Below, in pieces: positions 1 through 4,485 of a stretch of DNA of 4,485 nt. Positions within the stretch are counted from its first letter, which is position 1, and each line of letters begins with the position of its first letter. This DNA comes from a virus. Lineage: Duplodnaviria > Heunggongvirae > Uroviricota > Caudoviricetes. The position numbers were made by a program, and so were the translations under genes. Location of the stretch: the IMG/VR virus record IMGVR_UViG_2563366972_000007. One strand, written 5' to 3'. The notes beneath the pieces are model-generated. The model worked only from the letters and a program-made list of their open reading frames with translations. It made no database searches and had not been told where the DNA came from.

Positions 1-432
1 GTGGGATCATTAACGGATGTCGCCTCCCGCGTCATGCTGTCGTTTGGTGAGTTTGAATTCAGTATTGATACTGCTGCTTATAACGCCATGAAGCGCACGA
101 TGGAATGGCGATGGGATGAACAACAGCTTATCGGAAAAAACGACCTGCTGCAGTATACCGGCAAGGGGGCCAGAACAATAACCCTTGAAGGTATGGCGCA
201 CGCGGGATTTCGTGACGGTGTGGGAATGGATGCCCTTGATACACTGGTTCAGATGGTGGATGACAATCCGGCCCCGCATCTTCTGGTCTCGAGCACAGGT
301 GATGTGATGGGGTATTTCGTGGCAACCGCTTATTCAGATAACACCACGTCCTTTCTTCCCGGCGGTGCGCCGAAGAACAAAACGTTCACACTGGAGCTGA
401 AATACTATGGCGAAAAACTGGCGGACTACTGA
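1..432 (+). CDS. gpU: P2 gpU-like tail protein; 5' end uncertain because the ORF opens with GTG at the window edge and an in-frame ATG at 34 fits the family N-terminus better
   Basis: Seen: ORF in frame +1 ending with TGA at 430..432. From memory: the translation (MLSFGEFEF..WRWDEQQLIGKNDLLQYTGKGARTITLEGM..GYFVATAYSDNTTSFLPGGAPKNKTFTLEL) aligns along its length with P2 gpU (MLALGMFVF..YRWPSNSRIGKRDAFQFLGVGEENITLAGV..GMYVISRVSETGSIFFADGTPRKIDFTLSL). Not verified by search. Confidence 0.8.
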   Translation: MGSLTDVASRVMLSFGEFEFSIDTAAYNAMKRTMEWRWDEQQLIGKNDLLQYTGKGARTITLEGMAHAGFRDGVGMDALDTLVQMVDDNPAPHLLVSSTGDVMGYFVATAYSDNTTSFLPGGAPKNKTFTLELKYYGEKLADY

Positions 433-625
433 CGGCGATATGCTGGATGACATCTGCCAGAGACACTATGGCAGCGCCGGACTTAACCAGTCACTGGCGG
501 CGGTACTGGAGGCCAATCCCGGACTGGCTGACCTTGGTCCGGTCTATCCGGCAGGTGTGGAAATCGTGTTGCCGGACTGGGTGTATGAACCGGAGGAAAA
601 GGAGGCGTTTCAGTTATGGGACTGA
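407..625 (+). CDS. gpX: P2 gpX-like tail protein X (small LysM-like tail protein)
   Basis: Seen: 72-codon ORF with ATG at 407 overlapping the gpU 3' end by 26 nt; GGAG at 393..396 sits 10 nt upstream. From memory: LDDICQRHYG..AVLEANPGLADLGPVYPAGVEIVLPD matches P2 gpX (LDAICVRYYG..TVLAANPGLAELGAVLPHGTAVELPD). Confidence 0.85.
   Translation: MAKNWRTTDGDMLDDICQRHYGSAGLNQSLAAVLEANPGLADLGPVYPAGVEIVLPDWVYEPEEKEAFQLWD
599..605 (+). promoter_or_regulatory. Shine-Dalgarno sequence (AAGGAGG) for the gpD-like gene
   Basis: Seen: AAGGAGG about 10 nt upstream of ATG 616. Confidence 0.5.
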
Positions 626-1716
626 ATGAGTATCAGCCGGATTTCAGCCTGACAGCAGAGGGTGAGGATATCACGAAGGCCATAAAGCGGGGGCTGGCTG
701 AACTGCGTTATACCGATAATGGTGCGGCCACAAAGCGGGCCGATGAACTGATGATAACGCTGTTCAGTGAGAAGATGGCGTTGCCGCCGAAAGGCGCGGT
801 ATTGACGCTGGGGCTGGGATTTAACGGAAATCTGGTGAATAAAGGCAGTTTTACAGTCTGCCAGGTGGCAAGCGGTGGCCCTCCCCGCCGGATAACCATT
901 TATGCCACCGCAGCCCCCATGAATGCGTCAAAACATGGCGCAGACGTGACCGCACTGAAAACCCGCGCGTTCAGCGATATCACACTGGGCGACCTGGTGA
1001 AAACGATCGCCACTGAAAATAATCTGGTGGCGCGGGTCTCACCGGCGCTGGCAAAAATTCGTATCCCGTGGGTGATGCAGTCATCTGAATCGGATGCGTC
1101 CCTGCTGTCCCGGCTTGCAGGTATGTATGGTGCCACCAGTAAACCGACGAACGGCTACTGGTTATTTCTGGAGTATGGCGCATCACAGAGCGCAGGCGGC
1201 AGGGATGCGCCTGTAATGACCATCACACCGGATATGGTATCAGACTGGGATTACCGGGAGGGGGAGCGGCAGGGAGCATCCGGAGGCGGAAAAGGAACAA
1301 CAAAAAAAGGGAAAGTGGGTGTCCGGTATTTTGATACCCGTGACGGACGCACGCGTGAAGTTAAAGTGGATGTGGAGTCCACAGACAAGCGACATCCATT
1401 CACTCAGCCGGATCAGGATACAGCAAAACACTGCGCAGACTCTAAGGTTAAACGTGTGCAGAAAGCCGGACGCCAGATGACGATAACGTTGCCCTGCAGA
1501 CCAGCACTGCTGAAAGCTGGGGCGGAAATGCGTTTTATCACGCAGGGATTTGGGGTACGGGAAGATCATAACTGGCAGGCTGAGTCGGTGGAGTTTTCAC
1601 TGGCACCGGGGCAGGGATTTACGCTGAATCTGTCGCTGGCCACGGATATTTCCGCGAAAGGACAGGCATCAGGGAAGAAGAAAGCGGATAAAAAGGGCGT
1701 GAATTATTTTGGTTAA
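616..1716 (+). CDS. gpD: P2 gpD-like tail protein (late control gene D family; baseplate hub-type protein of contractile tails)
   Basis: Seen: 366-codon ORF with ATG at 616 overlapping the gpX stop by 10 nt, preceded by AAGGAGG at 599..605. Size and position (immediately after U and X) fit the gpD family. The family call rests on synteny and general resemblance, not an explicit alignment. Confidence 0.75.
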   Translation: MGLNEYQPDFSLTAEGEDITKAIKRGLAELRYTDNGAATKRADELMITLFSEKMALPPKGAVLTLGLGFNGNLVNKGSFTVCQVASGGPPRRITIYATAAPMNASKHGADVTALKTRAFSDITLGDLVKTIATENNLVARVSPALAKIRIPWVMQSSESDASLLSRLAGMYGATSKPTNGYWLFLEYGASQSAGGRDAPVMTITPDMVSDWDYREGERQGASGGGKGTTKKGKVGVRYFDTRDGRTREVKVDVESTDKRHPFTQPDQDTAKHCADSKVKRVQKAGRQMTITLPCRPALLKAGAEMRFITQGFGVREDHNWQAESVEFSLAPGQGFTLNLSLATDISAKGQASGKKKADKKGVNYFG

Positions 1717-1729
1717 TGTTTTCTGGATC

Positions 1730-1733
1730 AGGA
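1730..1733 (+). promoter_or_regulatory. Shine-Dalgarno sequence (AGGA) for the tail fibre gene
   Basis: Seen: AGGA 7 nt upstream of ATG 1741 in the 24-nt gap after the gpD stop. Confidence 0.5.
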
Positions 1734-1740
1734 AATAAAA

Positions 1741-3546
1741 ATGTCTGTATTAATTTCTGGTGTGCTGACTGATGGCGCAGGACTCCCCATGTCCGGATAC
1801 CATATTATTCTGAAAGCCCGGCAGAATACATCTGCAGTGGTCATGAGAACGGTGGCTACAGTGGTGACAGGGCCGACGGGAGAATATGCTTTTGAAGCAC
1901 AGACCGGAAGATATGATGTTTATCTTCGGTCGTGTATTGAAAGAGAATATTGTGTCGGTGATATTTCGGTTTACGACGACTCCAGGTCCGGCACGCTGAA
2001 CGACTTTCTGACTGCCCTTGATGAAGGCGATTTAAAGCCGGATGTAGTGAAACGCTTTGAGGAAATGGTGGCGCAGGCGCAGCAGAGCGCGAAAGCGGCA
2101 GCGGAAAGCGAACGACAGGCCTGGCAACATGTCGCTGATGCGCAACAAATTAAGAGCGACTGCGAGACGCTGGCGGATAACGTACAGCAGAACGCAGAAG
2201 CCGTTGCTGAAGATAAAAAGCACGTGGCACAGCTGTCTTCGCAGGTTGAGGATACCGCCGAAGAGGTCAGGCAGGATGCTGAAGCTGCCAGAAAGGCCGC
2301 ATCCGATGCGGAGCAGGCCAGGGATGAGATTGATACCGCATTATCAGCGACACTCAAAACGGCTAACCACCTGTCAGAAATTGCGGCAGAAGGCGAAGAG
2401 GCGCAACAGGAATCCCGCGATAATCTGGGACTGAAAAGCGCCGCTACAATGGAGCCACAGAGTGATATTTATGACCGGACAGAAGGCCGACTGGCGGTTC
2501 CCGGCATGTTCGGATTCGGGAAAATATTTTCCTATGACGACAGGACAGAGTTTGAAACAGAGGCTGATTTTCTACTGTGGGTAAAAAGGGCAAACCCCGG
2601 ACGCTATGCCGTTTATGCACGTACAAATGTGGTAATACAGGGCGTGCTGCTCAGTGGTACTGTTGACATTATCTGGCCAGAATATCAGCACAATCCCAGT
2701 CCGGTATATATACCTAAAATCATTATTTTCTATGGCATTAACGGCCATGTTTATTACAACCGTTACTGGACTGCCAGTGGTGGTTATCTGGTTGGCTGGG
2801 AGAACCTGAAGGTCAACGAGGCTTCACTCAGGGCACTGATTGAAACCCGCGCGCCACTAAACAGCCCGGCACTGACCGGAACGCCGACAGCGCCAACACC
2901 GCCAGATGATGCAGCAGGCACAGAAATAGCTAATGCGGCGTTTGTCCGCAAACTGCTCGCTGCACTGGTGGATTCATCTCCCGAAGCCCTTGACACGCTG
3001 AACGAACTGGCGGCGGCGCTGGGCAATGACCCGAACTTTGCGACAACCGTCACTAACGCGCTGGCGGGTAAACAACCACTCAGTGATGTGTTAACGGCAC
3101 TCAGCAACCTGACACAACGTGCTGACACGCTTCCGTACTTTAACACAGATGAATACGTCTCCCTTGCGCCCCTGTCAGAAAAGGGACGCTCACTGCTGGC
3201 GCAGGAAACGCCGGAAGCCATGCGAACAGTACTGGAGCTGAAAAGCGCCGCCACAATGGAGCCACAGAGTGATATTTATGACCGGACAGAAGGCCGACTG
3301 GCGATACCGGGGACACTTGGTTTTGGGGAAATTTTTCATATTAATGACAGGATTAGCTTTGACACCAGAGCCGAATTTGATACTTGGATAAGAGGCGCAA
3401 AACCGGGGCGTTATCTGGTTTATGCAAACCCCGGCATAGTGATACCAAAAGTGCTATTCAGTGGAATTCTTGAAATTATCTGGGCTTCAGCTTTAACTAC
3501 TACAACTAACGGCGTAAACAAGATTTATTTTTTTTTACAGTGTTAA
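1741..3546 (+). CDS. stf: Side tail fibre protein, lambda Stf-like N-terminal domain, Ala/Glu/Gln-rich coiled-coil shaft, conserved fibre motif, two receptor-binding-type modules; as encoded it stops prematurely at TAA 3544..3546 inside the second module
   Basis: Seen: 601-codon ORF, AGGA at 1730..1733 sits 7 nt before ATG 1741. From memory: the N-terminus (MSVLISGVLTDGAGLPMSGYHIILKARQNTSAVV..ISVYDDSRSGTLNDFLTAL) aligns with lambda Stf (MAVKISGVLKDGTGKPVQNCTIQLKARRNSTTVV..ITVYEDSQPGTLNDFLCAM). The central block APLNSPALTGTPTAP..EALDTLNELAAALGNDPNFATTVTNALAGKQP matches the conserved Stf/fibre motif APLDSPALTGTPTAP..DALNTLNELAAALGNDPDFATTMTNALAGKQP. Confidence 0.85.
   Translation: MSVLISGVLTDGAGLPMSGYHIILKARQNTSAVVMRTVATVVTGPTGEYAFEAQTGRYDVYLRSCIEREYCVGDISVYDDSRSGTLNDFLTALDEGDLKPDVVKRFEEMVAQAQQSAKAAAESERQAWQHVADAQQIKSDCETLADNVQQNAEAVAEDKKHVAQLSSQVEDTAEEVRQDAEAARKAASDAEQARDEIDTALSATLKTANHLSEIAAEGEEAQQESRDNLGLKSAATMEPQSDIYDRTEGRLAVPGMFGFGKIFSYDDRTEFETEADFLLWVKRANPGRYAVYARTNVVIQGVLLSGTVDIIWPEYQHNPSPVYIPKIIIFYGINGHVYYNRYWTASGGYLVGWENLKVNEASLRALIETRAPLNSPALTGTPTAPTPPDDAAGTEIANAAFVRKLLAALVDSSPEALDTLNELAAALGNDPNFATTVTNALAGKQPLSDVLTALSNLTQRADTLPYFNTDEYVSLAPLSEKGRSLLAQETPEAMRTVLELKSAATMEPQSDIYDRTEGRLAIPGTLGFGEIFHINDRISFDTRAEFDTWIRGAKPGRYLVYANPGIVIPKVLFSGILEIIWASALTTTTNGVNKIYFFLQC
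2431..2496 (+). repeat. Direct repeat copy 1 (66 nt) opening the first receptor-binding-type module; encodes LKSAATMEPQSDIYDRTEGRLA
   Basis: Seen: identical to 3238..3303 at 65 of 66 positions (t at 2445 versus c at 3252); sequence diverges sharply from position 67. Confidence 0.9.
3238..3303 (+). repeat. Direct repeat copy 2 (66 nt) opening the second receptor-binding-type module
   Basis: Seen: 65/66 identity to 2431..2496, same reading frame, 807 nt (269 codons) downstream. Confidence 0.9.
3528..3536 (+). other. T9 homopolymer at the frame-change point of the fibre gene (candidate slippage or phase-variation tract, or indel/sequencing error)
   Basis: Seen: nine consecutive T at 3528..3536. 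It lies inside the 29-nt interval (3518..3546) where frames +1 and +2 are both open. Reading the tract as T8 gives ..NKIYFFYSVNGAVYY.., which matches module 1 (KIIIFYGINGHVYY). Confidence 0.8.
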
Positions 3547-3631
3547 TGGTGCGGTTTATTACGCCCGTGGCACTTCTGGTGCCCCGGCATGGGAACTCTG
3601 GAGACGAACAGATAAGGAATTAATTGATTTT

Positions 3632-3922
3632 TTGTCCGGTACAGTTTATTCCGGCGGGCTGAATGCATCACCGGAGGCTGGCGGTATTGTTCAGGCAGCA
3701 TTTCGTTATCAGGATAAGCCCGGAGGATACACCCTGAGGCGAGGTGATGCTTTAAGTGGTTCACTTCTGAAGCCATATATAATTACAGTCGATGAAAGTG
3801 GCGAACAGACTCTTCATATTAAAGAGGAACATACGTTTCCCGGATATTACTGGAGTCTGACCTCCTATCCGTGGCTGAAAACGAGTGATTATATTCTGGG
3901 AATATTTATAAGGTATCGTTAA
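3632..3922 (+). CDS. Distal (C-terminal) part of the tail fibre, displaced into frame +2; not an independent gene
   Basis: Seen: frame +2 is open from 3518 to TAA 3920..3922 with no in-frame ATG (the ORF-track start at 3632 is TTG). Its translation from 3518 (FIFFYSVNGAVYYARGTSGAPAWELW..) is homologous to the continuation of the first fibre module in frame +1 (IIIFYGINGHVYYNRYWTASGGYLVGWENL..), so it is the natural continuation of the fibre past the T9 tract. Confidence 0.7.
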   Translation: MSGTVYSGGLNASPEAGGIVQAAFRYQDKPGGYTLRRGDALSGSLLKPYIITVDESGEQTLHIKEEHTFPGYYWSLTSYPWLKTSDYILGIFIRYR

Positions 3923-4485
3923 TGAACATTACAGATATAAAAAATCCTGTCAGCCTTGAACACGGGGCGATAAATTGCGAAATATTATTTGACGATATGG
4001 AGGAATATGTTCCCTATACCGCGACACCGACAGACAGCGATAAAACGGGGAAGCAGGTATGGCAGGAGCTACAAAGCGGTAAATGGGGTGAAATCGCCCC
4101 GTTCATCGTCACGCCGGAACTTATTTCGGCAGCGAAGAATGCCAAAAAGCGGGAAATTGAGGTGTGGCGTACAGAGCAGGAAGCGCAGCCGTTCACGTTC
4201 GAATGGAACGGTCATACCTGGAATGGTGGTCCTGACTCGATGGCGCGGCTTTATCCGGCAGTAATAGCATCAAAGTCTGACACAGCGCGAAAATCCATGA
4301 TATGGGGTAATGCGGAAAACCAGCAGGTGAAACTGTCTATGCAGAAACTGGATGAACTGCTTACTGCAATGGTTCAGGCACAGGTCGATCGCAATGATGA
4401 GATTTATCAGCGTCAGCGCGAGATGAAAGAAGCGTTAAATTCACTGGAGGATTTGAAGTCGATTAGGGATTTCAGGCTGGAGTAA
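3922..4485 (+). CDS. Putative tail fibre assembly/chaperone protein; family not recognised
   Basis: Seen: 187-codon ORF whose ATG (3922..3924) overlaps the fibre-frame stop TAA (3920..3922) in a TAATG junction, with AAGG at 3910..3913. The position directly after a fibre gene is where Tfa-type chaperones sit. I do not see the canonical Tfa C-terminal motif, so the function is inferred from context only. Confidence 0.45.
   Translation: MNITDIKNPVSLEHGAINCEILFDDMEEYVPYTATPTDSDKTGKQVWQELQSGKWGEIAPFIVTPELISAAKNAKKREIEVWRTEQEAQPFTFEWNGHTWNGGPDSMARLYPAVIASKSDTARKSMIWGNAENQQVKLSMQKLDELLTAMVQAQVDRNDEIYQRQREMKEALNSLEDLKSIRDFRLE

Follow-up and report, generated by a model that had tools for sequence, protein, structure and literature searches.

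A U-X-D tail module with a downstream fiber gene in Escherichia coli: probable late-operon end of a temperate phage with a P2-like contractile tail and an accessory fiber cassette

The window (the whole 4,485-nt stretch of DNA analyzed, bases 1 to 4485 of scaffold KB733035.1 in E. coli assembly GCA_000352305.1) is likely the late-operon end of a temperate E. coli phage with a P2-like contractile tail, in which an accessory fiber cassette follows gene D and would provide a collar, probably at the neck. All features described below lie on the plus strand. The first is a homologue of gpU, the baseplate centerpiece or “ripcord” of the R2 pyocin (1 to 432; PF06995, 2.2e-27; PHROG 76, 9e-43; R2-pyocin “Ripcord PA0626” PDB 6u5b_h, 1.2e-14), followed by a homologue of gpX, a small LysM-fold baseplate protein (407 to 625; PF05489, 2.9e-19; PHROG 46, 8.9e-23) whose reading frame shares 26 nt with gpU and 10 nt with gpD. 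The gpD homologue (616 to 1716; PHROG 52, 2.9e-98), the hub bearing the gpV spike, matched an R2-pyocin baseplate chain over residues 7 to 331 (PDB 6u5h_C, 2.5e-17) and phage D genes such as that of phiCTX (tblastn), with a PF05954 score (26.6 bits) slightly below the gathering cutoff of 30.1 bits. Profile searches on each protein thus upheld the naming of these genes in a preliminary description of the window, and the combined Pfam, PHROG, PDB, and tblastn matches mark all three as genuine inner-baseplate genes of a contractile tail. Their products would build the inner baseplate as centerpiece, LysM protein, and spike-bearing hub, the roles given to PA0626, PA0627, and PA0628 in the R2 pyocin, where PA0627 is equated with T4 gp53 and PA0628 is the hub (PMC10811340). 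The “GTG start” earlier read for gpU at position 1 is an artifact: the gene is truncated at its 5′ end because the scaffold begins inside it, and 19 codons are missing relative to the 162-aa protein of relatives.

The fiber gene starts at 1741, after a 24-nt spacer (1717 to 1740) with a weak ribosome-binding site, GGA, about 9 nt 5′ of the fiber ATG. This spacing, and the finding of no promoter-like or terminator-like site in or near the gap, are compatible with cotranscription of D and the fiber, which the preliminary description, correct as to the length of the gap, had taken to be implied. Residues 1 to 133 matched PF08400 (Pfam, 4.1e-53), and the StfN-type collar domain that would anchor the fiber occupies 1741 to 2040. 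The shaft (2041 to 3546) consists of a coiled coil and then a duplicated module (copy 1, 2425 to 2676; copy 2, 3232 to 3483), with a conserved P1 S/P2 H-type motif at about 2957 to 3080. GC content falls at the D/fiber boundary and similarity to phiP27-type fibers starts at about the fiber ATG, bearing out the earlier view of a mosaic module. The N-terminal domain proved largely to be common on contractile-tail phages with this gene order, which speaks against the unusual placement raised as one option in that view. The gpD lineage and the D-fiber junction were each present in 74 of 5,426 complete E. coli genomes (coverage of at least 80% required), and from these equal counts the U-X-D-fiber layout appears to be the norm for the lineage. 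The conservation of the junction throughout the lineage (87 to 93% nucleotide identity in the listed genomes) indicates that it is old, not recent. As a rule, U, X, and D also stand side by side in this order in the 18 related loci sampled across Enterobacterales, as well as in phages yong2 and Chris1.

Completeness was read from relatives; the window's own scaffold starts inside gpU. This break, which leaves the upstream region beyond view, and the identity of the U-X-D order with consecutive R2-pyocin genes PA0626, PA0627, and PA0628, mentioned in general terms by the preliminary description, would both suit a tail-only R-type tailocin (bacteriocin) with its fiber placed after gpD. Such a tailocin is, however, most improbable. 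Over U-X-D and the fiber N terminus, the window has a 94%-identical counterpart in E. coli A36, embedded in a complete prophage of ∼43 kb. Its genes include those for an integrase, repressors, replication, Q, tRNAs, a holin, an endolysin, terminase, portal, capsid, and decoration proteins; the head is lambda-like, and baseplate, sheath, and tube are P2-like. Four loci whose gpD is identical (L004, L005, L007, and L008; 98.8 to 99.7% identity to the window) and a fifth (L009; 97.9%) have the same genes as A36 over the full 10 kb fetched upstream, stretches that start from head-proximal connector genes, and another copy of the module (L006) within the same genome accounts for the scaffold break itself. 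Tail genes in the relatives run V-W-J-I-H-G-sheath-tube-E-T-U-X-D, with the canonical P2-type H/G fiber pair in its usual place upstream of the sheath and the fiber and DUF4376 genes as the final genes before attR. The flanking genes thus contradict the earlier suggestions of a tailocin-like cluster and an unusual fiber position, the post-D gene being an additional fiber. Judged from these relatives, the window is the far end of an ordinary complete temperate prophage with lambdoid early genes.

The N-terminal domain of the fiber shared 44 to 54% identity with lambda-type Stf domains and 56 to 96% with domains from Mu-like, Rac-SA53-like, and other P2-like tails; among domains at least 56% identical, all 10 classifiable contexts examined were contractile (P2-like, Mu-like, or Rac-SA53-like). 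By these identities, the domain belongs to a subtype normally found on contractile-tail phages, so that its earlier assignment to the lambdoid side tail fiber type holds for the Pfam family but not for the subtype, which at ≥56% identity occurred only with contractile tails. It is homologous to the Ur-lambda Stf collar (StfN, PDB 9e7m_Ta, also 9mgh; 3e-16); a more remote homologue is gp40, the collar spike at the neck of Vibrio phage XM1 (PDB 7kjk_A3; 1.1e-5). Foldseek comparison of an AF2 model gave a TM score of 0.85 to Ur-lambda StfN (normalized by target length) and of 0.65/0.69 to XM1 gp40 over domain plus helix (0.69 normalized by target length). Shared family membership, a best solved match to Ur-lambda StfN (44% identity, TM score of 0.85), and the location of the lambda gene, likewise after tail-tip genes, might indicate a true lambda-type side tail fiber recently captured from a lambdoid siphovirus and docking near the tail tip or baseplate of a P2-like tail. 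We consider this improbable, since the domain is nearer to contractile-tail than to lambda-type domains, every classifiable context sampled at ≥56% identity is contractile, the junction is old, and the downstream partner is DUF4376 rather than a Tfa/Caudo_TAP chaperone (Pfam). Furthermore, the lambda docking site, the tube/Dit junction, lies beneath sheath and baseplate in contractile tails.

Under the preferred reading of a P2-like tail with an accessory fiber, the primary fiber would be the gpH-like protein, assisted by the chaperone gpG. Its gene lies upstream of that for the sheath, and its presumed place on the virion is the baseplate; the post-D gene would encode a second fiber. This second fiber is probably a trimer, and its N-terminal Ig-like domains of ∼90 residues would encircle the virion as a collar, with a coiled-coil shaft next and an exchangeable receptor-binding part at the distal end. 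Since the lambda docking site would be buried on a sheathed tail and XM1 gp40 offers an analogy, the collar probably sits at the neck, from where the fiber may speed or broaden adsorption and would not be needed to trigger contraction. Against a neck location, the nearest homologue of known structure, that of lambda (44% identity), is docked to the tail tip, and XM1 gp40 is only 23% identical. In phages of the phiP27 and Rac-SA53 types the cassette moves as a unit with the C-terminal portion of the baseplate fiber and with its chaperone, which could point to a baseplate- or fiber-associated site.

The prophage ends, ahead of attR and uspF, with the gene for a DUF4376 protein (3922 to 4485; PF14301, 1.9e-14; PHROG 1141, 8e-83), a constant partner of such fibers on their downstream side that may act as a chaperone or tip protein. 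The same partner was found in phiP27 (L57), Rac-SA53 (tail4), and loci L015 and L035, and pPE4 gp70, of the same position and length, is probably its equivalent. Fiber and DUF4376 genes would thus form a portable two-gene cassette adjoining attR, and in all contexts examined its position was the end of the late operon. It follows G/TAP in a P2-like prophage with block order A (L035), and fiber plus TAP in Mu-like phiP27, in Rac-SA53-type tails, and in L036, L037, and L040 as far as these contigs reach (they end inside the fiber gene); in lambda-type tails the fiber follows J, the sampled contigs ending inside the fiber gene. The P2 block order of this lineage, in which V-W-J-I-H-G precedes sheath...D, would be the sole reason why the cassette follows D in the window; where sister lineages have the other order of blocks, it would come after G. 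Comparison of phiP27, Rac-SA53, and the P2-like lineage (blastp and tblastx) showed that only the C-terminal part of fiber 1, TAP, fiber 2, and DUF4376 are common to the different tail types, and their neck proteins belong to different PHROG families. The collar domains of phiP27 and pPE4 are 99% identical.

In the window, the fiber frame stops early at 3546 owing to a T9 homopolymer (3528 to 3536); in five close relatives the run is T8 and the ORF is intact. The additional T shortens the product from 726 to 601 aa with loss of the distal tip; an out-of-frame remainder (3632 to 3922), whose product matches the C-terminal end of PHROG 2636 and is presumed to be the receptor-binding tip, rejoins the main ORF once one T is removed. 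If the additional T is real, the fiber of this genome is probably inactive, and it is possible that the gene is a dead pseudogene here and the cassette without current function. The lost tip, the recording of the 601-aa product only in assembly GCA_000352305.1, and a related locus, STEC719, annotated with an incomplete fiber, would fit such decay, whereas the intact relatives speak against it and a homopolymer length error in the draft assembly is no less likely than a true mutation. Moreover, if the single T is disregarded, the repaired fiber agrees with the intact protein of L007 at 723 of 727 positions, so that the frameshift would be very recent, if real.

Among known systems, the P2 late operons (V-W-J-I-H-G and FI-FII-E-T-U-D) have their baseplate, fiber, sheath, tube, tape measure, U, and D genes in the same block order as this lineage, and D is likewise the last structural gene before the attachment site. 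In P2 (NC_001895.1), the neighbors of X are L and Y, and downstream of D come ogr and attP, in agreement with the placing of X and D given in the preliminary description; in the window lineage, X instead lies between U and D, the fiber and DUF4376 cassette replaces ogr, head genes are lambda-like, and early genes are lambdoid. The window's gpD has ∼30% identity to phiCTX D and no more than 51% to any phage D gene, with Hafnia phage yong2 (51%) and Citrobacter phage Chris1 (48%) being the closest isolated phages by this protein. Both share the lambda-like head, contiguous U-X-D, and P2-like baseplate, but have the order V-sheath-tube-E-T-U-X-D-W-J-I-H-G and lack a PF08400 fiber, as do 16 of the 18 related genomic loci. 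The U and D proteins of the R2 pyocin are homologous to those of the window by the matches found, and PA0626-PA0627-PA0628 have the same consecutive order; however, the pyocin is headless and its fiber PA0620, which we take to be the only one, lies upstream, whereas the window lineage is a complete prophage with an extra terminal fiber. Homology of PA0627 to X has been reported (PMC10811340).

Among fibers, Ur-lambda Stf (PDB 9E7M/9MGH) has a homologous N-terminal collar, followed by a linker and coiled coil. At the gpV/gpM junction, its StfN assembles into a 12-mer collar that speeds adsorption and is nonessential, and laboratory lambda also has a frameshifted stf (PMC12617516). In contrast to that noncontractile tail with its Tfa partner, the window's tail is contractile, its domain subtype different, and its partner DUF4376. 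The second fibers of phiP27 (L56/L57), Rac-SA53 (tail3/tail4), and pPE4 (gp69/gp70) are closer, with N-terminal domains 76 to 77% identical and, in phiP27 and Rac-SA53, the same DUF4376 partner (71 to 72% identity). All three lie at the late-operon end of a contractile-tail temperate phage, with a 23- to 24-nt spacer before the ATG, but there the cassette comes after the primary fiber and TAP chaperone rather than after gpD, and none of the tails is P2-like, all being Mu-like or Rac-SA53-like. Finally, Vibrio myophage XM1, a contractile-tail virion with two sets of receptor-binding proteins, carries gp40, six trimers of which bind the neck proteins gp4 and gp5 (PMC10457771). This protein (PDB 7KJK) resembles the window's fiber in joining an Ig-like N-terminal domain to a long trimeric coiled coil; it differs in its low identity (23%), in its distal part, which is a tailspike, and in its neck site, which is proven in XM1 and only probable, by analogy, for the window lineage.

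The window opens with three P2-type tail genes, followed by the fibre cassette, and all of its genes lie on the plus strand. gpU occupies 1-432, gpX (72 aa) 407-625 and gpD 616-1716; a 24-nt spacer separates the end of gpD from the start at 1741 of a 601-aa fibre ORF (1741-3546) with PF08400 at its N-terminus (E = 4.1e-53), and a leftover ORF of 96 aa (3632-3922) and a DUF4376 gene of 187 aa (3922-4485) complete the layout. Profile searches placed gpU in PF06995 (E = 2.2e-27; 95.5 bits, cut-off 27.5), with a further match to the pyocin "ripcord" protein PA0626 (PDB 6u5b_h, 1.2e-14), and gpX in PF05489 (E = 2.9e-19; 68.9 bits, cut-off 22), its size of 72 aa fitting the expected ~70 aa. By hmmscan, gpD scored 26.6 bits against PF05954, under the gathering cut-off of 30.1; PF05954 is assigned to a protein identical to gpD in the precomputed table of the genome collection. 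gpD also matched PHROG 52 (2.9e-98), the R2-pyocin baseplate chain PDB 6u5h_C over residues 7-331 (2.5e-17) and phage D genes by tblastn (1e-99 to 2e-24), and combines full-length homology to D/hub proteins with a location after U and X. The gene assignments of the preliminary description were therefore confirmed by Pfam for gpU, gpX and the fibre N-terminus, and by PHROG 52, 6u5h_C and tblastn for gpD. PA0626, PA0627 and PA0628 are, respectively, the baseplate centrepiece, a LysM wedge protein (the T4 gp53 orthologue) and the hub forming the central spike complex (PMC10811340), and because of these roles U-X-D are taken to encode the inner baseplate. Searches at the protein level were required since megablast of the window against the phage collection matched the fibre part alone and was silent on U-X-D. 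An NCBIfam scan of the five window proteins returned only a sub-threshold coiled-coil match to ZorA, and a PDB sequence search with the DUF4376 protein returned no match. No promoter-like or terminator-like site was found within the D-fibre spacer; a promoter-like site at 1937-1965 was dismissed, as such sites are fewer in the window than in shuffled controls. GC content falls from ~0.53-0.57 in U-X-D to 0.45 at the fibre start (window ~1650-1950) and ~0.40-0.46 near the fibre 3' end, a drop consistent with different origins of the tail block and the fibre cassette. The label "mosaic" attached earlier to this module holds in a general sense.

Near-identical E. coli loci place the module in its wider setting. 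Four of them (L004, L005, L007 and L008) encode an identical gpD and share 98.8-99.7% identity over the whole window, and a fifth (L009) is 97.9% identical. With the full 10 kb upstream fetched, all five showed the order connector genes, V, W, J, I, H, G, sheath, tube, E, tape measure, U, X, D, followed by the PF08400 fibre, DUF4376 and then host genes, H being a PF12571 fibre and G a Caudo_TAP chaperone. The "unusual fibre position" of the preliminary description is not supported: the canonical H/G pair stands at the P2 location (checked on NC_001895.1), and the post-D gene is an additional fibre. The same description had offered a tailocin-like cluster as one reading, and the contractile-tail gene set of an R-type tailocin is indeed present in relatives (baseplate, fibre, sheath, tube, tape-measure, U, X and D). 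The absence of capsid, packaging, replication and integration genes that would define such an element is contradicted by the prophage of E. coli strain A36, 94% identical to window positions 1-2235, which carries all of them and lies at about 1,504,900-1,547,900 of NZ_CP028739.1. Its early and lysis part comprises integrase, repressors, replication genes, Q antiterminator, tRNAs, holins and endolysin; its head part comprises a lambda-type terminase, W, portal, S49 protease, decoration protein, major capsid protein and FI; it further encodes head-closure and Neck1 proteins, which in this lineage belong to PHROG 82 and PHROG 27 respectively, and the P2-like tail ends at attR beside ssrA. Besides A36, the strains of GCA_018431885.1 and GCA_018428185.1 are lysogens in which the copy is intact. 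The window's own scaffold ends inside gpU. Judged by the gene content of its relatives, the element is predicted to be a complete temperate phage, and the window is one ordinary representative of a recurring E. coli prophage lineage that carries a terminal accessory fibre. A separate observation concerns STEC719 (locus L002), where a Mu-like prophage with gpT head protein, sheath, Mu-type baseplate and com/mom (1-17600) lies directly upstream of the gpE-like gene of the P2-like module, in place of the expected baseplate, sheath and tube genes. This looks like a Mu-type insertion into the tail operon of another prophage; the Mu-like prophage also encodes a divergent PF08400 protein of its own, with an SGNH hydrolase after it.

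The D-fibre junction recurs with its lineage. Among 5,426 complete E. coli genomes, gpD of this lineage was found at ≥80% coverage in 74 and a junction probe at ≥80% coverage likewise in 74; the equal counts, compared as totals, indicate that the junction is a fixed lineage feature. The preliminary description had named, as evidence that would speak against it, the common occurrence of this fibre N-terminal domain on contractile-tail phages with such a gene order, and this is largely what was found. The window, A36 and STEC719 are colinear to ~2230 (~165 codons into the fibre) and diverge beyond, so that the fibre's anchoring end is passed on together with the tail, its distal end being subject to shuffling. 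Scanning genome contigs with the single gpD protein recovered no relative, the peptide patterns being too specific; a scan with a five-sequence gpD alignment recovered 18 loci. U-X-D were contiguous in all 18, which belong to other Enterobacterales, and in phages yong2 and Chris1. The order V-sheath...U-X-D-W-J-I-H-G (order A) was seen in 16 of the 18 loci as well as in yong2 and Chris1, and the P2 order V-W-J-I-H-G-sheath...U-X-D (order B) in two Serratia loci and the E. coli lineage. In the P2-like prophage L035, which has order A, this cassette of fibre and DUF4376 genes stands after G. The fibre is the last gene seen, after the primary fibre and chaperone, in Mu-like phiP27 and three Mu-like prophages (in these three loci the contig ends inside the fibre gene), and also in Rac-SA53-type tails, for which a sheath was confirmed; it stands after J in both of the lambda-type tails sampled. 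Although the contractile tails of phiP27, Rac-SA53 and the P2-like lineage (L001, L012 and L004) are otherwise unrelated, their primary baseplate fibres share 74-81% identity in the C-terminal ~230 residues, and in phiP27 and Rac-SA53 this region, the TAP gene, the second fibre and DUF4376 form one exchanged block. In order-B Serratia rubidaea (L033, 11121-13163) the post-D slot holds a 680-aa receptor-binding-like protein with a SASA (sialate O-acetylesterase) domain, whose unrelated N-terminus and esterase domain exclude a divergent StfN fibre (StfN being the N-terminal collar domain of Ur-lambda Stf); the prophage of the other order-B Serratia relative ends at D. The post-D position thus looks like a place where receptor-binding proteins in general can be inserted. 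What is constant is that the cassette closes the late operon beside attR; it adjoins D solely because of block order. Literature searches on PF08400, on prophage tail fibre N-terminal domains and on P2-like tails with lambda-like heads found no account of such an arrangement.

Scaffold KB733035.1 of GCA_000352305.1 begins with exactly the window's sequence, at bases 1-4485 (L034, 1-4485). gpU is cut by the scaffold end with 19 codons missing, and the GTG at position 1 is therefore no start codon. The 3' flank of the window holds uspF, ompN and a pyruvate:ferredoxin oxidoreductase gene, which mark the Rac attachment region in E. coli. The same assembly contains, on another scaffold and adjoining the hya operon, a second U-X-D-fibre module (L006) that is 98.8% identical to window 1-2496 and different in mid-fibre. 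The strain therefore carries two related prophages, and the second copy is likely to have caused the assembly break. At another uspF-adjoining locus (L015, 1-12728 of NZ_CP026085.1, labelled E. coli DH5alpha), Rac-SA53-type baseplate, fibre and TAP genes accompany a 1,046-aa PF08400 fibre and a DUF4376 gene. The Rac remnant of K-12 ends in stfR-tfaR-pinR, and the label or history of this strain may deserve a second look.

The fibre gene itself is interrupted. Window 3528-3536 is a run of nine T, with eight in five close relatives, and the extra T cuts the 726-aa fibre down to 601 aa and leaves over the 96-aa ORF at 3632-3922. Deletion of one T fuses the two reading frames into a 726-aa ORF that matches the fibre of L007 at 723 of 727 positions. 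The 601-aa product is on record in a single assembly only, and the fibre has either been freshly inactivated or carries a homopolymer error of the draft assembly. If the nine-T run is real, the window fibre parallels the frameshifted stf of laboratory lambda (PMC12617516). Phase variation at the T-run was considered and found no support, the eight-T form being present in 5/5 close relatives. The gene also contains a direct duplication (2425-2676 and 3232-3483; 807-nt spacing, 74-82% identity), both copies of which encode a "...KSAATMEPQSDIYDRTEGRL..." module, and in L006 the stretch between the two repeats is replaced, which suggests that distal fibre parts are swapped by recombination at the repeats. 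Between them, the motif SPEALDTLNELAAALGNDPNFATTV (2957-3080) has 80-89% nucleotide identity with P1/P7 gene S, where the match is the constant Sc segment adjoining the cix site, and with P2 gene H; at the protein level it matches the "tail collar fibre" gp4 of mycobacteriophage Bxb1 (PDB 9d93_La, 2.6e-11).

PF08400 matched the fibre N-terminus with 179.4 bits (cut-off 26.6). An AF2 model of this anchoring domain (pLDDT 81.8) has six strands, a short helix and then a long helix, and superposes on 9e7m_Ta with a TM of 0.85 (target-length normalised). With the first 100 residues of the window's domain as reference, identity was 96% to A36, 74-77% to phiP27, Rac-SA53, pPE4 and the L015 prophage, 57-73% to five further contractile-tail contexts and one IS-ridden remnant after a TAP gene, 44-54% to lambda and two other lambda-type contexts, and 38% to the variant of the Mu-like STEC719 prophage, the most divergent. 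Among isolated phages in the collection, identity above 80% was confined to phiP27 (two records), Rac-SA53 and pPE4; ~300 other PF08400 matches fell below 60% identity, those listed being mostly lambdoid or other siphoviral. The earlier statement that the domain belongs to non-contractile phages is thus accurate at the level of the Pfam family, as far as isolated phages sample it, and wrong for the window's subtype, at 44-54% identity to the lambda-type. On these identities the anchoring domain is assigned to a contractile-tail subtype, a split that rests on ~15 sampled contexts.

Where such a domain would attach can be approached through its structural relatives. The only significant PDB matches of the AF2 model were StfN and gp40 of phage XM1: the domain matched Ur-lambda StfN (9E7M/9MGH) with E = 3e-16, and residues 1-198 matched XM1 gp40 (7KJK) with E = 1.1e-5 (Foldseek E = 6.9e-7, TM 0.65/0.69, the latter target-length normalised). 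The neck fibre of A-1(L) was too weak a Foldseek relative (E = 7.7e-3, rmsd 11.8). The Ur-lambda collar consists of twelve StfN domains, contributed by four trimers, and surrounds the junction of the tube (gpV) and gpM, with contact mainly by one loop; the fibres speed adsorption and are non-essential (PMC12617516). In XM1, which has a contractile tail, six gp40 trimers sit on neck proteins gp4 and gp5 through their N-domain, besides the baseplate spikes (PMC10457771). The anchoring domains of phiP27 and pPE4 are 99% identical; blastp, tblastx and PHROG comparisons found no docking partner common to phiP27, Rac-SA53 and P2-like tails beyond the fibre genes, and the neck proteins of the three contractile tail types fall into different PHROG families. 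Since a sheathed tail buries the lambda docking site, and since a near-identical domain serves tails without other common protein, we favour a putative collar at the neck, held more by ring geometry than by a specific partner. The site may instead be proximal to the baseplate, a reading in keeping with the cassette moving together with the distal part of the baseplate fibre in the phiP27 and Rac-SA53 types; burial of the lambda site and the lack of a shared partner are what incline us to the neck. Under the neck collar, domains up to 99% identical would serve Mu-like and Rac-SA53-like tails and ~76% identical ones P2-like tails, with attachment by a ring closing round the narrow six-fold stack and requiring no specific protein partner. 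We tentatively propose, as a possibility to which we give rather less than even weight, that PF08400 comprises siphoviral and contractile-tail clades, the latter acting as a near tail-independent neck collar adaptor for accessory fibres in temperate coliphages.

For annotation, a "lambda Stf-like" PF08400 match after gpD signals neither a tailocin nor an odd chimera; such an accessory-fibre cassette is what this recurrent E. coli prophage lineage normally ends with. The cassette holds its end-of-operon place while the preceding tail blocks are permuted or replaced, which illustrates modular phage evolution clearly. Wider interest is limited to the putative attachment site of the contractile-tail StfN collar subtype: to learn where and by what means a single anchoring domain docks on three unrelated contractile tails would be useful for engineering host range. 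If the neck collar adaptor is real, virions of these prophages carry so far undescribed neck fibres, and the domain offers a portable handle for adding receptor-binding fibres to contractile phages.

Compared with known systems, the fibre resembles XM1 gp40 in having an Ig-like N-terminal domain followed by a long coiled coil, with homology to gp40. It departs from lambda-type Stf, which is encoded after gpJ of a non-contractile tail, whereas the window fibre follows gpD of a sheath-and-tube tail. In the Stf/Tfa system Tfa (Caudo_TAP) lies directly downstream, whereas the window fibre is followed by DUF4376, which has no Caudo_TAP match. Its N-domain also stands outside the lambda-type of the Stf/Tfa grouping, at 44-54% identity against 57-96% to contractile-tail contexts save one divergent outlier.

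Follow-up and report, generated by a model that had tools for sequence, protein, structure and literature searches.

A one-base split in a prophage tail-fibre gene of Escherichia coli KTE48: an ordinary frameshift private to the strain, or a base-calling error, rather than a conserved switch

A fibre gene interrupted by a frameshift has a precedent in lambda PaPa, where the frameshift in stf removes the side fibres (Hendrix and Duda 1992, as cited in a passage of PMC12617516). Interruption is the native condition of Citrobacter rodentium tssM1, whose two products are both needed, and Yersinia shows the same arrangement again (PMC4256274). Receptor-binding genes of Campylobacter phages contain polyG tracts that have been called hypermutable and a source of phenotypic diversity (Sorensen et al. 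2021, as summarised in a passage of PMC10877375). In Escherichia coli, the indel rate climbs exponentially as homopolymers lengthen (PMC8510543), and RNA polymerase slips at runs of at least 7 T, with a bias towards poly(T); deletion slippage gave back ~10% in-frame reporter expression at T8 (PMC6260861). Many bacterial genomes show signs of selection against slippage at a run length of nine (PMC1088944).

The gene analyzed here resembles lambda PaPa stf, as compared with Ur-lambda, in that an accessory fibre gene of a temperate coliphage has become two ORFs through a one-base frameshift. As with stf, the two ORFs are colinear with one intact ORF and a single indel explains the split, the relatives are intact, a tail-fibre-assembly gene lies downstream, and other means of adsorption (here, perhaps, a PF12571 fibre set) would make the loss tolerable. 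It differs from stf in that the putative lesion lies in a T8/T9 homopolymer, in a PF08400-family fibre of a P2/phiP27-like myovirus prophage. With C. rodentium tssM1, which carries an A11 run (PMC4256274), and with the 9A/9T genes (PMC1088944), it shares an A/T run just before a premature stop and, as in slippage-rescued enterobacterial genes, a minority of transcripts one base shorter would restore the full-length protein. Unlike in tssM1, only one assembly shows the interruption, and the run is shorter (T9 against A11). As with the Campylobacter phage polyG tracts, homopolymer length in a fibre or receptor-binding gene decides whether the distal part is translated, but the tract here is A/T, 8 nt long, nearly always in frame and not conserved in homologues.

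The prophage tail region and its split fibre gene

The window, i.e., the whole stretch of 4,485 nt that was analyzed, is the beginning of a scaffold (KB733035.1, bases 1-4485) in the assembly of E. coli KTE48 (GCA_000352305.1). It covers the tail end of a prophage of P2/phiP27-like myovirus type, as judged by the upstream gene order in relatives, which comprises a second fibre set, sheath, tube, chaperone and tape measure. On the downstream side the prophage tail genes adjoin the host genes uspF, ompN and ydbK. The features of the window are as follows:

1-432, + strand: gpU tail gene, 3' part (Pfam PF06995, E 2e-27); the scaffold start cuts the gene
407-625, + strand: tail protein X, gpX (Pfam PF05489, E 3e-19)
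616-1716, + strand: gpD-like late control/baseplate hub protein (PF05954, E 4e-6, below gathering score)
1741-3546, + strand: tail-fibre gene, 5' reading frame, 601 codons (PF08400, phrog_2636)
2425-2619, + strand: internal direct repeat, copy 1, at the start of fibre module 1 (repeat family D1)
3232-3426, + strand: internal direct repeat, copy 2, at the start of distal module 2 (repeat family D1)
3518-3922, + strand: tail-fibre gene, 3' reading frame (frame +2), ~128 distal codons plus stop, from translation
3518-3543, + strand: overlap of open frames +1 and +2, 26 nt, bounded by the stops at 3515-3517 and 3544-3546
3528-3536, + strand: T9 tract; T8 in all intact relatives, codons TAT TTT TTT TAC (YFFY)
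3922-4485, + strand: tail-fibre assembly/chaperone-like gene, DUF4376 (PF14301, E 2e-14; phrog_1141, E 8e-83)

Since the scaffold begins within gpU, the GTG at position 1 is a false start; in relatives gpU has 162 aa and starts 57 nt farther upstream. An identical gpX protein was present in 77 blocks of the collection searched, and the position of the gpD-like gene matches that of gpD in related prophages. The fibre and DUF4376 genes are placed after gpD in the prophage, and direct reading shows the fibre stop and the ATG of the DUF4376 gene overlapping as TAATG at 3920-3924. The PF14301 match lies above its gathering score (54 bits against a cut-off of 25). In the prophages of relatives the second fibre set (PF12571 plus Caudo_TAP) sits upstream of the sheath gene and, given this other set, the fibre that starts at 1741 may be dispensable.

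The 5' part of the fibre gene is annotated as a protein of 601 aa (ELF99609.1/WP_001585687.1), with an N-terminal PF08400 domain above gathering score (E 4e-53, 179 bits against a cut-off of 26.6) and a match to the tail-fibre family phrog_2636 (E 2e-212). Its last residues are the non-native LQC, followed by the TAA at 3544-3546. In frame +2, a stop at 3515-3517 is followed by an open stretch that begins at 3518 and closes with the TAA at 3920-3922; the tail of this part is annotated as a 96-aa ORF at 3632-3922 (WP_148717941.1). A first-pass annotation of the sequence had described the T9 run, the frame +1 stop and the open frame +2, and direct reading bears out all three. It also held that the only overlap of the two frames contains the T run, which is so: they are jointly open only at 3518-3543, and therefore any net -1 nt change there restores the fibre gene. 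When one T was removed in silico, a continuous ORF of 726 codons with no internal stop was obtained, as had been predicted, and this is the length of the fibre gene called in relatives. The peptides across the junction are ...IYFFYSVNGAVYYAR in the full-length protein versus ...IYFFLQC in the truncated one.

The tract is the sole homopolymer of at least 8 nt in the window, on either strand; shuffles of the window gave an expectation of 0.29 T8 matches by chance. A run of at least nine A/T, the length taken from PMC1088944 as slippage-prone, is thus present at the frame junction, and the earlier statement that nine-T runs promote transcriptional slippage is correct (PMC1088944; PMC6260861).

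Tract length and fibre integrity in related prophages

Comparison of tract length in related prophages, proposed in the first-pass annotation, was carried out on loci gathered in several ways: through Tfa, gpX and gpD proteins identical to those of the window, through Tfa variants that are nearly so, from IMG/VR, and with a DNA pattern that admitted runs of T6-T12. The tract was T8, with in-frame read-through, in the 16 other loci with this length examined at the DNA level (L002, L003, L004, L005, L007, L010, L011, L015, L018, L019, L032, L036, L039, L041, L042 and L043). These loci span several flanking haplotypes and both forms of the fibre, i.e., the long form of 726 aa and the short form of 457 aa. 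Among ~18 loci in all, T9 was found solely in the window and T7 solely in one other locus (L027). The two close loci in IMG/VR both have T8. At the protein level, 17 distinct proteins, falling into two 90% clusters, are in frame through IYFFY, and the 601 aa together with the frame +2 tail are colinear with the intact 726-aa ORF of L002-L005, L010, L011, L018 and L032. The context of a variant of the 96-aa ORF (P0022) was reached through the neighbouring Tfa (P0073).

The T7 locus comes from the Logan assembly of SRR077223, an old read set, and has the same distal tip (98% nucleotide identity) on a different, PF12571-type N-terminus. A 5.19 Mb complete-genome contig carries the same Tfa (P0080) as this locus.

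More distant homologues, at 31-41% identity, have IIYY, LLFY, LTFY or LIFY in place of YFFY, and the following FY is conserved. Because YFFY is missing from these proteins, the T8 run is incidental, an accident of codon choice in one clade. The fibre tip itself is rare, since positions 3200-3960 had no megablast match among 5,426 complete E. coli genomes. Protein scans of genome contigs and of metagenomes each recovered a single relative, 37% identical; a metagenome scan with the DNA pattern gave no match, and the close clusters were not among the results of a protein search with the repaired module.

Over 10,485 nt, the closest relative (L004, GCA_018431885.1), which occupies the same insertion site, departs from KTE48 at 15 substituted positions and at a single indel, namely the extra T. 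This T is also the sole gap across the 4,485 nt of the window versus five relatives. The 384 nt that follow the tract (codons 599-726) match the intact alleles of L003 and L004 at every nucleotide, so the change is either very recent or not real. Among intact alleles pN/pS over the whole gene is ~0.3-0.45, which indicates that the intact form of the fibre is under constraint; the distal 128 codons alone contain too few changes for this measure.

Other copies are broken elsewhere. One metagenome assembly (L039) has T3 lengthened to T4 at 2356 and T6 shortened to T5 at 2707, yet T8 at the main tract; one protein (P0021) ends after ...TDKE; and L012, L014, L017 and L035 have large deletions that leave only remnants of the fibre. 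This pattern of damage across copies agrees with diffuse decay of prophages or with base-calling errors scattered among T runs, and lesions at such other sites do not indicate a site-specific switch.

Origin of the extra T

The insertion, its uniqueness, the intact T8 gene of the relatives and the lack of conservation of the tract are demonstrated. The reading that we favor, and regard as probable, is a non-programmed, strain-specific insertion of a single T (T8 to T9) at a hot spot of replication slippage. Given the exponential rise of indel rate with run length, the T8 encoded by TAT TTT TTT TAC is the likeliest site of a replication slip in the fibre gene and would be its most indel-prone position; a single slip would have added one T. 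That the insertion is recent is seen from the absence of decay downstream. Furthermore, ~22 kb of KTE48 sequence (loci L006 and L015), which contains A7, A8, T7 and T9 runs, shows no other homopolymer indel versus relatives. This argues modestly against a generally error-prone assembly. That the extra T is a genuine insertion and no miscall is our inference.

The main competitor, possible but in our judgment doubtful, is that KTE48 truly has T8 and an intact fibre gene of 726 codons, and that the extra T arose by a homopolymer miscall or by a consensus error between two copies. KTE48 does contain a second copy of the same prophage type (L015), on KB733034.1 and adjoining the hydrogenase-1 genes. 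This copy has T8, is 96-99% identical to the copy in the window, and its fibre gene is broken only by a run of N, a gap that an orphan contig of 1,021 nt encoding ELF95066.1 bridges at the protein level. The two copies are identical from 3448 to 3581 except for the tract, i.e., over ~80 nt upstream and ~45 nt downstream, the nearest copy-specific differences being at 3434, 3447 and 3582, where the window copy has G, A and C and the KB733034.1 copy A, C and T, and with such identical flanks reads of the T8 paralogue could be mixed with those of the window copy. The assembly is also fragmented at exactly this place, with the scaffold end at base 1, the N gap in the paralogue and the orphan contig. 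An artefact would equally explain why T9 is seen in one assembly against T8 in 16 loci, and nucleotide identity of the 3' part to intact alleles, with no downstream decay, is expected of it just as well. The sole other off-length allele, T7, is likewise from an old read set (SRR077223), and the indels at other short T runs in the metagenome assembly L039 look like base-calling errors. Against an artefact stands the rest of the ~22 kb from KTE48, in which an intergenic T9, an A8 and several 7-mers are read with no homopolymer discrepancy. A search for literature on strain KTE48 found none.

The first-pass annotation had set a fixed inactivating mutation or a sequencing error beside an ON/OFF or two-isoform switch. 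The former alternatives fit the data, and between them they take nearly all of the probability; the switch does not fit, as the split is not conserved, the tract is lost in distant homologues and length variants are rare. In its full form the switch would be an evolved contingency tract, in which replication slippage between T7, T8 and T9 toggles the distal tip ON and OFF and transcriptional slippage adds an isoform. We consider this highly improbable. It would account for the finding that T9 in KTE48 and T7 in L027 represent two independent and opposite length changes in the same tract among ~18 loci, with the downstream frame otherwise intact in both alleles; T runs this long do slip in E. 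coli transcription (PMC6260861; PMC1088944), and phase-variable homopolymer tracts in receptor-binding genes are on record for Campylobacter phages (Sorensen et al. 2021, in the passage of PMC10877375 cited above).

Several observations speak against such a tract. Two features of a contingency locus other than a homopolymer inside the reading frame, which is present here (T9 at 3528-3536), would be frequent length polymorphism among close strains and upkeep of the tract across homologues beyond coding need. Close strains show 16 alleles of T8 and one each of T7 and T9, so that the in-frame T8 is the rule (16/18 loci), and homologues at 31-41% identity have no YFFY codons, hence no run, and give no sign of a selected tract. 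For a switch in a host with working mismatch repair, a tract of this length is short. A nearby and presumably neutral T9, in the intergenic region between ompN and ydbK, varies similarly often, being T8 in L005 (1/7), so that the off-length alleles at the fibre tract (2/18) are about as frequent as at a site between genes. Other disrupted copies have their lesions at other sites, and the T7 and T9 alleles are both possibly errors. A related reading is that the T8 run of YFFY is a true hot spot of mutational and transcriptional slippage put to use by P2/phiP27-like prophages of E. coli, in which T7, T8 and T9 alleles would interconvert and slipping RNA polymerase would grade the level of the distal tip. 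It would amount to a coliphage fibre switch based on a homopolymer, comparable to the polyG tracts of Campylobacter phages, and we likewise see very little room for it.

Programmed recoding, by ribosomal frameshift or obligatory transcriptional slippage that sets a fixed ratio of 601-aa to 726-aa products as in Thermus dnaX or Citrobacter tssM, is barely credible: a slippery run stands right before the stop, the new frame encodes the conserved C-terminus and the layout is formally that of C. rodentium tssM1 with its A11 run (PMC4256274), but the split layout occurs in no relative, all of which are in frame, the ribosome would need to shift +1 where a U run favors -1, and the -1 frame closes after ~31 codons. 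Programmed -1 ribosomal frameshifting in particular was ruled out, since the direction needed is +1 and the relatives are in frame; nor do the data call for a stimulatory element.

Fibre modules and consequences of the truncation

If the extra T is a real insertion by replication slippage, as we favor, translation would stop 3 codons on and yield a 601-aa fibre without the last ~125 residues. Missing from this product would be the last part of the repeated module plus ~95 more residues at the C-terminus, and with termination at 3546 translation would stop 376 nt before the TAATG that the fibre gene shares with the assembly gene. Judged from the sequence, the truncated fibre would probably neither fold nor bind. 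The T9 allele is probably leaky and partially rescued by transcriptional slippage, since T runs of at least 7 make E. coli RNA polymerase slip: the polymerase would drop a U in a minority of transcripts, from which some full-length fibre of 726 aa could be made. Leakiness of this kind is a by-product and not evidence for a designed switch.

The importance of the locus extends little beyond annotation, the lesion being of a known kind. The RefSeq entries WP_001585687.1 (601 aa) and WP_148717941.1 (96 aa) represent a single fibre gene in two halves, for which the appropriate label is frameshifted gene or likely sequencing error. A real insertion would add another case in which a prophage fibre decays at a homopolymer, here probably with partial rescue through slipping RNA polymerase, and would offer a handy natural test of T9 deletion slippage in a late phage operon. 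The host-range plasticity of the phage would be concerned only if tract-length switching proved to be frequent.

The module affected can be placed from the internal structure of the fibre, whose domain boundaries were taken from the alignment of module 1 with module 2. The two copies of the direct repeat of family D1 are spaced by 807 nt, i.e., 269 codons. The frameshift is located in distal module 2, and the continuation of this module in frame +2 resembles module 1 (KIIIFYGINGHVYYNR vs KIYFFYSVNGAVYYAR; 57% identity over 111 aa), which upholds the earlier proposal that frame +2 encodes the homologous continuation of the second module. The distal module is putatively receptor-binding, as suggested by its distal position and by the tail-fibre-assembly gene that comes after it. 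In the 457-aa fibres of other strains the N-terminus is joined directly to module 2. Unlike in the mosaic fibres of P2 (gpH) and P1 (S), no invertible segment or cix site was found within the window; fibre diversity here comes from module duplication or deletion together with recombination, not from inversion. The gene nevertheless resembles the mosaic fibres of P2, P1 and the Rac/phiP27-type prophages in its segment and N-terminus matches: positions 2960-3080 match a conserved segment common to P1 S and P2 H, and the N-terminus matches the fibres of phiP27 and Rac-SA53.

Homopolymer lengths in the two KTE48 copies and the host flank

Prophages of this type occur twice in the KTE48 genome: the copy in the window, whose scaffold begins within gpU (window 1-432), and a second copy, L015, located as follows.

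KB733034.1 1,856,859-1,869,077: second KTE48 prophage copy, adjoining the hydrogenase-1 genes

In L015, the main T tract of the tail-fibre gene is T8. The fibre gene is interrupted there by a 460-N gap (L015 8091-8550), which is spanned at the protein level by an orphan contig of 1,021 nt (ELF95066.1, 339 aa). The L015 copy is probably intact. Homopolymers in the intergenic DNA of the host flank also differ by one base between loci: at the window's locus (L006), the run at 7064 in the ompN-ydbK spacer is T9, as against T8 in the related locus L005, and the run at 4749 in the spacer between the tail-fibre-assembly gene (Tfa) and uspF is A6, as against A5 in L002 and L005. These one-base differences serve as a rough neutral baseline for variation in homopolymer length.

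Modular architecture of the fibre

Window 2851-3248 contains matches, all within 2957-3080 and at 80-89% nucleotide identity, to a conserved fibre region common to P1 S, P7 S, P2 H and related phages; SerU-LTIIb stf matches over the whole of 2851-3248 at 79%. This segment is the usual mosaic junction in coliphage fibres. In searches against the PDB, fibre residues 1-93 matched a tail fibre protein (9e7m) and residues 397-462 matched the tail collar fibre gp4 (9d93). The fibre also contains an in-frame internal duplication.

Window 2425-2619: first copy of the repeat
Window 3232-3426: second copy, at a spacing of 807 nt (269 codons)

The two copies are near-identical over their first ~70 nt (2428-2496 vs 3234-3302). 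Fibres of 457 aa from other E. coli (P0016, P0019, P0020, P0024; locus L043) correspond to the long form without the 269 codons between the repeats. Recombination at the internal repeat probably interconverts the long and short forms.

The distal tip and its junction with Tfa

A megablast search of 5,426 complete RefSeq E. coli genomes with the distal tip (window 3200-3960) returned no match, although hundreds of these genomes match the N-terminal two-thirds of the window at 87-92%. Nearly all known instances of this rare allele come from draft assemblies. In one of the loci compared, L027 (Logan SRR077223 contig 186, 4001-4897), which belongs to a different P2-like prophage, a tip with 98% nucleotide identity to that of the window is joined to an N-terminus of the PF12571 (P2 gpH-like) type. 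The main tract of L027 is T7 (near L027 4805-4811), and the fibre is thereby cut short at 298 aa; a 300-nt gap is followed by the Tfa gene, whose product (P0080) is identical in a 5.19-Mb NCBI contig. In the window, the fibre stop overlaps the Tfa start as TAATG (3920-3924). This overlap suggests translational coupling of the two genes, and such coupling would be lost in the frameshifted allele.

Further lesions at the prophage end

A metagenome-assembled short-form fibre (L039; ENA ERZ28600418 scaffold_140) keeps the main tract at T8 and carries indels in two other T runs, T3 to T4 at 2356 and T6 to T5 at 2707, which together split it into ORFs of 244, 130 and 96 aa. These T-run indels account for P0022, one of the other 96-aa ORFs. 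P0021 terminates after ...TDKE, and therefore yet another lesion is implied. Several related prophages have a fibre gene that has shrunk to a remnant (131-147 aa or less).

L012, L014 and L017, ~7335-7990: fibre-remnant sites downstream of gpD
L035, 2835-3230: fibre-remnant site

In these four loci, deletions have either fused the fibre N-terminus with the end of Tfa or eliminated the fibre gene entirely. Decay at this end of the prophage is frequent.

Follow-up and report, generated by a model that had tools for sequence, protein, structure and literature searches.

A 66-nt block that occurs twice, in direct orientation, within a prophage side tail fibre gene is probably a homogenised connector acting as a recombination joint for fibre modules. 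We put the probability of this overall account, which is built on sequence comparison, at roughly 0.78. The gene lies in a 4,485-nt stretch of E. coli KTE48 DNA (hereafter the window), located at one end of a prophage and adjoining uspF; the window contig begins within the prophage. We suggest that the two copies were made near-identical in the window lineage through short-patch replacement, the source being either the other copy (gene conversion) or a single-module allele that recombined with the gene. RecA or a phage Rad52-type recombinase would be able to recombine the resulting pair by the ordinary homologous route, since it offers 51 nt of perfect identity. This run is longer than the minimal efficient pairing segment of both RecA (31-34 bp) and Red-beta (23-27 bp) (PMC3945230). 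A crossover between the copies would delete, in frame, exactly the first knob and the collar linker (807 nt), and unequal exchange could add one unit. The block may also be the joint at which related prophages combine different knob and tip modules. The evidence for recombination at the block is comparative, across strains, and from it we infer the pathway, the direction of change and any effect of module number on fibre length or receptor use.

The fibre gene and its repeated block

The side tail fibre gene (1741..3922; like all features below, on the + strand) is present in KTE48 as a 601-aa ORF (1741-3546) and a 96-aa remnant ORF (3632-3922). According to frame analysis and repair, T8 in place of a T9 run gives one 726-aa fibre protein, and intact 726-aa orthologues that are 98.8-99.7% identical to the window are found in L009-L012. 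The protein begins with a lambda-Stf-type attachment domain (1741..2139, aa 1-133; Pfam PF08400 'prophage tail fibre N-terminal', E=5.6e-53), which among PDB sequences matches tail fibre chain 9e7m (E=2e-15). It is followed by an Ala/Glu/Gln-rich, coiled-coil-like shaft (2140..2430, aa 134-230), whose ...QQESRDNLG end abuts the first block copy. The shaft has only weak matches to coiled-coil proteins in Pfam and NCBIfam, and it aligns to the equivalent segment of phiP27 L56 with 82% amino acid identity. The NCBIfam matches for the window, being to coiled coils only, were set aside as spurious.

Block copy 1 (2431..2496, aa 231-252) encodes LKSAATMEPQSDIYDRTEGRLA and is the connector that appears to open knob module 1 (2497..2835, aa 253-365), an internal globular alpha/beta domain. 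Module 1 leads into a collar/linker (2836..3237, aa 366-499) containing ...SPALTGTPTAPTPPDD...LDTLNELAAALGNDPNFATT..., a segment that also occurs in P2 H, in P1 S and in numerous further fibres. In blastn it is 89% identical to P2 H over 2995-3077 and also matches the P1 S 'repeated element b2'; it further matches PDB 9d93, a collar fibre (E=3e-11), and members of 34 PHROG tail-fibre families. Block copy 2 (3238..3303, aa 500-521) encodes the same peptide as copy 1 and opens knob module 2 (3304..3616, aa 522-625 once the frame is repaired), which is paralogous to module 1 and is split by the frameshift. The C-terminal tip domain (3617..3922, aa 626-726, in the +1 frame relative to 1741) follows module 2 only. 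It is probably the receptor-binding tip, and it weakly resembles the C-termini of the phiP27, Rac-SA53 and SerU-LTIIb fibres.

The description of the two modules as a pair needs qualification. Both do open with the block, but their likeness spans only about 125 aa of the knob domain; a further tip domain, about 100 aa long, belongs to module 2, and module 1 runs into the collar/linker. A blastp comparison over 111 aa, which takes in the 22 identical block residues, gives 57% identity between the modules (E=2e-40).

The observations on the block itself were reproduced. The copies match at 65 of 66 nt, the sole mismatch being a synonymous T/C difference at 2445/3252 (GCT/GCC), so that the match is unbroken for 14 nt on one side of it (2431-2444) and for 51 nt on the other (2446-2496). 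Their spacing is 807 nt, which equals 269 codons and keeps both copies in frame with the ORF starting at 1741. A repeat of this kind is far beyond chance, because no second match with up to three mismatches was obtained in 200 dinucleotide-preserving shuffles (expected 0.00). The abrupt switch from identity to divergence was likewise recovered: the 60 nt 5' of each block are 30% identical, which is the chance level, and on the 3' side identity is 58% over 60 nt and 57% over the next 90 nt.

In the AlphaFold2 (AF2) monomer model the block is unstructured, with low confidence for copy 1 (pLDDT<50), and the knob is a confident globular domain; the predicted structure therefore fits a connector role. 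A Foldseek structure search with the knob returned nothing significant. Relative to the tandem knobs of R-type pyocins and myophages (PDB 6cu2/6cl6, 5m9f), the present knobs differ in giving modest scores without detectable sequence similarity. An in-frame ATG inside the block was considered as an internal translation start and dropped, as inspection of the sequence revealed no Shine-Dalgarno motif before it.

The downstream gene (3922..4485) encodes a 187-aa DUF4376 protein (Pfam PF14301, E=1.9e-14; phrog_1141 tail, E=8e-83). It lies directly 3' of every family fibre looked at, a position conserved throughout L001-L017, and its product is probably a fibre assembly or accessory protein.

Homogenisation of the block and probable exchange of modules

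Judged from the related sequences, the block appears to be a conserved 22-residue connector opening every knob module of modular Stf-type prophage fibres. The connector motif opens each module, one to three per gene, in the fibres of Rac-SA53, phiP27 and SerU-LTIIb as well as of E. coli A10, A36, 401651 and W. Its conservation owes partly to purifying selection on a structural connector. An alternative is that such selection by itself accounts for the near-identity of the two copies, without any special recombination history or role. We consider this improbable, though less so than the other alternatives. In its favour, the motif LKxAA...Q.D..DRT.GRLA.PG..GFG is conserved at every module start family-wide, and the prediction of a non-globular block is what one would expect of an inter-domain or trimer-interface element. 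Selection on the peptide does not explain, however, why synonymous sites match too, with one difference in 66 nt. Moreover, for most related fibres the nucleotide identity between block copies of one gene is just 55-74%, much like the between-gene median of 68%, and this median speaks against a nucleotide-level constraint on the block in all lineages.

High within-gene identity is confined to particular lineages: it reaches 97-98% in the window lineage and 94-95% in the L004/L017 lineage, and in these homogenised cases falls to 55-72% in the following 60 nt. The two window copies are 98% alike and the two L017 copies 95% alike, but window copies are only 85-86% identical to both L017 copies in spite of encoding almost the same peptide. 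Copies in the window and in L017 are thus nearer within a gene than across lineages, which points to concerted evolution. A second line of evidence comes from L016, a close relative that is 94.5% identical to the window overall. Here, 22 substitutions are packed into 2435-2490, whereas the flanks are near-identical, 2246-2434 differing at 2412 only and 2491-2535 not at all. This difference is best read as a short replacement patch rather than as slow divergence. The donor, as far as the sequences indicate, may have been either copy 2 or a single-module allele. Both signs of gene conversion are therefore present, namely paralogous copies closer than orthologous ones and a discrete tract with unconverted flanks, and they bear out the original prediction of a recombination joint or a segment kept uniform by conversion. 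Counting against it, conversion over only about 60 nt, between sequences that are 71% identical, is less than one would expect of RecA.

The locus resembles known concerted evolution of intragenic or tandem repeats in its within-gene identities (98% and 95% versus 85%) and in the sharp boundaries of the tract. It differs in that only about 60-66 of 807 nt are homogenised, the rest of the unit being about 40% divergent.

It had been predicted that recombination between the copies would remove 269 codons and place module 2 straight after the coil. Natural fibres of exactly this kind exist. Four distinct 457-aa sequences (726-269; P0116, P0123, P0124 and P0129) consist of the N-terminus, the coil, one block and module 2, and the DNA of one of them (P0116/L015) matches the window minus 2431-3237, with identities of 99-100% in the upstream flank (1616-2415) and 96% in the downstream one (3238-3422). 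The L017/L004 genes hold three 804-nt units, and one- and two-module forms are each found with more than one N-terminal variant. On the other side, the two-module relatives that are readable all retain both modules. The 457-aa fibres may also represent the older state and not the product of a deletion; L015 sits in a prophage at a different chromosomal site, beside hya.

It is tempting to speculate further that the block is selected as a built-in cassette joint, prophage populations generating one-, two- or more-knob fibres at appreciable frequency, but we regard this as unlikely. On the same reading, the block joint and the slippage-prone T8 run in module 2 would together provide bet-hedging for fibre length and receptor range, instead of being passive consequences of recombination. 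That L004/L017 form another lineage with a homogenised block, and that broken 96-aa remnant ORFs occur in other strains, is compatible with this reading without demonstrating it.

The block was also anticipated to be a conserved junction for swapping distal modules, with homology breaking at it in related fibres, and the alignments support this. BLAST homology to other fibres begins or stops in or just after the block, with HSP ends clustering at 2456-2466, 2520 and 3302-3337; homology to the Rac-SA53, SerU-LTIIb, A36 and W-type fibres runs out at 3302-3326. Module types recur behind differing upstream contexts, and L005 is a hybrid with its breakpoint even inside the block.

A megablast search with a 72-nt block query gave no match in 5,426 complete E. 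coli genomes, and module 2 was found in no complete genome at 85% identity or more. An exact-pattern scan for the block returned four stretches in IMG/VR, all of the window lineage, and none in JGI metagenome contigs or in a one-genome-per-species collection.

Other origins of the two copies

The second copy, or the alleles shorter by one unit, might instead be short-repeat assembly artefacts (collapse or chimera), which we consider quite unlikely. Assemblers do struggle here: contigs in several assemblies end exactly at the block (L014, L020 and P0135), and KTE48 itself has an additional 1,021-nt contig spanning both blocks (P0134). The single-module contigs derive from short-read assemblies, and since such assemblies break at this repeat, a mis-join in them is formally possible. 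However, the two-module gene is contiguous in at least six assemblies made independently, which come from four data sources and show lineage-specific SNPs. Because this architecture is shared by NCBI, JGI, Logan and IMG/VR assemblies at 94-99.7% identity (L009-L012, L016 and L019), an artefact of one assembly is ruled out, and the second copy, which the original prediction had conceded might be spurious, recurs with no sign of artefact. As for the single-module form, the four 457-aa sequences lie on contigs of 2-382 kb, each with its own polymorphisms, and a separate 953-nt contig reads coil-block-module 2. Furthermore, the protein cluster with all module-1 fragments has none in the accession range of the P0116 assembly, fragments being assigned to assemblies in this comparison from accession numbers only.

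The copies could also be what remains of a recent tandem duplication of the unit that has diverged everywhere but in the block. The units are indeed tandem, in frame and paralogous (57% amino acid identity over 111 residues), and there are three units in the related L017/L004 genes. Yet nucleotide divergence is about 40% directly outside the block, and each module is closer to orthologues in other genes than to its partner, module 1 showing 64-79% amino acid identity with the module that comes second in the Rac-SA53, 401651 and W fibres. The linker is missing from unit 2, whose tip is also different. In addition, the identity of the block postdates the two-module gene, because the close relative L016 has a divergent copy 1. 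We therefore regard a recent duplication as very unlikely.

Least credible of all is that the block belongs to a dedicated site-specific system (invertase/shufflon-like or a diversity-generating retroelement, DGR) instead of general recombination. The idea draws on the homology of the collar linker to the constant part of P1 S, the fibre genes of P1, Mu and p15B being rearranged by Cin, Gin and Min at the constant/variable junction. But the block copies are direct, not inverted, no significant inverted repeat involving them was found in the window, and no recombinase (serine recombinases included) or reverse transcriptase gene was called in the window or in the up to 6 kb flanking the relatives' genes. 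On inspection against consensus sites, the block also appears to lack an AAACC..GGTTT-type crossover core. Neither the inverted crossover sites nor the adjacent serine recombinase of an invertase system were thus found in the regions covered. As to a DGR, the single block mismatch is T/C rather than adenine-specific, and there is no reverse transcriptase domain among the called genes. Divergence within the family is graded and breakpoints fall even within the block (L005), as homologous exchange would lead one to expect.

Relation to known fibre systems

A conserved connector acting as a joint for fibre modules has precedents. Tetart and colleagues are said to have described in 1998 the His-box motifs of T-even gp37/gp38 in a similar connection. 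Conserved motifs that serve as recombination linkers of fibre genes go back to Haggard-Ljungquist et al. (1992, J Bacteriol 174:1462), Sandmeier et al. (1992, J Bacteriol 174:3936) and Sandmeier (1994, Mol Microbiol 12:343), as these are cited in PMC3945230. As in those cases, here a short conserved segment borders variable, differently related segments, homology between fibres starts and stops at it, the same modules recur in varied contexts, and the collar linker is the segment common to P2 H and P1 S. Unlike there, the motif is directly repeated in one gene and homogenised to 98% at the DNA level, and alleles one repeat unit apart coexist among near-identical prophages. The classical cases, as far as they are represented in the citing paper, concern exchange between phages and are partly ascribed to invertases.

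Another parallel is provided by De Paepe et al. (2014): in the stf/tfa region, lambdoid phages undergo relaxed homologous recombination with defective prophages, patches of about 100 bp are often exchanged within genes, and 23-34 bp of perfect identity suffices (PMC3945230). Both systems involve side-tail-fibre genes of E. coli prophages and exchange over short, diverged homologies. However, that work was experimental and dealt with exchange between different elements, whereas ours is comparative and deals with an intragenic direct repeat that alters module number.

Taken at the level of sequence, the locus appears to be a real but ordinary case of fibres gaining, losing and swapping modules at short connectors. 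Since recombination of mosaic fibres at conserved motifs has been known from the early 1990s, the finding refines this picture without changing it. Its interest is that tail fibre modularity sets phage host range and is used in engineering phages, pyocins and delivery particles. The locus offers a clean natural example at base-pair resolution, with a 22-residue connector and alleles one in-frame unit apart. The homogenised 66-nt patch makes further loss or gain of a unit likely, and the connector is a candidate splice point for the design of chimeric Stf-type fibres.

The gene shares with lambda Stf and Rac StfR the PF08400 N-terminus and an accessory gene after the fibre gene. It differs from them in that the accessory gene is DUF4376 rather than Caudo_TAP and that the fibre gene follows P2-like gpU-gpX-gpD tail genes. 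The ORF, intact in relatives, is broken in KTE48. In this respect it is like stf of lambda PaPa, in that a shift of frame by a single base leaves one strain with the gene as two ORFs, the difference being that here the shift falls in a T8/T9 run within knob module 2. The lambda PaPa frameshift was reportedly described by Hendrix and Duda in 1992, and a stf frameshift is also mentioned in PMC3945230.

The frameshift of the KTE48 fibre gene within module 2 is an observation that was absent from the original prediction. The ORF ends at 3546 because a T9 homopolymer (3528..3536) shifts the frame, and the remainder of module 2 continues in the next frame up to 3922; every relative readable at the site has T8. 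When other T-run lengths were scanned in IMG/VR, only one T8 copy was returned. An error of assembly or sequencing might account for the T9 run. Broken 96-aa remnant ORFs occur in other strains too.

The repeated connector as a module junction

The side tail fibre gene carries two directly oriented copies of a 66-nt block (2431-2496 and 3238-3303) that encodes a 22-residue connector. As anticipated in the original prediction, the block opens both knob modules, and its copies share 65 of 66 nucleotides, differ at one synonymous site, and lie 807 nt (269 codons) apart in frame. No second copy ever arose in shuffled sequence. The abrupt switch from near-identity to divergence is equally evident, with identity dropping to 57-58% directly downstream and fading beyond ~250 nt; upstream of the copies it is 30% over 60 nt, which amounts to no similarity.

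The fibre protein starts with a lambda-Stf-type N-terminal domain (PF08400; Pfam E=5.6e-53, with a match to PDB 9e7m), followed by an Ala/Glu/Gln-rich shaft, block copy 1, knob module 1 (~115 aa), a 134-aa collar/linker, block copy 2, knob module 2, which is a paralogue of module 1 (57% identity over 111 aa), and a tip domain of ~100 aa present at the C-terminus only. The reading frame is broken inside knob module 2 by a run of nine Ts (3528-3536), and deletion of one T gives a 726-aa protein ending at 3922. Eight Ts and an intact gene are found in all eight relatives read (L009-L012, L014-L016, L019). The frameshift could result from slippage in the T run, from decay like that seen in lambda PaPa stf, or from a sequencing error. 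Remnant 96-aa ORFs are present in other assemblies as well (P0121, P0127, P0128); the three are non-identical, and thus the gene may be broken upstream repeatedly.

The collar/linker, common to P2 H, P1 S and many other fibres, is an unusually widespread fibre segment. Its DNA (2851-3237; best 2995-3077) shares 89% identity with gene H of P2 and ~80% with gene S of P1/P7, and the P1 record labels this segment 'repeated element b2'. A portion of the linker (2989-3038) has a 90% match to a Gordonia phage minor tail protein.

Relatives of the fibre gene include those of Rac-SA53, phiP27, SerU-LTIIb, E. coli A10, A36, 401651 and W/LY180 and of about 20 IMG/VR prophages. All draw on one common set of parts and carry one to three knob modules per gene. 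Every module in the family is opened by LKxAAxxxxQxDxxDRTxGRLAxPGxxGFG. BLAST homology between the window and family genes starts or stops in or just past a block (2456-2466, 2520 and 3302-3337). Knobs of module-1 type are preceded by the coil in 11 loci and by another module in six, those of module-2 type by the linker in seven and by the coil in one, and phiP27-type knobs by either coil or linker. Breakpoints at the blocks, together with the same modules in different upstream contexts, indicate that the block is the shared junction of a combinatorial architecture. This agrees with the earlier proposal of a conserved junction for swapping distal modules, recognizable as a homology breakpoint in related fibres.

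In an independent lineage, L004 (4227-6571) and L017 (6691-8540), the unit measures 804 nt and occurs three times in tandem. Block identity between the first two units is 94-95%, and identity over the rest of the units is 50-87%. The L004 gene, from E. coli A10, is annotated as a truncated pseudogene.

Natural fibres shorter by one unit

Recombination between the copies was predicted to remove 269 codons and to place module 2 directly after the shaft, and fibres of this kind occur naturally. Protein search revealed P0116, an E. coli fibre of 457 aa (726-269=457), and its cluster adds P0123, P0124 (three accessions) and P0129, which are likewise 457 aa long but distinct in sequence. In all of them the N-terminus and coil are followed by ...SRDNLG-LKSAATMEPQSD.YDRTEGRLA-.PG.LGFGEIFHINDR..., with one block linking the coil to module 2. 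The DNA locus of P0116 (L015, on a 382-kb contig) aligns to the window minus 2431-3237, at 99-100% identity over 1616-2415 and 96% over 3238-3422. Within its single block, position 2445 has the base of copy 1, and the counterpart of position 3275 has a base otherwise found only in copy 2 of the two-module relatives L009/L012. These mixed bases would be compatible with a crossover inside the block, two informative sites being too few as proof. Neither the one-module nor the two-module form is tied to a single N-terminal variant (P0124 pairs with P0001, P0116 with P0130), indicating that unit content and N-terminus have been reassorted.

It is unlikely that these alleles are artefacts of assembly, although some assemblies have contig breaks at the block and short reads lie behind all single-module contigs. 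At least six independent assemblies have the two-module gene in one piece, the single-module gene is seen as four sequence variants, and the cluster, where a module-1 fragment from the P0116 assembly would be expected, has none whose accession falls in the range of that assembly, as assigned by accession numbers only.

Block homogenization and proposed recombination

We compared block pairs at the nucleotide level across non-redundant loci. Within-gene pairs are 55-74% identical, about the same as between-gene pairs (median 68%). Two lineages depart from this, that of the window at 97-98% and L004/L017 at 94-95%, and in each of them identity falls to 55-72% within 60 nt after the block. Identity is 98% between the two window copies and 95% between the L017 copies, against 85-86% when the window copies are compared with either L017 copy. 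Such an excess of within-gene over between-lineage identity is the signature of concerted evolution.

L016, which also has two modules, matches the window at 94.5% identity. Here 22 substitutions are concentrated in 2435-2490, whereas the flanks have one (2412) in 2246-2434 and none in 2491-2535. The L016 copy-1 allele (LTVTATMEPQDGTHDRTAGRLA) resembles copy-1 alleles of other lineages (83% to the A36 type), and A36 copy 1 is itself a hybrid of both allele types. Taken together, these comparisons indicate that a patch of ~60 nt, coextensive with the block, was replaced. In the window lineage a copy-2-type allele was likely written into copy 1, with either copy 2 itself or a single-module allele as its possible donor. 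The unusual block identity and the replaced patch thus bear out the view of the block as a recombination joint or a segment kept uniform by conversion. Selection on the connector peptide alone can account neither for the near-identity of synonymous positions nor for the patch replaced relative to L016.

Recent tandem duplication was rejected because of the 40% divergence beside the block and the closer orthologues that each module has in other genes. An invertase or DGR was likewise rejected for lack of its defining features: the repeats are direct, and no called gene in the window or in flanks of up to 6 kb in relatives encodes a recombinase or RT.

The longest perfect run between the copies, 51 nt, exceeds the minimal efficient pairing segments quoted in PMC3945230 for RecA (31-34 bp) and Red-beta (23-27 bp), and, according to the same source, E. 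coli stf genes are known to exchange short, diverged patches through phage Rad52-type recombinases. General homologous recombination is therefore the simplest account. Acting at the conserved connector, it would homogenize the block by short-patch conversion, delete one in-frame unit by recombination between copies, add one by unequal exchange, and reassort modules among prophages. That tail fibres are mosaic and recombine at conserved motifs of short length is classical knowledge (Sandmeier 1994; Haggard-Ljungquist 1992; as cited in PMC3945230). What is added here is a joint that is directly repeated within one gene and homogenized in two lineages, along with natural alleles exactly one unit apart.

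The prophage end and its surroundings

The window corresponds to positions 1-4485 of contig KB733035.1 of E. coli KTE48 (GCA_000352305.1). It contains the P2-type tail genes gpU (1-432), gpX (407-625) and gpD (616-1716), the fibre ORF (1741-3546), a 96-aa ORF (3632-3922) and a DUF4376 gene (3922-4485). Since uspF, ompN and ydbK come next in the contig, the window represents a prophage end. The fibre and DUF4376 genes are always the last gene pair of the prophage (window, L009, L015, L016, L001, L002). The pair is preceded by gpU-gpX-gpD in the window, L009 and L015, and by baseplate-J, a fibre and Caudo_TAP in L016, phiP27 and Rac-SA53. It is adjoined by uspF-ompN-ydbK in the window, L009 and L016, by uspF in Rac-SA53 and by the hya operon in the single-module allele L015. 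These differing neighbours place the same terminal cassette on different prophage backbones and at different sites.

A 1,021-nt KTE48 contig, roughly equivalent to 2404-3424, encodes P0134 (ELF95066.1). Module 1 and the linker lie on it together with both blocks, and the module 2 that it carries has the allele type of L010/L011 (a Y-to-H change in block copy 2, along with E to K and T to S). This small contig points to either a mixed population or a second copy of the prophage that is nearly identical.

Divergence is also local elsewhere. A gpD patch (1216-1615) is 81-92% identical to L015, an otherwise 99-100% identical relative; substitutions are clustered in a coiled-coil patch (2199-2304) when it is compared with L009, L012 and L016, otherwise 99-100% identical; and the C-terminal part of the DUF4376 gene (4224-4423) is 84-86% identical to L015. 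All three are further short mosaic patches.

Follow-up and report, generated by a model that had tools for sequence, protein, structure and literature searches.

The stretch of viral DNA analysed here (the window, 4,485 nucleotides) carries phage tail genes, a side tail fibre gene whose reading frame is interrupted at a run of T, and a gene for a DUF4376 protein. Its features are as follows.

1-432, 407-625 and 616-1716, plus strand: gpU, gpX and gpD-like hub genes (Pfam PF06995, PF05489 and PF05954, respectively).
1741-3922, plus strand: side tail fibre gene, 726 codons after removal of one T; as sequenced, frame +1 at 1741-3546 and frame +2 at 3536-3922.
1741-2139, plus strand: N-terminal anchor domain, residues 1-133 (PF08400, Pfam E-value 4.1e-53).
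2140-2430, plus strand: Ala/Glu/Gln-rich stretch up to residue 230, presumed from its composition to be an alpha-helical coiled-coil shaft.
2431-2496, plus strand: linker repeat copy 1 (LKSAATMEPQSDIYDRTEGRLA), a putative recombination site and the indel junction relative to locus L005.
2431-2814, plus strand: module 1, a predicted internal knob-like alpha/beta domain, residues 231-358.
2497-3303, plus strand: 807-nt (269-codon) unit comprising the remainder of module 1, the block and the second linker copy; absent from L005 and its fibre P0116.
2845-3237, plus strand: conserved Stf-type block, residues 369-499 (APLNSPALTGTPTAP...NELAAALGNDP...LPYF...LSEKGRSLLAQ), assigned by PHROG, PDB and DNA matches.
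3238-3607, plus strand: module 2, residues 500-622, a paralogue of module 1, split by the frameshift.
3528-3536, plus strand: run of nine T (T9), with a +1 frameshift leading to a stop at 3544-3546.
3608-3922, plus strand: C-terminal tip, residues 623-726 (...FPGYYWSLTS...GIFIRYR), and stop codon.
3922-4485, plus strand: DUF4376 gene (Pfam PF14301, phrog_1141), whose start overlaps the fibre stop by 1 nt.

Judged from their sequence, the genes up to position 1716 are the contractile-tail part of a P2/phiP27-type prophage. They are 94-95% identical to counterparts in E. coli prophages, where a PF08400 fibre and then a DUF4376 gene come after the tail genes and close the prophage. The Tfa chaperone family PF02413 (Caudo_TAP) was not matched in the window by Pfam; the gene after the fibre is the DUF4376 gene, whose product is presumed to be a fibre assembly or accessory protein. 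The fibre open reading frame at 1741-3546 (601 aa) ends just past the T9 run and reading resumes in frame +2 to 3922, and removal of one T yields the 726-aa protein. The N-terminus of this protein matches a chain of 94 residues in the solved structure 9e7m that is labelled ‘Tail fiber protein’ (E-value 2e-15), and the presumed shaft gave weak coiled-coil-type matches (ATG14, ZorA and Rad50), all far below the cut-offs. The block matches Stf-type tail-fibre PHROGs (phrog_2631, 7032 and 454; E-values 1e-48 to 1e-44), a solved tail collar fibre in the PDB (9d93) and, at the DNA level, the P1 S and P2 H genes.

The module-block-module layout reported in a preliminary description of this DNA was borne out in all its elements and coordinates, far beyond chance. 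Specifically, LKSAATMEPQ is present twice in the fibre (residues 231 and 500), and the linker LKxAAxxxxQxDIxDRTxGRLAxPGxFGFG, together with a predicted alpha/beta module of about 100 residues, was found in two copies with HMM E-values of 1e-79 and 8e-72. An alignment of the two modules spans 123 residues with a score of 327 and about 53% identity, and their DNA forms a direct repeat (2425-2619 and 3232-3426) with a spacing of 807 nt, i.e. 269 codons. The two linker copies (2431-2496 and 3238-3303) are identical at 65 of 66 nt, including an exact run of 51 nt, and outside the linker the module DNA is 40-77% identical between the copies.

Module 1 might have been an ordinary shaft repeat of Stf, a possibility raised with the original proposal, but profile comparisons showed that it is not and that it is homologous to positions 321-440 of phrog_2636, which lie between the conserved block and the tip. 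The idea that a distal half-fibre sits at module 1 holds in part: the module is homologous to the knob-like proximal half of the distal region, but it lacks the C-terminal tip of about 105 aa and is therefore incomplete. Domain searches returned no Pfam or NCBIfam model for the module or the tip, and the PDB, searched by sequence with the complete protein, a module profile and a profile of module plus tip, gave no match for these domains. The module occurs in only 13 of 50,697 phage records (lambda is absent from these 13) and is carried by no more than 89 of 1.84 billion cluster representatives. Variability within module 1 is concentrated at three places coinciding in part with predicted loops, against a scaffold and a neighbouring first block half that hardly vary; the second half of the block is as variable as the module 1 loops, and the column variability may reflect mosaic recombination instead of selection for binding.

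The order of these domains had been described as unusual, and this was not confirmed. Among the closest homologues, taken as the best 120 of at least 8000 matches, 115 carry internal modules upstream of a conserved block, in the order block-module-module-block-module with the tip detected or not, whereas module-block-module-tip was seen in three sequences (the repaired window protein, P0001 and P0002) and module-tip in one. When 87 distant representatives were scanned, a single module followed by a tip was the commonest arrangement (39), and internal modules were found in about 20. Since most of its closest relatives also have internal knobs, the window fibre is unexceptional within its family, which is poorly described. 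Intact relatives include P0001 (726 aa, 92% identity), P0002 (723 aa, 87%) and P0113 from Citrobacter (739 aa, 62%), and the intact module-block-module-tip cassette also exists in two other phage backbones, at loci L003 (94.6% nucleotide identity) and L007 (97.5%). The L003 cassette is preceded by a baseplate J gene, two unassigned genes and a Caudo_TAP gene, and adjoins uspF/ompN, while the L007 cassette lies after baseplate genes of Mu type and its fibre starts with another N-terminal domain. The module-to-block junction GWENLKVNEASLRALIETRAPL is identical or nearly so in the window, P0004, P0009 and P0029. The exact pattern of the T-tract region was found in none of the viral, genome or metagenome contigs, and a looser pattern retrieved one viral contig, L007; at the sensitivity of megablast, none of 5,426 complete E. 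coli genomes contains the DNA of module 2 plus tip. Literature searches on the Stf insertion motif ‘GAGENS’, phiP27 fibres and Stf domain duplication retrieved no description of such an architecture.

The most informative relative is locus L005 in E. coli (GCA_018428385.1), which carries the same gene exactly minus the 807-nt unit of module 1 and block. By blastn, window positions 816-2496 and 3234-4455 align to adjoining L005 stretches that overlap by 69 nt, and the L005 fibre, P0116, has 457 aa, that is 726 minus 269. Nucleotide identity is 96.6% and 94% on the two sides of the unit, and both loci have the same gpD-like gene, module 2, tip and DUF4376 gene; they differ in the unit itself and at the T tract, where L005 has eight T (T8) and is hence intact. 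Because the breakpoint lies in the linker, whose two copies are near-identical, the unit was gained or lost by homologous recombination, and the event may have been either an insertion in the window or a deletion in L005. Of the earlier proposal that a distal half-fibre had been fused to, or inserted into, a complete fibre, the inserted unit is supported by L005, with its junction in the repeated linker; a complete distal half-fibre is not.

Several known fibres resemble parts of this arrangement. The closest are E. coli prophage fibres of about 1045-1061 aa (WP_000117760.1 of E. coli W and ALP46863.1, tail3 of Rac-SA53), which have the same PF08400 anchor, linker, module family and block, as well as the tip frame FPGxY...LF(I/V)R and a downstream DUF4376 gene. 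These long fibres are arranged as block-module-module-block-module-tip, with a canonical GLVQL...ATPKAVK motif ahead of the first block; the shorter window fibre has neither this motif nor the first block and module A, so that its coiled coil runs directly into a module. Module 1 and its block would form one 269-codon unit, the counterpart of ‘module B plus block 2’ in the long fibres, with about 77% protein and 84% DNA identity (the latter at window 2465-3105 against the E. coli W region), and the window's combination of module 2 and tip is rare by comparison. Lambda Stf and Rac StfR share a homologous N-terminal domain and the block APLxSPALTGTPTAP...NELAAALGNDP...LPYF with the window fibre. 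In Stf-type fibres a single block leads into a distal domain that is unrelated, and the chaperone is Tfa (PF02413), whereas the window, relative to lambda Stf, has a 128-residue module (231-358) between shaft and block and a DUF4376 gene downstream in place of Tfa. The R-type pyocin fibre PA0620 (knob1-knob2-foot; 6cl6, 6cu2) has no sequence similarity to the window fibre, in which, moreover, a long conserved shaft block parts the two knobs. The same module, at 34-50% identity, is found in ‘Tail fiber repeat’ proteins of the lytic coliphages Goslar (1324 aa), a jumbo phage, and Av-05 (545 aa), a 121-kb phage, which represent other phage types and fibre contexts.

At the distal end, the tip is terminal wherever it was detected among homologues, and an alignment headed by the repaired window protein shows a conserved FPGxY...(L/I)F(I/V)R frame around a variable interior. 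In the window, such a tip followed by a DUF4376 gene is likewise present, the tip being reached only after repair of the T9 run. The first 46 or so codons of the DUF4376 gene (3922-4059) co-vary with the tip: loci sharing the tip have an N-terminal part of 100% identity, against 41-46% where the tip is another, the remainder of the gene being 60-99% identical. The tip is exchanged jointly with the 5′ end of the DUF4376 gene, and it is the presumed main specificity domain. The C-terminal region of P0002 (module 2 and tip), a 95% identical stand-in for that of the window, was modelled at low confidence (pLDDT 62). An invertible tip was considered and dropped, as a search for a Mu gix-type site gave no match at up to three mismatches.

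The interruption of the gene can be read from the same relatives. L003, L005 and L007 all have T8 at the tract, and therefore either the window copy is frameshifted or its extra T is a sequencing error. Ribosomal +1 frameshifting at T9 was judged unlikely, as no stop or recognised stimulator was found there. Fibre trimers generally need their C-terminal domains to fold, as seen with T4 gp37, P2 H and lambda Stf and the chaperones of these fibres, and a product truncated at T9 is unlikely to be able to trimerise. Transcriptional slippage on nine T would be a more plausible rescue than ribosomal frameshifting (PMC1088944).

The explanation that we favour, and consider probable as a whole, is that of a modular fibre with an inserted unit. 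The product of 1741-3922 would be a trimeric side tail fibre of a P2/phiP27-type temperate myovirus, assembled from exchangeable parts in the order PF08400 anchor, presumed coiled coil, linker, knob 1, Stf block, linker, knob 2 and tip, with the DUF4376 gene after it. The unit would have been inserted, and could be lost again, by recombination between the near-identical 66-nt linkers. Specificity would most likely reside in a terminal cassette of module 2, tip and DUF4376 N-terminus, while module 1 would act as an internal shaft knob that lengthens the fibre and, since its loops are its variable parts, probably adds secondary, low-affinity contacts with surface polysaccharides. The extra T in module 2 would inactivate the window gene, barring a sequencing error or partial rescue by transcriptional slippage.

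An alternative, which appears doubtful but deserves consideration, is that module 1 has no ligand and a structural role only, serving as a knob on the shaft or a spacer by which the length or flexibility of the fibre is set. Its internal position fits this, among the structures closest to it are fibres that carry globular domains internally (such as T4 gp34 and the R2 pyocin fibre), and the number of units varies from one to three among close relatives in a way that resembles length polymorphism; four proteins, three of them longer than 1000 aa (P0157-P0159), even have no recognised tip after module and block. However, the confinement of variability to three loop-overlapping stretches, on a near-invariant scaffold and first block half, would be unexpected for a pure spacer.

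We regard it as improbable that the fibre is bivalent, with two independent receptor-binding modules of which module 1 still acts when the tip is off at the T tract. Its loops are variable, it is homologous to a domain that normally lies just ahead of the tip in single-module fibres, and intact two- and three-module fibres are kept in many genomes. The R-pyocin fibre, with two knobs and a lectin-like foot, offers a precedent, for the favoured reading as well, in that a review proposes a possible contribution of its Knob2 to binding (PMC11871291). Nevertheless, module 1 lacks the tip, the very part that is swapped together with the DUF4376 N-terminus, and the T9 stop falls inside module 2, leaving a product devoid of the C-terminal domains mentioned above and of the tip that pairs with the DUF4376 protein. 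The T tract shows no hint of being a conserved switch, given T8 in the three close relatives, and the earlier suggestion of an internal module that works with the tip switched off found no support. Similarly speculative, and in our estimate unlikely, is a recombination ‘accordion’ of linker-bounded units (a knob, or a knob and block): internal knobs would be gained, lost and shuffled among temperate coliphage fibres by way of the conserved 66-nt linker, the variable loops of each knob would bind another surface glycan and the number and identity of knobs would tune host range alongside the tip.

That the arrangement is an artefact of wrong assembly across the repeat, or debris without meaning left by rearrangement in a prophage undergoing decay, is barely credible: the window gene is frameshifted, the 51-nt run could mislead an assembler and no identical sequence was found in three contig collections, but the same order is intact in the independent records L003, L007, P0113 and P0003, three independent contigs make an assembly error unlikely, and assembler collapse or duplication is implausible because beyond the linker the modules share only about 53% identity.

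Nothing here amounts to a novel type of system; mosaic fibres in which knobs are stacked are already well known. The analysis does provide an anatomy for a large family of prophage fibres in E. coli whose annotation is poor: an anchor, a coiled coil, one to three linker-bounded knob units, and a tip paired with the DUF4376 N-terminus. The natural one-unit indel between the window and L005 marks safe junctions for the engineering of chimeric fibres, and the pair is a ready-made test of the effect of an internal knob on host range. Some members of the fibre family are mislabelled ‘shikimate transporter’.

The fibre gene of the window adds a new, frameshifted member to a modular family of prophage fibres that is known, widely distributed and poorly described. 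It lies where a contractile-tail gene cluster ends, in the following layout:

1-432: gpU, contractile-tail gene
407-625: gpX, contractile-tail gene
616-1716: gpD-like hub, contractile-tail gene
start at 1741: fibre gene
3922-4485: DUF4376 gene, downstream of the fibre gene

The genes upstream of the fibre share 94-95% identity with E. coli prophages whose tail genes (sheath, tube, tape measure, gpU, gpX and gpD) lead into a PF08400 fibre and a DUF4376 gene where the prophage ends, adjoining ssrA in strain A36; none of the collections searched contained a sequence identical to the window. The N-terminus of the window fibre is PF08400, and its residues 1-200 (1741-2340) also resemble the 'collar spike protein' 7kjk (E 1e-5). 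On a P2/phiP27-type contractile tail this second fibre may sit at either the baseplate or the collar.

Read in frame +1, the fibre ORF (1741-3546, 601 aa) stops just past a run of nine Ts (3528-3536), and an open frame +2 extends from there as far as 3922; deleting one T yields a 726-aa fibre whose repaired junction, KIYFFYSVNGAVYY, aligns with KIIIFYGINGHVYY of module 1. The motif LKSAATMEPQ marks the start of both module 1 (residues 231-358) and module 2 (residues 500-622). These are ~53% identical over a 123-residue alignment, and the corresponding DNA repeat (2425-2619 and 3232-3426) has a spacing of 807 nt, or 269 codons. Between them lies the Stf-type block (residues 369-499), with matches to PHROGs of Stf-type fibres, to the solved structure 9d93 ('tail collar fibers gp4') and to the P1 S and P2 H genes. 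The preliminary description of this layout, including its coordinates and the 726-aa reconstruction, was thus correct, and its interpretation is partly supported.

That interpretation took module 1 for a distal-type module of the receptor-binding kind. Neither the module nor the tip (residues 623-726) matches a Pfam or NCBIfam model, or a solved structure at the sequence level. One PHROG, phrog_2636, is ordered as block (234-279), module (321-440) and tip (426-566); its module part is matched by both window modules and its tip part only by the frame +2 segment. Module 1 is therefore distal in type but represents only half of what an ordinary distal region contains, namely the first, knob half without the tip. 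The module family is also small, being found in 89 of 1.84 billion cluster representatives and in 13 of 50,697 phage records (including Rac-SA53, Goslar, Av-05, SerU-LTIIb and phiP27), lambda not being among the 13 listed. Module 1 is thus no ordinary Stf shaft repeat, the finding that the preliminary description had named as grounds for refuting it.

Modelled by AlphaFold2 from an alignment of 32 module sequences, residues 223-372 reached a mean pLDDT of 81 (~82-96 per ten-residue block in the core) and form a strand, a helix, four more strands and a C-terminal helix, the linker ahead of the module being poorly predicted in this monomer model. Module 2 and the tip were modelled from the homologue P0002, which is 95% identical in this region; the module shows the same order of elements and is followed by a helix and a beta-rich tip, at low confidence (pLDDT 62). 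Structural matches of the module, all with modest scores, include phi812 receptor-binding proteins, phage K gp144, Acinetobacter tailspikes and Pa193 gp47, as well as T4 gp34, phi11 RBP, the R2 pyocin fibre and the Mu fibre. Since scores are modest and aligned target regions are not given, we infer a 'knob-like fibre domain', short of established membership. True homologues were recovered by Foldseek against viral models, in 'tail fiber repeat' proteins of Goslar and Av-05.

The domain order had been considered unusual, but it is typical of the family. HMMs for module, block and tip were used to scan the best 120 homologues, and 115 sequences, the ~1045-aa E. coli W-type fibres, read block-module-module-block-module (tip detected or not), with internal modules upstream of a block. 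Module-block-module-tip was found in three (the repaired window protein, P0001 and P0002), while P0003 carries two blocks along with three modules, P0113 (Citrobacter) reads module-block-module plus tip, and P0116 module-tip. Having a module upstream of a conserved block is therefore the rule among the closest relatives, and the window fibre is a short variant of this theme. Among 87 distant representatives scanned, a lone terminal module-tip is commonest (39); about 20 have internal modules, four of them without a recognised tip after module and block. The deposited phage protein Rac-SA53 tail3 has three module matches.

A locus in E. coli GCA_018428385.1 (L005) bears on how the extra unit arose. 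It aligns to window 816-2496 (96.6%) and 3234-4455 (94%), the two pieces overlap in L005 by 69 nt that form the linker, and its product P0116 has 457 aa, i.e. 726 minus 269. The 807-nt unit, which comprises the remainder of module 1 together with the block and the second linker, is therefore a linker-bounded indel. The linker copies (2431-2496 and 3238-3303) are identical at 65/66 positions, with a 51-nt exact run, between flanks of 40-77%. Exchange by RecA or a phage recombinase needs no more than such a length, so the unit can be lost again. The proposed insertion thus stands as a real indel, which may historically have been a gain or a loss.

Debris or misassembly is argued against by intact copies of the module-block-module-tip cassette, which has moved as a unit between backbones: L003 (94.6% nt identity), adjoining uspF/ompN, and the viral contig L007 (97.5%). 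The cassettes span 1741-4485 (window), 6001-8744 (L003) and 147-2318 (L007), and their upstream contexts are gpU-gpX-gpD in the window, a baseplate J gene and then two unassigned genes and a Caudo_TAP gene in L003, and baseplate genes of Mu gp48 type in L007. In L007 (P0002) the cassette is fused to another PF08400-type N-terminal domain, hence the anchor has been swapped independently of the distal part.

Where the window has T9, L003, L005 and L007 all have T8, so that the window carries a +1 insertion, which cuts the fibre off inside module 2 and removes the tip. The extra T may be a genuine mutation or a sequencing error in a homopolymer, or the tract may be a transcriptional slippage site. 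Runs of nine Ts are prone to slippage in many bacteria (PMC1088944), and partial rescue of the frame is therefore possible. Nothing in the three relatives speaks for a tip-off switch at the tract. By analogy with other fibres, loss of the tip should block trimer folding, which leaves the idea of module 1 as a remaining binder unsupported. The fibre stop and DUF4376 start share one base (TAATG, 3919-3924), which suggests translational coupling that an upstream frameshift would disturb.

Where the locus has another tip (L001, L004, L006), its DNA does not become homologous to the window again until about 4057-4060, within the DUF4376 gene. Its first ~46 residues (3922-4059) are 100% identical in the same-tip loci L003 and L005 and 41-46% identical in other-tip loci, the rest of the protein being 60-99% identical across the compared loci. 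The swapped cassette hence comprises module 2, the tip and the 5′ end of DUF4376, whose product may be an assembly or accessory protein that uses its N-terminus as the tip-specific interface; joint exchange of fibre tips with their assembly proteins is a known pattern. No such partner is exchanged with module 1. In a set of 81 unique orthologous units of module B plus block, the variability of the module is concentrated at residues 290-309, 314-327 and 342-347, overlapping predicted loops; scaffold and linker hardly vary, nor does the first half of the block. This fits a role for module 1 as an auxiliary contact with a ligand, which has also been suggested for Knob2 in the fibres of R-pyocins (PMC11871291). 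Mosaicism could equally lie behind the pattern, since the second half of the block is just as variable.

The long W-type fibres share the junction GWENLKVNEASLRALIETRAPL with the window; their internal module B is 77% identical to module 1, and E. coli W DNA is 84% identical over 2465-3105. Modules A and B are directly stacked without a block between them (e.g. P0004, residues 405-656), so 'knob alone' and 'knob plus block' units both exist; module A has only 26-31% identity to the window modules. Many ~1045-aa fibres of E. coli and Salmonella (P0005, P0008, P0013 and others) are named 'shikimate transporter' at NCBI, evidently a spread annotation error.

Follow-up and report, generated by a model that had tools for sequence, protein, structure and literature searches.

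One extra T very probably split the tail-fibre gene of an Escherichia coli Rac-site prophage upstream of its overlapping DUF4376 gene

Analysis of the distal tail region of an Escherichia coli prophage indicated that its tail-fibre gene was very probably split by one extra T in a homopolymeric run, either by a recent frameshift of an ordinary kind or through an error in sequencing, and that the overlap of a TAA stop with the ATG of the downstream DUF4376 gene is the original end of the intact fibre gene. The stretch of DNA analysed (hereafter the window) comprised 4,485 nucleotides, corresponding to positions 1–4485 of KB733035.1, a scaffold in the E. coli draft assembly GCA_000352305.1. It is the distal tail module of a Rac-site prophage and encodes gpU-, gpX- and gpD-like proteins, a tail fibre and a DUF4376 protein that is a probable fibre chaperone (Table 1). 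The gpU-like ORF lost its 5′ end to the scaffold start (143 of 162 codons are present, the product of its relatives being 162 aa long), and what looks like a GTG start at position 1 is an artefact that arises because the scaffold begins there. Gene order around the gpD-like gene was constant across all relatives. Downstream of the window, the scaffold continues with uspF, ompN and the pyruvate:flavodoxin oxidoreductase gene (the ydbK flank). In E. coli DH5alpha, this flank likewise lies beyond a prophage fibre/DUF4376 pair, and in phage Rac-SA53 such a pair is followed by attB and uspF; the region was therefore assigned to a prophage at the Rac site with a contractile-tail-type module.

Table 1. 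Features of the window, with positions counted from its first nucleotide.
Feature	Position	Strand	Evidence
gpU-like tail protein gene	1..432	+	Pfam PF06995, E=2.2e-27
Tail protein X gene	407..625	+	Pfam PF05489, E=2.9e-19
gpD-like gene (baseplate hub / late control D)	616..1716	+	Pfam PF05954, E=4.2e-6, below gathering score
Truncated tail-fibre ORF, 601 aa, frame +1	1741..3546	+	Pfam PF08400 phage_tail_N, E=4.1e-53
Internal fibre repeat, copy 1 (aa 229-341)	2425..2763	+	BLASTP against copy 2
Internal fibre repeat, copy 2 (aa 498-609 of the restored protein)	3232..3568	+	BLASTP against copy 1
T9 homopolymer, site of a one-base insertion relative to T8 in relatives	3528..3536	+	Tract comparison
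Orphaned fibre C-terminus, 128 codons plus stop, frame +2	3537..3922	+	Deletion of one T restores 726 aa
TAAGG, Shine-Dalgarno-like element, 8 nt before the ATG	3909..3913	+	Motif position
TAATG, stop of the frame +2 fibre segment overlapping the DUF4376 start by one base	3920..3924	+	Sequence, ORF listing
DUF4376 gene, 187 aa, probable tail-fibre assembly chaperone	3922..4485	+	Pfam PF14301, E=1.9e-14; phrog_1141, E=8e-83

The fibre starts with a phage_tail_N domain (PF08400, residues 1–133), scored at 179.4 bits against a cut-off of 26.6. Its frame +1 ORF is closed by a premature TAA (3544–3546) three codons past the T9 tract, and in place of a single continuous ORF reaching the receptor-binding tip the window holds 601 aa and an orphan of 128 codons. 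Frame +2 (position mod 3 = 2) has a stop at 3515–3517 and stays open from 3518 onwards. An earlier claim that this frame has no ATG of its own was confirmed by the ORF listing: neither ATG nor GTG occurs between 3518 and 3919, and the only start-type codon is a TTG at 3632, with a poorly spaced Shine-Dalgarno (SD)-like TAAGGA 13 nt upstream. Removal of one T from the run yielded a 726-aa protein that matched the tail fiber family phrog_2636 (E=6e-212), and whose last 260 residues agreed with those of the 726-aa fibres of two relatives (loci L002 and L003), save for three substitutions upstream of the tract. Taken by itself, the orphaned C-terminal segment gave a weak match to the C-terminus of the same family. 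A search of a large protein collection with the 127-aa frame +2 segment returned no match, which was taken to reflect a word-index limit of that search, since known 457- and 726-aa proteins contain the segment. The wild-type reading across the tract, ...IYFFYSVNG..., is recreated by the loss of one U or by a +1 shift on UUU-UUU-UUA, and the junction peptide of the restored full-length fibre is IYFFYSVNGAVYYAR. In closely related sequences, the T8 run results from four successive codons, TAT-TTT-TTT-TAC (Y-F-F-Y).

That frame +2 continues the fibre protein was also apparent from an internal repeat, independently of any relative. The two repeat copies were 57% identical over 113 aa (BLASTP, E=1e-41), the T-tract lies inside copy 2, and the final 12 residues of that copy lie in frame +2. 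There, FYSVNGAVYYAR of frame +2 aligned with FYGINGHVYYNR of copy 1; removal of one T restored KIYFFYSVNGAVYYARG, which could likewise be aligned to copy 1, and the alignment ran uninterrupted across the tract (KIIIFYGINGHVYYNR vs. KIYFFYSVNGAVYYAR, the residues past FF being those of frame +2). Copy 1 has no T run at the equivalent site. The offset between the copies is 269 aa, which equals the length gap between the 726-aa and 457-aa E. coli alleles; the short alleles therefore are without one repeat unit together with a P2-H/Mu-S-like collar stretch. The near-identical repeat starts ('LKSAATMEPQSD') suggest that the unit may have been gained or lost through recombination between them.

Where the window has T9, a run of T8 was found in 12 of 12 related loci from approximately 11 other samples, a small sample that includes 726-, 723- and 457-aa architectures at ~93–99.7% nucleotide identity. 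All of these except one (L009) had a continuous fibre ORF ending in an identical TAATG, and the junction itself was identical in L001–L004, L006, L008, L009 and L013–L018. The exact DUF4376 protein of the window was also present in five other assemblies. Four of these carried an intact 726-aa fibre upstream with the identical TAATG; in the fifth (L006) the fibre was cut by the contig end, yet it reads through the tract. More divergent alleles encoded 457-aa fibres (one repeat unit fewer) or a 723-aa fibre with another N-terminus, and included copies on viral contigs. The T9 run and its 601-aa and 96-aa products were recorded only in the window's own assembly, so that tract lengths comprised one T9 among 13 full loci, and T7 in a remnant (L008). 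The preliminary description had assigned the junction to the frame +2 segment and not to the truncated fibre ORF, which agrees with the 12 T8 relatives, 11 of them with a continuous fibre ending at TAATG.

The closest intact relative, L003, differed from the window over its 4485 nt by 13 substitutions and one indel, the extra T. Downstream of the tract (3537–4485, 949 nt) no differences were observed, and the extra T was also the only indel over 9485 aligned nt. The absence of downstream differences and the single indel in 9.5 kb indicate that the lesion is very recent or is a homopolymer error in one draft assembly. The T8 relatives, the internal repeat running across the tract and the downstream identity with L003 together bear out the earlier proposal that a full-length fibre "recently was" read through this region. 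Among the relatives, frame +2 had 14 variable sites, distributed as 3/6/5 over the three codon positions, with five synonymous-only vs. eight amino-acid-changing codons, which are too few for an assessment of selection.

Two loci with broken fibre genes were of a different nature. In GCA_017597745.1 (L008:4899-5857), a lambdoid fibre/Caudo_TAP pair, together with an intrinsic terminator, precedes an orphan fibre-tip fragment and its DUF4376 gene; the part that resembles the intact fibre starts exactly at the T-run (T7), so that the run coincides with a rearrangement breakpoint in one genome, and TAATG persists although the remnant is dead. On an ENA metagenome scaffold (L009:3918-5291), the fibre is broken by a T6-to-T5 change (equivalent to window positions 3628–3633) and a T3-to-T4 change further upstream, while T8 is kept; both indels probably reflect faulty assembly or decay, and a further 96-aa orphan ORF in the protein collection is explained by them. 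A recurrent switch at the tract, considered on the basis of other 96-aa orphan ORFs, was rejected, L008 being a truncation remnant and L009 carrying different indels.

Exact DNA patterns around the tract were found in neither the genome-contig nor the metagenome-contig collections, a protein-guided scan of genome contigs with the fibre tip gave no match, and no complete E. coli genome contained the tip at megablast level; the fibre tip is therefore rare. The E. coli assembly GCA_001269325.1 contained two prophages (L016 and L017) that share this fibre tip and the T8 run. In one of them a 723-aa fibre gene follows a Mu-type baseplate and a Caudo_TAP gene, whereas in the other the fibre has 457 aa and its gene follows gpD. 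The presence of two tail backgrounds in one assembly indicates that the tip-plus-chaperone module moves between tail backgrounds.

The junction reads T3920 A3921 A3922 T3923 G3924, so that the overlap of the frame +2 stop (TAA 3920–3922) with the putative chaperone start (ATG 3922–3924), as reported in the preliminary description, was confirmed by both the sequence and the ORF listing. The ORF that begins at this ATG has 187 codons and ends at 4485, and a co-directional overlap of −1 nt is, with that of −4 nt, the arrangement used to recognise coupled gene pairs. Whether such a motif exceeds chance was assessed on both strands of the window, which contained 31 T[AG]ATG motifs vs. 21.7 ± 4.7 expected; 20 of the 99 ATGs in the window were preceded by TA or TG. 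TAATG also occurs at 3544–3548, at the premature fibre stop, and at 1714–1718, at the gpD stop, where it is followed by ORFs of 25 and 18 codons, respectively, and the motif alone is thus non-specific. With a minimum of 100 codons required on either side, the motif at 3920 was the only one at which an open frame (134 codons) meets an ORF (187 codons), and a stop-free frame of 134 codons arose in 5 of 20,000 composition-preserving shuffles. The motif itself is not beyond chance; its position is. As an argument for translation of the upstream frame, which is how the overlap had been read earlier, the motif alone is therefore weaker than had been implied, being common by chance. The dead remnant L008 keeps its TAATG, so the overlap records history and not present translation.

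The product of the downstream gene scored 54.4 bits against the DUF4376 profile (PF14301, cut-off 25) over residues 70–175. It had 1785 relatives at E ≤ 0.001, and among the matches listed nearly all were E. coli prophage proteins with no name beyond "DUF4376 domain-containing protein". An AF2 model (pLDDT 91.6) showed beta-hairpins flanked by long helices and returned 32 BFVD matches at E ≤ 0.001, mostly named DUF4376. Searches of the PDB by sequence, profile or fold gave no significant match (best fold E=0.12), and no solved structure represents this large prophage family. A weak, architecture-level likeness to prefoldin beta subunits was observed (probability 0.97, target-normalised TM 0.56, E=0.13). 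Kinship of DUF4376 chaperones with TfaMu has been proposed (PMC7882524); for the window's protein, TfaMu/Caudo_TAP kinship was not reproduced, as there was no PF02413 hit, no PDB sequence or profile match, and no Tfa among the fold matches. In Alteromonas phage V22, and also in Campylobacter CJIE1 prophages, fibres depend for their function on DUF4376 proteins encoded right after the fibre genes, and such proteins of phage A5 have been annotated as fibre chaperones (PMC7289586, PMC10579305, PMC7882524). A requirement for folding or activity of the cognate fibre was shown for these distant members (PMC7289586, PMC7882524), and a literature search found no experimental study of the E. coli prophage subfamily. 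At the family level, the label "putative chaperone" given earlier to the ORF at 3922 is a reasonable one.

In every one of 48 relatives (58–100% protein identity), the DUF4376 gene started where a long fibre frame ends, at a distance of −1 to +14 nt, and in the window it likewise lies immediately downstream and on the same strand, at −1 nt. Fifteen of the 48 had the one-base T[AG]ATG overlap (−1), and the other 33 had spacers of +3 to +14 nt with an SD. In the window, the SD-like TAAGG overlies the final conserved codons of the fibre (F-I-R; F-x-R in the overlapped class), and in relatives of the overlapped class [AG]AGG is likewise found 8 nt before the ATG, inside the conserved last fibre codons. 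Local folding around the start at 3922 revealed no significant occluding RNA structure (z=−0.84), and searches of the 375-nt gap between the premature stop and the junction found no internal promoters or terminators. The gap is G-rich rather than C-rich, so that Rho loading is not favoured. Given its own SD, the lack of an occluding structure and the absence of a terminator, a useful level of de novo initiation at 3922 might occur, and the chaperone might then still be made normally.

Dependence of the chaperone on ribosomes arriving from the fibre nevertheless appears likely in view of published work on E. coli gene pairs. Out of five overlapping pairs tested, three were strongly coupled, one was coupled at ~60% and one (bioBF) was uncoupled (PMC6728339). 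Shifting the upstream stop 38 nt away lowered reinitiation by 80–100%, and long untranslated stretches destabilise E. coli transcripts (PMC6728339, PMC10666635). In E. coli, overlaps are also enriched among genes whose products form complexes, a category that would suit a fibre and its chaperone, and a +10 nt spacing class has been noted in the same organism (PMC10666635). For fibre/DUF4376 pairs themselves, a literature search found no measurement of coupling.

In its intact form, the locus would consist of a single 726-aa fibre ORF, the TAA of which shares one base with the chaperone ATG. A stop/start overlap is the usual arrangement for proteins that are needed together and lets terminating ribosomes restart. 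In the intact gene, the chaperone would thus be made largely by ribosomes that had just completed the fibre. Addition of one T to the T8 run would then end standard decoding at 3544–3546 and strand the last 128 codons in frame +2, leaving the TAATG junction as the unaltered end of the original gene. The 601-aa fibre, cut within the distal repeat domain, would probably be unable to fold or bind. Chaperone output from the T9 copy would probably be lowered as well, judging from the published E. coli data, because no ribosomes would reach the overlap and ~375 nt of mRNA would be left untranslated.

A complete loss of the full-length fibre does not necessarily follow. RNA polymerase slippage on T9 may drop one U from a minority of transcripts or, alternatively, ribosomes may shift +1 on UUU-UUU-UUA; either event could recreate the wild-type fibre, and with it the coupling, at a low level. 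Leaky expression of the full-length fibre through slippage on T9 is plausible in light of earlier reports. Frameshifts that extend a run of 8 to one of 9 have been found to remain partly expressed and were termed "pseudo pseudogenes" (Baranov et al. 2005, Genome Biol 6:R25, PMC1088944). With E. coli RNA polymerase, deletion of a U rescued a T8 reporter at ~10%, a value that increased as the poly(T) run lengthened, and a reporter mutant with a T added to a T-run was rescued as well (PMC6260861); these rates refer to reporter constructs and not to this sequence or to the polymerase of a late operon, which may be antiterminated.

It is also conceivable that the strain itself lacks the extra T: the ninth T could be a homopolymer miscall in a strain that truly has T8 and an intact 726-aa fibre, in which case there would be no lesion to explain. 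This is a possibility to be taken seriously, though we consider it somewhat doubtful. The restriction of T9 and of the 601-aa and 96-aa products to one record, with T8 in the other full loci, is what a miscall would produce, the lack of downstream differences from L003 and the sole indel in 9.5 kb have the look of an isolated error, and the metagenome assembly of L009 shows homopolymer indels elsewhere in the same gene. However, the scaffold contained no further indel in 9485 nt and its A7 run at 1302–1308 was equal to that of the relatives, so the assembly is not generally prone to homopolymer errors, and a real, very recent slip mutation predicts an identical pattern. A separate question is whether the overlap is incidental, with the DUF4376 gene initiated de novo from its own SD and TAATG silent on translation of the upstream frame. 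The TAAGG 8 nt before the ATG, the non-significant local RNA structure, the frequency of T[AG]ATG by chance and its retention in the dead L008 are consistent with this, as are the 33 of 48 relatives that have 3–14 nt spacers and a GAGG/GGGG-type SD and no overlap, and the uncoupled overlap of bioBF (PMC6728339). We nonetheless regard it as rather unlikely, since coupling was seen in four of the five overlapping E. coli pairs examined and was strong in three (PMC6728339), complex-forming pairs are enriched for overlaps, as would fit a fibre and its chaperone (PMC10666635), and in all 48 loci the DUF4376 gene lay within 14 nt of the fibre stop. Even an incidental overlap would leave undisputed that frame +2 is the original C-terminus of the fibre.

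Functional recoding or a contingency switch at the run, by which T-run slippage, +1 frameshifting or replication slippage would set the ratio of short to full fibre or toggle the tip, was judged very unlikely. T8 is kept in all relatives while the flanking codons vary, runs of 8–9 T are slippage-prone for E. coli RNA polymerase, and precedents are available in mxiE (a run of Us), C. rodentium tssM (A11) and T. thermophilus dnaX (A9). A further precedent may be seen in the receptor-binding genes of Campylobacter phages, which carry hypermutable polyG tracts and have DUF4376 chaperones downstream (Sorensen et al. 2021, as cited in PMC10877375). The relatives, however, showed neither a conserved split ORF nor recurrent length polymorphism: 12 of 12 had T8, and none had the split of the window. 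Programmed use, which would call for conservation of both the split and the run length in homologues, is therefore unlikely. Phase variation would call for recurrent changes in tract length, of which there was no sign among the 13 full loci, the other broken copies being broken elsewhere; the remaining 96-aa orphan ORFs stem from unrelated lesions (truncation at the run in L008, other indels in L009). The T8 run is moreover explained by the Y-F-F-Y codons, and repeat copy 1 is without a run at the equivalent place. It is thus most improbable, in our view, that the prophage exploits a T8/T9 run, with DNA switching or RNA slippage toggling the tip or setting the ratio and coupled chaperone output tracking the full-length fibre. 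If this were true, the locus would be an E. coli counterpart of the Campylobacter phage polyG tracts or of tssM1 slippage.

The locus is of value mainly for annotation. On the preferred reading of a single frameshifted gene, the 601-aa and 96-aa ORFs are to be annotated as one frameshifted tail-fibre gene, to be replaced by a 726-aa ORF should the T prove erroneous, and the ORF of 187 aa is to be labelled as the DUF4376 chaperone of that fibre. A stop/start overlap with a frame that has no start of its own can serve as a useful pointer to a broken upstream gene, with position and comparison carrying the inference and not the motif. If T9 is real, the locus would offer a natural test of the extent to which RNA polymerase slippage rescues a T8-to-T9 lesion, and likewise of the degree of dependence of a fibre chaperone on termination–reinitiation, neither of which is a new question.

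The components of the locus have counterparts in known systems. Like the known DUF4376 chaperones (Alteromonas V22 gp27 and A5 gp9, and those of the Campylobacter CJIE1 prophage and Fletchervirus), the downstream protein has a DUF4376 domain, falls within a family of ~180–240 aa proteins and is encoded directly downstream of a receptor-binding fibre gene; it is linked to them by Pfam family and predicted fold only. With the termination–reinitiation pairs of E. coli (Huber et al. 2019, 2023; PMC6728339, PMC10666635) the junction shares co-directional genes, a 1-nt overlap, an SD within the coding region of the first gene and products that would be expected to associate in a complex, whereas in the window the upstream frame is unreachable by standard decoding, its stop lying in effect 375 nt upstream. 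The programmed slippage genes Shigella mxiE, Citrobacter rodentium tssM1 and Thermus dnaX similarly have a long A/T run just before a stop and a protein that continues in another frame, but in these the split and the run length are conserved and needed, while the split in the window is unique and its relatives are intact. The pseudo pseudogenes (PMC1088944) share a run of 8 A/T extended to a slippage-prone 9, a single ORF in other strains and restoration of the ORF by slippage; their run criterion, at least 9 A or T where homologues have a single ORF with a run of 8, corresponds to T9 vs. T8 here. They differ in that the run in the window is of T and not A, that rescue takes the loss of one U or the gain of two, and that T9 may be an assembly error. 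The locus accordingly adds one case to categories already described, namely frameshifted prophage genes, 8-to-9 "pseudo pseudogenes" and overlapping fibre–chaperone pairs.

Follow-up and report, generated by a model that had tools for sequence, protein, structure and literature searches.

The window, by which we mean the whole 4,485-nucleotide stretch analyzed here, comprises the first 4485 bases of E. coli contig KB733035.1 (GCA_000352305.1) and covers the right-hand end of a contractile-tailed prophage. It begins with a gpU gene that is cut by the contig start (1-432; 143 of 162 aa), followed by the genes of tail protein X (407-625) and gpD (616-1716), a Stf-like tail fibre gene with a phage_tail_N N-terminus (1741-3922, plus strand; PF08400, E 4e-53; PHROG 2636) and, immediately behind it, an open reading frame encoding 187 amino acids (3922-4485, plus strand). 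No more than about 540 nt separate this last gene from the prophage end, beyond which lies host uspF-ompN-ydbK (L007 4486-5460).

In the window the fibre gene is split into two frames (1741-3546 and 3632-3922) by a +1 frameshift caused by a T9 homopolymer (3528-3536, plus strand). The initial annotation had spoken of a repaired fibre, and this premise proved sound: two aligned assemblies (L003 and L006) carry T8 at this site, and four assemblies besides that of the window (L003-L006) encode an intact 726-aa fibre with an identical downstream gene and the same TAATG end. The T8 allele with its 726-aa product is represented by GCA_018428185.1. The extra T may be a sequencing error, may mark a real pseudogene or may belong to a tract prone to slippage by which the fibre is turned off. 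The fibre gene also carries an internal direct repeat (2425-2619 and 3232-3426; 195 nt, 74% identity, 807 nt apart). A C-terminal module present once in phiP27 L56 occurs twice in the window fibre, the first copy being partial and the second full, which is reminiscent of the knob duplication described in the A5 fibre.

Exploring the junction between the two genes, we read from the sequence a translational coupling site at 3910-3924 (plus strand): an AAGG (3910-3913) lies 8 nt 5' of the ATG of the downstream frame, and this ATG (3922-3924) overlaps the stop codon of the upstream frame, TAA (3920-3922), by one base, forming TAATG. The arrangement is kept in related loci, 79 of 97 having an open frame of 400 aa or more whose end lies -1 to +14 nt from the start of the downstream gene; in most related loci the junction is either a -1 overlap or 6-14 nt of intergenic sequence. 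A scan for promoters and terminators around and after ORF 3922-4485 yielded nothing beyond shuffled expectation. The predicted protein has 1785 homologues at E<=1e-3 in a large protein collection, and the identical protein is found on 8 contigs; the gene is therefore not a chance ORF.

To which family the protein belongs was clear from the Pfam scan, in which it matched PF14301 (DUF4376) over residues 70-175, scoring 54.4 bits where the cut-off is 25 (E 1.9e-14). PHROG 1141 was matched over the full length (E 8e-83). The sole Pfam companion of DUF4376 at E<=1 was a sub-threshold match to DUF6291; at the same threshold neither Caudo_TAP (PF02413), the family of canonical tail fibre assembly (Tfa) proteins, nor Peptidase_S74 was matched. 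Mu U, Mu U' and phiP27 L55, used as positive controls, all matched Caudo_TAP. The published statement that Mu U contains DUF4376 (PMC7882524) was not reproduced; Mu U and U' (L100 2976-4065) matched only Caudo_TAP. An NCBIfam search and a PDB sequence search with the 187-aa protein returned nothing, and hhalign against Mu U and phiP27 L55 detected nothing in the C-terminal part of the DUF4376 family protein. According to the initial annotation, the protein does not look like a canonical Tfa, and the conserved C-terminal Tfa motif could not be found in it; both observations are confirmed by the absence of a Caudo_TAP match at E<=1 and of a canonical motif in the 187 residues. It had also named a confident profile match to a characterized Tfa or fibre-chaperone family as what would refute its reading, and such a match was obtained to DUF4376.

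The protein also matches 307 representatives of 50%-identity clusters, most of them shorter than 250 aa. Identity to the 187-aa protein is 71% for phiP27 L57, 72% for the ORFs of Rac-SA53 and SerU-LTIIb, 37% for gp77 of phage Av-05 and about 35% for ORF-191 of the P-Eib prophages. A distant relative, gp27 of phage V22, is 24% identical by BLASTP (E 2e-6) and itself matches PF14301 (E 3.2e-21). Its residues 77-189 align with the whole DUF4376 module of a 56-sequence family profile (hhalign probability 95%, E 3.8e-8, 113 columns). By these profile and pairwise comparisons the protein is a confident member of DUF4376. Since this family is established, the match removes most of the novelty: what is new here is one more member of a known chaperone-type family, and the exact protein is already catalogued at NCBI (P0001) as "DUF4376 domain-containing protein [Escherichia coli]".

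To characterize the architecture of the protein, we built an AlphaFold2 monomer model on the 56-sequence alignment (pLDDT 94.3, pTM 0.73). The model suggests two parts. An N-terminal domain (residues 1-62; 3922-4107, plus strand) consists of strands 3-11, 17-23 and 30-34 and helix 41-52. It is followed by the DUF4376 module (residues 63-187; 4108-4482, plus strand), with a helix (65-88), a hairpin (92-101), a helix (104-117), a second hairpin (125-139) and a long helix (140-173), after which a helix at 178-182 is also modelled. The initial annotation had singled out a Trp-rich center and a charged, probably helical C-terminus, and both peptides were found and mapped onto the model. The former, FTFEWNGHTWNGGPDSMARLYP (residues 91-112; 4192-4257, plus strand), corresponds to the first DUF4376 beta-hairpin, with strands at 92-95 and 98-101, and to the start of the next helix. 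The latter, DRNDEIYQRQREMKEALNSLEDLKSIRDFRLE (residues 156-187; 4387-4482, plus strand), covers the second half of the long, conserved C-terminal helix and holds the family signature I-x-x-RQR-x-MK.

Thirteen columns are invariant in the 56 homologues (W82, R83, E87, F93, R109, W128, N133, L143, L146, I161, Q165, M168 and K169). All fall inside the DUF4376 module and hold down to about 25% identity. F93 and R109 belong to the FTFEWNGHTWNGGPDSMARLYP region, where W100 and L110 are nearly invariant, and I161, Q165, M168 and K169 to the DRNDEIYQRQREMKEALNSLEDLKSIRDFRLE region, where R164, R166 and L175 are nearly so. The window protein has all 13 (family signature WR..QE, F, RL, W.DA.N..V, L..L, I..RQR.MK) and differs from the others in a single nearly invariant column, carrying N130 where they carry D. 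A structure search of BFVD gave 36 matches at E<1e-3; the best among the matches listed were mostly DUF4376 proteins of podo-, sipho- and myoviruses, together with one from a crAss-like phage. The best solved-structure matches of the DUF4376 cassette were prefoldin subunits. The DUF4376 module is a putative oligomerization or assembly cassette, and residues 1-62 may form a fibre-specific adaptor.

In every annotated relative that we opened, a fibre gene precedes the DUF4376 gene. In phiP27, L57 follows L56 (phage_tail_N); in the lambdoid P-EibA, ORF-191A follows an ORF-401-like gene (phage_tail_N), the position occupied by tfa after stf on the lambda map; and in the lytic phage Av-05, gp77 follows gp76. 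The pairing spans a myovirus-tailed prophage, phiP27, lambdoid P-EibA and lytic Av-05. These direct homologues, including the Rac-SA53 and SerU ORFs, each lie after a fibre gene, differ from the window in N-domain and fibre-tip types, and are uncharacterized, with the inconsistent labels tail fiber protein, hypothetical protein and tail fiber assembly protein. Studies of the enterobacterial subfamily did not turn up in our literature searches on PF14301/IPR025484 and on the engineering of chaperones for side tail fibres. phiP27 (L001) and a related E. coli prophage, that of STEC005 (L099 11492-13841, 19797-22657), have two fibre systems each. The first pairs an H fibre of P2 type with one or two Caudo_TAP genes; the second, located behind gpD where the prophage terminates, pairs a Stf-like fibre with a DUF4376 gene. 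With two fibre sets in one prophage, each fibre therefore has its own helper type.

The terminal position of the window gene raises the question of whether it is cargo unrelated to the fibre, a moron serving for example lysogenic conversion or exclusion. It is the last prophage gene and adjoins host genes, and in the P-Eib phages the DUF4376 gene precedes the eib virulence genes. Against this, the gene is coupled to the fibre stop codon, its pairing with a fibre gene is kept inside the tail module of the lytic phages Av-05 and V22, and members of the family have swapped domains with bona fide Tfa proteins (see below). On all three grounds we consider a cargo gene extremely unlikely.

We then compared 70 non-identical fibre/partner pairs, dividing each into the last 120 residues of the fibre, the first 62 aligned residues of the partner and the rest of the partner. 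Identity between fibre tips correlated with identity between N-domains (Spearman 0.66) more strongly than with identity between DUF4376 parts (0.39). When each part was controlled for the other, the partial correlation with the fibre tip was 0.58 for the N-domain and 0.03 for the DUF4376 part. Likewise, the adjusted Rand index against fibre-tip types was 0.85-0.90 for the N-domain and 0.08-0.17 for the DUF4376 part. Thus N-domain type follows fibre-tip type whereas DUF4376 type does not, an association confounded by adjacency on the DNA. Even so, the DUF4376 codons start a mere 190 nt or so farther from the fibre, and the difference between the two parts therefore implies a recombination boundary lying sharply where the domains join. 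The window's own tip and N-domain type is unique among the 70 pairs sampled.

These data also bear on whether the protein is a distal adhesin like gp38 of T2/S16-type phages, i.e. a receptor-binding tip carried by the fibre. The gene position is the same as that of gp38-type adhesins, the size is similar and the N-domain differs between phages. Yet most of the protein is conserved and helical and keeps its 13 invariant residues in homologues of about 25% identity; the variable part tracks the fibre tip and shows no independent variation; and the Pfam scan gave DUF4376 and one sub-threshold match only. With the conserved part dominating and the variable part following the fibre, we regard a gp38-like adhesin as very unlikely. 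The broader alternative raised in the initial annotation, an accessory fibre or adhesin component, likewise loses ground, because the DUF4376 part is the conserved part of the protein and does not track the fibre tip.

Natural chimeras connect the window protein with canonical Tfa proteins. P0166 (223 aa; L101 5001-5672) occurs on 273 contigs, and its surroundings are those of a short-tailed prophage; in it a TfaMu-like N-domain, 42% identical to residues 2-110 of Mu U (E 1e-24), precedes DUF4376. The reverse arrangement is seen in P0359 and P0381: a window-type N-domain (36-38% identity, E 2e-16 and 4e-16) is followed by a Caudo_TAP C-terminal half that carries the canonical Tfa motif ...LQDAVELNMATEDEK..WKKYRVLL.R. 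These proteins show DUF4376 and the Tfa C-terminal module exchanged in both directions behind shared N-domains. Given that DUF4376 takes the place of the Tfa C-domain in these chimeras, the simplest reading is that it does that domain's job. The fibre upstream of P0166 had no BLASTP similarity to Mu S, and we therefore make no claim that N-domain type predicts fibre family at that locus. In another protein, P0256, a window-type N-domain is joined to the FDX-ACB domain of phenylalanyl-tRNA synthetase; an error of gene calling or assembly at the edge of a prophage probably accounts for it.

Canonical Tfa proteins (Caudo_TAP, PF02413: lambda Tfa, Mu U/TfaMu and P2 G) occupy the same gene slot as the window gene and are of similar size. 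Both types pair a variable N-domain, which in Tfa is fibre-binding, with a conserved helical C-terminal module, which in Tfa is trimerizing; in TfaMu and Pam3 gp25 a fibre-binding N-domain is joined to a trimerizing helical C-domain (PMC9608196). The N-domain of the window protein is homologous to that of some Caudo_TAP proteins, namely P0359 and P0381, but the canonical C-terminal motif is replaced by a DUF4376 module of about 125 aa without detectable similarity to it. DUF4376 chaperones have been described as resembling the C-terminal domains of T5 pb1 and K1F, with a helical core and hairpin 'tentacles' (PMC10579305). In T5 pb1 and the K1F endosialidase (Peptidase_S74) the chaperone is intramolecular, fused to the C-terminus of the fibre and released by autoproteolysis, whereas the window protein is a separate ORF with its own start after the fibre stop.

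The closest characterized systems are V22 gp27 and A5 gp9 of Alteromonas phages (Gonzalez-Serrano et al. 2020, 2023), which belong to the same Pfam family. V22 gp27 has 195 aa compared with 187 aa for the window protein, and both genes lie directly after their own fibre genes. By published description the V22 and A5 proteins are like the window model in having three N-terminal strands, a helical body and beta-hairpins. They differ in that V22 gp27 is only about 24% identical to the window protein and that the client in V22 and A5 is an Alteromonas knob fibre, in contrast to the enterobacterial Stf-like fibre (phage_tail_N) of the window. Functional V22 fibre depends on gp27, which comes apart from the fibre on SEC (PMC7289586), whereas A5 gp9 binds its own fibre more stably yet is dispensable (PMC10579305); the family member is thus essential in V22 and dispensable in A5. 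The A5 work models a 3:3 complex, with a sheet of the fibre head prolonged by three strands from the chaperone, and suggests a transient 'cap' role (PMC10579305). In Campylobacter CJIE1, a DUF4376 gene downstream of the H-fibre gene is needed for fibre function (PMC7882524). The suggestion in the initial annotation that the protein may be a different chaperone type is in line with these published chaperones, all of them distant members of the family. DUF4376 membership, together with the chaperone evidence for such members, indicates a second, non-canonical chaperone type.

The same studies make it conceivable that the protein, while perhaps helping the fibre to fold, mainly stays on the fibre tip of released virions as a transient cap or retained tip protein, where it would shield the receptor-binding site from debris and lysed cells or contact the receptor as proposed for TfaMu. 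A cap has been proposed for the A5 and V22 homologues, and stable binding of A5 gp9 to a fibre that functions without it (PMC10579305) fits such a role, as do the PHROG and GenBank records that call relatives 'tail fiber protein'. These labels are annotations, however, not virion proteomics, and the mature V22 fibre is resolved from gp27 on SEC. On balance we find a cap or retained tip protein unlikely as the main role.

Together, the data are best accounted for by a two-module, translationally coupled, fibre-specific assembly chaperone for the upstream Stf-like fibre, whose N-domain docks on the fibre tip and whose DUF4376 module oligomerizes and nucleates trimerization; we assign this reading a probability of roughly 0.75. 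According to this proposal, ORF 3922-4485 would be translated by coupling to the fibre gene, and its N-terminal beta/alpha domain of ~60 residues would recognize the C-terminal tip of its own fibre. The DUF4376 module, a helical body with two beta-hairpins, would oligomerize and thereby bring three fibre chains into register, so that trimerization would start at the tip. DUF4376 would then play the role of the C-terminal helical module in canonical Tfa. The chaperone activity itself is presumed by analogy with distant relatives of about 24% identity; which domain contacts the fibre, and that a trimer forms, we likewise infer.

If the assembly chaperone reading is correct, the missing Tfa motif in a fibre-adjacent gene is explained by the use of the other published chaperone module. 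More tentatively, and with no great confidence, we suggest that DUF4376 and the Tfa C-module may be unrelated, interchangeable oligomerization cassettes carried by fibre-specific adaptors, and that DUF4376 might also stay behind as a removable tip cap influencing how virions of E. coli prophages adsorb. Were the cassettes interchangeable, retargeting of a fibre would need only an adaptor of ~60 residues matched to that fibre, with either cassette behind it. For expressing or re-engineering the Stf-like fibres of E. coli prophages (phiP27-, P-Eib-, Rac-site and Stx phages), the cognate DUF4376 gene should be co-expressed, and the covariation and the chimeras suggest that its first ~60 residues must match the fibre tip. 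The labels 'tail fiber protein' and 'hypothetical' now borne by members of the DUF4376 family could become 'putative tail fibre chaperone'.
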